A DNA stretch of 64,000 nucleotides. It comes from an uncultured delta proteobacterium (lineage in GTDB: Bacteria; Desulfobacterota; Binatia; UBA9968). A program made the position numbers and the translations under genes. Below the pieces are notes generated by a model. That model had not been told where the DNA came from and ran no database searches. It worked only from the letters and a program-made list of their open reading frames with translations. Shown here piece by piece: positions 1 through 64,000 of the stretch. The stretch lies in NCBI GenBank assembly GCA_963771465.1, contig CAVYTU010000013.1, forward strand, positions 224,001-288,000, given 5' to 3'. Position 1 is the first letter of the stretch. Every line of letters begins with the position of its first letter.

Positions 1-108
1 TCATCGTCAGCGCAGTCGGTCCAATCAGCGCCACCGCCTTGAAACATTTTGACCGCGGATTTTACGCAAAAAGAAAACGATTATCTTATTTATTAAGGAG
101 ATCTGAGT

Positions 109-471
109 ATGGGAAATCTTGCCGCAAACGACCACTCGAGAACTTGGTTGCAGGTTTTCAACAATAGCAAGGTTAATGGCGCGCCTTATCGCGGTGACAA
201 TTTGCCTGCGCATAGTTGGGATTGGCCAACCGACACTTACTTGCAACGCCGCTTGCTCCAGTTGCGGGCGCATGGGGGCGGCGAAACGAAGACCGGTACT
301 TCTGCCGAGGCGGAAAAACAGCAGGACCAACATATGTTCAGCCCGACGCGTATGCTCGATCCGCAGCTCGAAAGAAGCGATACGCTTGTAGCCTACCCGA
401 AAAAACGTCGGAAGCTTCGGGGGATTTCGCCCGCGGTTGGAGCGACGAAGCAACGCCGCCGATCCTCCTGA
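109..471 (+). CDS. hypothetical protein
   Basis: 120-aa ORF with AGGAG 8 nt before the ATG; no recognisable motif. Confidence 0.35.
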   Translation: MGNLAANDHSRTWLQVFNNSKVNGAPYRGDNLPAHSWDWPTDTYLQRRLLQLRAHGGGETKTGTSAEAEKQQDQHMFSPTRMLDPQLERSDTLVAYPKKRRKLRGISPAVGATKQRRRSS

Positions 472-584
472 TGCTGGTGCCGGCTGCGGAGTCCTTCTAG
501 CTAGCAGTGATTTTTATCGCCGCCACCAACATCGGAAGAGACTCTATCGCCTAGCTAGCAGAGCGTGTGCTCGCGTTACATGCG

Positions 585-1724
585 ATGAAACTGGACCGAC
601 ATTTTTCGCCGCCGGTGTCGTCGACCAGCCGGAACCGCACGCGACATTTGTGGGAAATCACTGCGGTGCGCGATCTGGCGCTGATCTTAGTGCCGGTATC
701 GTTGCTCGTGTCGGTCTACCTTTTATGGGATATTTTCCTGCCGGTTTTTCTTGGTCTTTTGATGGCGCATTTTTGCAATCCGGCGATCACGCATCTCGAG
801 CGACGATGGCGCTGGCCGCGCACGCTTACGATTTCGCTCATTTTATTCATCGGATTGGGCCTGCTTGCAGTGCTTCTGATTTGGCTCGTTCCGCTGCTGT
901 ATGAGCAAATCGTCGGGTTGGTAACCAACTTGCCCAAATATTTGCGCGCGTTGGCGCAACGGTTGCAGATCGATGGGGGCGCGCTCGGCGAACAGGTCGA
1001 GGCGGTGTTGGCGCAGGCCCAAGGCGATCCCCGGCAAATATTGGCCCAGGTTTTTCGCAGTACAGGTCAAGCCATCGGCTGGCTTGCAGCGCTGGTCGGT
1101 GTGGTCAGCAATCTGACTTTGGCGTTGATCCTGATCCCAATCTATTTCTTCGTCTTCGCGTGGTATTTCAATCATGGTTTGGCCCGGCTTGAAGCTTATT
1201 TGCCCACCCGCCGCAAAGCGCAAATCTTGCAGGTGTTTGGAGAGATGGATCGCGCAGTCAGCGATTTTTTTCGCGGTCGGCTGGTAATTGCCGTGATCGT
1301 TGGCGCGCTGTTTTCCGCCGGCTGGTACGCCGCCGCCGTGCCTTATTGGTTCGCCCTCGGCATGATCACGGGTTTTTTAAATATCATCCCTTACCTGTCG
1401 GTGATTAGCTGGCCGCTGGCGGTGCTACTCAAGTATGTCAGTGGCTTGGATGCGGGCGCGAGTGGCGGACTGATCGATGCAGTGCTGTGGCCGAGCGCAG
1501 TTTATGTCGTCGTGCAGCTCCTCGAAGGTTGGGTTCTGACCCCGTGGATTCAGAGCGGCCAAACCAACCTTAGCGGCGTCACCATTATCATTGTTGTGTT
1601 CGTCGGCGCTTCCCTGGCCGGCGTCTGGGGCATGCTCTTTGCGATTCCCGTGGCTGCGTGTATCAAAATCGTTTTCGTTGCAACGCTTTTGCCGCAGCTC
1701 AAGCGCTGGGCCGCAGAGCATTGA
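585..1724 (+). CDS. AI-2E (PerM) family transporter
   Basis: Multiple TM segments, 'LNIIPY' and C-terminal 'GVWGMLFAIP' motifs typical of AI-2E; ATG at 585 preferred over GTG at 567. Confidence 0.9.
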   Translation: MKLDRHFSPPVSSTSRNRTRHLWEITAVRDLALILVPVSLLVSVYLLWDIFLPVFLGLLMAHFCNPAITHLERRWRWPRTLTISLILFIGLGLLAVLLIWLVPLLYEQIVGLVTNLPKYLRALAQRLQIDGGALGEQVEAVLAQAQGDPRQILAQVFRSTGQAIGWLAALVGVVSNLTLALILIPIYFFVFAWYFNHGLARLEAYLPTRRKAQILQVFGEMDRAVSDFFRGRLVIAVIVGALFSAGWYAAAVPYWFALGMITGFLNIIPYLSVISWPLAVLLKYVSGLDAGASGGLIDAVLWPSAVYVVVQLLEGWVLTPWIQSGQTNLSGVTIIIVVFVGASLAGVWGMLFAIPVAACIKIVFVATLLPQLKRWAAEH

Positions 1725-1767
1725 GGATCGTTGTTAACCCGTTTGAACCCGTGGAAAGGAGACCGTC

Positions 1768-2124
1768 GTGAACTTAGAAATACGACCGGGACTGTTTCAC
1801 CCCGACATGCTTGCCGCCCATGAGGTCGCCGTAAACTCACAAGCCGCCGAGCAGCCCGAGCAGCGTTTGATGATGGCGGTCCTGGGCGAGGCGCTTTTCT
1901 GTTTCCAAAAGTATCATCTGGCGCCGGACCGGGATGGGAAAAAAATTTTCGCCGAGGCGCAAGACTGGCTGCTCGACGAAAACGAGCAGTGGCCTTTCTC
2001 GTTCAATAACATTTGCGCCGGTTTGGGCATTAGCCCGTCGTATCTGCGCCGTCAGTTGCAGCGTTGGAAGGCGAGCCAACTGTGCCGCGCTGAAGCCGGC
2101 ATGAAACTTCGCCACAGCGCTTAA
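1768..2124 (+). CDS. hypothetical protein of a lineage-expanded family (EQRLMMAVL...WPFSFNNIC..LG..P.YLR)
   Basis: AGGAG RBS upstream of GTG; clear paralogue at 9968-10366. Confidence 0.75.
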   Translation: MNLEIRPGLFHPDMLAAHEVAVNSQAAEQPEQRLMMAVLGEALFCFQKYHLAPDRDGKKIFAEAQDWLLDENEQWPFSFNNICAGLGISPSYLRRQLQRWKASQLCRAEAGMKLRHSA

Positions 2125-2225
2125 GCAGCTAGTTAAACGTTCAGAGATTGACGCTGCGCGAACAGAGCGGCGCAGCGAAAATTGATCGCTGTTTCAATCT
2201 TGTTACGACAAAGAGGTAAATAATA

Positions 2226-2411
2226 ATGATCCATGCGATCCGTGATTTAATGGCCGGCGCCGATCCAACCATGCTGATCGGCTTGATTTGTTCTTCTTGC
2301 GGACTCGGTTTTACTTGCGAAAAGGAGCTGCGCGACCATCAGTTGGTTTGCCGCAGTAGCGGCGAGTTTCTTAGCCAGTTCAATATTGAGAGCGAGCAGC
2401 GTGACAACTAA
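2226..2411 (+). CDS. small single C2HC zinc-finger protein
   Basis: AGAGG RBS; contains C-SS-C-GLG-F-TCEKE-L-RD-H-QLV-C, the classical finger spacing. Confidence 0.65.
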   Translation: MIHAIRDLMAGADPTMLIGLICSSCGLGFTCEKELRDHQLVCRSSGEFLSQFNIESEQRDN

Positions 2412-2466
2412 TAATTAGTTTAATTACATATTCTTCGGAATTCGTCCATCCCGCTGTCCTGTCGTG

Positions 2467-2484
2467 GGGCGCGTAAAAGCGCCC
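2467..2484. terminator. short GC hairpin GGGCGC-GTAAAA-GCGCCC
   Basis: Perfect 6-bp stem downstream of the zinc-finger gene; weak U tract. Confidence 0.3.
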
Positions 2485-2698
2485 TCGGATTTCTAAAACG
2501 TAATTTTTATCCTTCATAGCGCGTAGGGCTTTTTGCGCTATTGGTCAGGTCAACTCCCCACCTGCCGACAACCGCTTTGAGACCCCGTTTCGCGCGTAAG
2601 ATATTTGAATTAAAAGACTTCATCCCCGACGGGTCTGTCGACTTTTTCAAACCGGAATTATGTTGTAGCCAAGGGCCCGACAGTCGAACGGTATACTT

Positions 2699-2714
2699 TG
2701 GCATGTCTGTTGCT
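2699..2714 (+). promoter_or_regulatory. sigma54 -24/-12 promoter
   Basis: TGGCAT-GTCTG-TTGCT, about 47 nt upstream of ATG 2761. Confidence 0.75.
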
Positions 2715-2760
2715 CCAACTAATGCCGATGCAGGAATCGCCGGCTCAAAACAAAAAAAAT

Positions 2761-3501
2761 ATGAGTGAAAAGAGAAACATCCGGATTGCCGCGGTCGGTG
2801 ATTTACACTGCACCAAAACTTCCCAGGGAAAGCTGCACGCGTTATTCCAGCAGATTTCCGAGAATGCAGACATTCTGCTTTTATGCGGCGATTTGGTTGA
2901 CTATGGTCAGCACGACGAAGCGGTGGTGTTGGCTAAGGAATTAGCGCCGATCAAAATTCCCATGCTGGGCGTGTTGGGAAATCATGAGTATGAGTCCAAC
3001 CAGCAACTCGACGTCCTCCGTATTTTAGGTGACGCGGGGGTGACGATTCTCGACGGCGATGCCGTTGAAATTCTCGGCATCGGCTTTGTCGGAGCCAAGG
3101 GGTTCGGTGGCGGCTTTGGCGAACAGGCGTTGCAGCCTTGGGGTGAGGAAGCGGTCAAGAATTTTGTTCACGAGGCGGTCAACGAAACCCTGAAGCTCGA
3201 ATCCGCATTGGCAAAGTTGCGCACCGAACAACGGATTGCGCTGCTCCATTACTCGCCGATACGGGCTACGGTGGTCGGCGAGCCGCTGGAGATCTATGCC
3301 TTTCTAGGTTCGAGCCGGCTCGAAGAGCCGCTCAACCGATACCCGGTGAACGCGATATTTCACGGCCATGCCCATCGTGGCTCGCCGGAAGGACGCACGC
3401 AAAATAATGTGCCGGTCTACAACGTCGCCATGAAGCTTTTGGCGAAAACATTTCCAGACCAACCACCTTACAAAATTCTCGAACTGCCGGCCGTGTCTTA
3501 G
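2761..3501 (+). CDS. calcineurin-like metallophosphoesterase (Icc-related)
   Basis: Motifs GDLH, GDLVD, GNHE and GHAH. Confidence 0.92.
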   Translation: MSEKRNIRIAAVGDLHCTKTSQGKLHALFQQISENADILLLCGDLVDYGQHDEAVVLAKELAPIKIPMLGVLGNHEYESNQQLDVLRILGDAGVTILDGDAVEILGIGFVGAKGFGGGFGEQALQPWGEEAVKNFVHEAVNETLKLESALAKLRTEQRIALLHYSPIRATVVGEPLEIYAFLGSSRLEEPLNRYPVNAIFHGHAHRGSPEGRTQNNVPVYNVAMKLLAKTFPDQPPYKILELPAVS

Positions 3502-3516
3502 GCCGCGGATTTGCCT

Positions 3517-4305
3517 ATGGAATGCTTAACCGATCAAAAAAAAACCAACGACTTTTATTGTCGCGTGCTCCATACGCTCAACGCGGCCAAGGTGCCCTTT
3601 CTAGTCGGCGGCGCCTGCATGCTGGAAAGGATCACCGGAATCGTGCGGCCGACCAAGGACTTCGATCTCCATGTGCGTCCGCAAGAGATCGCGGGAATCT
3701 TTGCCACCCTGGACGCGGCAGGATACCAGACCGAGATGACATTCTCACACTGGCTCGGCAAAGTCTTCCAGCGTACCCATTACATCGATATAATTTTCAG
3801 CTCGGGAAACGGCATATGCCGAGTCGATGACGAATGGTTTGACCATGCCATCGCCGGTGAAATCTTCGGCGTGCCCGTGCGGTTCTGCGCGCCCGAGGAG
3901 GCGATCTGGTCCAAAGCTTTCATTTTGGAGCGCGAGCGCTACGATGGTGCCGACATCGCCCATCTCATTTTAGCTGCGGCGCCACAGATGGATTGGCGAC
4001 GGCTGCTGCACCGATTCGGCGAACATTGGCGGGTGCTGTTAAGCCATCTCGTGCTGTTCGGATTTATCTATCCGGGGCGAACTCATCTGGTGCCCGCCTG
4101 GGTGCTCAACGAGCTTTGGCAGCGCCAGTGTCGCGAGTCCGAAAATTCGGCCGATGATCTATGCCGGGGAACACTGCTATCGCGTACCCAGTATCTCTAT
4201 GACATAGAAAATTGGGGTTATCGCGACGCGCGCCTGCATCCACCGGCGAGTATGAGCCCCGAGGACGTCGAGCGCTGGACCCAGAAAGCGATGCATCAGG
4301 AATAA
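3517..4305 (+). CDS. nucleotidyltransferase family protein (pol-beta superfamily)
   Basis: 'LVGG...RPTKDFDL' GG + DxD motif; directly follows the phosphoesterase. Confidence 0.85.
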   Translation: MECLTDQKKTNDFYCRVLHTLNAAKVPFLVGGACMLERITGIVRPTKDFDLHVRPQEIAGIFATLDAAGYQTEMTFSHWLGKVFQRTHYIDIIFSSGNGICRVDDEWFDHAIAGEIFGVPVRFCAPEEAIWSKAFILERERYDGADIAHLILAAAPQMDWRRLLHRFGEHWRVLLSHLVLFGFIYPGRTHLVPAWVLNELWQRQCRESENSADDLCRGTLLSRTQYLYDIENWGYRDARLHPPASMSPEDVERWTQKAMHQE

Positions 4306-4453
4306 CGCCCTGGGGGCCGCGGCCGTTTAGTATTCAAGGTCAATATTCGATTGACTCGTTTCATCGGGCTCCATTTAAATTTTTCAGCTGAATAATCAGA
4401 TCGAACGCATCTCCAGCCTTGAACCACCGTCCGCATAAATGTAGAAGCGGCCA

Positions 4454-7273
4454 ATGAAACGATTGCTCGGCTATGAGTACCTGCGCCAACGCTTCGACAC
4501 CCTATCGCTGCGCGCGCACCTGTTTGCGCTGGTGGTGCTGTCGGTGCTGCCGTTTCTGGTGTTTGCGTTCCTGGTGCTAAATCTTTTCGCGAGCCGAGAA
4601 AAAGCGTCGCTGGCTACCGGCTTGCGCGAAACGACCCGGGCGCTGTCCTCCGCTTTGGATCGCGAGTTCGAAGCGACCAAAACGGCCCTCGAGGCGGTGG
4701 GGACTCTGGAGGACTTCGATAGCGGCGACCTCGCCCCAGTCTATCGTAAACTGCGGCGCGTCTTGGAGAGCCGTCCCAATTGGCGAACCATTGTGCTTCA
4801 CGACCCGTCTGGGCGCCCGGTTTTGGATGTGCTCAATCGATTCGGTGAACCGCTGTCCGAGGCCGACATCGACCAGGAAAGTTTCCGGGCGACCCTAACC
4901 CGTAAGCAGCCCATGCCGATCAATTTTCATCGCGATCCGGCTGCCGGCCCGATGGTTGGATATCGTGTGCCGGTGCTGCGCGCCGGTGAATTGCGCTACG
5001 TGCTCTCGGCGGAGATTGCCCCGGCGGTGTTCGGTGAAATTCTCTCCCGCCAGAAATTGCCGCCCCAGGCCTTGGCTACAATTGTCGATGGACGCAATAT
5101 TATCGTCGCCGTTAGCGCGCGCCCGCAACTGGTCGGTCAAATCGCGGGACCTCTGGTACGCCGCGCTGCGCCGGGTGAGCTCGATGGCTGGTTCGAAGGG
5201 CTTGACCGAGAAGGGGTCGAATCCTTCGCGGCATTTAGCCGTTCACCGACCAATGGCTGGGCGGTGTCGCTGACGATTCCCGCCGCACAACTCGAGGCGC
5301 CGCTAAGGCGTTCACTGTGGGCATTGGTAGGCGCGGGGGTGATCTTTCTGGTCGTCGGTATCTTGCTGGCGGTGATCGTCGAAGCGCGCATCACCGAACC
5401 GCTCGATCAATTGACGCGCCAAACCGGTGCCCTCGGTCGGGGCGAGGCGGTGGTCATGAGCGGCCATTCTCGGGTGACCGAAGTGGAGAACCTCAGGCGC
5501 GATATCGGTCGCACGGCCGGGTTGCTTGAGCAGCGCGGCCAGGAGCGCGACAGCGCGGCAGTGGCGCTGCGCGATTTGAACGATCGCTTGGAGCTGCGCA
5601 TCCTGGAGCGTACCGAAGAGTTAGAAGACACCAACAGCGCACTCAGGAAAGAAATCCGCGAGCGCCAACTGGCCGAAGCCGCGCTGCGCACGGAGCATGT
5701 ATTTTTAAATCTACTGCGAAGCACCGAGCTGGTTATCCATGAGGCGGCGAGTATAGAGGGCGCCTTGAACGCAGCCCTCGAGCAAATCTGCCGCCATCTG
5801 AGATCGCCGGTTGGCTACTGTTTGATACCGGCTGCGGCCAAGCAGGACCGAGGCACTTTTCTCTGGTATGTCGAGCCAGACCGGGAGCGCTTCGCCGCCC
5901 TGCAATTTGCCCTTGAGTGCGCCGGTGCCGACGGTAACGACCTGGCCTCGCTGGCGTTGTCGAGCCGCAAACTAAACTGCTTCAACGACTTGGCTGCGCA
6001 ACCTGAGCAGTGGGCGCACGCGGCGAGCGATGCGGGTCTGGTATCGGCCTGTGTTTTTGCCGTGATCTGTGGCGGTGAGCCGACCGCCGCCCTGGCGTTT
6101 TTTTTCGAGCGCGCCATCGAATTAGATCAACGGCTCTCGACGCTATTAGCGCAGCTGGCGATGCAACTGGGCCGGGCCGTCGAGCGTCAGCAGGCCGATG
6201 AGGCACTGCGACTGAGCGAAGAGCGCTTTCGTTCGGCCTTTGACGAAGGACCCATCGGCATCGGCATGGTCGATCTCGAAATGCGCTATTTGCGCGTCAA
6301 CGAAGCGCTCTGCGGCATGCTCGGGTTGCCGAGCGAAGAGTTGTTGGGGCAAAAGTTTTTCGCCAGCGTCCATCCCAGGGATGTGAGTGATATTCGGCGC
6401 CAGGCCGAACGATTGTTGCGCGGTGAGACGACTGGCTATCGCCACGAAACCCGGCTGATCGGCTCTAACGGCGAAATCCTTTGGTGCTGCATCACCGCCA
6501 CTCTGATCGCCACACGCGACCCCACGCCCAATTATGCCCTCTACCTGATCGAAAATATCACCGAGCGTAAACGCATGGAGGAAAAATTGCGCGAAAGCGA
6601 ACGGCTCGCAGCGGTCGGCGCCACCTCGGCCATGTTCGCCCATGAAGTGGGAAATCCACTCAACGGCATTTCCACCACCGTGCAGATGATCGAGCGCGAT
6701 CTGTCGCGCGCGCAAAACGGGATTAACCCCCTGGTGTTCTCGGCCCTGGGCGATATCAAGAGTGAGATTACCCGTTTGGGCGCGCTACTCCATGAATTTC
6801 GCTACCTAGCACGGCCGCAACGATTGGAACAACATCCGGTCCGCCTGGAGAATTTAATTAAGTCTGTGTTAGTGCCGAATGCCTATAGCGAAAAGGGGGT
6901 GGAGCTCAAAATCGCGATTCCCGCCGATCTGCCGGCCATCAGCGTTGACGAAGAGAAGCTCAAGCAAGTGGTGACCAATCTTGCCGACAATGCTGTCGAC
7001 GCCATGCCCGAGGGCGGCACGCTGACAGTGCGCGCTTACCGTAGCCGGGATGAACTTTGCCTCGAGCTTGCGGATACCGGTATCGGCATCGCGCCGGGCG
7101 TGAATATTTTCGAGCTCTTTACCACGACCAAGTCCCACGGTACGGGGCTCGGCCTAGCCGTGGTCCGCCAAATCGTATCCGCCCATGGCGGCCGGGTCGA
7201 TTATCGCAGCGTGCCCGGCACCGGTACGACCTTTACCGTGACGCTGCCGCTCAATGAAGAAATTTCAAATTAA
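4454..7273 (+). CDS. membrane sensor histidine kinase (Cache-HAMP-GAF-PAS-HisKA-HATPase), NtrB-like
   Basis: Two TMs, PAS 'VNEALCGMLG', H-box AHEVGNPL, N-box NAVDAM, G boxes DTGIGI and GTGLGL. Confidence 0.95.
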   Translation: MKRLLGYEYLRQRFDTLSLRAHLFALVVLSVLPFLVFAFLVLNLFASREKASLATGLRETTRALSSALDREFEATKTALEAVGTLEDFDSGDLAPVYRKLRRVLESRPNWRTIVLHDPSGRPVLDVLNRFGEPLSEADIDQESFRATLTRKQPMPINFHRDPAAGPMVGYRVPVLRAGELRYVLSAEIAPAVFGEILSRQKLPPQALATIVDGRNIIVAVSARPQLVGQIAGPLVRRAAPGELDGWFEGLDREGVESFAAFSRSPTNGWAVSLTIPAAQLEAPLRRSLWALVGAGVIFLVVGILLAVIVEARITEPLDQLTRQTGALGRGEAVVMSGHSRVTEVENLRRDIGRTAGLLEQRGQERDSAAVALRDLNDRLELRILERTEELEDTNSALRKEIRERQLAEAALRTEHVFLNLLRSTELVIHEAASIEGALNAALEQICRHLRSPVGYCLIPAAAKQDRGTFLWYVEPDRERFAALQFALECAGADGNDLASLALSSRKLNCFNDLAAQPEQWAHAASDAGLVSACVFAVICGGEPTAALAFFFERAIELDQRLSTLLAQLAMQLGRAVERQQADEALRLSEERFRSAFDEGPIGIGMVDLEMRYLRVNEALCGMLGLPSEELLGQKFFASVHPRDVSDIRRQAERLLRGETTGYRHETRLIGSNGEILWCCITATLIATRDPTPNYALYLIENITERKRMEEKLRESERLAAVGATSAMFAHEVGNPLNGISTTVQMIERDLSRAQNGINPLVFSALGDIKSEITRLGALLHEFRYLARPQRLEQHPVRLENLIKSVLVPNAYSEKGVELKIAIPADLPAISVDEEKLKQVVTNLADNAVDAMPEGGTLTVRAYRSRDELCLELADTGIGIAPGVNIFELFTTTKSHGTGLGLAVVRQIVSAHGGRVDYRSVPGTGTTFTVTLPLNEEISN

Positions 7274-7316
7274 ACATTCAGACCGATAAATTCGCCGGCT
7301 CTGGGGGCGCGATGTT

Positions 7317-7436
7317 TTAATTTTTACCTTTAAAGTTTTGATTTTTCTTATCGATCATCACCCGCCGCCCGCGCATGGAGCCGCCGCTGCTTCGTGGCCG
7401 CCTCTTTTTCTTAGATTGCTGGCGTTTCTTGCGCAT
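7317..7436 (-). CDS. possible very basic 39-aa peptide MRKKRQQSKKKRRPRSSGG...
   Basis: Translated by hand; GAAGGTG upstream; co-oriented behind the zinc-finger gene. Confidence 0.25.
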   Translation of the reverse strand: MRKKRQQSKKKRRPRSSGGSMRGRRVMIDKKNQNFKGKN

Positions 7437-7495
7437 GGGTCACCTTCGCTTGCAGCTCTGCCGCGTGTGGTAAATCGCTGTCGGTGCCATTACAA

Positions 7496-7642
7496 CTAGA
7501 CTCTCGGCTGGACTTTATCACCCTGGCAAGTTTCTTCATGCTTGCGCAGGTCCGCTTCAGTTTCAAACACCGCGCCGCAGAAATCACACTCGAATTTGGA
7601 AATTTCACCAGGCTCCGGGGGGTTGGATCGATCGGTATTCAT
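7496..7642 (-). CDS. 48-aa single C2HC zinc-finger microprotein (not in ORF track)
   Basis: GGAGGTG RBS; MNTDRSNPPEPGEISKFECDFCGAVFETEADLRKHEETCQGDKVQPRV matches F-x-C-x2-C-x3-F-x5-L-x2-H-x3-C. Confidence 0.8.
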   Translation of the reverse strand: MNTDRSNPPEPGEISKFECDFCGAVFETEADLRKHEETCQGDKVQPRV

Positions 7643-7712
7643 CTTATCTCACCTCCGCGCTTCGTTTAGCGGCAAGGGTTGTAACTTGGCATTGCCCGCT
7701 TAAATCTTCCAT

Positions 7713-7874
7713 CTAGGTCCGGTCAGACGACCGCCCTTCGGAACGCTTTGCCAGCTCCGAGAACCGACCGTTCGGTGTTTTGAGAAGCATCGCTCGCAAC
7801 GGCGATGCGAACGTCGTTGTTGCCGTCACTAACCCAATAATCAGTAGCGCACCGAGAACGATCTGCCGGCGCAT
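7713..7874 (-). CDS. 53-aa putative secreted peptide
   Basis: GGGAGG RBS and sigma54 motif upstream; signal-peptide-like N-terminus MRRQIVLGALLIIGLVTATTTFA. Confidence 0.55.
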   Translation of the reverse strand: MRRQIVLGALLIIGLVTATTTFASPLRAMLLKTPNGRFSELAKRSEGRSSDRT

Positions 7875-7904
7875 TCGCCACCCCTCCCGCACCTTCAACT
7901 TTTG

Positions 7905-7920
7905 GGCAAAGTTTGTGCCG
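7905..7920 (-). promoter_or_regulatory. sigma54 -24/-12 promoter
   Basis: Minus strand reads CGGCAC-AAACT-TTGCC. Confidence 0.65.
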
Positions 7921-7949
7921 TCGATTTCTGAGTTAAGCAGCTGTGAATA

Positions 7950-7967
7950 TGTGCCGATTCCGGCACA
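7950..7967. promoter_or_regulatory. palindrome TGTGCCG-ATTC-CGGCACA, candidate regulator site
   Basis: Perfect 7-bp arms between divergent sigma54 promoters. Confidence 0.4.
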
Positions 7968-8102
7968 CAACCGGCTCGCCGGGTCGCAAAGTTGGGACAG
8001 CTCTCGCGTTTATTTTTTCGCTTGACCTGATTTTAGTTCTTCTTATTCAAGGAGAAAGTCCTACTGCGCGCTTAGGAGCAGCATCGGAACTGTGACAGGC
8101 AC

Positions 8103-8118
8103 TGGCTTCGGTTTTGCG
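8103..8118 (+). promoter_or_regulatory. sigma54 -24/-12 promoter
   Basis: TGGCTT-CGGTT-TTGCG upstream of ATG 8158. Confidence 0.55.
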
Positions 8119-8157
8119 TTAAAACCGGACAAATTTTCTTATTTATCAGGAGTGGTC

Positions 8158-9168
8158 ATGACTGAGAAAAACAGCCGCTGGGGTATTGTGCTCGCGGGGG
8201 GTGAAGGAAATCGGGTGCGGGACTTTCTCTCGGCACTGTGCGGCGGGCGAGGCATCAAACAATATTGCTCGGTCTTAGGCAGGCGCTCTTTGCTGCAAAT
8301 GACCGTGGATCGCGTCCAGCAGCTGATTCCACGTGAGCGCATTCTTATCATTGTCGACAAACGCCACCGGCCGGAAGCAACCGCGCAGCTCGCCGGCTGG
8401 CCGGAGGAGAACATCATCTATCAACCCGCTAATCGCGAGACCGCCCCCGGCATCCTGCTGCCGCTGGCACACGTGAGCCATCGCTGCCCGGACGCGACGG
8501 TGGCGGTTTTTCCGTCCGACCATTTTATCGCCAACGAGCGCGGCTTTATGACCCATGTGGCGAAGGCTTTCGAGGAAACCGAAGTGTTTCCGCAAAGTGC
8601 GATTTTGCTGGGTATGACGCCGGATCGCGTTGAAGATGGCTATGGCTGGATTAGCAGCCGGGAAGAGCGCGCCGGTAAAGCCAGCCGAGCGGTGCGCGGC
8701 TTTTGGGAAAAACCTGCACTGCCCCATGCTGAAGAGTTGATGCAGCAGGGCGCTCTGTGGAACACTTTTGTGTTTGCCGCTCGCGCGTCAGCAATGTGGG
8801 AGATGACGCGCCAAACCGTGCCGAATCTTTACGGACTATTCACCGGCGTGCGAGCGATGCTGGGTACGACGCATGCGCAGAAATATATCGACCAAACCTA
8901 TGAGCGCCTGTGCGCGGTCAACTTCAGCTCGGCGATTCTCGCCCGCTGCGCGGCTCGCCTTCGAGTCCTACCGGTGCCGGACATTGGCTGGAGCGACTGG
9001 GGTAGCGCCGACAGAATCCTCGACTCGGCGATGCGCATGGGACGTGTGGGCGAGCTAGCCGCTCGTCTGGAGAATCAATACGTCGACGACCCGTCGATCA
9101 TAAATCTGCTGTCGCGTTACCAATCGTCTTCGAAGCAGGTGGCCTACGAAAATTCGGCTATAGCATAA
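8158..9168 (+). CDS. sugar-phosphate nucleotidyltransferase (mannose-1-phosphate guanylyltransferase-like)
   Basis: LAGGEG, KQY, NRETAPG, FPSDH, EKP and GWSDWG motifs; AGGAG RBS before 8158. Confidence 0.88.
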   Translation: MTEKNSRWGIVLAGGEGNRVRDFLSALCGGRGIKQYCSVLGRRSLLQMTVDRVQQLIPRERILIIVDKRHRPEATAQLAGWPEENIIYQPANRETAPGILLPLAHVSHRCPDATVAVFPSDHFIANERGFMTHVAKAFEETEVFPQSAILLGMTPDRVEDGYGWISSREERAGKASRAVRGFWEKPALPHAEELMQQGALWNTFVFAARASAMWEMTRQTVPNLYGLFTGVRAMLGTTHAQKYIDQTYERLCAVNFSSAILARCAARLRVLPVPDIGWSDWGSADRILDSAMRMGRVGELAARLENQYVDDPSIINLLSRYQSSSKQVAYENSAIA

Positions 9169-9260
9169 CTACGTGGCGGCGAGATTAACCCGCCGCCAAG
9201 TGTCTCTTGATCCCTCAAGAGACCGAGCGAAATACAATATAAAGCTTACAGCCGGAAACT

Positions 9261-9920
9261 TTACTGCCTCAGTGCGGCGATACGGTCTTCGGTGGCGGGA
9301 TGGCTTGATAAGAAACCGCCGCCTCCTCTGCCGGCTTCTTGGCTGAGAAGCCACTTGAGAGTTCGTTCCATGGTTTGGGGCGGATAACCGGCGCGTTGTA
9401 ACAGTTCCATGGCGTGGCGATCGGCGGCGAATTCCTCTTGACGGCCGTACCCCCTGGCGATCAGAGTGCCGGCAATGGGTGTGACCGCACTGCTGCCGGG
9501 AAACAGCTGTTCCAGCAACACTACGCCAATATTCAAGCCAGCGCCGAGCACCTGCGCTCTGGCGACATGGCCGAGATCGTCATGGGCGATTTCATGGGCT
9601 AGCACGCCGCGCAATTGCTCGTCACTGGCTCTTTGTAACAAACCGGTCGTAACGTAAAATTCGCCTCCGCCGGCATTAGCCGCGTTGATACTCGGATCGT
9701 CGATTAAGCCGATGCGTACCTGGCTCGCCGAGCCGCGCTTATTTGTCGCCTGCAAGAGCGGCAACATGGTGCGCTTGAGGCGTTCGGCCTGGCGCCCATC
9801 GAAGGGCACCGTGCGGACGCTAGACTGCGCCGCGGGTTCGCTGTCTCCCGAACTCGTGACAAACTCAACGCATCCACTCAGCAGTAAGAGCGCTAGCACG
9901 ATCCGAATCGGTCTTCTCAT
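9261..9920 (-). CDS. M48 family zinc metallopeptidase, lipoprotein
   Basis: Lipobox LLSGC, HEIAH, 'EFAAD', 'SSHP....RI'; start at 9920 or 9938. Confidence 0.9.
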   Translation of the reverse strand: MRRPIRIVLALLLLSGCVEFVTSSGDSEPAAQSSVRTVPFDGRQAERLKRTMLPLLQATNKRGSASQVRIGLIDDPSINAANAGGGEFYVTTGLLQRASDEQLRGVLAHEIAHDDLGHVARAQVLGAGLNIGVVLLEQLFPGSSAVTPIAGTLIARGYGRQEEFAADRHAMELLQRAGYPPQTMERTLKWLLSQEAGRGGGGFLSSHPATEDRIAALRQ

Positions 9921-9967
9921 GATAAATTCCGACTTCATTTTCTGACCGTTAGCGGTTGTTCTTTGTT

Positions 9968-10366
9968 TCACTGCGGCAGCGCCACGTTCGCCATCGAGAC
10001 GAGACGGCAGTTTTTCCAATGTTGCAGCGCGCAGCGCAATGAATTGGCTTCGATGGCGAGATGCTGGCAAACGTTTTCGAAGGAAAATGGAGAGTCATCA
10101 TCCCTTTGCAATATCCACTCTTCGGCAGCGAAAAAGAGCTTCATGCCGGCGCGGCTGCGAGCAGCAAAATGATGTTGAAAGCAGTAGACCGCGTCATTCA
10201 AGAGCGCGAACAGAAGTTTTTCTTCTGGTTCGTCGTAGGTCTTGCGGTGACTAAAGTCGAGATAAGTGAGCGGCGCCAGAGTGTCGTCGATAAACAGCGG
10301 CAGTAAAGGTATGAGTTTGTCGCTCCATGCAGCCGATTCTAACGATGAAATGTCCGTGTTTGCCAT
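9968..10366 (-). CDS. hypothetical protein, paralogue of 1768-2124
   Basis: GGAGG RBS; EEKLLFALLNDAVYCFQ...AEEWI...SPFSFENVC..L. Confidence 0.75.
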   Translation of the reverse strand: MANTDISSLESAAWSDKLIPLLPLFIDDTLAPLTYLDFSHRKTYDEPEEKLLFALLNDAVYCFQHHFAARSRAGMKLFFAAEEWILQRDDDSPFSFENVCQHLAIEANSLRCALQHWKNCRLVSMANVALPQ

Positions 10367-10419
10367 ACCTCCGCCCTTTCTCATTACTTGTCGGGTGGTG
10401 GACCGATGGACGCAGAGTG

Positions 10420-10435
10420 AGCAAACAGAATGCCA
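10420..10435 (-). promoter_or_regulatory. sigma54 -24/-12 promoter
   Basis: Minus strand reads TGGCAT-TCTGT-TTGCT. Confidence 0.75.
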
Positions 10436-10681
10436 CCAAGGCAAATAAGCAATCAAAGAAACTTTATCAATGACGCCGGCTGCGCTCGGCTCCGCAATGT
10501 CCCACAATCGAGATCGTGGTCTCTAATCAATTGCGAAATTGGGACGTTGTCCAAAAATAAAGCGGTGAATCACCCTACACAGTCGTAAATTTCGTGATGG
10601 TCCGCGGTTTGCTGCATTATTTGTTATTCTCTCCAAACCAAAACACCAAGGTCGAATATAGTTGATGCAGGCTCCTATTCG

Positions 10682-10697
10682 TGGGAGCAGCATTGCA
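10682..10697 (+). promoter_or_regulatory. possible sigma54 promoter (weak)
   Basis: TGGGAG-CAGCA-TTGCA; GG-N10-GC spacing kept. Confidence 0.35.
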
Positions 10698-10784
10698 TTC
10701 ACTGAATTCCATTAGCAAAGTGAGCCCTCGGCTTTCAAGCCGTTTGTGGTCAAGGGTTGAACGATAACACAGAGGAAATTCCAC

Positions 10785-11114
10785 ATGGAACGAAGAACAG
10801 TACGCAAGCCGACTGAGACTGTCAAAAAAAAATCTCCCAAGGCAGCGTCAAAATTAAAGGCAGTACCGCTGGCCTATTTCGCGCCGGAAGCGAATACGGT
10901 GGCGGCAGCCGGGGATTTCAATAATTGGGATGTTCAAGCGAACATGCTCGAAAGAAATGGTGACGGTTGGTGGAAGACCGATCTCAAGCTCACCCCGGGA
11001 CGTTATCTTTACCGCTTTGTGATCAATGGCGAACAGTGGAGTGAAGATCCGGAGAACCCGAATAAAGTTCCTAATGAATTCGCCTCGTACAATTCCATCC
11101 TGGAGGTCCCGTAG
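10785..11114 (+). CDS. CBM48 / isoamylase early-set glycogen-binding domain protein
   Basis: 'AGDFNNW', 'L.PG.Y.YRFVING..W..DP.N' AMPK-beta-like pattern; GAGGA RBS. Confidence 0.88.
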   Translation: MERRTVRKPTETVKKKSPKAASKLKAVPLAYFAPEANTVAAAGDFNNWDVQANMLERNGDGWWKTDLKLTPGRYLYRFVINGEQWSEDPENPNKVPNEFASYNSILEVP

Positions 11115-11256
11115 CAGCGCTGCGAGATCGTCAACGCCAGCATGCCGCTAGTTCGCAAATGGCGCCTGTCTCGATAGCAAAACAGCCGGCTCTGAGAAAA
11201 ATCCTATTATTGGCACTTTTACCGAAGCGGACGTCGCTGATTGAATAAGTTAGCTG

Positions 11257-11272
11257 CGGCACATTGTTTGCT
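11257..11272 (+). promoter_or_regulatory. sigma54 -24/-12 promoter
   Basis: CGGCAC-ATTGT-TTGCT; predicted +1 falls almost at ATG 11285. Confidence 0.65.
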
Positions 11273-11284
11273 GAATTTAGCTGT

Positions 11285-11476
11285 ATGAGATTTGTATGTC
11301 GCCATTGTGAAGAACTTTGCTACGGCGAGGCGTTCCGGGTGACCAGCGTCGACAACGATATAGTTTTGCTCGACATGATCGTCTGTCAACACTGTGCGCT
11401 GGTGGCGCGCGGCTTAGAATTGCCAACGCAGAAAATCGACTTGCCATCTGGAAACGACGCGCAAGTCAATTTTTAA
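11285..11476 (+). CDS. small CxxC...CxxC zinc-ribbon/treble-clef-like protein
   Basis: CRHC and CQHC pairs in 63 aa. Confidence 0.65.
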   Translation: MRFVCRHCEELCYGEAFRVTSVDNDIVLLDMIVCQHCALVARGLELPTQKIDLPSGNDAQVNF

Positions 11477-11764
11477 AGCGTCGCCAAAATTCATTCCCCA
11501 GTAGCACTCGCCGGAGTTCGTAGGGTGGTCGCACGGCTGCCTTCCTCCCGGCGCAGCGAATAACCGCGAAAACGCTGACGGTTTTTATTTGCCTACTAGT
11601 ATTCGAACCACTCCTTAGTTGTGCTCTAGAAGCCCAACGCTCCGAGGGGATTTTCCCAGATAATTTTACCCACTCTCGTAGGGAAAATTCCTGCAAGAAG
11701 GGACTGGAGCGATCTACGCGCAAAAAAATTGCCGTAAAATTGCTAGCGATCCGGCGTAACCACC

Positions 11765-11780
11765 TGGCACGTCCTTTGCC
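11765..11780 (+). promoter_or_regulatory. sigma54 -24/-12 promoter
   Basis: TGGCACG-TCCT-TTGC, consensus match. Confidence 0.8.
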
Positions 11781-11827
11781 CTTGTGACATTCGCGATGAA
11801 AAGCTGCGACTGCGATGGAGGTGACAG

Positions 11828-12163
11828 ATGAAAGATCGATGCGCGATAGGTGTACGGATTTCCTTGCTACCGCAACATTGGTTGCGGCCCTATGAAATTG
11901 GCGTCGTGATTGACCAACAACCGCGAGCATTAAAGAAATGGCTGGTGCAGTTCGAGAATTCCTATCCCGGCGGGGGTATCGACGGAGACAAAATGTGGTG
12001 TGATGAAAGCGATTTTGCCGAAGTGATTCGTCCTCGTAGTGAAGCCACGCGGACCGCGCACATACCGGGGACGTTTCCCCTCGCCGATGCACCGAAGTTT
12101 TCGGGCATAGAAAACGGGGCCGGAGACAGATCGAACGGCAACGGTAGCGTTGTGTTGAGCTGA
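11828..12163 (+). CDS. hypothetical protein (possible small beta-barrel N-terminus)
   Basis: GGAGGT RBS, sigma54 promoter upstream. Confidence 0.65.
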   Translation: MKDRCAIGVRISLLPQHWLRPYEIGVVIDQQPRALKKWLVQFENSYPGGGIDGDKMWCDESDFAEVIRPRSEATRTAHIPGTFPLADAPKFSGIENGAGDRSNGNGSVVLS

Positions 12164-12348
12164 GTGCGGCGCGGAATACGCCTCCCGAGGAGCAGTGACG
12201 CGGTGATGAATTCACCGAGTATTGCGGTCATGCTCGGGACAGCTCGATACGCGTCGAACTGCGCAAATGCGGAGGAACGCGGCTAGGCATCGCGCGCAAT
12301 CGCGATGAGATCGAGCACCACTGGCGCTAGCTTAAAATTCTCGTAATC

Positions 12349-12789
12349 ATGCGACCGACAAAATCAACCTCGTGGTTTACTCGCTTCGCGAAAACGACGT
12401 CTCGACTCGTCGGTCGCCCGGCCGCGTTTATCTCGGCAGCGGGACTCGTTGTGGTGTGGGGTTTGACCGGTCCGATGTTCGGCTATAGCGAAGGCTGGCA
12501 ACTGGTGATCAATACCGGCACGACGATCGTTACGTTTCTGATGGTGTTCTTGATTCAGAATACTCAGAACCGCGACTCAGAGGCGATTCAGATCAAACTG
12601 GATGAATTAATTCGGGTCAGCAAGGGGGCGCAAAATGCCCTGCTGAACTTAGAAGAGCTCGAGGAAGAGGAACTGGATTCCATTCGTGAAAAATACGTCG
12701 AGGTGGCGGAGAATGCGCGCGCCGATTTGCGCTCTCAGCGAGGTCAAACAGCGAGCCCGGATGGCCAGCGGAGAAGGCGCGTTCGATAA
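12349..12789 (+). CDS. low-affinity iron permease (Fet4) family protein
   Basis: Signature WQLVINTGTTIVTFLMVFLIQNTQNRD..AIQIKLDELI. Confidence 0.95.
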   Translation: MRPTKSTSWFTRFAKTTSRLVGRPAAFISAAGLVVVWGLTGPMFGYSEGWQLVINTGTTIVTFLMVFLIQNTQNRDSEAIQIKLDELIRVSKGAQNALLNLEELEEEELDSIREKYVEVAENARADLRSQRGQTASPDGQRRRRVR

Positions 12790-12792
12790 AAA

Positions 12793-13440
12793 ATGAGGAC
12801 GGCAGCTATGTCAATCGTGGTTTTCAGCTTGGCGCAGGCCGTGGCGCCGCAAGTGGGGTCGCGCTCCAAAGAGAGCGAGCCGCCAGCGACCGCTAAAAAA
12901 CAGGTCGATGCCGAGACCGCGCAACGGCTTTATCGAATTGCCACGCCACTGCTGCGCGCGATGGAGCATTCGCTCAAGCCGCAACAAGTTAGCGTCGGCG
13001 TTATTGCCGATGCCGCCATCAACATCGCCAACGGCGGCGGCGGCAAATTGTTTGTCACCACCGGTTTATTGGAGCGGGCGAATGACGACCAGTTGCGCGG
13101 GCTGATGGTACACGAAATCGCCCACGAGGATCTCGGCCATGTAACCAAGCTCAAGATATCGGCAACAGGCGCTAACATGGTCTTGCTCGAACATTTGGCG
13201 GCGAAGCACACGGCGCTGACATTAATTGACGGGCCGATGATCACTGCAAGCTTCAGTGTGTCCGAGGAACTCGCGGCCGATCGCCAAAGTGTCGCGATCC
13301 TGGAGCGCGCAGGGTATCCCAAATCAGTTGTCACCGAAGCGCTGACCTGGATCTCGAAAATTTCGCCAAGCCACGGCGGGTTTATTTCTACTCATCCCAA
13401 TATCAGCGAGCGCATCAAAAACCTGAAGGCGTCGCCCTAG
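12793..13440 (+). CDS. M48 family metallopeptidase, paralogue of 9261-9920
   Basis: HEIAH, ELAAD, STHP; aligns by eye with the first copy. Confidence 0.88.
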   Translation: MRTAAMSIVVFSLAQAVAPQVGSRSKESEPPATAKKQVDAETAQRLYRIATPLLRAMEHSLKPQQVSVGVIADAAINIANGGGGKLFVTTGLLERANDDQLRGLMVHEIAHEDLGHVTKLKISATGANMVLLEHLAAKHTALTLIDGPMITASFSVSEELAADRQSVAILERAGYPKSVVTEALTWISKISPSHGGFISTHPNISERIKNLKASP

Positions 13441-13455
13441 CGGGTACAGACAGTT

Positions 13456-13689
13456 ATGATGAAATCCGGCGGCGGTAAAATACTGGCTATTTAAGGGTTG
13501 GCTGTGCTCCTAGGGAGTGTCGCCTGCGAAAATATCTCGCTCATCAAACGGCCCACGCCTCAGCTCGATGGCGATGAAATCGTCGGTGAGATAACGAGGA
13601 TCGATGCAGGCCTCAAGCAAATCTATCTGCGTCCAACTGCCGACTTCTCCGGCCGCGTTTCGACACAGACAGTTCGCTATGACGAGTAA
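13456..13689 (+). pseudogene. disrupted lipoprotein gene
   Basis: MMKSGGGKILAI*GLAVLLGSVAC: in-frame TAA at 13492 inside the signal peptide; ORF ends early. Confidence 0.5.
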
Positions 13690-13760
13690 CCGGGGTGTGA
13701 GATCAGTATGCAAAGGGTCTGCTCGGTAAAAAACTCGAAGCATTTAGGCAAGGAGAGAAT

Positions 13761-13838
13761 ATGGCCGATCTAGCTGCCTGGTCTGTTACTGTGCCGATAT
13801 CTTTACTCGCTTTGCTTTGGGTCTTTGACGTACTCTAA
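13761..13838 (+). CDS. 25-aa single-TM microprotein MADLAAWSVTVPISLLALLWVFDVL
   Basis: AAGGAG RBS at good spacing; fully hydrophobic core. Confidence 0.5.
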   Translation: MADLAAWSVTVPISLLALLWVFDVL

Positions 13839-14102
13839 GGCCCGCTTGCTCGGCGCGTGATTACAGTTGTCCGAGCGTTCAAAACCCTTCGGTAAGCCAA
13901 TCAGGAAAGCGAACTCGCGATATCACAGGTCTTAAATTACCGACTTTTACCTAGCAACCCGAACATTCCATCTCTTCAAGATATCGCAAGAGCGATTCTT
14001 TCTGTTAGCTAAAACTCGTAGGAAATTACCTTCGTAAAGGAAATTGCATACCGTCCCTGCGTCAAAACTCTCGTGAATTCGCGCTGTCCCTTGGCTCGCT
14101 CG

Positions 14103-14118
14103 TGGCACATGAATTGCG
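14103..14118 (+). promoter_or_regulatory. sigma54 -24/-12 promoter
   Basis: TGGCAC-ATGAA-TTGCG. Confidence 0.78.
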
Positions 14119-14151
14119 CTTCATATTTTTCGCCCGAGAAGGAGTTGGCGA

Positions 14152-14328
14152 ATGGAACTACCAGTCGATGCGCAGGATGTTGAGACCACTATCAATGAAC
14201 TTATTTTGATGTTGCGAGAAAACGCCAGCGACAGCCAGACCCATCAGCGCGAGACGCAAATTTTAGTGGCCTACGCGCTCTCAGGGCTTTTTGGCGGAGA
14301 AGGACTTTGTTCGCGATGCTGGCATTGA
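14152..14328 (+). CDS. 58-aa helical microprotein ending in CSRCWH (not in ORF track)
   Basis: AAGGAG RBS and sigma54 promoter; MELPVDAQDVETTINELILMLRENASDSQTHQRETQILVAYALSGLFGGEGLCSRCWH. Confidence 0.6.
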   Translation: MELPVDAQDVETTINELILMLRENASDSQTHQRETQILVAYALSGLFGGEGLCSRCWH

Positions 14329-14506
14329 GCATCCTCAACGCGGACGATAAATAAAATAAAATGAAACCGAAGCTCCCAACTTCTAAGGATTCGCTAGACG
14401 ATCGTTGTGAGGAAAAAAAGCCTTCTGAACGGTTTTTCCCTTCAACAATTTTATCTGTGTTCGGTCTTTTCGCTTTGGATTCACGCATTTTTGCGCAGAT
14501 ATGCGC

Positions 14507-14522
14507 TGGCATCAGGATTGCG
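14507..14522 (+). promoter_or_regulatory. sigma54 -24/-12 promoter
   Basis: TGGCAT-CAGGA-TTGCG. Confidence 0.75.
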
Positions 14523-14566
14523 GATACAAAGATTCAGCTTAGTCTAGTAAAGGAGGGTTCTAAGGT

Positions 14567-14791
14567 ATGAAGACATTTTTAGTTTTGATGTTGGCAGCAG
14601 CGTTGACTCAATCGGGTTGCGCATTTCTCGGTGGTGCGGCTACCGGTGTGTTGGCTACCGGGGCAGGATATGAGATCCAGGCGAAGCGGCAAATGGATAA
14701 GCTGGATGACGATCTCAAGAGCGAGAGAATTTCGCGGCGCGAGTATGAGCAGCGCAAACAGCAGATCGAGAACGGTTCGATCATTTACTAA
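14567..14791 (+). CDS. small lipoprotein with glycine-zipper-like segment and SHOCT-like C-terminus
   Basis: AGGAGG RBS; lipobox-like QSGC; 'ISRREYEQRKQQI'. Confidence 0.75.
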   Translation: MKTFLVLMLAAALTQSGCAFLGGAATGVLATGAGYEIQAKRQMDKLDDDLKSERISRREYEQRKQQIENGSIIY

Positions 14792-14852
14792 GGACCGCTA
14801 AACGCGGCTGGTAAACGGAATGAAACGATCAAAGCAGAAAGGAGGTTATACT

Positions 14853-15020
14853 ATGTTAAGCTGGGCACTGACCTTTTTGATTATCGGTCTGATCGCTGCG
14901 CTTCTGGGCGTAGCGGGAGTTGCCGCCGTGGCAACACAGGTCGGCTGGATCTTATTTGTCGTTGGCCTCATCCTGCTAATCGTACATTCAGTCCGTGGAC
15001 GGGTGCCACCTGTCGCGTAA
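14853..15020 (+). CDS. DUF1328 (YtjA/UPF0391) small membrane protein
   Basis: MLSWALTFLIIGLIAALLG..G.A signature; AGGAGG RBS. Confidence 0.9.
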   Translation: MLSWALTFLIIGLIAALLGVAGVAAVATQVGWILFVVGLILLIVHSVRGRVPPVA

Positions 15021-15226
15021 GTGAGCTAGTGGATTCGAACGATGTTGTCAAAACATCGTTCGAATCCTGAGGACAAAGATTCGCTGGAATCGATCCAACG
15101 ATTTAATCAAGTTCACCCCACGATTGTTGTGATAGTCTCGCGCAGCGAGACCGGTAATGATGTTTTGCGGTTGATTCTTTCGATCGCCACGAAAGACGAC
15201 TACAGAACATCCATCGCGCCCTCGTT

Positions 15227-15584
15227 CTATAGTTGCATCGCTCGCGAATTGCTTGCGTCGCCGGTCAATATCATTTCCAGGACTTGGAAATCGAGCGGCT
15301 TTATTAAATGATAATTAAATCCGGCTTGGCGGGATTCTTCGCGGTCTTCATCGCTTCCCCAACCGGTTTGCGCGATCAAGATGATGTTCTTGAAGGCGTT
15401 CATTTTTCGCCGCTTCCTGCTCGGTATAGCCAAAGAGCCGTTCCGCTCCGCCATTCCAGCTGGTGATAATGCCGTTGAGATCTTTGCTAATAATAGCGTC
15501 GTCGGAAGACTCGACAATCGCTGCGAGTCTGGCACCGTCCCCGAGGAAAAAGTTACTGATGTTCGCTAGATCGATCGGCATCAC
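15227..15584 (-). pseudogene. remnant of a PAS hybrid sensor kinase (PAS start fused out of frame to receiver C-terminus)
   Basis: '[33 protein letters not shown]' abuts '[28 protein letters not shown]'. Confidence 0.75.
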
Positions 15585-15852
15585 GCCATTCCTTCAGTTG
15601 CAGAATCCACCGAGAGCCTCAAGAACTTACCGGACTACTGAGCGGTTCTTCTTGGAGACAAAAAACTAGGCTACTTCCCAGGTCAAATCAAGGGATATTG
15701 GCGCGATGTTAAACCGTCTCGCAGAATCAAGAAAAACGGAAACTGAAAAAAAAACAGCGAGGAACCCGCCGGCGCTTCAGCGCAAAATACCAGGCTTTCC
15801 TGGGATAGTGGCGAGGGTTACGCGGTAAGGAGAAGCCTATTTACGAAGAAAG

Positions 15853-16599
15853 TTACTTCCGCCGTTGCGGCTTAAATGTAGAGCCGCGTACGCCCACACT
15901 ATCGGATCGCGCAGAGGGTGAATCCGTTGATCTTAGTATCGATTGATCGTAGCGCGCCAACAGATCGGCGGGATGGCGATAAACTTCAATACATCCGGCG
16001 TGGCGTAATCGCTCTTCGGTCCAGCCGCCGCTAAGCAATCCGATTATACGCATATTTGCGTTGGTGGAGGCTTCGGCGTCATACGGTGTGTCGCCGACTG
16101 TAACGATTTCGCCGAGGGCGATATCGCCGAGCTTGCTGAGCGCAGCTTCGAAAATATCGGGATGCGGCTTGGATTGTTTGACGTCGGCGGACGAAGTGTC
16201 GGCTTCGATGAGATCCTCGATCCGGGCGATTTTTTTATACTCATCCAATTCATCTTTTTTGGCCGACGAAGCCAGTGCGATTTTTCGCCCATCGTCTTGG
16301 ATTCGGCGCAACAGCTCGCGCACTTTGGGGAAGGGTTTAATTTGTGGCAAGTATTCCGTCCGAAACAGATTACCGCGAAATTCCTCTAGCTCCCGGCCGA
16401 AACGACCGAGCTCTTCAGTGGAGAAAAACACTGGCAGAAGCTGATCGGCGCCTTTGCCGATCTGCCGGCGGATCGCTTCGAATGAAACGTCCCTGTCAAA
16501 CTTCGCGAAGGCAACCTGCCATGCCTTAGCATGGAGATCGACCGAATCGACTAACGTGCCGTCAACGTCAAAGATGACTGCTTCAAGCGCACTCTGCAT
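15853..16599 (-). CDS. HAD-IA family hydrolase (phosphatase-like)
   Basis: FDVDGTLVDS, SKPHPDIF and GDTPYD motifs; start overlaps the metallothionein stop. Confidence 0.92.
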   Translation of the reverse strand: MQSALEAVIFDVDGTLVDSVDLHAKAWQVAFAKFDRDVSFEAIRRQIGKGADQLLPVFFSTEELGRFGRELEEFRGNLFRTEYLPQIKPFPKVRELLRRIQDDGRKIALASSAKKDELDEYKKIARIEDLIEADTSSADVKQSKPHPDIFEAALSKLGDIALGEIVTVGDTPYDAEASTNANMRIIGLLSGGWTEERLRHAGCIEVYRHPADLLARYDQSILRSTDSPSARSDSVGVRGSTFKPQRRK

Positions 16600-16744
16600 G
16601 GCCGCATTTACACTCGTCCGCGCTACCAGCGGGCCCAATATTGGCGCAAAAAGTGCTGCAAAAGGTTTCGCCCCCTTTGTCGACACCCTTGCCGTCTCGG
16701 ACTATGCAATCACAATCATCGTGGGCGCAATTCATCTCTGCCAT
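16583..16744 (-). CDS. bacterial metallothionein-like protein (53 aa; not in ORF track)
   Basis: MAEMNCAHDDCDCIVRDGKGVDKGGETFCSTFCANIGPAGSADECKCGHAECA; 8 Cys + 2 His in SmtA/BmtA-like spacing; AAGGAGG RBS. Confidence 0.85.
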   Translation of the reverse strand: MAEMNCAHDDCDCIVRDGKGVDKGGETFCSTFCANIGPAGSADECKCGHAECA

Positions 16745-16782
16745 AGGAGATCCCTCCTTTTAGCGACTTGACGAAGGAGAGT

Positions 16783-16798
16783 AGCAACCCCAGTGCCA
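16783..16798 (-). promoter_or_regulatory. sigma54 -24/-12 promoter
   Basis: Minus strand reads TGGCAC-TGGGG-TTGCT. Confidence 0.8.
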
Positions 16799-17563
16799 TT
16801 GGACGAAAAAGAAAATCTCTAACGACTACCTACCGATCTGAAGTTCACGCAGGATTTTCGCTGTCAGACAATCGGAATTAAAAGTCACGATTCGGAATGA
16901 TTTTCCCGACATCAGGATTCAGCAGCATGATGAAAGGCGGCCGTACTAAGTATTGTGGATGTGCAAGGTCTTCGCGAGATAAGGTTGCCGTGGCTATTAC
17001 AGCTTGCGGGGTCGCGAAGAGTCCAAACGTGAGAAAAAACCGACCGGTGTTGGCAGAGATCACAAGGTAAATGATGTCGGGAGAGGAAGTTGACGGGTGG
17101 CTTTAGCGAGTAGGTAGGGTGCGTCGCGACCGATCCATGCCGCCAATAATCAGCTTGAACCGCTGGCCAACTTTCGCGGGATGACGATATCCTGGGAGGT
17201 GCAATTTCTCCGAGCGGGGCTCGTTCTGGGCCCGTTCATCAGGTAATTTGAGAGCCGCAAGCGTCTGTTCGCACAGGTCTAGCATCTCAACCAGCAACTC
17301 GCCGCCTTTGCCATAACTAACCATGAAGCTTCCATATAGGCAAAAATCGTGCAAAGCCGAAAGGCTGGAACTTCACCACTTTGAGTCGCTTGCGAGCCAT
17401 CGCGGGTGTCGTTCGATAGTCCACCTGAACAGAGTCGTCACTGAGCTTCACGACTTGATGTGATTTTTGTCTCGGTGCAGCGATGAGATGAAGCCGTGAT
17501 TGACAGCCTTGAGCGAGCGTACTAAGCGATGAGTGAAAAACTTTTCACAAACCAAAATCCTCG

Positions 17564-18775
17564 ATGAAGCGAACTAATAAAGTCACTCTGGCAGATCTAC
17601 CTCACGTCGGTCGCGGCACGCCGGCGGGCGACTGGTTTCGCCGTCACTGGTTGGTTGTCGGCACGACAGCCGATTTGCGGGACATCCCTCAGGCTGTCAA
17701 AGTTCTCGGCGAAGAGTTGGTTTTGTTTCGCGACGACAAAGACGCCGTCGGTTTACTCGGCCTACACTGTCCGCATCGCGGCAGCTCGCTTGAGTACGGC
17801 GATATCGAGGACGGCGGCATTCGCTGTCCCTATCATGGCTGGCTGTTCGACGTGGGCGGGCAATGCTTAGACATGCCGGCGGAGGCGGGCGACCGGAGCT
17901 TCGCGCGCAAAGTGCGCCATCGCTCCTATCCGGTTCGTCAACAGGGCGGTTTGCTCTTCGCTTACTTGGGTACGGATCGCGATCATCCGCCGCCGCTGCC
18001 GGAATATCTTCCGCTGGTGAGCGAGCACGGCCAAAGGTCGCTCGAACCGACTCGAGTCTATGATTACAACTGGTTTAACTTCATTGAGAACGGCGCCGAT
18101 CCGGCGCATTTTTCGATTCTCCATCGCGCCGATCCCGACGACGGAACCTGGCGCAGTTGGTTTTTCAACTTTCGCGACATTCCGCCGTTCGACGCCATCG
18201 AGATGGCTTACGGGATGAAGGTAGTGTCGCGCAAACCGGGGCCCAACGTTGAAAGTGAATACGTTGACGAGAAAAGTTTCGCGCTGCCAAGCATATTGCA
18301 AATCGGCGACACGGAGTTCACGCACTTCAAGCAGCCGCGCGAAGCGCTGCGCGGCGGTTCGCACAATGCCCATATCATGTTCGTCACCCCCTGTGACGAC
18401 GAGAGTTTCACGCTCTACACGGTCAATCATTACACCGGTGACGACGCCGAATTCTTTCAGAAACTCGCACCGAGCCGCAAGATCGAGACCCGAGCGGAGA
18501 AAAAACCTTACGACCAGCGTAAGCATGCGCCGTTTCGCGGCAGCGTGCGGACGGAAGACATCGCTTGTCAGGCGACGCAGAAAATTCTCGGCTCACGGCG
18601 GGAACAGCTCGCGACGTCGGATCGCGGCGTGATTATGCTGAGAAAACTGATTCTGGATGATATAGAAGCGCTACGCCGCGGCAGACAGCCAAGAGCGCTG
18701 GCTTGGGCGGCCGAGTATGGTAGCCCGATCAAGATCGACTCGTTTACCGGCGTACGCCCGAAAGGAATATCTTAA
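17564..18775 (+). CDS. Rieske non-heme iron oxygenase alpha subunit (phthalate 4,5-dioxygenase-like)
   Basis: CPHRG/CPYHGW Rieske motif; ENGADPAH...H iron ligands. Confidence 0.93.
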   Translation: MKRTNKVTLADLPHVGRGTPAGDWFRRHWLVVGTTADLRDIPQAVKVLGEELVLFRDDKDAVGLLGLHCPHRGSSLEYGDIEDGGIRCPYHGWLFDVGGQCLDMPAEAGDRSFARKVRHRSYPVRQQGGLLFAYLGTDRDHPPPLPEYLPLVSEHGQRSLEPTRVYDYNWFNFIENGADPAHFSILHRADPDDGTWRSWFFNFRDIPPFDAIEMAYGMKVVSRKPGPNVESEYVDEKSFALPSILQIGDTEFTHFKQPREALRGGSHNAHIMFVTPCDDESFTLYTVNHYTGDDAEFFQKLAPSRKIETRAEKKPYDQRKHAPFRGSVRTEDIACQATQKILGSRREQLATSDRGVIMLRKLILDDIEALRRGRQPRALAWAAEYGSPIKIDSFTGVRPKGIS

Positions 18776-18778
18776 CCC

Positions 18779-19753
18779 ATGCTACGGAGAGTGTTTGGAC
18801 TTGTCGTCCTGTCGATCGTTGTCTGCGTCGGCTCAAGCAAAGCCGCGCCGATGCGCATCGCTTACAGCGCGATCAGCGGCGCGATGTCGTCGCTCTGGGT
18901 GGCGCAGGAAGGAGGCTACTTCAAGCGCGAGGGATTGGACACGGAACTTCTTTACATCGGCGGCGGTTCGCTTTTAATTCAAGCGATGCTGAGCGGCGAC
19001 GTGCCGTTCGCCTACGGGCCGTCGGTGCCGGTGATCAACGCGTCGCTGCGCGGCGCCGATTTGGTTTTGATCGGCAATACCGGCAACAGCTTGGTTTTTT
19101 CCGTCATGTCGCGGCCGGAGATCAAGCAGCCGGCTCAGCTTAAGGGCAAAAAAATCGGTGTGACTCGTCTCGGCGGCTCGACCGATTGGGCGTTGGATGC
19201 GGCCTTGAAACATTGGAACATTGAGCGCGGCCAGATCACCGTCATTCAAACTGGCGGCATGCCCGAGGGATTAGCGGCGCTTTCGGCCGGCGCGCTCGAT
19301 GCGGTCATCCTTTCGCCGCCGAGTAATTTCCGCGCCGCCAAGGCCGGCATGCATGAGTTGGAAGACGTCGGGCAATTGAAAATCACTTTCCCCAACACAC
19401 CGCTCTCGACGACGCGATCGTTTATCCGCACTAACCGCGACACAGCGCTGCGTTTTCTGCGCGGATTTACTCAAGGCTTGCAGCGGCTACGGGCTGATAA
19501 AGAGTTCAGCATGAAAGTGTTGTTCAAATACACCAAGGTGCCCGACGCCGAGACACTCAGCCAACTGCATCAGACCTACGGCGTGCGTTACAGCGGCGAC
19601 CGGATTCCCTACGTACGGCCGGAGAGCATCGACGAGATACTCAAACGGACGCCGGGCAAGGAAGCGCGCGATGCCAAGGCCGGCGACTTCATCGACAATA
19701 GCTTGCTGCAAGAGTTGGACAAGAGCGGCGGGTTCAAAGGTCAAGCGAAGTAA
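18779..19753 (+). CDS. ABC substrate-binding protein, NMT1/SsuA-like
   Basis: Signal peptide; 'GYFKREGLD', 'LKGKKIGV'. Confidence 0.9.
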   Translation: MLRRVFGLVVLSIVVCVGSSKAAPMRIAYSAISGAMSSLWVAQEGGYFKREGLDTELLYIGGGSLLIQAMLSGDVPFAYGPSVPVINASLRGADLVLIGNTGNSLVFSVMSRPEIKQPAQLKGKKIGVTRLGGSTDWALDAALKHWNIERGQITVIQTGGMPEGLAALSAGALDAVILSPPSNFRAAKAGMHELEDVGQLKITFPNTPLSTTRSFIRTNRDTALRFLRGFTQGLQRLRADKEFSMKVLFKYTKVPDAETLSQLHQTYGVRYSGDRIPYVRPESIDEILKRTPGKEARDAKAGDFIDNSLLQELDKSGGFKGQAK

Positions 19754-19757
19754 TACC

Positions 19758-20642
19758 ATGCGCGTCGTCGTCACGGGTGGATCGGGCCGGCTTGGGCAGT
19801 TCGTCGTGCGCGAACTGTTCACCCACGCCCATCAAGTCTCAGCCATCGATACGGTCAAGCCGCGCGAGTGTCCTTGTCCGACTTATGTCGTCGATTTAAA
19901 TAAGGTTGAGCCATTGATCGAGCAATTCAACAAAGCCGACGCGGTGATTCATCTCGCGCGCCGGCGTTTTCCGTATACGGAAAACGGATTTAACAGCGTC
20001 ACGCAGCGCTGGGAGTTTTCTGACGTTGCCGGCGACGCCGAGCGTTTCAATGCGAACGTGGCGATGACCAACAATGTTTTGGCCGCCGCGGAATCTGCGG
20101 GATTGACGAAAGTTGTCTGCGGATCGAGCTTGGCGATTTATGGCCTGTACTATCCGGTGACCGATTTACTGCCCGATTACTTGCCGGTCGATGAAACTCA
20201 TCCGCTGCGGCCGCAGGATGCTTACGGTTTGACTAAGCTCGTCGGTGAGAAGCTGTGCGATGCATTCAGCCAAAAGAGCGGCATGCAGATCGCGAGTCTA
20301 CGTTTTTCCGGTATTTATACCGAAGAGCATCGCGCACTGCTCGCCGAGCGAAAGAACCATCCGACGATCCGTGGCACCGGCGCGCTGTGGAGTTACATCG
20401 ACGTGCGCGACGCGGCGCGGGCATGCCGGTTGGCGCTTGAGACGAATTTCACCGGCCATCAAGCGTTTAACATCTGTGCGCCCGACACGATCATGGATAT
20501 TCCAACCCGAGAGCTTGTCAGCCGCTATCTTTCCCAGGTAAGGGATTTACGGGAAGATTTGGCCGGACAGAGCAGCGGTTACAGTGTCGTCAAAGCCAAG
20601 GCGACGTTGGGGTTTGCAGCAAAATTGTTGATTGAAAGATAA
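19758..20642 (+). CDS. NAD-dependent epimerase/dehydratase (extended SDR)
   Basis: TGGSGRLG, YGLTK. Confidence 0.9.
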   Translation: MRVVVTGGSGRLGQFVVRELFTHAHQVSAIDTVKPRECPCPTYVVDLNKVEPLIEQFNKADAVIHLARRRFPYTENGFNSVTQRWEFSDVAGDAERFNANVAMTNNVLAAAESAGLTKVVCGSSLAIYGLYYPVTDLLPDYLPVDETHPLRPQDAYGLTKLVGEKLCDAFSQKSGMQIASLRFSGIYTEEHRALLAERKNHPTIRGTGALWSYIDVRDAARACRLALETNFTGHQAFNICAPDTIMDIPTRELVSRYLSQVRDLREDLAGQSSGYSVVKAKATLGFAAKLLIER

Positions 20643-20661
20643 TTCGCAGGATGATGGCCAC

Positions 20662-22038
20662 ATGATGGACTTGCATGAGTTTCTCAAAGTTCTCGAAGAA
20701 GAGCACGAGTTGGTAAAGATCAAAGCCGAGGTCGCCGCGCAGCATGAGCTGGGCGCGATCTGTAAGCTTCACAACGAGCGGCCCAACAGTCCGGCGCTGC
20801 TGTTCGAAAACGTGAAGGGCCACAAGATCCCCGTCGTCGGTCAGCTCTTGGCGAGCGATCGGCGCGTGGCGTTGGCGCTCGGGCTATCGCAGGAAAACGT
20901 TTTTGACGAAACCGTTCGTCGCGCTAACAAACCGTTGCCGACCCGGTTAGTCGCGAGCGGACCCTGTCAGGAGGTCGTCTACGAAGGCGGCGATGTCGAC
21001 GTGACTCATCTGCCGCTGTGCACCAACAATCCGCGCGACGGCGGGCCGTACATCACGGCGGGCCATGTGATCTTGAAAGATCCCGAGTACGGCAAAAATT
21101 TGTCCATCTATCGGATGATGCTGGTGTCGAAGAACGAAGTGACAATCCGTTTTACGCCGGGACATGACGGTCACGATTTTTTCAAGAATGCCGAAAAACG
21201 CGGCGATAAGAAGTTTCAAGTCGCCGTGTGTATTGGCGTGCCGCCGGCGGTGTACGTCGCGTCGCAGTTCGAGCCGCGCATCGGTGTTTATGAATTGGAA
21301 ATCGCCGGCGGTCTGGCCGGCGAGTCCATCGACGTGGTCAAATGCCGCACGGTCGATCTCGAAGTGCCGGCGCTGGCCGAGATCGTTCTCGAAGGCGAGC
21401 TCGAAATTCCCGCCAAGACCGGCAACGAAGGACCGTTCGGCGAGTTCTGCGGCTACACGACGCAGCAAGTGCCGGGCGAACGAGTCATGACGATCAAGGC
21501 GGTCACGCACAGGAAAAATCCGATCTATCACAATATCTGGCTCGGCAAGCCGCCCCATGAACATCTCTACGTCGACGCGCTAACCTACGCCGTGGCGGCG
21601 TATCAAGAATTGAAACCGGCCTATCCGGCGCTCAAGAAAGCTTACGCGCCGCCCTGGGGCGTTTCGATCGTTCTCGTTCTACAACTGGAAAAGCGGCTGA
21701 TGCGCCAGGGCATCGTCGACAACATCCTCGCCGCGTCGCTTTATACCCGCAGCGGCAAATGGAAACATGTCATCGTCGTCGATGAAGATATCGTGATCGA
21801 AGACCCCAACGAAGTGCTGTGGGCGCTGACGACGCGCTTTCAACCGGCATCTGATATGTTCGTTATCCCGCGCGGCATCACCAGCACGCTGGAGCCTTCG
21901 GCGACGGCGGAAGGGGTGACGTCGAAACTGATGCTCGACTTGACCAAGAAGCAAAACTTCCGCGGCGAAGTCGCCGAGCCGACCGCTGCGATGCGCGAAA
22001 AAGTTTTGCAACGGTGGCAGGAATACGGCTTCAAATAG
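20662..22038 (+). CDS. UbiD family prFMN-dependent decarboxylase
   Basis: EGPFGEF, VVDEDI, VLWALTTR. Confidence 0.93.
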   Translation: MMDLHEFLKVLEEEHELVKIKAEVAAQHELGAICKLHNERPNSPALLFENVKGHKIPVVGQLLASDRRVALALGLSQENVFDETVRRANKPLPTRLVASGPCQEVVYEGGDVDVTHLPLCTNNPRDGGPYITAGHVILKDPEYGKNLSIYRMMLVSKNEVTIRFTPGHDGHDFFKNAEKRGDKKFQVAVCIGVPPAVYVASQFEPRIGVYELEIAGGLAGESIDVVKCRTVDLEVPALAEIVLEGELEIPAKTGNEGPFGEFCGYTTQQVPGERVMTIKAVTHRKNPIYHNIWLGKPPHEHLYVDALTYAVAAYQELKPAYPALKKAYAPPWGVSIVLVLQLEKRLMRQGIVDNILAASLYTRSGKWKHVIVVDEDIVIEDPNEVLWALTTRFQPASDMFVIPRGITSTLEPSATAEGVTSKLMLDLTKKQNFRGEVAEPTAAMREKVLQRWQEYGFK

Positions 22039-22104
22039 CATTTGAGGGAAATTCCCAACGTTCCAGCCGTTTGGGATCGCGGGATAGTTAAAAGTGAAAT
22101 TGTC

Positions 22105-23334
22105 ATGGCACGGTCAAGTATCAAAAGAAGCAACAAGAAAGTCACGCTCGCCGACATTCCTCATGTGGGTCCGGGCACGCCAGCGGGAGAATGGTTTCGC
22201 CGCTATTGGCTGGTCGTCGGCGTGGCGCGCGATCTCTACGATATTCCTCAGGCGGTCAAAGTTCTTGGCGAAGAGCTGGTGCTGTTTCGCGATGCCAACG
22301 GCCAATTGGGTTTGCTCGGCGAGCATTGTCCGCACCGCGGCACGTCGTTGGAATACGGCGATATCGAAGACGGCGGACTGCGTTGTCCGTATCATGGTTG
22401 GCTGTTCGACGTTCACGGCCAGTGTTTGGAGATGCCGGCGGAGCCCAAGGACAGCAAGTTCTGCCAGAAGGTGAAGCATCTGGCGTATCCGGTGCGTGAG
22501 TTGGGCGGATTGATCTTTGCCTACATGGGCACGGATCGCGACAATCCACCGCCGCTGCCCAATTACGCGCCGCTGCTCGACCGCGGCGGCCAGCGCCAGA
22601 TCGAAGCGGTGCGTTACGCCGATTACAATTGGTTCAACTTTTTCGAAAACTCCGCCGATCCGGCGCATGTCTGTATCCTGCACCGTCATGCCGGCTACGG
22701 CCAGCAGTCGTGGGGCGATCATTTTTTTAGCTATCGGGACATGCCGTATTTCGACTTCGTCGAGATGGACTACGGCATGAAAGTCGTCATGACCAAGCCC
22801 GGCCCGACGCCGGCAACCGAATTCATCGACGAGATGAGCCTGGCGCTGCCGAGCATCGTGCAAGTGGGCGATACCGAATTCGTCCACGCCAAGATGGACG
22901 CGGCGGCGCTGATCGACGCCGGGTCGCAGTGCGAGCATTGGATGTTTGTCACGCCCAACGACGATGAGCACTTCATGCTGTTCACCGCCGACAACTACTT
23001 TGGTCCGGAGGAGAATTTTTTTGCCAAGCTCAAAGAGCTGCGCGCAAAAGAAACGCCGGTCGAGCCCGTGAAGCCCTACGACAAGCGCAAGCACATGCCG
23101 TATAAAGGCAACGTGCGCAAGGAAGACATCATGACGCAGGGGACGCAGGGATTGCTCGGCGAACGCGGCGAGCAACTGGGCGTGTCGGACCGCGGCGTGA
23201 TCAAGTTTCGCAAGATCGTCGTCGACGCCATCGGTACGGCGCTCAACGGTGGCCGGCCGAAAGGCGTGCTGGTCAACGAACGAGCGCGCGAAATGATGCA
23301 ATTGGATACCCAGGTGGGAGTGCGGAATAAATAA
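22105..23334 (+). CDS. Rieske non-heme iron oxygenase alpha subunit, paralogue of 17564-18775
   Basis: CPHRG/CPYHGW; ENSADPAH...H; extensive similarity to the first copy. Confidence 0.93.
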   Translation: MARSSIKRSNKKVTLADIPHVGPGTPAGEWFRRYWLVVGVARDLYDIPQAVKVLGEELVLFRDANGQLGLLGEHCPHRGTSLEYGDIEDGGLRCPYHGWLFDVHGQCLEMPAEPKDSKFCQKVKHLAYPVRELGGLIFAYMGTDRDNPPPLPNYAPLLDRGGQRQIEAVRYADYNWFNFFENSADPAHVCILHRHAGYGQQSWGDHFFSYRDMPYFDFVEMDYGMKVVMTKPGPTPATEFIDEMSLALPSIVQVGDTEFVHAKMDAAALIDAGSQCEHWMFVTPNDDEHFMLFTADNYFGPEENFFAKLKELRAKETPVEPVKPYDKRKHMPYKGNVRKEDIMTQGTQGLLGERGEQLGVSDRGVIKFRKIVVDAIGTALNGGRPKGVLVNERAREMMQLDTQVGVRNK

Positions 23335-23401
23335 TGGATAATGGAGAATTGCTAATTGAGCATTTCGGATCCCAGGCTGGAGGATTAAACGGGAGGAAAT
23401 C

Positions 23402-24292
23402 ATGATTCGTGGAGTGTTGTTGCCGATCATTACGCCGTTCGATGAAAAAGTTCGGGTCGACGAGCAGATGATGCGCCAGTTGGTGGATTTTCACATCAAG
23501 GCCGGTGTTCAAGGCTTGTTCGTTCTCGGCTCCACCGGGCAAGGGCCGGCGATGACGACCGACGAGAGAAAACAGACCGCGGCGATCGCCCTCGATCACG
23601 CGAAAGGTCGCGTGCCGGTGATCATTCACGTCGGCACCGCCGATGCCGGCAGCGCCGTGGAATTGGCCGAGCACGCGGCGGCGCATAAAGCCGATGCGGT
23701 GGCGATCGTACCGCCTTACTACTATTCCGATCACACCGAGTTCGAGATCATGGCGCACTACAAAGCGGTGCACCAAGCGGTGCCGCTGCCAATTTACATC
23801 TACGAGAATCCAAAATACTCCGGCATCTCTATTCCGCCCGGTTTTGCCGTACGGATGAAAGAACAGGTGCCGGCGTTGCAAGGTATCAAAGTCGCCTACG
23901 GCCAAGGCGCGCTGCTGGAATATGTTCGCTTGTTGCCGGATGTGTCGGTCTTTACCGGCAATGCCGATTTATTCGGCCTGGTGCCCTTCGGCGTCGCCGG
24001 CATGATCAATCCACCGACGAGCTTCGTGCCGGAGATTTGCGTCGAATTATTTACCGCGCTGGATAAGCGAGATTACCCGCGCGCGGTGCTGGCGCAAAAG
24101 AAGGTTGACGCCGCAGCGCGCATCGTCGCCGCGCGCCTGCGCAAATACGGCCGCGTGCCGCTGCAGGAAGTTTTTCGCATGCGCGGCTTCGCGGTGAAAC
24201 GTTTCCCTAAATGGGAGACCGAGCAGATGCCGAAAGATGAGATCGCGCGGCTCGAGCGTGAGCTGAGAGATGAAGGCATCCTGGGGCAGTGA
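23402..24292 (+). CDS. DapA/NAL family class I aldolase/dehydratase
   Basis: GSTG, PPYY, catalytic Y (IYENP) and K (GIK). Confidence 0.9.
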   Translation: MIRGVLLPIITPFDEKVRVDEQMMRQLVDFHIKAGVQGLFVLGSTGQGPAMTTDERKQTAAIALDHAKGRVPVIIHVGTADAGSAVELAEHAAAHKADAVAIVPPYYYSDHTEFEIMAHYKAVHQAVPLPIYIYENPKYSGISIPPGFAVRMKEQVPALQGIKVAYGQGALLEYVRLLPDVSVFTGNADLFGLVPFGVAGMINPPTSFVPEICVELFTALDKRDYPRAVLAQKKVDAAARIVAARLRKYGRVPLQEVFRMRGFAVKRFPKWETEQMPKDEIARLERELRDEGILGQ

Positions 24293-24517
24293 AGTTGTCG
24301 GCTGCCAAGAAAAACTCACCGTGAGCCCTGCGATGTTACGAACTGCTGACTGGTCGAAGCGTGGTGATCGTGCCGGACGACCTGGCGCGCCAGGTCAAGG
24401 AGAAGTGGGGCAAGAAGATTCTCAATTGACCGCGACCCGGAAAAAAGAAACTGTGGAAAAAGTTGTCACCGGCCTCGATCAGGCGGGCGCGGTTAGGATT
24501 AAGGTGTTAGGCGCAAG

Positions 24518-25498
24518 ATGAAATGCCATAAGGTTCGACTCATCCGAGCGATGGTCATCGCGGCGATGGCGTGCTCGGCCTTGCTTTTGACTTCGGCGCA
24601 GGCGCAGAAAATTACCATCGCTGTTTCCAATCCCGATATGTCGTTTCTCAGCGGCGGGGTGGCGACGTACCGAGGCTTCTTCAAAGAGGAAGGGCTCGAC
24701 GCCGAGTTGGTGCAGATCAGCGCGAACGTTTCCATCGCCGCGTTGGCCGGCGGCAACGTCGATTATAACTTGATCTTGCAATCGGTAGTCACCGGCAATC
24801 TGCGCGGCTTGCCGATCAAAGTCGCGGGCATTCTCATCGAGCGGCCCAATCACGTTGTCGTGGTCAATCCGAAAATCACACGATTCGCCGATCTCAAAGG
24901 TCGGAAGATCGCCATCAGCTCGTTTGGCTCGGCTACGGATATCCTCGCCCGGTTGACGGTCGAACATTTCAAACTCAATCCGCAAAAAGACGTGCAGTTC
25001 GTCGCCGCCGGGAGCGGTTCCGGTCGACTGGCACAACTGGAATCCGGCCTGGTCGACGCCGCCTTGGTTTCGCCGCCGTCCGATCACGTGGCCGAGTCGC
25101 GCGGTTTTAAGAGTTTGGTGCGAACGCGCGACATCATGATTTTCCCGGTCAACGGTCTGGGCCTGCACGAGCAGAAGCTCAAAAACAATCGCGACGAGGT
25201 CAAGCGCGTGCTGCGCGCGCTGCTCAAAGCGAATCGTTTCATCCTCGACGATAAGAAGGGCGCCATCGATGTTCTACAAAAATGGAGCCGGACTCCGCTC
25301 GCCGTGGCTGAACAAGGCTATGCATCGTCGGTGAGTAATTTCAGCCGTAACCTGCTGGCGCCGCGTGCCGCGCTGGAAAAAGTGATCGACAGCACCAAGC
25401 TCAATATCGATCTCAAGCGCGACGTGTCGCTCAACGAAGTCTTCGATTTCAGTCTCGTCCGTGAAATTCTCAAGGAGATGGGCGAAACGCCGGGGTGA
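24518..25498 (+). CDS. ABC substrate-binding protein, NMT1/SsuA-like
   Basis: Signal peptide; 'GFFKEEGLD', 'DLKGRKIA'. Confidence 0.9.
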   Translation: MKCHKVRLIRAMVIAAMACSALLLTSAQAQKITIAVSNPDMSFLSGGVATYRGFFKEEGLDAELVQISANVSIAALAGGNVDYNLILQSVVTGNLRGLPIKVAGILIERPNHVVVVNPKITRFADLKGRKIAISSFGSATDILARLTVEHFKLNPQKDVQFVAAGSGSGRLAQLESGLVDAALVSPPSDHVAESRGFKSLVRTRDIMIFPVNGLGLHEQKLKNNRDEVKRVLRALLKANRFILDDKKGAIDVLQKWSRTPLAVAEQGYASSVSNFSRNLLAPRAALEKVIDSTKLNIDLKRDVSLNEVFDFSLVREILKEMGETPG

Positions 25499-25500
25499 GA

Positions 25501-25545
25501 TCGTGTTCGTGACTCGTGTTCGTATGCTGAGTAACGAGATCGTGT
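25501..25545. repeat. degenerate TCGTGY hexamer array
   Basis: TCGTGTTCGTGACTCGTGTTCGT directly after the stop codon. Confidence 0.55.
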
Positions 25546-25668
25546 TGAGTGTGATCGATAGGGTGCTGCTTCGGTAGATTCTTCAGTCGCTTCGCTTCGT
25601 CGAAATCACGGAAAGGTTGGCGTCTGTATTTCGACCCAAGTGAGGAATTTTTTGACCGCAACGATGTG

Positions 25669-27897
25669 ATGAAACCTCGAAAAATCATCGGTGTTGCGAC
25701 AACACGCTCCGAAGGCCGAGAAAAAGTTTCCGGCACGGCGCTCTACGCGACCGATGTCGTATTGCCCAACATGCTTTGGGCCAAAGCGCTGCGCAGTCCC
25801 ATTCCCTACGGCCGGATCAGGAAGGTCGACACCGGTAAAGCCGAAGCGTTGCCGGGCGTTCGCGCGGTCGTGACCGGCGCCGACGTAAAGGGCTCGCTCA
25901 TCGGCCGCAAAATTTACGACATGCCGGTGCTATCCGATAGCGTCGTCCGTTTTATCGGCGAGAAAGTTGCGGTGGTTGCGGCCGAGAACGAAGAGATCGC
26001 CGAGGCGGCCGTCGACCTGATCGACGTCGAGTACGAAGAACTCGAACCGCTGCTCGATCCACTTGAAGCGGTTAAGCCGAGCGCAACGCTGCTTCACCCC
26101 GACGTGCAGGGTTACCGTGGTTTGCTGCACGAGATCAAAGCGTCGAGCAACGTCTTCGTCGATATGACCTGGAGCAAAGGCGATATCGAGGCGGGCTTTC
26201 GCGATTCTGACTTTATCGTCGAAAATATTTTTACCACGCAGCCGATGCATCAAGGTTACATCGAGCCGCATGCTTGTGTTGTGCGGGCAAATCCTAACGG
26301 CAGCGCGGATGTCTGGCATTGTTCCAAAGTTCCCTTTGCGCTGCGCGAGCAGGTCGCCACGGCGCTGCGCAGACCGCTCGACGGTTTTATCATGCATCCT
26401 TGCTACATCGGCGGCTGTTTTGGCGGCAAGGGCGACTTCATGGATGTGCCGGTGTGCTACCTGTTGTCGCTCAAGAGCGGCCGCCCGGTGAAGATGGTGA
26501 TGGATTATTCGGAAGAATTCATCGCCGGCAATCCACGCCACGCGGCGGTGATCCAAGTCAAAACCGGCGTAAAAAAAGACGGCAAGCTGGTGGCGCACCG
26601 GATGGATTTCATCTACGACAGCGGCGCCTATGGCGCGTTCAAACCGCAAGGCTATCTGGTCGGACCGAAAGAAGCGGCGGGGCCGTACAAAATCCCCCAC
26701 GTCTTCATCAACGAAAAGATTGTTTACACTAACAAGATTCCCTGCGGTCACATGCGCGCGCCGGGCGAACCGCAAGGATTCTTTGCCAACGAATCGCAAA
26801 TGGACTTGGTGGCGCGCCGGCTGGGTATGGAGCCGATCGCTTTCAGGAAGAAAAACTTGATGCATGACGGCGACATCTCGCCGATCGGTCACGTCATTCC
26901 ACATATCAAGAGCGACGAGATTCTCGCCGAAGCTTTGCGGGTTTCTGCTTTTAGGAAATCCAAGCGCAAACACGTCGGCCGCGGTCTGGCGTTGGCGCAG
27001 TGGCTTCCGCTCGGCGGCGAGGGGCATGGCTTCGTCTCCGTTGGCGCGAGCGGCGAGATTACGGTTGCTACGGCGATGGTCGATCAAGGCGCGGGAACTT
27101 ATACGGCGATGCGCCAGATTGCCGCCCATGAGCTGCAAGTTCCGGTCGACGAAGTTCGCTGTGAAATTCTCGACACTAGCCGTGCCGCCGCGGATACCGG
27201 CGTCGGCGCCAGCCGGGCGACGCGCATCTTCGGCAACTCGGTTCATGCCGCCGCGCTCAGAGTGAAAGACAAGCTGCTCGAAAGCGCGAGCGCGATGCTC
27301 GGTGTCGCGCTCGATCAAGTTGCTCTCACCGGCACCAGCGCGGTCCGGGCGAGCAACGGTGGGCAGGTGAGTTATCGCCAGGTCATTGAGCGGCTCGGCG
27401 CGCCGATTCGTTTTGAAGGCGCGTACAAAAACTTTGACAACGGGCCCCAAGCGGCCATGTGCGTGCAGGTCGCCGAGGTCGAGGTGGACGTCGAGACGGG
27501 CGAGGTCAGCTTGAAGCAATTCACCACGGCGCACAGCACCGGAACCGTGATCAACCCGTTGATGCATCAAGGCCAGATCGACGGCGGCGTGATAACCGCC
27601 ATCGGTTACTCGCTGATGGAGCAGTTGTTGATCGATCAAGGTCGAGTTACGACGACTAACTTCGGCGAAAGCAAGATTCCGTCGATGCGCGACATTCCGC
27701 CGCTCAAAACGGTGATCCAGGAATTCCCCGTTGGCAACGGACCCTACGGCGCCATGAGCATCGGCGAACCGCCGGTGCTGGTGGCGGCCGCGGCGATCGC
27801 CAACGCGGTACACGACGCCGTCGGTGTGCGAATATTCGATCTACCGATCACGGCGGAGAAGGTGCTGCGAGAGCTGAAGAATGGAGTGTTGGAGTGA
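25669..27897 (+). CDS. xanthine dehydrogenase family molybdopterin-binding large subunit
   Basis: LRSPIPYGRI, GGCFGGK, MRAPG, GQIDGG, SIGEPP. Confidence 0.93.
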   Translation: MKPRKIIGVATTRSEGREKVSGTALYATDVVLPNMLWAKALRSPIPYGRIRKVDTGKAEALPGVRAVVTGADVKGSLIGRKIYDMPVLSDSVVRFIGEKVAVVAAENEEIAEAAVDLIDVEYEELEPLLDPLEAVKPSATLLHPDVQGYRGLLHEIKASSNVFVDMTWSKGDIEAGFRDSDFIVENIFTTQPMHQGYIEPHACVVRANPNGSADVWHCSKVPFALREQVATALRRPLDGFIMHPCYIGGCFGGKGDFMDVPVCYLLSLKSGRPVKMVMDYSEEFIAGNPRHAAVIQVKTGVKKDGKLVAHRMDFIYDSGAYGAFKPQGYLVGPKEAAGPYKIPHVFINEKIVYTNKIPCGHMRAPGEPQGFFANESQMDLVARRLGMEPIAFRKKNLMHDGDISPIGHVIPHIKSDEILAEALRVSAFRKSKRKHVGRGLALAQWLPLGGEGHGFVSVGASGEITVATAMVDQGAGTYTAMRQIAAHELQVPVDEVRCEILDTSRAAADTGVGASRATRIFGNSVHAAALRVKDKLLESASAMLGVALDQVALTGTSAVRASNGGQVSYRQVIERLGAPIRFEGAYKNFDNGPQAAMCVQVAEVEVDVETGEVSLKQFTTAHSTGTVINPLMHQGQIDGGVITAIGYSLMEQLLIDQGRVTTTNFGESKIPSMRDIPPLKTVIQEFPVGNGPYGAMSIGEPPVLVAAAAIANAVHDAVGVRIFDLPITAEKVLRELKNGVLE

Positions 27898-27971
27898 AGG
27901 AGTACCCGGAGTGGTGGGTTTGTCCGGACCCATTTCTGCACCATTCCATCACTCCATTACTCCAACTCTCC
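27882..27971. repeat. octamer-based inverted repeat (TGGAGTRN)n...(NYACTCCA)n
   Basis: TGGAGTGT TGGAGTGA AGGAGTAC ... CCATTCCA TCACTCCA TTACTCCA. Confidence 0.7.
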
Positions 27972-28018
27972 CGCCGGTTGCGGCGAATTCCTTTCCCTGC
28001 TAATTCACTTTACCAACT

Positions 28019-28525
28019 ATGAAAGATGAACTCGCCAAACGCCTCGTGCAGGGCCTGAAGGACGCTGGAATCAACTTTGTTACCTATCTGCCGGAGACCC
28101 GTTTGAGTCAGATCGTGCCATTGATTCGTGACGACCCCGATATGGAGCTCATCGCGGTCGCCAACGAGTCGGAGGCGATCACGATTGCTGCCGGCGCGAC
28201 CTTGGGCGGCAAACAGGCGGCGGTATATATGGAAAACACCGGCATTTTTACTTCCTGTTACAGTTTGCTGACGGTCGGCAAGCAACTCGGTGTGCCGTTG
28301 CTGTTGGTGATCGCTTATCTCGGCGGCGTGCCGGACCTGCGCAATAGTTTTCTCTACGCGACGATTGGCAAGCACTCGATTCCAGTGCTCGATGGTCTGG
28401 GCATCGATCATACGTTGATCGAAGACGGCGACAAGCTTGAAATTAAAATCACCGACGCGGTGCGCGCGGCGAATTCCTTGCGCGCGCCCTACGCGCTGCT
28501 TTTTGCCGGGGAGTTCTCCGAATGA
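28019..28525 (+). CDS. ThDP-dependent decarboxylase alpha subunit (ComD/sulfopyruvate decarboxylase-like)
   Basis: 'NESEAITIAAGA.LGG...AVYMENTG' PYR domain. Confidence 0.85.
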   Translation: MKDELAKRLVQGLKDAGINFVTYLPETRLSQIVPLIRDDPDMELIAVANESEAITIAAGATLGGKQAAVYMENTGIFTSCYSLLTVGKQLGVPLLLVIAYLGGVPDLRNSFLYATIGKHSIPVLDGLGIDHTLIEDGDKLEIKITDAVRAANSLRAPYALLFAGEFSE

Positions 28526-29124
28526 TTCGCTACGAATGTCTACAATTGCTGGCAAACAAGATGTCGAATCAACTGGTGGTGACCTCGCAGAGCGGCCAGC
28601 GCATCGAGTGGTCGCATCTGTCGCGCCATGAAGGCAACTTGCTGGTCGGCATGATGGGCTGCGCCATCGGTGTCGCCACCGGATTGGCTTTGGCTTTGCC
28701 GCACCGTAAAGTCATCGCGCTGGATTCCGACGGCAGCGTCTTGCTCTCGCTTTTCAATCTCGCGACGCTGGGCAACTTGCAGCCGAAAAATTTGGTCGTC
28801 TATGTTTTCGACAACGGCGTTTATAGCGGTAGCCGCATTAGTTATCCGACGGCGACTTCCGGCAATACGGATTTGGCGGCGATGGCGCAGGGAGCTGGGA
28901 TCAAGAACGTGCAGACGATCCGTGACTTCGAGGAATTCAAAAAGGCCGGCATCGACGCTTTGACAAGAAATGAGTTGGGTTTCGTCGTCTGTAAAGTCGA
29001 AGAGAGCCTGATACACCGCGAGATTCCGCGGCCCAACACGGATCTCGCCGAAAACAAATACACCTTCGTGCGCTATCTCGAGCGCACTGAAGAGAAAACC
29101 ATTCCGTTCGTCGGGCGCGGTTAA
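28522..29124 (+). CDS. ThDP-dependent decarboxylase beta subunit (ComE-like)
   Basis: ThDP motif DSDGS...DNG; ATGA overlap with the alpha subunit. Confidence 0.85.
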   Translation: MIRYECLQLLANKMSNQLVVTSQSGQRIEWSHLSRHEGNLLVGMMGCAIGVATGLALALPHRKVIALDSDGSVLLSLFNLATLGNLQPKNLVVYVFDNGVYSGSRISYPTATSGNTDLAAMAQGAGIKNVQTIRDFEEFKKAGIDALTRNELGFVVCKVEESLIHREIPRPNTDLAENKYTFVRYLERTEEKTIPFVGRG

Positions 29125-29147
29125 ACCTGAATCGCGGGGAGACATTT

Positions 29148-30174
29148 ATGCAGAAATATCCGCGTCTGTTAATTGTTGCCGTCACCTTGGTAATCTGTAG
29201 CCCGTGGCAGTCGGGCGCGCAGGAGTACAAAGACAAGACGCTGACGATCATCGTCGCCTATTCGCCGGGTGGTTCCTTCGATCTCTACGCGCGCGTATTG
29301 GCGCGCTACATCGGCCGCTATCTGCCGGGCAATCCGTCGCGCATCGTCGAGAACATGACCGGCGCCGGCGGCATGATCGCCGCCAATCATCTTTACAACC
29401 GGGTAAAACCCGACGGCTTTACCATCGGCGCCTGGGCATCGCCGCTGGTGTTGCAGCAGATCATGGGCAACGAAGCGGCGCAGTTCGACGGCCGCCGATT
29501 TGGCTACCTCGGTATTCCGAGCGAGTACGACACGGTATGCACTTTCAATCAGCAAAGTGGCATCGCCAAGATGGACGATTGGATCAATGCCAAGCGGCCG
29601 CAAAAGATTTCCACCATCGGCCCCGGCACGAGCACGTCGGACATTCCAAAATTGCTCAAGGCCTCGCTCAATCTGCCGATGGATGTGATCGACGGTTACA
29701 AAGGCGGCGCGGACGCGCGTCTGGCGGTGGAGTCCGGTGAAGTCGACGGCTACTGCGGCTCATGGGGCACGGTGGAGACGGTTTGGCGCAGCGCCTATGA
29801 GAGCAAGAAAATTATTCCCGATCTTGCAAGTCGCGCGCAAATCGCAGCCCAAGTATAAACATATTCCGCTGGCGAACAGTTACGCTAAGACGGAGGAAGC
29901 GCGCGAGCTGCTAAAAATCGCCGACGATGTTCACGTCGCGCAGTTTCCATTCTCCGTGCCGCCGGGGATGGCCAAAGATCGGCTCGAATTGCTGCAGCGC
30001 GCTTTCATGCGCACGTTCAAGGACCCCGACCTGATCGGCGAGGCGAAGCGATCGCAGCTCGACGTCGAACCGATCGATGGCCCGACGATCACGAAGACGC
30101 TGTCAGGCCTCTACGATCTCAAGCCGGCGACGGTGACTCGGCTGAAGGATATTCTCCTGCCGAAGAGGAAATGA
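29148..30174 (+). CDS. Bug/TctC-like tripartite tricarboxylate transporter substrate-binding protein (frameshifted)
   Basis: SPGGSFDLYAR, ENMTGAGG, PDG; +1 shift at CCC 29817-29819 joins ORFs 29148-29858 and 29737-30174. Confidence 0.85.
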
Positions 30175-30192
30175 GCGTGATAGTTGTTCGTG

Positions 30193-30212
30193 TTCGTGCT
30201 CGTCTCAGAGAG
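30193..30212. repeat. degenerate TCGTGY hexamer array
   Basis: TTCGTGTTCGTGCTCGTC shortly after the Bug gene stop (coordinates approximate). Confidence 0.45.
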
Positions 30213-30331
30213 GTTCATCACATGGGTTAGTAGTGAGCGTAAGGTCGATTCCGTTATTCCGGTCAAGTTGGCGTCAGCGTCGGCGTTCAATCCTTGAAGC
30301 GCTATAAACAGATCTCGTGGAGGACGAAACC

Positions 30332-30727
30332 ATGGCCAGGATCAAACATATCGCGATTAGAAGTAATGATGTCGAAAAGACCGCGACGTTTTACCGAGAC
30401 GCCTTCGGTCTCGAACAAGTCGGCGTCGGCCAGAGCGGCATTTATCTTACCGATGGATATCTCAACATCGCTATCCTGAGCATGCGCGCCGTGGTCGATG
30501 GTGAGACCATGAAACTAGGCGTCGATCACGTCGGCTTTCAAGTCGATGACGTGAACGCCACCGTGGCGAAAATTCGCGCCCTCGGCGGCAAAGCGCTCAA
30601 CGAGCGCAACGAAGTTCATCACAGCGACCCGTCCAAGCCGCAGTCCTATTTCGAAGTCAAATGCGTCGTTCCCGACGATCAAGTGATCGACGTGTCCAAC
30701 GCCGGCTGGGTCGGCGCCAGCAAGTAG
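30332..30727 (+). CDS. VOC/glyoxalase family protein
   Basis: IKHIAI, FY...FGL, DHVGFQVDD; GGAGG RBS. Confidence 0.9.
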   Translation: MARIKHIAIRSNDVEKTATFYRDAFGLEQVGVGQSGIYLTDGYLNIAILSMRAVVDGETMKLGVDHVGFQVDDVNATVAKIRALGGKALNERNEVHHSDPSKPQSYFEVKCVVPDDQVIDVSNAGWVGASK

Positions 30728-30815
30728 CGCCGGCTCCTAGCTTAAAAGCCGACAGAATCAAGTTAGCAACCAAAATGTTCGCTGAAACAAGGTTTAGAGA
30801 TGAAGCACTCGGCGG

Positions 30816-31934
30816 TTATTTTTTCTCTCCTCGAGGGAATCCTAAAGCCTTCACGATTTCCTGTTCGTACATCTCCATCTTTAGGTGATGCTGCCATGCA
30901 AGAAGGGAAATATTTCTCCCTTGCGTCAGGCGCGCATGGGTCGACCCCGGACTATAGATCGATGCTGCAAGATCGATTTCATCCAAAATCTTCTGACCTT
31001 CTGGACCGGCTTCAAACTCCAACCACAGCAGCGCAGCGTGGGGATTTTCCGCCGTGGCGAGAACCGCTTGGGTTTCACCGAGGCGAGTAGGAATCGGTTC
31101 TACCACCTTAAAGCCCAAAACTCCCTTAACATCTTTGCGTTTGACTCTTTCGATTGTTTTGTAGTTTGGCCCCAGGGCGATGGGAAACTGGCCGGTCATC
31201 AAATAGGTCACGATCTGGGCGTCGCCCCGTAACCAGACGGGATTTTGAGCAGCCAACTTCTTGGCGTAAGCCAAGGTTTTTTCCAGACCCCAGGCGGGTA
31301 CGAGGCCGGCAAGATTTTTCGGCCTCACGTCCGTTGCTAGTTTTCTGTCCTTGAATTCCGGCTTGAGGAAGTCCTCCCAAGTGTTCGGGACTTTGTCGGG
31401 AGCGATAAGCTCCCTGTTATATGCTGCCACTTGGATGTTGCTTTGCAGCGAGACAATGTGCCGGTTCACCGGGTCCACCATATTGGGCGACATCGTCAGG
31501 ACACCCTGTTCGGCCATGCCTAAAATGTCAAAGTTTTTCTGCAGAGTGAGGTAATCGTTGTAAAAGTCAAAGGCGACATAATTGACATCCCATTTGGCGA
31601 GTCCGGCCTTCATTTCCTGAAGCATTCGGCTATAGATCTCGGTGCCGTCAATTCCGTTTGCCCGAACATCGATGAACGGATACTTTTTCTTAAAAGCCTC
31701 CGTCACGGCTTTGAGAGACTTTGTATCTTGTCCGCTAAAAACGAGCAGCTTGCCCTCTTTCTTGGCTCGGGAGACGATCTCGTCGTGGTCAGCATAAAAA
31801 ACGAAACCATTGGCCTCGGCCGTCTTTTTTGCCTTAAGCAGAGCCGCACCTGGCGCGGCTGCAGCAAATACACTCACCGTTCCCAACCACGATGCGATCA
31901 AACATACTACAACCCAAAGATATGTTTTTTTCAT
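30816..31934 (-). CDS. ABC extracellular solute-binding protein (Fe3+/polyamine-type)
   Basis: Signal peptide; AKKEGKL, FKKKYPFI, AYN, PNTWEDFL.P. Confidence 0.88.
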   Translation of the reverse strand: MKKTYLWVVVCLIASWLGTVSVFAAAAPGAALLKAKKTAEANGFVFYADHDEIVSRAKKEGKLLVFSGQDTKSLKAVTEAFKKKYPFIDVRANGIDGTEIYSRMLQEMKAGLAKWDVNYVAFDFYNDYLTLQKNFDILGMAEQGVLTMSPNMVDPVNRHIVSLQSNIQVAAYNRELIAPDKVPNTWEDFLKPEFKDRKLATDVRPKNLAGLVPAWGLEKTLAYAKKLAAQNPVWLRGDAQIVTYLMTGQFPIALGPNYKTIERVKRKDVKGVLGFKVVEPIPTRLGETQAVLATAENPHAALLWLEFEAGPEGQKILDEIDLAASIYSPGSTHARLTQGRNISLLAWQHHLKMEMYEQEIVKALGFPRGEKK

Positions 31935-32292
31935 TGAACCACCATGACCATTTTATTCTCGCGCTCGCGGCTGAATCAGCGTGCCTAAAACTAAATAAAC
32001 GGCATAGATACGCCGCACCAGTCTCAAGTTTTTGATGTCTATCACAGGGTCGATTTAATGCCAAGATCAGAGTTAATTCGGTCGAGACGGCGCAGCGAGA
32101 ACGGAGTCACAAGTGCTTGTAACAAAGGAAAGCCTCCTCAATAAAGTCGGCGCAAGTTGGCTGTTTCACGTGGCAGAACCGTTCAGCGAAACTGTTGACC
32201 TGATGATGAAAGCGTATACAGTGCCCTCACGCAGCAGCAACGAAAATATCCGCGTGAGGATTGGGGCCGAGCTGCTCTCAAGGAGGATCAAC

Positions 32293-32670
32293 ATGGCTAA
32301 ACTTCGTCACCTTGCTATCAAAACGCATGACCCGGAAAAGCTGGCTGATTTTTACAAGACGGTTTTTGATATGAAGGAGGTCGTGCGGGGAACAAGAGGT
32401 TCAATTCATCTCTCGGATGGGGTGATGAGCCTGGCGATTCAGAGCGCTTCGGAAAAGTCCAAAGAGCCTCAACATCCCGCTGGATTTTATCATATTGGCT
32501 TTCAAGTGGATGACCTGGAGGACGTTGCACAGCGAATCCGGCAGATTCATCCTGAAGGCGCTCCCGCCGTCAGAGGCGCAAGGTGGGCGGAAACCCGCGG
32601 CAAAGATCCTGATGGGAACCTATTTGATGTCTCGGTAGGTGGTTGGGAAACCGAGCCCAAGTCCAAATAA
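32293..32670 (+). CDS. VOC/glyoxalase family protein
   Basis: LRHLAI, HIGFQVDD, DPDGN; AGGAGG RBS. Confidence 0.9.
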   Translation: MAKLRHLAIKTHDPEKLADFYKTVFDMKEVVRGTRGSIHLSDGVMSLAIQSASEKSKEPQHPAGFYHIGFQVDDLEDVAQRIRQIHPEGAPAVRGARWAETRGKDPDGNLFDVSVGGWETEPKSK

Positions 32671-32903
32671 TCGACTCACGATACCACGAGAAACCTATCC
32701 GCAACTTCTCGCCGTGAGCTTCGCCACTGTCTTTGTCGGCGGAGCGGAGGCTTCGTGACGCTTCAAATGAGCCTCGTAATTCTTGCCGGCGGCGCTAGCA
32801 AATAACACTCTCGGTAACATTCGACCAACGATTCGTTCACTGGCAGTGCGTTGCGAATCGATGTATCACTATTATTCCTGACATCGAGCCGCGACCTGTT
32901 GCC

Positions 32904-34181
32904 GTGAATCTCTCCTTAAGTAATCGCATCTCCGGTCTCTACTACGGTTGGCGCGTAATCGGCGTCGTCTTTGCGCTGCGCGTGCTCGGCGGCGGTTTGC
33001 ACCAATACGGCTTCACGGTGTTCTTTCTGCCGGTAACTCTGGATCTCGGCCTGACTCGCGCTTCCACTTCACTGGCTTTTTCATTGGCTCGTGCCGAAGG
33101 TTCTCTCGCCTCGCCGGTCGTCGGTTATCTCCTCGATCGCTACGGCCCCAAGCCGATGATGCTGGCGGCCACGATTCTCGCCGGCGTCGGCTACATTCTT
33201 TTTGCGTTCGTAAATAGCTACGCGACGTTCTTGATCGTCTATCTCGGTGTCATTTCGCTCGGCTTTACCGCCGGCTTCGTTCATGCGCCGACGGTGGTCG
33301 CTAATAGTTGGTTTATTCGTCTGCGCGCCCGCGCCATGACCGTTGTCAGCGCCGCCGTTCCCGTCGGCGGCGCGCTCATCACGCCGCTGCTCGCCATCGC
33401 CGTGACGCAGCTCGGTTGGCGCAATGCGGCGATGATTGCCGGCACGATGTTTCTTATCGGCGGCATTCCACTAGCGCTTTTGATTCGCCGCTCGCCCGGA
33501 GAGTGTCGGCATGGCGCCCGACGGCGCGCCGCTGCATGCCAATGCACGTTCGCCGCCGGCGCTGACACCACCGCCGCGCAATTCAATGAGCCGGAAATCA
33601 CTGCGCGCCAAGCGTTGCGCACCTCGACTTTTTGGATTTTGATCATTGCCATGACTGCGCGCGGCGCGGCGTTTACCACGGTGACGACGCACTTTATTCC
33701 GATGATGGTGTGGAAGGGACTCAGTCAAGGCGAAGCCTCGGTCCTGCTGGCGGGCTTCGCAATCATGAACCTGCCGATCCATTTTCTTCTCGGCTGGATC
33801 GCCGACTTCGTCAACAAACCCAAGCTCGTTGCCATCTGCATTCTCGTCGGCGTGATCGCCGTGCTGCCGATGTTGTGGAGCGATGCGCTCTGGACGCTGT
33901 GGTTTTTCACGGCGCTTTACAGCGTGCTCGACGCGTCGATACCCGTCTATTGGGCGGCGGTAGGCGACTTCTTCGGACGCAAATCCTTCGGCGCCATCCG
34001 CGGTAATATGAATCTCTTCTACACCTGGGGCAGCATCCTCGGCCCGGTCATCGCCGGCGCCATCTACGATCGCACCGAAAGCTACGAGCTGGTATTCAAT
34101 GGTATGACGGTCGCGTTGCTCATCTCTGCGGCGCTGACGGCGCTGCTGATCAAACCCTGGGCCGAGCTGCGGCGCGGTTGA
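32904..34181 (+). CDS. MFS transporter (OFA/MCT-like)
   Basis: YYGW, G.LLDRYGPK motif A, ~12 TMs; probable compensated frameshift at about 33495-33550. Confidence 0.92.
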   Translation: MNLSLSNRISGLYYGWRVIGVVFALRVLGGGLHQYGFTVFFLPVTLDLGLTRASTSLAFSLARAEGSLASPVVGYLLDRYGPKPMMLAATILAGVGYILFAFVNSYATFLIVYLGVISLGFTAGFVHAPTVVANSWFIRLRARAMTVVSAAVPVGGALITPLLAIAVTQLGWRNAAMIAGTMFLIGGIPLALLIRRSPGECRHGARRRAAACQCTFAAGADTTAAQFNEPEITARQALRTSTFWILIIAMTARGAAFTTVTTHFIPMMVWKGLSQGEASVLLAGFAIMNLPIHFLLGWIADFVNKPKLVAICILVGVIAVLPMLWSDALWTLWFFTALYSVLDASIPVYWAAVGDFFGRKSFGAIRGNMNLFYTWGSILGPVIAGAIYDRTESYELVFNGMTVALLISAALTALLIKPWAELRRG

Positions 34182-34325
34182 TTCCAAAGTATTCATCATC
34201 GTTTTCTCCTTCGTCGAATCTTAACTTGTCGTCACACCGCAGCCTGAGTATCGTAGCAATCGTCACGCTTGCGGTGGGGAATCGAGCGGCGCAGATCAAA
34301 TCTAAGATCCAAAAGGGGACTGTAT

Positions 34326-35171
34326 ATGAAGACAATAATTGCGGTCTTGTCGGCCGTGCTGTTATTTCCGATCGGCGCGCAGGCCGCCGCGGCCACGTCG
34401 GTTTTGCAGCAGGTCGGCGAGTTTGCTATCCCGGAGGCGAACCAGGGTGTTGGCGTCGATGACAAATATTTTTACGCTGTCGACAATCAGAAGATCGCCA
34501 AGTACGATAAGAAGACCGGCAAACTCGCCGGCAAGTGGGAAGGACCCAAGGACGGACCGATCATCCATCTTGACAGCGCGGTGCTGCTCGACGGCAAGAT
34601 TTACTGCGCTCATTCCAATTACAACGAGTGGCCGATGACGAGCTCGGTGGAAATCTGGGATGCCAATACGATGCAGCATATCGGCAATCACAGTTTCGGC
34701 ATCAATTGGGGCTCGTTGACGTGGGTGGATTTTTATAATGGCCACTGGTGGGCGACGTTCGCCAACTATGACGTGCCCTTCGGCCCGAACAAGACACCCT
34801 ACGGATACAAGGCAGCGACGCAAATGGTAAAGTTTACCGCCGACTTCAAATATCTTGAGTCATGGGTGATGCCGAAAAGCATACTCGACAAGTTTGAAGC
34901 GATGAGCAACTCCGGCGGCTCGTGGGGTCCTGATGGTTTTTTGTATCTCACCGGACATGATCCCAATGAGCTTTATAAAATGCGTCTGCCCAAAGCCGGC
35001 TCGGTGCTCGAGCTGGTCGAAACCATTCCGATGAACATCCGCGGCCAAGGCATCGCTTGGGACCGCAGTGACCGCGGCGTCATTTACGGCATCATCCGCG
35101 CCAGCGGCAAAGAGCGTGCGGCCGGCGGCAGCCATAAGGTAACAGTATTTCGAATGCGCGATACGCCGTAG
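34326..35171 (+). CDS. secreted hypothetical protein, probable beta-propeller
   Basis: Signal peptide; repeated blade-like units (QGVGVDD, SGGSWGPDG, QGIAWD). Confidence 0.8.
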   Translation: MKTIIAVLSAVLLFPIGAQAAAATSVLQQVGEFAIPEANQGVGVDDKYFYAVDNQKIAKYDKKTGKLAGKWEGPKDGPIIHLDSAVLLDGKIYCAHSNYNEWPMTSSVEIWDANTMQHIGNHSFGINWGSLTWVDFYNGHWWATFANYDVPFGPNKTPYGYKAATQMVKFTADFKYLESWVMPKSILDKFEAMSNSGGSWGPDGFLYLTGHDPNELYKMRLPKAGSVLELVETIPMNIRGQGIAWDRSDRGVIYGIIRASGKERAAGGSHKVTVFRMRDTP

Positions 35172-35436
35172 TTTAAAAATGCCTGTTAATAAAATCCGAG
35201 ACCATCGCCAAAGTTTCTGACTCGAAAAGGTCGGCGCCATTTCTTTTCACACACGATGAAACGAGAGACATGCTAATGCGCGCGAGATTCGTTGCCGACT
35301 CACTCACGATAAAACTCGCCTTCGCCGAAACGGTTTTTCTCTGCGCTGCAATAAGATCCGCGAATTGATTGCATCTAGCGCCGACGATCAGTAAATTGAC
35401 CACGGCGGTCACTGTACGTTACGTAAAAGGACAGCA

Positions 35437-36462
35437 ATGAAGACAATTTTCACATTGATATTTTTCCTGCTTTCGCACACCGGCGCGTTTGCTCAGGACA
35501 ATTTTTACCAGGGTAAAACTCTAAGAGTTATAGTCGGTAGTGGTCCCGGCAATACTCAGGATCAGATGACGCGACTGATCGCGCGCTTTCTGCCGAAATA
35601 CCTGCCGGGTCATCCTAATACCATCGTCGAGAATCGCGGCGGCGCCAGCTCGGTCATCCTGGGCAACTATCTGTACGGCATTGCCAAGGGCGATGGTTTA
35701 ACTGTTGGCGTGGTTTCTCGCGCGCTTTACTTCGACCAGTTGGTCGGACGCAAGGAAGCACAGTTCGATTTCAAGAAATTCACCTGGATCGGCAGTCCAG
35801 TGGAAGGCAACGAAGTGCTTATTGTCGGCGGCAGCACGCCCTATAAGGCGATGCGCGATGTGGTCGCGACCAGCGACTCGGTTAAGTGCGGCGCGTCGGG
35901 CACGACTTCGACGGGTTTTTATATTCCCAAGTTGATGAATGAACTTTTCGGCGCCAAGTTCCAAATCGTCACTGGCTATAGTAGCGGCGCGGAAATGGAT
36001 CTGGCGGTGCAGCGCGGTGAGACGCAATGCCGTGCCACCAGTGTGGCCGGTTACACCGGCTTCGGCGCATTCAAAGACTGGCGCCAGACCGGATCGGCCC
36101 GCGTGTTGGTGCAGACCGGCCGCAAGCGCGACGCCAAGCTGCCCGACGTGCCGACCGTCTATCAGCTGATGGACGAATTCAAAACCCCAGAGGCGGGCCG
36201 GCGTCTCGCGACGGTGCTCTTGAGCCCGGGAGAGTTTGGTTGGCCGATGGTGGCGCCGCCCGGTGTGCCGGCGGATCGCGCTAAAGCGCTGCGTGCCGCG
36301 TTCAACAAAGCGATGGCCGATCCGGAGTTTGTCGCCGAAGCGAAGAAACGCCAGCTCGACCTCGATCCATCCACCGGCGAAGCCTTGGAAACGCTGGCTA
36401 AGGAAGTGATGGCGCAGCCGGCGGCGGTGATCGAGCGCATGAAGAAGGTGCTGGAAAACTGA
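35437..36462 (+). CDS. Bug/TctC-like substrate-binding protein
   Basis: Signal peptide; GPG...AR, VENRGGA, LPDVPT, APPGVP. Confidence 0.9.
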   Translation: MKTIFTLIFFLLSHTGAFAQDNFYQGKTLRVIVGSGPGNTQDQMTRLIARFLPKYLPGHPNTIVENRGGASSVILGNYLYGIAKGDGLTVGVVSRALYFDQLVGRKEAQFDFKKFTWIGSPVEGNEVLIVGGSTPYKAMRDVVATSDSVKCGASGTTSTGFYIPKLMNELFGAKFQIVTGYSSGAEMDLAVQRGETQCRATSVAGYTGFGAFKDWRQTGSARVLVQTGRKRDAKLPDVPTVYQLMDEFKTPEAGRRLATVLLSPGEFGWPMVAPPGVPADRAKALRAAFNKAMADPEFVAEAKKRQLDLDPSTGEALETLAKEVMAQPAAVIERMKKVLEN

Positions 36463-36473
36463 GGTGGGACAAG

Positions 36474-36502
36474 CGTGACCGTGCTCGTGACTCGCGTTCG
36501 TC
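36474..36502. repeat. degenerate TCGTGY hexamer array
   Basis: CGTGACCGTGCTCGTGACTCGCGTTCGT after the stop codon. Confidence 0.45.
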
Positions 36503-36548
36503 TGTTCCAAACATCATTGTGGTTCCGCCAATCCCCCTGGAGGTATAA

Positions 36549-37610
36549 ATGAAACTTCGGATCGGTAACGCCTGCTGGCACGCTTTTCATGTCCAGCACG
36601 CCGCGTTGGCGCTGGAAGCCGGCTTCTTCGCCCAAGAAGGCATCGACGCTGAGATCGTTCACGCCAAGATCAACCCCAAAGCGATCTCATCGAGCCGTCC
36701 CGGCGGCGAGCGCTACGATGAGGTCGGTAACGTCGTGCGCGATATGGTCGCCTACGGCATCGACATCATCCCCGATGTGCACGTGCGCACGCCGTTCGCC
36801 GAGCGCGTGCTCGGCAACGACGAAGTGCGCATCATCGGCGGTTGGCGCAGTCAGTTTCGCGGATCGCTAGTGGCCGCGCCGGGAATCAAATCGATCGCTG
36901 AGTTGAAAAATAAGCGCATCGGCGACTGGTACAAAGGCGGCGTCGCGACAATGTGGTACGAACAACAGTTTCGCAACGTCGGCATCGATCCCGACCGCGA
37001 GATCGACTGGAAGATCGGCTACAAGTACGGCTCGCTGCGCGAAGCTTCAAAGCCTTTGCTCGCCGGTGAAACCGACGCTGCGATTGTGCAAAATCCCTTC
37101 GTGCCGCAGCTGTTGGAACGCGGCTTCAACAGGCTTTACGATTTCGTCGAGGACAACAAACCCCATGGCCGCCCGGATCGAGTGACGGTGGCGCGAAAGT
37201 CTTTCATCGAGCGCAATCCCGAGTTGATCAAACGCTATTGGAAAGCTTCGATCCGCGCTTATCAATTTATGCGCATCAAAGAAAATTTTCCGTTTTTCCG
37301 TTTTGTCGAAGCGAAACTTCGGGTCAACAATCCCGACGAGGCCGAACGTACCCGCGATCTGTTTCCAATGATGCTAATGGACGATCATTTTTTTCCGCTC
37401 GACGGCCAGGTGAGCAGCCAGGGGATCATGCGCATTCTCGAGGAACATAAATCCGGCGGCGCGTTGCCGCCCACTGTCGGCCAAGCCGACGTCGATGAGG
37501 TGCTGCGCAAAGAGTTAGTCGAAGAGGCCTGGCTCGAAGTGTCACAGACCGACGAGGTCAAGCGTAACCTCGAAATTCTGCAACCGGTGATCGAGCGGGT
37601 GGGATATTAG
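36549..37610 (+). CDS. NMT1/THI5-fold protein lacking a signal peptide
   Basis: GFFAQEGID, ELKNKRIG; GGAGG RBS; no hydrophobic leader. Confidence 0.85.
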   Translation: MKLRIGNACWHAFHVQHAALALEAGFFAQEGIDAEIVHAKINPKAISSSRPGGERYDEVGNVVRDMVAYGIDIIPDVHVRTPFAERVLGNDEVRIIGGWRSQFRGSLVAAPGIKSIAELKNKRIGDWYKGGVATMWYEQQFRNVGIDPDREIDWKIGYKYGSLREASKPLLAGETDAAIVQNPFVPQLLERGFNRLYDFVEDNKPHGRPDRVTVARKSFIERNPELIKRYWKASIRAYQFMRIKENFPFFRFVEAKLRVNNPDEAERTRDLFPMMLMDDHFFPLDGQVSSQGIMRILEEHKSGGALPPTVGQADVDEVLRKELVEEAWLEVSQTDEVKRNLEILQPVIERVGY

Positions 37611-37820
37611 CGCGCGCTCTGTTCCACGCGGCATTAACCTGACGACATTAAGCGAAATGCATCGGCAAGCGCCAACCGGAACCCCGCCGGCCGGTGGCGA
37701 GAAAATAGCCGTAAAGCTGATCAAAAAAATATTCAACAAAGCAAATTGGCAAGATCGATCAACTTGCGTGTGACGAAACTCGATTTACGCGCATCCGAAG
37801 TTGGTGCGAGTCTCTACTCG

Positions 37821-38998
<1,178 letters not shown>

Positions 38999-39144
38999 TT
39001 TTCTGATTCACCTCCGACGGACAACCTTATAGCAAAAGCCACCGGGATTCACATCTCACGACCGCTCCTTACTTCGCAACCAATTAACATCTGGACAATT
39101 CCGCGTCATTAAAATATCTAAGGCGATAGTAAGGAGACACGCCC

Positions 39145-40638
39145 ATGGCTCAAACCCATTTCAATGTCGTTGAAGCGACCATCGACGACATCCACGCCGC
39201 TTTTAAATCCGGGCAGCTCACCTGCCGTCAGTTAATTCAAATGTATCTCGACCGCATCGACGCCTTCGATAAAAAAGGTCCCAACATCAATGCGCTGATC
39301 ACAGTCAACGCCGACGCGCTCAAAGAAGCGGACCGGCTCGACGCGGCATACCGATCGTCCGGCGCCGTCGGACCGCTGCACGGCATCCCGGTGATCGTCA
39401 AAGATCAAGCCGATGTCGCAGGCATGCCGACGACGCTCGGTTCCTTGCTGTTCAAAGATTATTTTCCCGATCGCGATTCATTCGTCGCCGAGAAGTTGCG
39501 CAAAGCCGGCGCGGTGATTTTAGGCAAGGCGACGCTCGGTGAGCTTGGCGGCGGCGACACGCACGGTTCGCTGTTCGGTTCGACACGCAACCCCTACGAT
39601 ATCGAGCGCACCGTCGGCGGTTCTTCCGGCGGCTCGGCTGCGTCCGTCGCGGCGAATTTCTCCACCGTCGCCGTCGGTCAGGAAGGTTTGGCATCGATCC
39701 GCCGGCCGTCCACTTGGAACTGCATCGCCGGCATGCGTCCGTCCGCCGGCTTGGTCAGCCGCGGCGGCGTCTACGGTTGCTGGCCGGAAATCTTCGGCTC
39801 CCTCGGCCCGATGGCGCGCTCGGTGAAAGATTTATCGACTTTGCTCGACGTCATGGTGGGATACGATCCCGAAGACCCGATCACGGCTCGCGGTGTCGGC
39901 CACGTTCCGGACACGTTTACGAAATTTTTAAACAAAGACGGACTTAAGGGCGCGCGCCTCGGCATCCTGCGCGAATCCATCGGTCTCAATGCCGAACCGG
40001 ACTCGGAAGACTTTAAGAAAATTGCCGAAGTTTTCGACAAAGCCGTCGGCGAACTCAAAGCCGCAGGCGCAGAGATCGTCGATCCGGTGGTGATTCCAAA
40101 TATCAAAGAGCTGCTCGCCAAACGCGCCGGCGCTCCGGGCGACACCGATGCGTCGTTCAAGAATTATTACGGCCGCAGCACCAAAGCGCCGTTCAAGACG
40201 CCAGCGGAAGCCATCGCCCATCCCGACTTCACTAAAGTCGTCAAACGCTCGCAGGATCGCTTCAAGAGAATTCCCGACCCGGCCAAGCATTACGAAAGTC
40301 TCCGAGCCCAAGACCAACTGATGACAAAGTTTTTGCAAGCGATGGCCGATCACAAACTCGACGCCATCGTGCACAAGACAGTCGAGCACCAACCGACCTT
40401 GATCAAGGACGGCATCGCGCCGCCTTTCGTCGATCAAAAAGGCGCGCCGCATTTAAATACTTTCTTAGTCTACGTGCCGACGATTACCGTGCCGGCGGGA
40501 TTCACGCGCGACAACTTGCCGTCCGGCCTGTGCTTCATCGGCCGTCCTTACGACGACGGCAATCTGATCAAATTCGCCTACGCCTACGAGCAAGCGACGC
40601 ATCACAGAAAACCGCCGGCGAGCACGACGGGACTTTAG
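39145..40638 (+). CDS. amidase signature family protein
   Basis: GPLHGIP..VKD, GGSSGGSA, SIR.PS. Confidence 0.95.
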   Translation: MAQTHFNVVEATIDDIHAAFKSGQLTCRQLIQMYLDRIDAFDKKGPNINALITVNADALKEADRLDAAYRSSGAVGPLHGIPVIVKDQADVAGMPTTLGSLLFKDYFPDRDSFVAEKLRKAGAVILGKATLGELGGGDTHGSLFGSTRNPYDIERTVGGSSGGSAASVAANFSTVAVGQEGLASIRRPSTWNCIAGMRPSAGLVSRGGVYGCWPEIFGSLGPMARSVKDLSTLLDVMVGYDPEDPITARGVGHVPDTFTKFLNKDGLKGARLGILRESIGLNAEPDSEDFKKIAEVFDKAVGELKAAGAEIVDPVVIPNIKELLAKRAGAPGDTDASFKNYYGRSTKAPFKTPAEAIAHPDFTKVVKRSQDRFKRIPDPAKHYESLRAQDQLMTKFLQAMADHKLDAIVHKTVEHQPTLIKDGIAPPFVDQKGAPHLNTFLVYVPTITVPAGFTRDNLPSGLCFIGRPYDDGNLIKFAYAYEQATHHRKPPASTTGL

Positions 40639-40661
40639 TGAAAGTAGACTAGGCGGGAGAT

Positions 40662-40730
40662 TCGTGACTGGTGCTCGTGGTTCGTGTTCGTCCCGATACG
40701 AGCACGATCACGAGGCACGAGCACGTTTTT
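40662..40730. repeat. TCGTGY-based imperfect inverted repeat; probable bidirectional terminator
   Basis: CTCGTGGTTCGTGTTCGT-loop-ACGAGCACGATCACGAG...TTTTT between convergent genes. Confidence 0.65.
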
Positions 40731-40731
40731 C

Positions 40732-41805
40732 CTACAGCGCGAACAGCGCTTTCGGATTATCGTAAGTGATCTTGCCGTACTGAGCTTCGCTGATGGTGCC
40801 AAGTTTTTTTAAATTACGCAGTGCTTCCACTTCGGTGGACTGATCGTTGTGGCCGTAGTCGGTGCCGATGGTGATATTTTCTTCGCCGGCGTAGCGCAGC
40901 ACGTAGTCGACATCGTCGTCGGTCTGGCAGGAAACGTATTGACGGTAAGCTTTGAGGGGATTCTCCGGCAGATCTCTTTTCTGAGTCGCCCAGCGGCGCT
41001 GTAAATCTTTCACCACATAGGGCACCCATTGGGCCGCAGCTTCGGCCCAGTGAAAGCGCAGTTGCGGAAACAGTCGCGGCACCTCGCTCATGATCACCGA
41101 ATGAAACGCGCCGATCACCGGCAAGCGAAACTTCCAGAAACTGCCGCCGCCGTTATACTGCGACACCAGGTCGAGGTTTTGCGGACTGCCGTTGCCGACA
41201 TGCACGCCGACGGCCACGTTAAGTAAGCTCATCGCTTCGTAGAGCGGATAAAAATAAGGGTCGGTGATCATGCGCTGTCCTTCGATGCCGCGCATGAACA
41301 CGCCGCAGGCGCCATGCTGCTGGCAGAATTTAAGCTCTTCGAGCGCCGCGCTCATGTCGAGCAAGGGCAGCACACATATCCAGCGCAGCCGTCCTTGGCC
41401 TTGGCGGTGAATGTCGGCGAGCCAGCGATTGTAACCCTGGCAGATGGCGACTTCCCAAGCCGGCTTGTCGCTGATCTGTTCGATGAACATGGTGGGGTAG
41501 AGCACTTGCACGTCGATGCCAAGCTCATCCATGTGGCTGAGCCGCGCCGCGACGTTTTCCATCTCGCGGGTTTCACGCGGCGTGTTCATCACCCGGCCGG
41601 TTCGATGGGCGACTTCGTCCATATCCTTCGCGGTCATCACGGCGCGCACCAAGCCGCGAATCTTGCCGTCGATAAACCAATACTCGGCGCTGCCGGCGCC
41701 GCGCGGCTTGACGATCACCGGGCGATACTTTTGATCCGACGATGCCATGAAATCCCAAGTATGCTCCGACTCGACCACATGAGCATCGGAATCAATGGTT
41801 GGCAT
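40732..41805 (-). CDS. amidohydrolase_2 family protein
   Basis: IDSDAHV, MDELGID.QVLYPT, YNRWLAD, GTDYGH. Confidence 0.92.
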   Translation of the reverse strand: MPTIDSDAHVVESEHTWDFMASSDQKYRPVIVKPRGAGSAEYWFIDGKIRGLVRAVMTAKDMDEVAHRTGRVMNTPRETREMENVAARLSHMDELGIDVQVLYPTMFIEQISDKPAWEVAICQGYNRWLADIHRQGQGRLRWICVLPLLDMSAALEELKFCQQHGACGVFMRGIEGQRMITDPYFYPLYEAMSLLNVAVGVHVGNGSPQNLDLVSQYNGGGSFWKFRLPVIGAFHSVIMSEVPRLFPQLRFHWAEAAAQWVPYVVKDLQRRWATQKRDLPENPLKAYRQYVSCQTDDDVDYVLRYAGEENITIGTDYGHNDQSTEVEALRNLKKLGTISEAQYGKITYDNPKALFAL

Positions 41806-41854
41806 ATGGACCTCTTTTTGCGCCGTTTGCGTTCGTTGCGGCGTAATAATTTTC

Positions 41855-42898
41855 TCACGCGCCCAACGCAGGTATGACTTTGTTGCCGAACAGTTCGAGG
41901 GAGTGCATCACCTGCTCGTGCTTCAAGCCGCCAAATTGAAACATGCCGACCAAGCTGTCCGGTTGGGCCGTCTCGATCATCGCGCGCGCCTTGGTAATCA
42001 CTGTTTCGGGACTGCCGATCAACGACGTGCCCCATTCGTCCAATCGCGCAACCGTGAGGCCGCCGGGATAATAAACGTAACGCTCGGTAAACCTAATCAA
42101 GTCGTCGCCCGATAGCGAATCGCCACGCCAAAAGTTTTCCGTCGCCAATTGCCAAAAGCGCATGAGCTCCGGCACCGCTTCCCGCCGCGCTTGCTCGTCT
42201 GTGTCGGCGACGTAAATATCGCGCACCATGATCGTGTCGCCCTTGCCGCTTAGGTCGGCGTGCTTCGCGCGCTCGGCGCGATAGGTTGAAATCGCCTTCG
42301 TGCAATTGGCTAGCGGCTGGCGCGACAACGCGAGATTCCAACCGTTGCGCGCCACCATCGCCGGGCTGTCCGGCGAGGTCGCGCCGTAATAGATCGGCGG
42401 ATGGGGTTTTTGCAACGGCTGTGGCCGGCAGGAGATCTCTTCATAGCCCCAAGCCTTGCCGGAGTAACTGAACGTCTCACCGCTCCACGCACGCGTGAGA
42501 ATTTCGATGCCTTCTTCGAAGCGCGCCTGGGCGGTGTCGCGGTCGAGCCGGTGCTTCATGTCGTCTTTGGGCACGCCGCGGCCCAAGCCGATATTGAGCC
42601 GCCCGCCGGTGAGTATATCCAACATGGCGCACTCTTCGGCGAGACGCATCGGGTCATGAAGCGGCAGAGCATTGACCAGATTGCCGAAGCGCAGCCGCTC
42701 GGTGCGGCTCGCCAAGGCGGCGATGATCAAATTTGGCGACGCCAACAGGCCGTAGTCGGAATGATGATGCTCAGCGAACCAAGCTTCGTTAAAGCCCAGG
42801 CGCTCGGTAAACTCGATCTGCGCAAGTAACTCCTCGAATGCTTGCCGCTCAGCAACCTTCGGTCGCGCTTGGTTGTAACTAAAAGTGCCGAATCGCAT
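41855..42898 (-). CDS. LLM class flavin-dependent oxidoreductase
   Basis: WFAEHH, P.RLAEE.A.LD.L.GGR...GLGRG, P.PLQKPHPP. Confidence 0.93.
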   Translation of the reverse strand: MRFGTFSYNQARPKVAERQAFEELLAQIEFTERLGFNEAWFAEHHHSDYGLLASPNLIIAALASRTERLRFGNLVNALPLHDPMRLAEECAMLDILTGGRLNIGLGRGVPKDDMKHRLDRDTAQARFEEGIEILTRAWSGETFSYSGKAWGYEEISCRPQPLQKPHPPIYYGATSPDSPAMVARNGWNLALSRQPLANCTKAISTYRAERAKHADLSGKGDTIMVRDIYVADTDEQARREAVPELMRFWQLATENFWRGDSLSGDDLIRFTERYVYYPGGLTVARLDEWGTSLIGSPETVITKARAMIETAQPDSLVGMFQFGGLKHEQVMHSLELFGNKVIPALGA

Positions 42899-42944
42899 GC
42901 GCCAATCCCCCTATTTCATTCAGCCCCGATTCCACTGATCGATC

Positions 42945-42968
42945 GCGAGCACGAACACGAGGAACGAT
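42945..42968. repeat. TCGTGY hexamer array on the minus strand
   Basis: CGAGCACGAACACGAGGAACGA, just after the stop of the minus-strand gene. Confidence 0.45.
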
Positions 42969-42977
42969 CCCGACTTT

Positions 42978-44048
42978 TCACAACGGCGGCGCTTTGACGA
43001 TGGTCGTCCCATCGATACTTGGAATCGTCGGCCGGCCGCACTTGGCCATGGTAATTTCCATTTCTTCGCGCAGTATGTCCAATACCCGAATCACGCCTTT
43101 CTCACCGTCCACTGCCAAGCCCCAAAACAACGGCCGGCCAATGAAAACGGCTTTTGCGCCTAGAGCGATGGCTTTCACCACGTCGGCGCCGCGGCGAATG
43201 CCGCCGTCGAGATAAATTTCCAGCTTGCCCTTGGCCGCGGCGACCGCTTCGGACAGCACTTCAACGGTCGCCAGGGTGTTATCCAAGTGGCGTCCGCCAT
43301 GATTAGAAACAATCACGCCGGCGGCGCCGACTTCGGCGCAAAGTTCCACGTCTTCGCCGGTCATGATCCCTTTGGCGACCACCGGCAGATCGGCGGCAGC
43401 TCTGATCCATTCCAAATCTTTCCAGGTCGCCGCCGGATCGGAGCCCGCGCCGCGGCCGGCGGGCCGCGGCGCATCGGCATGCTCACTGCTTCCGGCGTAA
43501 TTGACGCCTCGCGTGCGGCGATATTGGTTACGAATATTGCGCTCGCGTTTGGGCGGCCACTGGGAATCCAAGGTGACGACGACGGCCTTGTAGCCGTTCG
43601 CCTTGGCGCGTTTGAGCCAGTCTTTAGTCAGTTCTTTGTCGCGGAAAGGATACATCTGTACCCACAGATTACCTGGCGCTGCATTGGCCAGCGCTTCAAA
43701 TGACGTGTTGGAGTTCGCGCTCACCGCGAGGATCGTGCCGCAGGCCGTGGCGGCGCGGTAGGTCGCGAGCTCGCCTTCCGGATGCGCCCGTTTATGGCCG
43801 CCGCAGGGCGCGATCAGCACGGGTAATTTCACTCTGACACCGAGCACTTCGGTGGATAGATCGAGGGCGCTCACGTCGCGCAACACGCGCGGCCGAAATG
43901 CCCACGAGGCATAGGCGCGGCGGTTACGGTCGACGCTGATCTCATCGGTGGCACCGCCGGCGATGTAATCGTATTCCGCTTTAGGCAAACGCTCCTTGGC
44001 GATTGCCTCGAAATCGAAAAGATTGATTGGTTCGGTAAAAATACTCAT
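42978..44048 (-). CDS. FMN-dependent alpha-hydroxy acid oxidase/dehydrogenase
   Basis: YIAGGA, VSNHGGR, DGGIRRG.DVVKA.ALGA. Confidence 0.95.
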   Translation of the reverse strand: MSIFTEPINLFDFEAIAKERLPKAEYDYIAGGATDEISVDRNRRAYASWAFRPRVLRDVSALDLSTEVLGVRVKLPVLIAPCGGHKRAHPEGELATYRAATACGTILAVSANSNTSFEALANAAPGNLWVQMYPFRDKELTKDWLKRAKANGYKAVVVTLDSQWPPKRERNIRNQYRRTRGVNYAGSSEHADAPRPAGRGAGSDPAATWKDLEWIRAAADLPVVAKGIMTGEDVELCAEVGAAGVIVSNHGGRHLDNTLATVEVLSEAVAAAKGKLEIYLDGGIRRGADVVKAIALGAKAVFIGRPLFWGLAVDGEKGVIRVLDILREEMEITMAKCGRPTIPSIDGTTIVKAPPL

Positions 44049-44140
44049 TCACCCTCCAGGTTCGACATCACGCGATGTTGCTATCGCGTGCCGAGCTATT
44101 CCATATCGCGTCTCGAGCCATCGGTCCAGAGAACCGTTGG

Positions 44141-45154
44141 TCACTTCGAACGGTTGGGTTTGTCATGGCACAGCGCGCTGCCGCGATCGCTAAAGGGTCG
44201 GCCGGCGACGGCAACGAACTCCCACTCGTAACGGGTTGGGTGAAGGGTAAACTTGATCACGCCATGACTGGTCGTGTCACGTACCTCGCTATGGAGCTTG
44301 ATGGCGCCGATTTTGTATAGCGCGGCGCCGCCGGTGCCGACGACGAAGTGGCGCATGCCGCGCGGATCGGCATTGCCGCCGGTATTCAATCGTCCAAAGC
44401 GTTCGTAAATATGATCGTGGCCGGCGACGGCGACGTCCACGGAGTGGCGGAAAAGAATTTCGACCAGATTTCGCATATGCGGATGGTTGCCGTGATTCTT
44501 GCCCGAGCTGACGAACGGATGATGCCAATAGGCGAGCGTGCAATTGGCGCGATTCGCAGCCAAGTCCTGGCGCAGCCATTGTTCCTGCTCTTTGCCCCAG
44601 GTCGCCGCATTGACGTTGCTGTTGAGCGATAGAATATGCCAGGCGCCGAGATCGTAGCTATAGAAGCCGCGTCCTGGGGGGCCGGCATTGGCGCCGAAGT
44701 ATTTGAAGTAAGGCGCCGCTTGAGCCGATTCGTAATCGTGATTTCCCGGCGCCGGACGGGTGCGCTGGCGATGGCGTCCCCAGCTCGAGCCGTAACACTC
44801 GATAAATTCTTGCGCCGTGCCTCTGGCGTAAGCGTTGTCGCCGGCGGTGAAAACCGTGCCGGGAATCTTGTCCAAAAGTTTCGCCGTCGCTTCCGCCCGG
44901 TCGCTGTCGCAACTGGCGATATCGCCGGCGCCGACTAACACCTGAGATTCAATTTGTGCCGCTTGAACGCTTGCCAGGATCAGGAGCGAAATGATGAAAG
45001 CGCAAATCAAGCCGGGACGGTGCCACGGGGATTTTCCTAGCGAAAAAAACGGGGACCGGGAGGAAAATTCCCAAGTCCCCGTAGTCGCGAGAAACAATTG
45101 CTTCACTCGGTGTTTGCGCTGCCTATCCAGATGGTTTTCTAAGCAAGCTCTCAA
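44141..45154 (-). CDS. secreted metallophosphoesterase (purple-acid/alkaline phosphatase-like); start uncertain
   Basis: GAGDI, GDNAY, PGNHDY, HHP, GHDH.YER. Confidence 0.88.
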   Translation of the reverse strand: MRACLENHLDRQRKHRVKQLFLATTGTWEFSSRSPFFSLGKSPWHRPGLICAFIISLLILASVQAAQIESQVLVGAGDIASCDSDRAEATAKLLDKIPGTVFTAGDNAYARGTAQEFIECYGSSWGRHRQRTRPAPGNHDYESAQAAPYFKYFGANAGPPGRGFYSYDLGAWHILSLNSNVNAATWGKEQEQWLRQDLAANRANCTLAYWHHPFVSSGKNHGNHPHMRNLVEILFRHSVDVAVAGHDHIYERFGRLNTGGNADPRGMRHFVVGTGGAALYKIGAIKLHSEVRDTTSHGVIKFTLHPTRYEWEFVAVAGRPFSDRGSALCHDKPNRSK

Positions 45155-45222
45155 TAGCTACTGTAATGGTTAGGCGACGATTATTCAAAGCGCTGTGCAT
45201 ACCGATCACGACGTGGCGTCGG

Positions 45223-46491
45223 TCAAGCGACGCGCATCGCGCTTACGGTGGCACGAGATCCCATGCGCGTTGTGCCTAAGTGTTTGGCGCGCGCGACGGC
45301 TTCCTGAATGATCGCGCGGTAACCTTGAACCGCTTTGTCGAGGGAGAAGCGCCGGGCGATTTTCTCCCGCCCGCGCAGACCCAATGCGGCGAGCCGTTGG
45401 GGTTGCGCGAGCAGCTTTAACACCGCGCCGGCAAACCCTTCGGCATCTTCCGGGTCAAACAGCAGGCCGTCATATTTGTCGGTAATCACCTCGGGAACGA
45501 AGCAGCGATTCGACGCCAACACCGGCACACCGGCGGCCATGGAGTCGAACAGCGCCCAGTTGCCGGCGCCTTCGAAGAGCGGAAAGAGAATCACGTCGAG
45601 CGCCTGCACATGTTTGATAAAACTTTCGTGGGCGAGAAAGGGTTTGAAATGAAAAGCTTGATCAGGTAGCGCGCCGGCCGCCAGCACATGCTGCTTGAAT
45701 GACTTGCCGTCGAGATACGACAATTCATTGCCGTAAATCGTCGCCTCGTCGCCGATCACGAGAAAGCGCGCGTCGGGACGGGCGCGGTGAATCGCGCCGG
45801 CGGCGCGATAGAAAATATCGAAGCCGCGCACCGCTTCCAAGGTCCGACCGGCAAATCCGATCAGCGGCGCGGTTTCATCCATGCCCAACGCGCGCCGGAG
45901 CGCGCGCTTGTCGTTGGGCAATGGCGGCAGCGCAAAGCCTTCCGCCTGGACTCGCACTTTAGGCTGTAACTCGCGCGGAAAGAGCCGCTTGGCATGTCGC
46001 GACGGCACGACACAGAGATCGGCGTCAAGCACGCTCGCATGAATCAGCGCCCGCAGCGACGCATCCATCATCGTCTGGGGCGCTTGGGCGGGAAAATCGT
46101 CGCGCGCGAAAACCGGATAATAGCCCGGCAGCTCAACGTAAGCGACCACCGGCACGCCCAAGAGTTGGCGGGCAAAAAATGTGCTGCCGAAGGACGCGTG
46201 GCCGACCACGACGTCGACGCCGGCCGAGTTTTTAATGTGCGCCAACGCTTCGGCCGCCGCCTGGCCGCAGCGAATGCCCTCTTCGAGACACTGTGAAATA
46301 TAGTTGCCGGATAGCGCCGTCGCGCTCTCGCGATAGCCGTAATAGGCCATGGACGGTTGGTCGCGCCGCACCGAATCGGCGAACTCGTCGCGCACCAGAC
46401 AGGCGCAATCCCAACCGGCCATTTCCGCCAAGCCTTGAGCGATCCGGGTAAACTGGTTGGGATGGGACGGATGAACAAAAACAACTTTCAT
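45223..46491 (-). CDS. GT4 family glycosyltransferase
   Basis: N-terminal FVHPSHPNQF, 'R.LE..RGF', 'EG......SMAAGVPV'. Confidence 0.9.
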   Translation of the reverse strand: MKVVFVHPSHPNQFTRIAQGLAEMAGWDCACLVRDEFADSVRRDQPSMAYYGYRESATALSGNYISQCLEEGIRCGQAAAEALAHIKNSAGVDVVVGHASFGSTFFARQLLGVPVVAYVELPGYYPVFARDDFPAQAPQTMMDASLRALIHASVLDADLCVVPSRHAKRLFPRELQPKVRVQAEGFALPPLPNDKRALRRALGMDETAPLIGFAGRTLEAVRGFDIFYRAAGAIHRARPDARFLVIGDEATIYGNELSYLDGKSFKQHVLAAGALPDQAFHFKPFLAHESFIKHVQALDVILFPLFEGAGNWALFDSMAAGVPVLASNRCFVPEVITDKYDGLLFDPEDAEGFAGAVLKLLAQPQRLAALGLRGREKIARRFSLDKAVQGYRAIIQEAVARAKHLGTTRMGSRATVSAMRVA

Positions 46492-46752
46492 AATCTTTAG
46501 CGAGCCACTTTCATCCCGGATGCCCAGTTGAAATTGAAGCAGCGAGCGAGGCGCGATCCTTCCGTAGTGAAGACAATGGGCCTGTGCCTCTGAGCAGGCA
46601 ATCGACAGGGTTACCCAGCGAGCAATTCTTGGTAGCCATTGGAGCGGCTTGCCAATCCGGCAAGATGACTTTGCAACCGCAGCGTTGGGTGTCTTCACTA
46701 CTCCAGGATCCCGCCTCGACGGAGGCAATTACCTCAACTGCGGAATCCGGGT

Positions 46753-49388
46753 TCATTCGCTCAGCCGCTTGGCCTCGGCGATCAACGCGCGGGCGCGGGC
46801 TTCACTGCGCAAGCCGAGGGTGGCCATGACGTCCCGCGGCGCCGCTTTCGCCAGCGCCGGCAAGTCATCGATCCCCGCCGCCGACAGCTTTTTGGCTTGC
46901 GCCGGGCGCAGGCTGGTGATTTGCGCGAAAGGATTGGCCGCCCGCCGGCGCGTGGCGCCACCGGGCCGCGGCGGCACGATGACGGTAGGCGCAGTGACAT
47001 CCCTTATCACTCCGCCACCGCCGCCGACTAACGTCGGCGGCAGTCGCGTGATCGTCGGACCAATGATCGTCGGCCGGGTCACGATGGTCGCCGTGAATGT
47101 TGGAAACGTCGCGGTCAGAGTCGGCACCGTCAAGGTGAGTGTGGGTGTCGTCACGGTCGGCGAAGGTGGCGGCGCGATCAGCCAGAACCACATCTCAAGG
47201 TCGCCGCCGCGCCGGCCATCACCGCTCGGTAGTTTGATATTGGTATTGCCTGCCGCCGCGGTTTGCGTGCCGAACACTTCGCCGTCGAGGTACAAGTCGG
47301 CGTCGCTCTGGGCCCAGATAAAATTACCTTTGAGAGTCAAACGCGCCAGCACGCGCTCGCCGCGCTTGAGCTCGGTCATCATTTGAAACAGCCGCCCAAC
47401 GAGCCACGCGGTGGCCTCGCGGCTCGGCCGCCAGAAGATCGACGCGTTATCGCTGTTGACCTCGGCCTCCAGGTCGAGCTTGGTGAAGCCGATCACGGAT
47501 GAACCCCACAGCTGCATGTCGGCGCTGTTAAACGGGAAGGGCATGTCCAGTGTCACTATGCAGACCGGTTTGTCGCGCACGCTGCCCTGAAATAGATCGC
47601 CGTCGCAGTCGACGCGGATGCCGTTGGCCAATTGGGTCACGGTGACATTGGTATCGTTGAGTAGTGGAGCGTTCGCAACGTTGATGCCTTTGACGTGAAT
47701 CCCCGGCTCGATGCCGCCGGCCTGGGCCAATGCTGCGTTAAAGCGCACCGGCAGATGCGAGCCGTCCGCCAATCGCGCTTCGACCTGCTGGCTTGGGTTG
47801 CTCTGATCCAAAGTCCAGTTGCAAGAAGCGACGCCTAAATTATCGGTGACAATGGTGATGTCGCTGCCATTCGAAGTTCCCGCAGCTAAATTGCCATTGC
47901 CTCCGGTGATGTGAAAATTCACCCGCGCGCCGATCACCGGCCATTTGCCATTGGCCACGCCGACTTGAATCGGCTTTGCTAGCGTCTGCCCGGGCAGCGC
48001 CTCTTGGCCGTCGCCGCTGAGGTAAAACAAACTGATGAGCTCGGTGAGCGGTGGAAATATCGGCCGGCAGTCGGTAATCGTCCCGTTGGTTTCGATGATC
48101 GCGAGTTTGCAAAAGTGATGATGGATGCCGGCGGGAGCGGCTTGATCGAGCTTTTCGATATCGGCATCGGCGGTGCGCGCGGCAAAACACCAGTAGTCGC
48201 CGCTGTGCGCCGCGCCGCCGGCCACGGTGTTGAGAGTCACCTGAATGCCATGCTCCAGGATAAAAGTCGGATCGGCGGCGGTCAGCGGAATCAAGCCATC
48301 GGTGCTGAGATCCAAATTCACCAGACGTCGAGCCATCCGGCCGGCGCACGATGGCCGACTGATCCCAACGAATCACGCGCAAATGATTTTCCGCAATGCG
48401 CCGCGCCTTGGGGAAATTCCGTGGCCGGCAGCGCCGGCGTGAACGTCAAAGTCTGATTCGAATCGTCAACAGTCACTTTGCGCATCTCGCCCGGCAGTCC
48501 GCCAAATTCCCGCAGGTCGCTGGTGATTTCGACCCAATCGCCGGTCTTGAAACGCAGCACGTCATCGCGGCCAAGGCTCTCGACCTTCAAACCGGTTCGT
48601 CCCGGCAGAATTTCGATGATCTGGCCGGCGACGTTGGCGTTCTCACGCGACCACTTGAGCCGCACCGTGGCGCCGCTGACGCTGTGCACTTCAACTCGAT
48701 AGAGATGATTTTCCAAACCGCGATAGCCGCCGCTGGGCGGCACCAGGCAGGGATCGGGTTCGCTTGTCACTGCCACGGTGGCGGTGGTCAGGCGCGCCGC
48801 CGAAGGCAAATTGCCGCTCGGCCAATTGCCGACTTCGGTGAGCGGCGTCTGACAGGTGACGTTGCTGGCAATGTTGCTGAGCAGCTTCACTTGCCAGGCA
48901 GTTTGCTGGCGCGTCGTGGTATCGACGTTGACCGCCGGCTCGATCAATCCGGGCTCCTGCAGGTGGCCGACCTCGCGGCGCCAGACATCCACATAGACCA
49001 GCGAACGGACGGTGCTAGGCGCGCTCACCGGCCCGGCGCCGTAGGGCTGGGCGGCGATCGCCAGCGGCGCGGTGCCGTATTTTTCCTCGAGTGTCGGGTT
49101 GAACGCGCGATTGGCGCCGTGATTTTCGGCGAGATAGCCGTCGACGTAGATGCGTCCCTGGCCGATGGTTAATTGGCCAGCGGAAAGTTGCATCTTGAAC
49201 CCATCGGGAGTTTCGCGCGGCACGCCGCAGCGGCCGACGACGTCGATGGTCTCCGCGCGCCAGCGGCGGTCCAAGAGATCGACGTACTCGTTCCACTCGG
49301 CATCGAGGTCGACTCTTCCCTGTTGTTTGAGTACGCCTTGGTAATGCTTTTCCGGATTGAATCGCTTACGGCTATAGTCACCACTCAT
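46753..49388 (-). CDS. eCIS DUF6519 domain protein (putative fibre), two frameshifts
   Basis: MSGDYSR...QQGRVDLDAEWNE, GGYRGLEN.LYRVE, KWSREN, GDYWCF.AR; shifts at about 48405 and 48325 via 'LRVIRWDQ'. Confidence 0.85.
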
Positions 49389-49444
49389 GAGATCATCTCC
49401 TTCCCGATGTTAGCAACGCAGCGCAGCGGCTAAGGATTGTCGTG

Positions 49445-49490
49445 TTGGAATAGTAGGGTGCTGATCCGGCCCTTTCATTACTCCAACCTT
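49445..49490. repeat. degenerate copy of the TGGAGTAA/TTACTCCA octamer inverted repeat
   Basis: TGTTGGAATA...TTACTCCAAC. Confidence 0.35.
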
Positions 49491-49494
49491 GCCG

Positions 49495-51579
49495 CTACGT
49501 CGCATAGAACATTCCCGCCTCAAGTCCAAAGCGCAGATATTCGTCCAGACGGATCTGCAAATTGGTTTGCCGTTGAGGCGCGAACAAATCGTGAAATGCG
49601 CCCATCTCCGACTCGTCATCGGCGCCGGTGGAAATTTCTTTGGGCGCGAAGGAAGCCAATTGGCCGTAGCCGGGTTGACCGTAGCGAAGACTGGTGAAGG
49701 CCGGCCTGACGCGCGCTTGCACCGCTACGGTCATCGCCAATTGCGCCGCTGGGCTAAGACTTCCCTTGGGCTTGTCCGCCGCCGCGATCGCATAGTTGAC
49801 GGCGAGATCCGGCTGGCAGCGATAGCGGCGCGGCACAATCGAATCCAGCGGCAGGATGGAAAAGCGCACGCAGCCCTGTTGGTTCTGATCTGAAATCACC
49901 GCTTGGCTCCAACCATCGCCCGGCGAGCGGGACGCGTGGAAAATCACGTTGGATGCTAAATCCATGCGCGCCGAATGGACTCTGCCGATCACCGTGGAGT
50001 TGGTGATGGCCAGTTTTCCGCCGGGAGAGATTTCATCAGCATGGGAAAAGGCTATCCGTGTCGGCGCCGTCGCATCGATGAGAGAATTGTTGATTTTGAA
50101 TTGAGCTGAGCCATCCGCGCGGATCGCGCCGACGATGCAATGATCGATTTCAACCACGGTGTCAGGCGCGGCGATGATCAGTGCCGGCTGATCCGGCGAT
50201 ACCGGTGCACCGGCGCGCGTGAGCGCCAGACCCGGCACGAGCGTGCAATGGCGCAAGCGCAGCAGCCGCGGTCCCGAACCGCTGCCGGGTGCAACACGCA
50301 GAACGCCGCCGCTGATCAGCAAACCGTTGAGGGTCAACTCCGCGCTCGGGTTGAGCACGACGTTGAGGTCGCCGCTCAATACCCAGGTTGGCCGCCGTTC
50401 ATTGACGGCGCGGATTTCGATATTGGCTGCGGCATTAGCCGTTAGCGTCGGCGTCGTTTCGTAGCGGCCGCTGCTGGCGATTTCGACCACGCCGCCGTTG
50501 GCCACCGAGTTAAACGCGCTCTGAAGATTGCCGCCGTCAGCCACCGTCACGTTGGCCGGACCGGCGATGGCAAAACTGTCGGCGCGCTCGTATTCGCCGC
50601 CGCCGAGCGCCATGCTGAAACCGTATTGAAAAGTTACGCGTAAATTCTGCGGCGGCGCGCCGGGCGGGAAGGCGATGCGGCCGAGCACCGGATCGAGAGA
50701 AATCTTGGTCACCGGCAAATGGGCCCAGCTCGCCCCATGATCGGCAAGATTACAGATGCGAATATTATCCACGCCGGTATCGACGCCGTCGGCTTCGATA
50801 AACAAGCTCAACTGCCGGCCGTAATAACGTTTGAGCTGGCTCTGCAGCACGCGCCGGCTGATCGGCGCCGGCACATTGATCGGCTCGGCGAGATGGCTGA
50901 TGTCGGTTTCACTTTCCGGACGAGTGAACAGTTGCAGATCATTGCCCAAGGGGCTGAACATGAAACGTTCGGCGTCGATGCGAAACGCCGGCGAACGGCT
51001 GAGCGAAAAGGCATCGAGGCGCCAGAGAAACAGTCCGACGTTGGGAATATTGTGACGGCCTTTCTGACTTTCGATACGCCGCGTGTCGACCGAATGAGCC
51101 ATCGTGTCGAAGGCGGTGCCGAGGTTTTCCAGTGCATGCCATCGGCGCAAATCGGGTGTGCCGGCGTGCGCCAAGCGGATATGGTTCATGTGCTGGCAGG
51201 TTCCGAGCCACTGGAAAAATTCCACCGCGCGGGCGTTCCAGCCGGTGACATCGCGCGCCAATTGCTCGAGCATGGTCGCGGTGCCTTTGCGGCGCCGATA
51301 GGCGATCGTGTTGGCGACTTCGGCGCGAGCGCTGACGGTGCGCTCGGTGACGCCATGAATCGGCCGATAGCCGATCAGATCGCCGATATACGGCGCCACC
51401 CATTGGGCGCAGGTCTCGATGAACTGGTCGTCGTACAGCTGGTCGATATTTTCGCGCAGCACCGCGATCTCTTCGGCGATCACGGCGCATAACGCGCGCA
51501 GCGGGTCGCCCTGTTGAGCATCGCGAATCCGATAGAGCGCCGGCAATAGATGGTAAAGTTTTTCCGCTTCGGGATTCAT
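49495..51579 (-). CDS. eCIS baseplate wedge / phage tail protein (gp7/P2-I-like)
   Basis: LY.LLPA.YR.RD, FIETC..W..PYIGDL, RRRKGT..LE.LA, EMGAFH. Confidence 0.88.
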   Translation of the reverse strand: MNPEAEKLYHLLPALYRIRDAQQGDPLRALCAVIAEEIAVLRENIDQLYDDQFIETCAQWVAPYIGDLIGYRPIHGVTERTVSARAEVANTIAYRRRKGTATMLEQLARDVTGWNARAVEFFQWLGTCQHMNHIRLAHAGTPDLRRWHALENLGTAFDTMAHSVDTRRIESQKGRHNIPNVGLFLWRLDAFSLSRSPAFRIDAERFMFSPLGNDLQLFTRPESETDISHLAEPINVPAPISRRVLQSQLKRYYGRQLSLFIEADGVDTGVDNIRICNLADHGASWAHLPVTKISLDPVLGRIAFPPGAPPQNLRVTFQYGFSMALGGGEYERADSFAIAGPANVTVADGGNLQSAFNSVANGGVVEIASSGRYETTPTLTANAAANIEIRAVNERRPTWVLSGDLNVVLNPSAELTLNGLLISGGVLRVAPGSGSGPRLLRLRHCTLVPGLALTRAGAPVSPDQPALIIAAPDTVVEIDHCIVGAIRADGSAQFKINNSLIDATAPTRIAFSHADEISPGGKLAITNSTVIGRVHSARMDLASNVIFHASRSPGDGWSQAVISDQNQQGCVRFSILPLDSIVPRRYRCQPDLAVNYAIAAADKPKGSLSPAAQLAMTVAVQARVRPAFTSLRYGQPGYGQLASFAPKEISTGADDESEMGAFHDLFAPQRQTNLQIRLDEYLRFGLEAGMFYAT

Positions 51580-54347
51580 TGGACTCCACTCAATTGGTTA
51601 AGCGAACTTTCATCGAGCAGCAAAAGCTCGGCGCTCTCCACCAAGCCGTCGGCGCCCATGGCCGGCTGCTTGGCGATGAGACGAGCCTGCGACGGCGGTT
51701 CGGTGTCATCGTTGCGGTAAAAATTGTCGATATCGACGGCGATGACACCGGCAACGGATTGAATGACGGCGATCACTTCGCTCAACGCCACCGGCTGGCC
51801 GAACTGCCGCACCTCGAACGCATAAGCGCTGCGCAACGCGGCGTTAACCGCGCCCATCACCGTGGCCAGGACATGATCGGAATCGATCGTCACCTTGCCG
51901 TGGGCTTGAAACAACACCTTGCGAAAATTCTTAATCGCAAAGGCGACGTAAGGATCGCCGTAGGTTCTGAGCGCGTCTTTGAGCTGGGTGATGACGGCGC
52001 CTTGTTCGTCGAGATCGGCGCCGTCGGGACCGGCGACGGTGATGAACACCACGCGCTTGCGGCCGTCCCAGACCCACACCGCTTGCGCCTTGGCGACGCC
52101 GGCGAAGGTGCGCGTGAAGTCTTCATAATCTTGCAGCGATACGGCACGATCGAGAGTCAACACCGTGAGCGGCGCGTTTTTGCGCGCGTCGTCGCGCGAT
52201 TCGGCGTCCTCGGCCCCTTGTGAGGCTTCCGGGTTGACGACTTCTTTCAATCCCAGGGGACGCGACACTAGCTGGCTGATCTGTTGAGCGTCGACGAGAC
52301 CGGCGCTGCCGCTGCCCTTGCGGTATTCGGCGCGGACGTTGTTTTGTCCGGTGGGCAGGCGCGCGCCGCTGATACCGTCGCCGAATTGAATCGTGGTTTT
52401 GCCGTCATCGTCGCGCCGCGCCACGTAGAGATGCTCGTCGGCGCCGCGCCCGTAGAAAAACGGCGCCTCATGCCATAGCACATCGTTGACGTAAATTTTG
52501 AGCGTCGACGCCGAACCGCTCGGCGTGTCCGCGCTGACATAGGTGAGCGGCGGCTGGCGCAGCGTGAATCTTTGAAAAGGGATTGTCGCGTCGCCGCTGC
52601 CGAGAACTTCCTTGACGCTTTCACCGTGGGTCGCGGCGGCGACGTTGGCGTTGAGCCGCACCGTGGCGCGCTCGTAAACGTAAGCCAACGGCTCGGCCAA
52701 CTGAATCGTCGTGCGGTCGCGGTCATCGGTCACGGCGGTCGTCGGTTCATCGTCGATGAATGCGATCTCGCTGACGCTGTCGTCGTTGGCGCCGGCCGGT
52801 TCGAGGTTGAATGCGATGGGTAATAAATTGATCGTGCCGGCCACGCCGTCGCGGTCAATTAACTCAAAGCGCAACAACGGCGCCGGGCTGTCGTTCAATA
52901 CCGCGTCAAACTCCGCCGGCGTCAGCGCGTGCGCTACGCCGCCGATCATTTTTTCCGGCGGCTTGGCGATGGTGAGAACATCGTCGGCCTCCAGCAGGCG
53001 CGAACCGCCGGCGCTGAGAATTAAAACGGGATTGAGCGCCTTTTCGCTGATGCGCAGCCGCTGGCGCTTGCCGGTTACCGCGATGGGCCGCCCGGCGACG
53101 AGCCCTTCAACGCGCACATCGAGCGCCAGCTCGGTGCCGTAGACGGGGTAGGTGAGCGGACGCTTGGCGATCGCCAGTTCTTCGCTCTGCGCTGCGATCG
53201 TCATGCCGCGCAGCAGCGCGAGATCGGCGCCGTCATGCTTCACCCATGGCGTGCTTAAGCTCAGGCGCGTGCCGTTGCCTGCGATGCCGTACTTGGCGAG
53301 CGAGAGATGGCTGACGCTGTCCACCTTGGAAAAGATCCACTGCCGAGACGTGCCGGCGGCATTGTCCTGTTCGATCACCAGCCAACTGCCGGCGAGAATT
53401 TTCTCGTGGCGCGCGCTCAAAGTGATTTTGCCGACAGGTTCATCGTGCAGCGCCCACTCGGTAAAACTATTCAGGAATATGCCGTCTTTGTAATCCGGCT
53501 TCTTCGGCGCGTTGTGACCGAAAGGCGACGCCGACGTGCGCATCACCCAAACGCCGGGCTTATCGGCGGTCACGGTGACCGCTGCCGATGAAATCGCCAC
53601 CAGATTCACTTTCGTACGATTGGCGTCGGCGTCGGGCTCAATTTTGCTGACGCGCCGAAGCGAGGCCTGCTTAATGGCGCCTGCGGCGGCGATGATCAGC
53701 AACGAATCGCCGATGTTTAAATTCAGGCCCGCTCCTTCAAGCCACGCCTCGGTGCTGTTCCAGGCTAAAGCTTGCGCTTCGGTCAGCTGCGCGGCGATGG
53801 CGTTCCATTGGTGGCGCGCGGTGATTTCTTCGCTGGTTTCAAAAGTTTGCGCTTCTTCATCCGGTCCCGGTACGCTTTGCGCCTTGGTGCCGATGGCAAG
53901 AGTCAATGACCGCGCCGCCAGTTGCGGCGCACCGGGAGAATCCTCCAGGGTAAACGCAAGATGGGTGCTGGCCGCCAGGCCGGGCGCCAGTTGATAACCG
54001 ATCAGGCGCGCCTGTTCGAGGATCGACAAGCGCTCGTTCGCCGTGCGCAAATAGGACTCGTTGGCGATGCGTTCTTGATAGAAGCTCAGCACGTCGCCAA
54101 CCACCGCCCAGGCGTCGAGCAAGGCGACGGTAAAATCGTCCGGCTCGCGGCTTCGAAGCTGACCCAGCGCCGGCCACCGCGTGTCCGAAAGCCGCGCCAG
54201 CATGCTGCGTTTAAACGTCGCATGGGTTCCGACCCGATAGGCGAGGGCGGCCAGTCCTGGCCGGCTGCTGAGCGCTAGTGGCGTTTGCACAGCGACGCCG
54301 GCGCAACAGGCGCAATCATTTAAATCGATGTGCGTGAATGGACTCAT
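51576..54347 (-). CDS. eCIS baseplate assembly protein (J/gp6-like)
   Basis: YRVGTH..F, LSFYQERIANE.YL.TA, FGDG..GARLP.G, RAVS..DYE. Confidence 0.9.
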   Translation of the reverse strand: MSPFTHIDLNDCACCAGVAVQTPLALSSRPGLAALAYRVGTHATFKRSMLARLSDTRWPALGQLRSREPDDFTVALLDAWAVVGDVLSFYQERIANESYLRTANERLSILEQARLIGYQLAPGLAASTHLAFTLEDSPGAPQLAARSLTLAIGTKAQSVPGPDEEAQTFETSEEITARHQWNAIAAQLTEAQALAWNSTEAWLEGAGLNLNIGDSLLIIAAAGAIKQASLRRVSKIEPDADANRTKVNLVAISSAAVTVTADKPGVWVMRTSASPFGHNAPKKPDYKDGIFLNSFTEWALHDEPVGKITLSARHEKILAGSWLVIEQDNAAGTSRQWIFSKVDSVSHLSLAKYGIAGNGTRLSLSTPWVKHDGADLALLRGMTIAAQSEELAIAKRPLTYPVYGTELALDVRVEGLVAGRPIAVTGKRQRLRISEKALNPVLILSAGGSRLLEADDVLTIAKPPEKMIGGVAHALTPAEFDAVLNDSPAPLLRFELIDRDGVAGTINLLPIAFNLEPAGANDDSVSEIAFIDDEPTTAVTDDRDRTTIQLAEPLAYVYERATVRLNANVAAATHGESVKEVLGSGDATIPFQRFTLRQPPLTYVSADTPSGSASTLKIYVNDVLWHEAPFFYGRGADEHLYVARRDDDGKTTIQFGDGISGARLPTGQNNVRAEYRKGSGSAGLVDAQQISQLVSRPLGLKEVVNPEASQGAEDAESRDDARKNAPLTVLTLDRAVSLQDYEDFTRTFAGVAKAQAVWVWDGRKRVVFITVAGPDGADLDEQGAVITQLKDALRTYGDPYVAFAIKNFRKVLFQAHGKVTIDSDHVLATVMGAVNAALRSAYAFEVRQFGQPVALSEVIAVIQSVAGVIAVDIDNFYRNDDTEPPSQARLIAKQPAMGADGLVESAELLLLDESSLNQLSGVQ

Positions 54348-56827
54348 TTGCCGCCCCCAAGCGAGATCGTCAGCACGCCGTGCTCGGCAAAATTTCGATC
54401 GTTATCCAAGCGCGCGATTTCCAGGCGGCCGATATCGAGACGGCCGCTCGCCAGCGCCGCGTTGCTGGGAAAACCCAAGCGCTGGAACTTGCGCACTTCC
54501 ACCGACTCGACGCCGGCGACCTGATGCGCCGCGGCGTAAATCGCGCTCAGATAGACCGGTTGATCGAAGGTGAAATTGTCCGGATGAAACAGGCCGCGCC
54601 GGTCGTCGGCGAGCTCGCGGTTGCTGAGCGCCTCTAACACCTCGCGCTCCACGTCGCTGCGAAAATGATCCGCCGCGACACACAAGAACAGATCGATTTC
54701 CAGGGCGACGAACTGGGGACCGTCGACTTCGAGATCGTGGCCGGCCATGCGATAACGCTCGACGTGGGCGCGCATGCCGGATTCAAATTCGTCGCTGACC
54801 GCCAGGCCGGCGTGGCGATCGACGGTGAGAAATACCGTGTGCCAGCTGCCGGTCCAACGAAAGGTCGCCGCGGCGCGCTGGACTTCGGTGTGGCGCTCGG
54901 TCACTTCGGCATAATCGGCCTCCGTCACGGCACGTTCCAACACTCGATAAGCCACCGGCGCGCGTTGGCGCACGTCTTCGAGGGATTCCGGGTCCCGCCC
55001 GCCGCGCGCCGGCAGTGGATTACGCAATGAAACAATCTGCGCAATGTTGGCTGCGATATGAACCAAGCTATCCGCGCCAATGTTGCCGGTCTTACCGTTG
55101 CCGACACGATACGTCGCCGAGAAAGCCGTGTCGGGTTCGGGACGCTTGCCTTGACGATCGTCACCGAAGCGCAGCCTGACGCCGCCGTCGTTGTCGATCT
55201 CGGCGACAAACTCTTCTGCCGCCGCGCTGCTGTTGAGCAGATCGCGGCGCGCGCGCCATGTTGCCGTCGTGCTGGCAAGCGTGCTGGTGAGCGTGATCGA
55301 GGGTTGGACATCGCGCTGAGACCACTGCATGGCGGCGCGCGCCGAATGAGTGTGATCATAGGGCGGCGCGGCATGAGTCAAGGGCGCTTTTTCAAGCCGG
55401 GGACGAAAGCGCGGAAAAATCGGTTGAGGTTTTTCCGCGGTGCAGCGATCGCCATCAGGCGCCGGCAGTTTAAACAAGTAAGGCTCCGGCACGCTGCCAA
55501 GTGCTTCGTTGCGGCGCGTCAGTCCGTGGTCGGCCAGCACGAGATTGCCGCGTGCTACGCTCACCTGCGCTTTGTAGCCGGTTTTGGTTTTCGCCGAGAG
55601 ACAAAATGGCAACGGCAAGCTATCCTCGGCGCTCCAACTAATCTCGGTAATCGCCGCGCCGGTGACCGGGTCGGTCAAAGCAGAATTGTCCGGCGCGGTA
55701 AACAGCACCGTCGCAAGTCTGACGACGTGGCGGCGGGTCGGATCGGCGTCGGCGGCGCTGCCGGTTTCAGGGCCGAGCACTTCTTCAAATAATAGGATGG
55801 TTCCCGGCGTGAGATTGGCATGGTGGCCGTCAAGCGTTGCGCGGGTGGCGCCTTTGGGCAGGCAACAACGCTGATCGCTCCAGTTGTAAAAATGCAGCTC
55901 GTTGTGATCGACGAAAAGTTTGTCGACGTCTTCCATCGATTCAAAACCGATTTCGGCTCGGTCGTAGACGCGCGGGTCGTCGGCGATTAGCGTCGACTGG
56001 CCGGCAATGCGCGTGAAAAATTTCATTCCCTTGGCGATCACCGGCGCGCCTGCAACTGGGCTGACCGCGTCTTGGCTGACACGGAAAAATATCCAAGTCC
56101 GCGCATTGGCGCCCTCGCTCATAAAATAATCCATCAAGCGCGCATGGCGGCGAATCGAAATGCGCTGGCGCGCCGTGCCGAGATAGGCCTCGGTGGCGAC
56201 CGCGTCCTGCTGATAGCTCAGCAAGTCGGCGCTGTAGGCGAGCGCTTCCACCAGGGCAACGCCGAGATCGGCTGGGTTGCGTTCTCTCCACGCCGGCATC
56301 AACGCCGCCATACGATCGAGCATCAGGCGGCGAAAGCTGGCGTAGTCCTTGGCCAGATAATCGATCTCGGGCCGAGGCTCCGGCTCGGCGGGACAAAGAT
56401 GACGCGGTGCGCAGTCGAATGGACTGGGGCATTCGACTTTGAAGGAAAATTCGACGGCGGCGAGCTGGGGATCGACGGTGTCGGGCACGTCGTCGTCAAG
56501 CGTGTCCTTGACCAGCCGCAATCGATAAAAAGAAAAATCGCCGGGACGGTCGACCTCGACGGTCAACACATGAGCGCTGGCGCCGCTGCCGGCGCTGGTG
56601 CCGAGTACTTTGATATTCTGTATCCGCTCGCCGCCCTCGATCAGGATATTTTTCGGCGCTAACACCAGCGCGCCGAGGGCTTTGACAAAATGCACGGTGA
56701 GAAAGCGCTGCCGATCGGCCGGGTTGGCGGCGGCGCGGTCGATGACTTCGAGGAAGTCGATGCCGTTCCAGTCGGCAGCCTGGCGCACCACGGTGCGACG
56801 CAGCTCATCGCAGCAAGAATAAATCAT
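54344..56827 (-). CDS. eCIS baseplate assembly protein (J/gp6-like)
   Basis: IDYLAKDY.SFR, SY.QDA.ATEAYL.TAR, FGD...G..P, RAVT..DY. Confidence 0.9.
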   Translation of the reverse strand: MIYSCCDELRRTVVRQAADWNGIDFLEVIDRAAANPADRQRFLTVHFVKALGALVLAPKNILIEGGERIQNIKVLGTSAGSGASAHVLTVEVDRPGDFSFYRLRLVKDTLDDDVPDTVDPQLAAVEFSFKVECPSPFDCAPRHLCPAEPEPRPEIDYLAKDYASFRRLMLDRMAALMPAWRERNPADLGVALVEALAYSADLLSYQQDAVATEAYLGTARQRISIRRHARLMDYFMSEGANARTWIFFRVSQDAVSPVAGAPVIAKGMKFFTRIAGQSTLIADDPRVYDRAEIGFESMEDVDKLFVDHNELHFYNWSDQRCCLPKGATRATLDGHHANLTPGTILLFEEVLGPETGSAADADPTRRHVVRLATVLFTAPDNSALTDPVTGAAITEISWSAEDSLPLPFCLSAKTKTGYKAQVSVARGNLVLADHGLTRRNEALGSVPEPYLFKLPAPDGDRCTAEKPQPIFPRFRPRLEKAPLTHAAPPYDHTHSARAAMQWSQRDVQPSITLTSTLASTTATWRARRDLLNSSAAAEEFVAEIDNDGGVRLRFGDDRQGKRPEPDTAFSATYRVGNGKTGNIGADSLVHIAANIAQIVSLRNPLPARGGRDPESLEDVRQRAPVAYRVLERAVTEADYAEVTERHTEVQRAAATFRWTGSWHTVFLTVDRHAGLAVSDEFESGMRAHVERYRMAGHDLEVDGPQFVALEIDLFLCVAADHFRSDVEREVLEALSNRELADDRRGLFHPDNFTFDQPVYLSAIYAAAHQVAGVESVEVRKFQRLGFPSNAALASGRLDIGRLEIARLDNDRNFAEHGVLTISLGGGK

Positions 56828-57189
56828 GCCGGCGCTCCGTGCACGAAAGTCTGAGTCTCGCGCGCGCCGCTTCGGCGCACGATGTATTTCACCGTGATCT
56901 CAAAGATAGCTTCTTCGGCGCGCACGTCGAGGGATTCAACGATGATCAGGTCGCCGAGCCACTGCTGCAGGGCAGCCTGCGCCAACATTTGCGTGGTGGC
57001 GGCGAGCTCGACGCTGTTGGGCGCAAAGACCAACTGCAACAGACCGCTGCCAAAGCTCGGCCGCATGACTCTTTCACCGGGACTGGTGAGCAGCACTTGA
57101 TAGATCAGATCGCGGATGTGATCGGCGTCGTCGGTGGACGCGCTGCGGCCGCGCTCATCGTAGTGAAATGGAAAATCTAGATTGGCCAT
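56824..57189 (-). CDS. gp25/GpW family baseplate protein
   Basis: LLTSPGERVMRPSFGSGL..LVF.P. Confidence 0.93.
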   Translation of the reverse strand: MANLDFPFHYDERGRSASTDDADHIRDLIYQVLLTSPGERVMRPSFGSGLLQLVFAPNSVELAATTQMLAQAALQQWLGDLIIVESLDVRAEEAIFEITVKYIVRRSGARETQTFVHGAPA

Positions 57190-57192
57190 GGT

Positions 57193-57516
57193 TTACATCC
57201 CCGTCACTCTAATTTGCGTCACCGCCGGGATCAGCGGCGTGCCCGTCGGCGCGCAGATCGCTTGGCTGTCGAGCAACAAGAGCGGCACGCCGTTACTGAG
57301 CACGCGGGTCGCCGAGGTCACGTACTGCGCGGTCACGCACGGCCCGTTGGCGCCCGGCGGTGGCGGCAAGGTGCAACCGGCGATGGCATAGACGCTGTTC
57401 AGCGGCACCACCGGTTGGCCGCTTACCAGCACGCGCGGATTCGGCGCTGTCGGCGTCGCCTGACCGAGGTGCGCACAGGTGATAACCGCGCCGAGATGAA
57501 GCAAAGGTCCGGGCAT
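57193..57516 (-). CDS. PAAR-like (DUF4280-type) spike tip protein
   Basis: C.H.G, RV...GQP, GPC, C.PTG; located between gp5 and gp25. Confidence 0.8.
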   Translation of the reverse strand: MPGPLLHLGAVITCAHLGQATPTAPNPRVLVSGQPVVPLNSVYAIAGCTLPPPPGANGPCVTAQYVTSATRVLSNGVPLLLLDSQAICAPTGTPLIPAVTQIRVTGM

Positions 57517-57529
57517 GAGGCGTATTCCT

Positions 57530-58090
57530 CTAAATAATCGTCAGCGCGCCGTTGTTGATCGTGATGGTCGGCCCGACCATCATGATCGTCGCGCCTTTGC
57601 CGTTGGAGATGAAAACTCCGGCGTCATTAACCACGATGGATGCGCCGGTGGTGCTTCGTAGCGTGATGCCTCCGGTAACCGGCGCCGGCGGCGGCAGCAC
57701 CGGCGGCGGCACCGCCGGCGCCATGTCGCTGATGATGATGGCGTTCTGCAATAGAGACTGAATGACAATATTCGGATCGGCCGGATTGCCCAGTTGCGCG
57801 ACGAGAGGAATATCGGACTGCGCGCCCCAGCGGCAGCCGACCCAAATCGGGTAGTCGGGATCGCCATGCTCGAACTCGACCCAAACTCCAGCGCCGATGG
57901 GCGGCACCATATAAACACCCATGGGCGGCCCGGTGGGCCCGGCCAGCGCCACGCAAGGCTCGGCCCAAGTCGTCGGCAAGAGCGACAAGACATCGGGCAC
58001 GATCAACATCAAGCGGCCGCGCCGTTCCGGGTCGACGTTGTTGAGCACGGTGCCGCGGTATTTGCCCCAGTATTTTTTATCTTCGCTCAT
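57530..58090 (-). CDS. gp5/baseplate protein V (OB-fold plus short beta-spike)
   Basis: GKYRG.V..N.DP..RGR...VP, P..GA.VWVEFE.GD...PIW.G; real start at 58090. Confidence 0.9.
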   Translation of the reverse strand: MSEDKKYWGKYRGTVLNNVDPERRGRLMLIVPDVLSLLPTTWAEPCVALAGPTGPPMGVYMVPPIGAGVWVEFEHGDPDYPIWVGCRWGAQSDIPLVAQLGNPADPNIVIQSLLQNAIIISDMAPAVPPPVLPPPAPVTGGITLRSTTGASIVVNDAGVFISNGKGATIMMVGPTITINNGALTII

Positions 58091-59214
58091 GTCATCACCC
58101 GTGGTGTGTTGGAGATCAGACCGTCGCGCGACAGTTGAAAGCTCTGCTTGTACTCGCCGCGCTTGATGTTGTGGGTGACGCTGTTGACGTAATACAGGCC
58201 GTCGTAAGCGATCCCCGCGCCGCGCACGCCGGCGAGCATGCGTGAACGCAGCACATGGCCGTAGCGCAGCACGTCCAAGCTCCCCGATGCCGTGATCGCG
58301 TCCGAATTGTTCATCAGAAAACCCAAAATGCCTTTGGCCGCTTCGTCGGGCCGTTCTTTGGCGACGTCCTTGGCAAACTCGATTTTCGCCGGCGCCGTCG
58401 GGCGCGCGCCCAGCGGCGGCTTGAAGGCATTGATATTCGGCACCGGGATGGGAATTGGAATTTTCTTGGTGATCGGGTCCATCACCGTGTAGATGCGTAC
58501 CTTCTTGGCCATGCCGTCGAGGCTGAAGCTCAACGACTCGACGTTGGTATGCGCGTCCATGTTGACGTTGAGCGCCGGCTGGGGCACGGGAAGGCGAATA
58601 TCGGGTCCGAAGTAGGCGATGCTTTGCATCGGCAACGGCCCCGGTTCGACGTAAAAGACGTAGCCGCACTGCTGCGCCAGCCGTTGAATGAAGGCACGGT
58701 CGGTCATCAGCGGCTGACTCTTGATCTTGGTGGTCGGAATATCGATCACAGAGATAATCGGTGGAATCACCAGCGGCACGATGCCTAACGCGAGATAGGG
58801 CGCGAGCACGGCGGTGATCTTGACGTTGTCGGGTATCGCGGGAAGCGGTTTGGGCAGCTCGACCAAATCCATCAGCACACTGAGATCTTCGCCGGTCACC
58901 GTGACCTTCGACTTGCCCGGCTCGTTGGCGGGCGACACTTCCTGCTGGGTAATGACGCCATCCATTAAAACGTTGGGCAACCCATGCAGCGTGACCATGA
59001 TGACCACGCGCGTGACGATGGGATCCAAATAGCCGGCCGGCAACAGGGTGGTCAGCAACGGCGCCGACTTGCCGGTGGTGAACGCTATTTGAAAGCCGGC
59101 GCGATCCGTGCCGCTGGTGACCTGCACACTCTCGATGGCGTCGAGCACGCTGCGCGGCACCGGCAACGGCAGTCCCGGACCGATCATCACGGTAAGTTGG
59201 ATGCCGTCAGCCAT
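58087..59214 (-). CDS. gp27-like baseplate hub (N-terminal half of a split VgrG)
   Basis: TD..F...LA...GYVFYV, 'A.G.LD...YG.VL', 'GLYYV.SVTH'. Confidence 0.85.
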   Translation of the reverse strand: MADGIQLTVMIGPGLPLPVPRSVLDAIESVQVTSGTDRAGFQIAFTTGKSAPLLTTLLPAGYLDPIVTRVVIMVTLHGLPNVLMDGVITQQEVSPANEPGKSKVTVTGEDLSVLMDLVELPKPLPAIPDNVKITAVLAPYLALGIVPLVIPPIISVIDIPTTKIKSQPLMTDRAFIQRLAQQCGYVFYVEPGPLPMQSIAYFGPDIRLPVPQPALNVNMDAHTNVESLSFSLDGMAKKVRIYTVMDPITKKIPIPIPVPNINAFKPPLGARPTAPAKIEFAKDVAKERPDEAAKGILGFLMNNSDAITASGSLDVLRYGHVLRSRMLAGVRGAGIAYDGLYYVNSVTHNIKRGEYKQSFQLSRDGLISNTPRVMT

Positions 59215-59578
59215 CCGTAACTCCCGGCACGCCCGCGGGCAGAGTGATGCGCAGCCGGCGACCGATGGTTTCGGTCAGCTCGTCGGGACGCATGGCGCCG
59301 TTGGCATCGCAAAGCCGCCAATAGAGTTCGGCATCGCCGAAATGCGTCGAGGCGAGATTATCGAGCCGGTCGCCGGAAACCACGCTATGTTCGCTCACCG
59401 GAGCGAGCTGCTCCGGCGCCGGCGCGAAGCGCCGTTTCAAGTACGGGATCATCCGGCCGTCGGCCGTTAACAACGTCACCGTCGCCGTCGCGTAATAGCG
59501 GCTGTTGACGGCGAAGCGCGGCACGTTGCCGGCGCCCTGGGCTAAAATCATTTCGAGCTGTTTTTGCGGATCGCTCAT
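59207..59578 (-). CDS. LysM-domain baseplate protein
   Basis: H.V..GDRLD.LA...GD..LYWRLCDAN. Confidence 0.88.
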   Translation of the reverse strand: MSDPQKQLEMILAQGAGNVPRFAVNSRYYATATVTLLTADGRMIPYLKRRFAPAPEQLAPVSEHSVVSGDRLDNLASTHFGDAELYWRLCDANGAMRPDELTETIGRRLRITLPAGVPGVTDG

Positions 59579-60231
59579 GGGATGCCTCCGATGCCGAGCG
59601 TGGCGAAGCTGCCGCTGGCGACTTTCGCCGCCAACTGTTCTTTGTTTTGCAGGTAACTGATGAACAGGCTGCCGCCTTTATGTTGGAAGCCGAGATCGTC
59701 GACGCTCAACACGCGCATGCCGAGACTCACTTTGGCGCGGGTCGGATTGAGCGCCGGATCGAACGCTTCTTCGGTGATGCTGAAATCGGTAACGCGCACG
59801 GGAACGATGCGCTGCTTGCTCCAAACAAAAAGCGCCAGCGCCGCTTCCAGCGGGGCGATTTCCAAAATGCCGGATTGGGCGAGTTGATTATTACTGTTCA
59901 GTTGACCGCTGCTCGGCTGAACCAAGGATTCCAACAGCGCCAGTTGCGGCTGGATGCCGTGCTCGACGGCATTCTGATTCTGCTCGGGAAATTCCAATTG
60001 ATCGGTGGCGTCGATCTCGGCGTCGAGCTTGATCGTCTCCACCGCCGGACCTTTCAAACGCAACGCTTCCGAACGATCGCCGCCCTCGCCGGTTCCCTGG
60101 ACTTGCAAAGTACGGCTCAACGACTCGGGATTGTATTGCAGCGAGATGATGCGTAGAACCTGCGCCGACTGCGGGTCGATCAACACGATGCCGCCTTTGA
60201 TCAGTTTCGGCGAGTTGGGAAACGTCGTCAT
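59575..60231 (-). CDS. eCIS tube initiator-like protein (Afp7/gp48-like N-terminal domain)
   Basis: QYNPE.L.R, F.W...R.VPV.V....ITEE.FD..L.P.RA.V.L. Confidence 0.82.
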   Translation of the reverse strand: MTTFPNSPKLIKGGIVLIDPQSAQVLRIISLQYNPESLSRTLQVQGTGEGGDRSEALRLKGPAVETIKLDAEIDATDQLEFPEQNQNAVEHGIQPQLALLESLVQPSSGQLNSNNQLAQSGILEIAPLEAALALFVWSKQRIVPVRVTDFSITEEAFDPALNPTRAKVSLGMRVLSVDDLGFQHKGGSLFISYLQNKEQLAAKVASGSFATLGIGGIP

Positions 60232-60271
60232 GAAAATCTCTCACTTCCAGATTCGGCCATGTCGTCAAGTT

Positions 60272-64000: not shown

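Follow-up and report, generated by a model that had tools for sequence, protein, structure and literature searches.

Two short open reading frames in the window, the 64,000-nt stretch of DNA from an uncultured delta proteobacterium that was analysed here, raise the question whether a bacterium can make free-standing classical zinc fingers, and what it would use them for. Classical C2H2 and C2HC fingers are seen as an invention of eukaryotes and, sparsely, of archaea. In a structural paper they are described as "practically absent in bacteria" (PMC3541406).

Two short genes for stand-alone zinc fingers

ORF A (P0001; 7496..7642, minus strand) and ORF B (P0002; 2226..2411, plus strand) translate into acidic one-finger C2HC microproteins of 48 and 61 aa, respectively. 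The finger of the ORF A product, CDFCGAVFETEADLRKHEETC, and that of the ORF B product, CSSCGLGFTCEKELRDHQLVC, both fit C-x2-C-x3-F-x5-L-x2-H-x3-C, and ORF B carries in addition a conserved C-terminal extension, CRSSxEFLSQF. Each ATG is preceded at 9 nt by a Shine-Dalgarno sequence, read from the sequence as GGAGG for ORF A (7652..7656, minus strand) and AGAGG for ORF B (2212..2216, plus strand). The translations and these sites agree with the initial annotation, which had described both ORFs with this motif and good ribosome-binding sites. The ORF B orthologues have GAGGAGG or CAGGAGG ahead of the ATG; the ORF A site is not kept in the corresponding sequence L021, where a 200-nt stretch upstream is missing.

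The frequency of such a motif by chance was estimated by scanning the complete 6.9-Mb genome in six frames with the pattern C-x2-C-x3-[hydrophobic]-x5-[hydrophobic]-x2-H-x3-[CH]. This gave 5 matches against 0.55 expected from residue frequencies; ORF A and ORF B, 5.4 kb apart, account for two of these matches. Close relatives numbered 5 for ORF A (79-98% identity) and 12 for ORF B (74-95% identity), and orthologues of the latter occur in 4 of the 30 other genomes of the genus. Comparison of P0001 with L021 gave a dN of 0.045 and a dS of 0.188, pairs of ORF B sequences gave dN/dS values of 0.16-0.33, and with dN/dS at about 0.16-0.33 for the two ORFs overall, both are under purifying selection. 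The ORF borders coincide with conservation islands: a blastn island at 2207-2409 comprises ORF B and its Shine-Dalgarno sequence, and ORF A is 93.2% identical to L021 versus 77.9% for the adjacent intergenic DNA. Indels, as seen in RNA-library contigs and L021, fall outside the ORFs only. Among 26 distinct gene copies the ligand codons switch synonymously, with TGT/TGC counts of 11/15, 8/18 and 6/20 for the three cysteines and a CAT/CAC count of 14/12 for the histidine.

With ORFs this short, one of which (P0002) reaches no curated Pfam threshold and the other of which has a Shine-Dalgarno sequence that is not kept in L021, it might be considered that both arose by chance, or that they are conserved but non-coding (as an RNA or regulatory site) and happen to have a finger-like translation, yet this is highly improbable in view of the excess of motif matches, a dN/dS far under 1, the synonymous ligand codon changes, the indel-free interiors, ligands that are invariant in a family alignment with a mean column identity of only 31%, and a search of window positions 1-12000 that gave zero matches to Rfam families. 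We conclude that both ORFs are real genes that code for protein, and that each product is a stand-alone microprotein consisting essentially of one classical-type finger with the ligands Cys-Cys-His-Cys.

As a hint of expression, ORF A lies within metatranscriptome contigs of two studies, and parts of ORF B are covered by contigs of three RNA runs; contaminating DNA is a possible source of such RNA-library contigs, from which strand and transcript ends are not readable.

A lineage-restricted family of one-finger microproteins

When a profile search was restricted to proteins of 18-91 aa, it yielded 94 small proteins with lengths of 24-90 aa, and C-x2-C-x12-H-x3-C is kept in 89 of them. The intact motif is missing in five, one being a fragment and four having a replaced ligand; among these four is a protein almost identical to that of ORF A, in which Ser takes the place of the first Cys. 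In the 39-sequence alignment mentioned above, the only invariant columns are C19, C22, F26, H35 and C39. The classical hydrophobic core, an aromatic residue four positions after the second Cys and a Leu three before the His, was found, the Leu being present in 22 of 26 gene copies and replaced by Ala in 3 (one 34-aa subfamily) and by Val in 1. Relatives and dN/dS show that the genes are genuine and conserved, in agreement with the initial annotation, which had taken these ORFs for stand-alone one-finger genes with a 12-residue spacing of the classical kind, and the selection on Cys and His on which that view depended is seen in the invariant ligands, the codon switching and the spacing kept by nearly all relatives.

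It had also spoken of an unannotated family, which is too strong. P0001 passes the Pfam model DUF7128 with 29.8 bits versus a cut-off of 25.7 (28.6 bits in the genome scan), and gene callers had predicted both ORFs: identical sequences are present in public protein collections, as predictions that are unnamed or labelled 'hypothetical', so they are uncharacterised, not uncalled. The zf-C2H2 models that had been suggested as a check did match, at E values of 1e-4 to 1e-2, but under their curated cut-offs; for P0001 the scores were 20.9 versus 25.2 bits for PF00096, 22.3 versus 27 for PF13894 and 22.9 versus 25 for PF13912, and for P0002, which passes no Pfam model's curated threshold, 16.5 versus 27 bits for PF13894. 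P0002 has no match to DUF7128 and ORF B therefore falls outside this domain. Among the 39 aligned family members, PF00096 was matched at E<=0.01 by 35 and DUF7128 by 32.

When the alignment of these 39 diverse A-type proteins was compared with one of 13 B-type proteins using hhalign, the probability was 95.3% (E 2.3e-8). At the sequence level, this profile comparison showed a distant relationship between ORF A and ORF B, which both belong to one lineage-restricted group. The A-type profile has matches in 16 of 31 genomes of the genus and in 34 of 90 genomes (9 of 23 genera) of the same GTDB family, and matches outside the family are rare, with 9 of 301 genomes in a class sample and 3 of 401 in a phylum sample. 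The group has its main occurrence in a single family of soil bacteria.

Promoters and gene neighbourhood

A sigma-54 type -24/-12 promoter motif, CGGCACAAACTTTGC, lies upstream of ORF A at 7906..7920 (minus strand), 265 nt before its start and with another ORF in between. Promoters of this type have GG at -24 and GC at -12 (TGGCAC-N5-TTGC). The -24 element of the motif in the window is CGG, the usual form being TGG, and the motif is kept in L021 with one spacer change while its flanks diverge. On the coding strand, a strict motif (YGGYAY-N5-YTGC) occurs no more than 400 nt upstream of 21 of 29 finger genes. All 21 are among the 24 A-type genes, and none of the 5 B-type genes (ORF B and its 4 orthologues) has it. 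The 29 were chosen by finger motif with orthologues included, so that they are a non-independent sample. At hold-out loci, fetched afterwards, 9 of 14 A-type genes had it, and the background rate in this genome is 126 of 6735 long ORFs (1.9%). These sigma-54 promoters are new in this analysis and absent from the initial annotation.

The genome has one PF04552 match, for rpoN, and PF00158, the domain of sigma-54 activators, is matched 27 times; in G018 a gene for an NtrC-type activator is located directly upstream of the finger gene. Approximately 30 nt upstream of the -24 element of ORF A lies an inverted repeat, TGTGCCG-GAAT-CGGCACA (7950..7967, minus strand), in a block that is largely kept in L021, and we infer that it is a candidate activator site. 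Judged by sequence, A-type genes are typically monocistronic or first in short units, behind a sigma-54 -24/-12 promoter. They would be switched on only when an enhancer-binding activator fires, of the NtrC type and usually fed by a two-component system. ORF B, without the motif and with its extra C-terminal segment, is probably under different regulation.

The ORF between the motif and ORF A (7713..7874, minus strand) encodes 53 aa with a hydrophobic N-terminal segment and has its ATG at 7874, with GGGAGGGG upstream. It is missing from L021, has no Pfam match and is weakly supported as a gene. On the same strand, 59 nt downstream of ORF A, lies a basic ORF of 39 aa with a net charge of +16 (P0259; 7317..7436), which has no Pfam match, is found only beside P0001-type genes, and is identical to L021 at 106 of 120 nt (dN 0.080, dS 0.354). 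The motif at 7906-7920 would drive a unit of these three ORFs.

The two finger genes had been described as flanking a phosphoesterase/NTase/kinase block. This is true in the window, but for ORF A it is no conserved association: in the genus relative G020, both ORF A and P0259 are missing from the same kinase/NTP-transferase junction, and other family members occupy many different genomic contexts. ORF B lies within approximately 1.2 kb upstream of the block in two genomes of the genus (a full match in G003 and a partial one in G020). Comparison of neighbour genes across the family gave none that is conserved and could name a partner.

Proposed mode of action and relation to known systems

ORF A has a net charge of -5 and ORF B one of -4, with a family median of -6 and a median pI of 4.37; 31 of the 39 family members have a pI below 6 and 8 are neutral or basic. 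Such a strongly acidic charge argues against direct DNA binding, and since most members share it and several exposed helix residues are conserved, protein binding is favoured over DNA binding. The finger is predicted to bind one Zn(II) and to fold into a beta-hairpin and a helix, and its putative role would be to bind a protein partner, for instance a signalling or transcription component, rather than to read DNA. A look-up in the ESM Atlas gave no model for either protein. That these are real one-finger genes, that the A-type genes are controlled by sigma-54, and that the fingers bind Zn(II) and a protein partner is, taken jointly, an explanation we consider reasonably probable.

It is unlikely that the proteins, which the initial annotation had called regulators, are instead one-finger DNA-binding (or RNA-binding) transcription regulators, comparable to the single classical finger of the archaeal virus protein AFV1p06 or to GAGA-type fingers. 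The basic flanks found in those two are missing, no conserved target gene adjoins the family members, and the helix positions that usually touch bases, by the numbering of Zif268, have acidic or small residues. The sequence likeness to DNA-binding Krueppel-type fingers would nonetheless suit DNA binding, the neutral or basic charge of the 8 members makes DNA or RNA binding possible for those, and the very basic 39-aa ORF that follows ORF A could supply DNA affinity; an archaeal-virus single finger does bind DNA at sub-micromolar concentration, according to the structural paper (PMC3541406).

A zinc- or redox-responsive role, in which the Cys3His site is a labile metal/thiol switch or a small zinc buffer, we consider quite unlikely. 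A single site per peptide means a low buffering capacity, zinc-uptake or redox genes do not recur nearby, and surface residues other than the ligands are shared between subfamilies (L-R-x-H, [EQ]-x-[DT]-C and the E that follows F), so that a binding surface fits better than a plain metal site, even though three of the four ligands are Cys in 89 of the 94 relatives and expression, judging from the sigma-54 motifs, seems conditional. Cys-rich zinc sites serve as redox switches in small bacterial proteins such as RsrA and Hsp33.

A more specific form of the protein-binding explanation is that free-standing classical fingers, either evolved in a bacterial lineage or kept from a deep ancestor, act as sigma-54-induced acidic microproteins that tune their own signalling circuitry (enhancer-binding activators, response regulators or the sigma-54 holoenzyme), the finger in the sublineage of the window being paired with a co-inherited, extremely basic 39-aa peptide. 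Such a role would resemble that of small anti-activators, such as PspA, which acts on PspF. We hold this to be unlikely as it stands; if it is true, classical fingers would count as a native module for protein interactions in bacteria, under a regulon logic of their own, and this would bear on the origin of the eukaryotic finger. The analysis shows a coherent bacterial family of one-finger microproteins, which is under selection and has a clear regulatory handle in its sigma-54 promoters. Both the role of a lone classical finger in a bacterium and a possible modulation of two-component/sigma-54 signalling by protein binding thereby become directly testable. The bacterial microproteome, which is under-annotated, gains small genes that are well supported, and part of DUF7128 receives a first biological context.

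Among the closest known systems are the eukaryotic Krueppel/TFIIIA-type C2H2/C2HC fingers of the zf-C2H2 clan, with the same ligand spacing and the same core Phe and Leu positions. The ligand pattern C-x2-4-C-x12-H-x3-5-[HC] is present in both ORFs and in 89 of the 94 small relatives, and profile and phmmer searches matched solved Krueppel-type fingers (PDB). The family profile matched 36,305 library proteins, and the 150 matches listed are multi-finger proteins of 506-3318 aa. Compared to eukaryotic classical fingers, the family members have a single finger without a tandem array or another domain, nearly all of them use Cys, at +4, as the fourth ligand, and they are acidic and bacterial, with Shine-Dalgarno sites and sigma-54 promoters. 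DUF7128 (PF23447), which separates P0001, above its cut-off, from P0002, is an uncharacterised domain with no attached function, a term that our literature search did not find, and was presumably built on haloarchaeal proteins. Ros/MucR proteins also have a bacterial Cys/His zinc site, one per protein; their Cys-to-His spacer is shorter, and their DNA-binding domain, of approximately 58 residues, is larger and globular. The spacer in ORF A and ORF B is 12 residues, and neither protein has a Ros/MucR Pfam match at E<=1.

The haloarchaeal C(P)XCG micro-proteins are stand-alone and zinc-binding, below 70 aa, and in many cases associated with regulatory or stress phenotypes (PMC6562870, PMC11241148). 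They have two C(P)XCG pairs with four Cys, resembling a zinc ribbon, and each of our ORFs has one CxxCG followed by H-x3-C with classical spacing. As a stand-alone classical single finger, AFV1p06 of Acidianus filamentous virus 1 (PDB 2LVH) is like the window proteins; its paper describes a small monomer with one classical finger, disordered tails and one zinc, without the fourth ligand, which binds GC-rich DNA and has a positively charged helix face, and reports that no bacterial homologue was found (PMC3541406). The window proteins differ from AFV1p06 in their acidity, their bacterial origin and their complete set of four ligands.

Coding status of ORF A and ORF B

ORF A (P0001, 48 aa) is located at window positions 7496-7642 on the minus strand and ORF B (P0002, 61 aa) at 2226-2411 on the plus strand, and both translations contain the pattern C-x2-C-x3-F-x5-L-x2-H-x3-C exactly, as described in the initial annotation. 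The good ribosome binding sites mentioned there were found as well, since a Shine-Dalgarno sequence lies 9 nt 5' of each ATG (GGAGG for ORF A and AGAGG for ORF B). A six-frame scan of the whole genome, to which the window belongs as part of contig C13 (6.9 Mb, 55.7% G+C, 19 contigs), gave 5 matches to the strict motif versus 0.55 expected from residue frequencies, and ORF A and ORF B are two of them. The other three, at C13:63393-63455 (+), C14:870298-870360 (-) and C15:1219326-1219388 (+) of this genome (G000; loci L072-L074), represent a third family of small proteins of 50-70 aa with the C2H2 site CxxCG[AT][KR][MI][FY]...L[LK].H...H. Two of these three carry a GELKKLQ-like tail, and none passes a curated Pfam cut-off.

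Both ORFs are protein-coding and, following the conservation and dN/dS comparison that had been proposed as a check, conserved in related genomes. Five proteins of the public set are closely related to ORF A (79-98% identity), and its counterpart in L021, a related DNA locus, shares 90% protein identity. At the nucleotide level, the identity to L021 is 93.2% within ORF A, compared to 77.9% for the adjoining intergenic DNA and 87.6% for the 3' end of the kinase gene, with a dN of 0.045 and a dS of 0.188 for the ORF, and the alignment contains many indels in the flanks and none within the ORF. For ORF B, there are 12 close relatives with 74-95% identity, and orthologues occur in 4 of the 30 other genomes of the genus. 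The dN/dS of the informative ORF B pairs was 0.16-0.33, and the core LGLICSSCG.GFT.E.ELRDHQ..CRSS.EFLSQF is near-invariant even at saturated dS. A blastn comparison with two relatives from the genus revealed a conserved island at 2207-2409, comprising ORF B and its Shine-Dalgarno sequence, with rearranged flanks. Among 26 distinct gene copies, TGT alternates with TGC and CAT with CAC at the ligand codons without any change of residue; as these copies were chosen by the motif, only the synonymous switching is informative.

ORF A is fully covered by RNA-library contigs of two separate studies (window 7425-7793 and 7444-7757), and contigs from three RNA runs overlap parts of ORF B. These contigs hint at transcription of the two ORFs, and since they may originate from DNA carry-over, they are no proof of it. 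There were no Rfam families or tRNAs in window 1-12000, a hairpin 3' of ORF B scored no better as a terminator than shuffled sequences (z = -1.3), and a promoter and terminator scan of window 1700-8200 gave counts no higher than shuffles.

A family of classical one-finger proteins

P0001 passes the Pfam model DUF7128 (29.8 bits, cut-off 25.7), and is therefore a member of this family, which ORF B, with weak Pfam matches, is not. The zf-C2H2 models suggested in the initial annotation did match P0001 (zf-C2H2_6, zf-C2H2_4 and zf-C2H2, E 8e-5 to 5e-4), yet with scores under their curated cut-offs, and neither protein was matched by any NCBIfam model. When compared to PDB sequences, P0001 aligned finger for finger with designed and natural Krueppel-type proteins, the alignment extending past the last ligand, and a profile of ORF B-like proteins aligned to Krueppel-type fingers in a similar, weaker manner. 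Based on hhalign, which gave a probability of 95.3% (E 2.3e-8), the A-type and B-type profiles, i.e., those of proteins resembling ORF A and ORF B, are related.

A profile of ten A-type sequences produced 36,305 matches in a library of 1.84 billion proteins, and the 150 matches listed were 506-3318 aa long, with 9-47 matched stretches per protein, indicating that the sequence lies inside classical-finger sequence space. Since the matches listed were all of this size, this unrestricted search was abandoned as a route to small relatives. Limiting the same profile to proteins of 18-91 aa yielded 94 small proteins (24-90 aa), 89 of which keep C-x2-C-x12-H-x3-C, while in four one ligand is replaced and one is a fragment. 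In the 90% cluster of P0001, the first Cys is present in 8 of 9 members, and Ser occurs only in the representative, which comes from a 738-nt contig. One 90% cluster seemed to include fused forms of 544-545 aa, but these acyl-CoA synthetases lack the finger, and the fusion is a clustering artefact. Of three metagenome loci, two (L022 and L023) were also rejected, one being a reading frame within a large opposite-strand gene and the other a CxxC...CxxC ribbon.

In an alignment of 39 diverse A-type proteins (A4, mean column identity 31%), only C19, C22, F26, H35 and C39 are invariant, and G23 is conserved in at least 90%. PF00096 was matched by 35 and DUF7128 by 32 of these 39 proteins at E<=0.01. 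Several types can be told apart within the family: one of 47-49 aa has ...FECDGCG..FESWERLRQHQVDC and then an acidic tail, two measure 34 aa, one of 62-89 aa carries a AYPEVWGYIRRNQ leader, and the others are the P0001 type and the ORF B type.

Counting genomes that match the A4 profile, the window's own genome included in each case, relatives were found in 16 of 31 genomes of the genus (E limit 1e-3), in 34 of 90 genomes and 9 of 23 genera of the GTDB family (1e-4), in 9 of 301 genomes of a class sample (1e-3), where 5 of the 25 same-family genomes matched, and in 3 of 401 genomes of a phylum sample (1e-4). Without two genomes flagged as unpublished, the genus and family counts are 15/30 and 32/88, respectively. 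The NCBI titles of the relatives read, e.g., 'MAG: uncultured delta proteobacterium', with one Zixibacteria and one Binatia. The finger encoded on the Zixibacteria-labelled contig is identical to one on a contig of G142, which GTDB assigns to the family of the window, and the labelled contig appears to belong to that genome; we therefore do not claim a spread across phyla. Sequencing runs with the locus are recorded as soil, rhizosphere, groundwater and urban metagenomes. An origin from mobile elements was considered and dropped, as tblastn against plasmids and phages gave no match, nor did PHROGs for P0001 and P0002.

A sigma-54 promoter motif upstream of A-type finger genes

A comparison of upstream regions, in which TGGCAC-N5-TTGC motifs were first noticed before several family members, provided a concrete regulatory addition that the initial annotation had not seen. 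The strict motif YGGYAY-N5-YTGC, counted in the coding-strand sequence up to 400 nt upstream of the first Cys codon, precedes 21 of 29 distinct finger genes, namely 21 of 24 A-type genes (20/23 without an unpublished genome) and none of the five B-type genes. The background in the window's genome is 371 occurrences on the two strands together (0.011 per 400 nt), and the motif is present upstream of 126 of the 6735 ORFs of at least 150 aa (1.9%). In a hold-out set of loci from other genera, which had played no part in forming this idea, the motif was present for 9 of 14 finger genes, mostly at a distance of 67-102 nt from the first Cys codon; for two of the five misses less than 170 nt of upstream sequence was available, and another is the second of two tandem genes. 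The finger genes are kin, so that binomial significance is overstated, but with roughly 80% versus 2% the enrichment is still large. The window's genome contains one rpoN, and the sigma-54 activator domain was matched 27 times in it. In another genome (G018), the promoter motif lies within the 240 nt that separate the finger gene from the end of an upstream gene for an NtrC-type response regulator/activator. Transcription of the A-type genes would be conditional on RpoN and an activator. In several A-type loci (L009, L040, L027 and L051), a recurring CTGTAGG-containing block is located ~80-130 nt upstream of the -24 element, which could be a binding site for a common activator or for IHF.

The motif of ORF A, CGGCACAAACTTTGC, is located at 7906-7920 on the minus strand and is conserved in L021 except for a single base of the spacer, in contrast to the diverging DNA around it. 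In L021 it lies 71 nt before the start codon of ORF A, and in the window it is separated from ORF A by a 200-nt insertion with a 53-aa hydrophobic ORF (7713-7874). The unit in the window is therefore likely composed of the promoter, the hydrophobic ORF, ORF A, and a basic ORF directly downstream of ORF A (7317-7436, minus strand), which encodes 39 aa with a net charge of +16. This basic ORF accompanies ORF A in L021 (dN 0.08, dS 0.35), both are absent from the related genome G020, and no relatives at a meaningful E-value were found in the 30 other genomes of the genus. It is possibly a partner of ORF A or a second microprotein.

The whole window contains nine sigma-54 -24/-12 motifs versus 2.74 expected, and they are dense in the first 17 kb, including 2699-2713 (+), 10421-10435 (-), 11257-11271, 11765-11779, 14103-14117 and 14507-14521 (+). 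The motif at 2699-2713 directly precedes the metallophosphoesterase, nucleotidyltransferase and kinase genes, which suggests that this block is also sigma-54 driven; if so, the listed TTG start of the phosphoesterase ORF is too far upstream.

Genomic context, charge and comparison with known fingers

In the window, ORF B is followed by genes for a metallophosphoesterase (2698-3501), a nucleotidyltransferase (3511-4305) and a 939-aa Cache/GAF/PAS histidine kinase (4454-7273), then by ORF A on the other strand and an NTP transferase gene (8092-9168). The two finger genes do flank this block, as initially annotated, but for ORF A the arrangement is not conserved in G020: the kinase/NTP-transferase junction, which in the window and L021 contains ORF A together with the basic ORF, measures only 361 nt there and has no finger gene. 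In the genomes G003 and G020, ORF B is located ~1.1-1.2 kb upstream of the block start, the two being separated by an additional EEP-family gene; in G020 the alignment of the block comprised the kinase and, weakly and over a short length, the 5' end of the phosphoesterase gene. A ~200-nt stretch at window 92-289 is ~81% conserved with the same two genomes, in which ~270 nt separate its counterpart from the ORF B orthologue further downstream; at this place the window has an insertion comprising an AI-2E transporter gene and a 118-aa gene. No Pfam or Rfam match accounts for it. Two paralogous small proteins with a conserved C-terminal region and weak HTH-like Pfam hints are encoded at 1768-2124 (+) and 9968-10507 (-), one of them just upstream of ORF B in the window's genome only, with a relative in L069.

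Across the finger-gene loci, no common neighbour gene family was found. The neighbours of A-type genes include histidine kinases, receivers, a sigma-54 activator, Wza/Wzc polysaccharide export genes, MdoG, PQQ dehydrogenase and AAA/BON proteins, and the surroundings of most relatives from the genus map elsewhere in the window's genome, on contig C15. The adjacent kinase is therefore unsupported as a partner and was dropped. Contig C15 also carries a second, paralogous histidine kinase/nucleotidyltransferase/metallophosphoesterase block (517308-520799), and the block that lies near A-type finger genes in G019 and G044 matches this copy better than the one in the window.

Both proteins are acidic, with a net charge of -5 and a pI of 4.6 for P0001, and -4 and 4.8 for P0002. 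The A-type family has a median charge of -6 and a pI of 4.4, with a pI below 6 in 31 of 39 members, and its exposed helix residues are conserved in A4. We infer that the Cys-Cys-His-Cys ligands hold one Zn(II) in a hairpin-helix fold and, because of the acidic charge and the conserved exposed helix residues, that the finger proteins act by protein binding. Single fingers known to bind DNA have positive faces or basic tails, in contrast to the acidic proteins described here, which makes DNA binding improbable for this family, even if eight of the 39 members are neutral or basic and the basic ORF beside ORF A could alter the picture in the window's sublineage. For AFV1p06, an archaeal-virus protein with a single DNA-binding finger, such a feature has been described (PMC3541406).

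Thus, the one-finger proteins of the initial annotation were confirmed, and its reading as an unannotated family of regulators flanking the phosphoesterase/kinase block was supported in part only. A search of a library of open-access papers returned no paper using the term DUF7128, and none on bacterial stand-alone classical C2HC microproteins or their sigma-54 link. The closest known kinds are the eukaryotic classical finger, Pfam DUF7128, AFV1p06, Ros/MucR and the haloarchaeal C(P)XCG micro-proteins. ORF A and ORF B lack the defining features of both Ros/MucR and the C(P)XCG micro-proteins, and they share the ligand spacing and core of the eukaryotic classical finger, with scores below the curated zf-C2H2 thresholds. 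What is new compared to these systems is the classical finger as a free-standing, mostly acidic and sigma-54-linked bacterial microprotein, with a putative function in protein binding.
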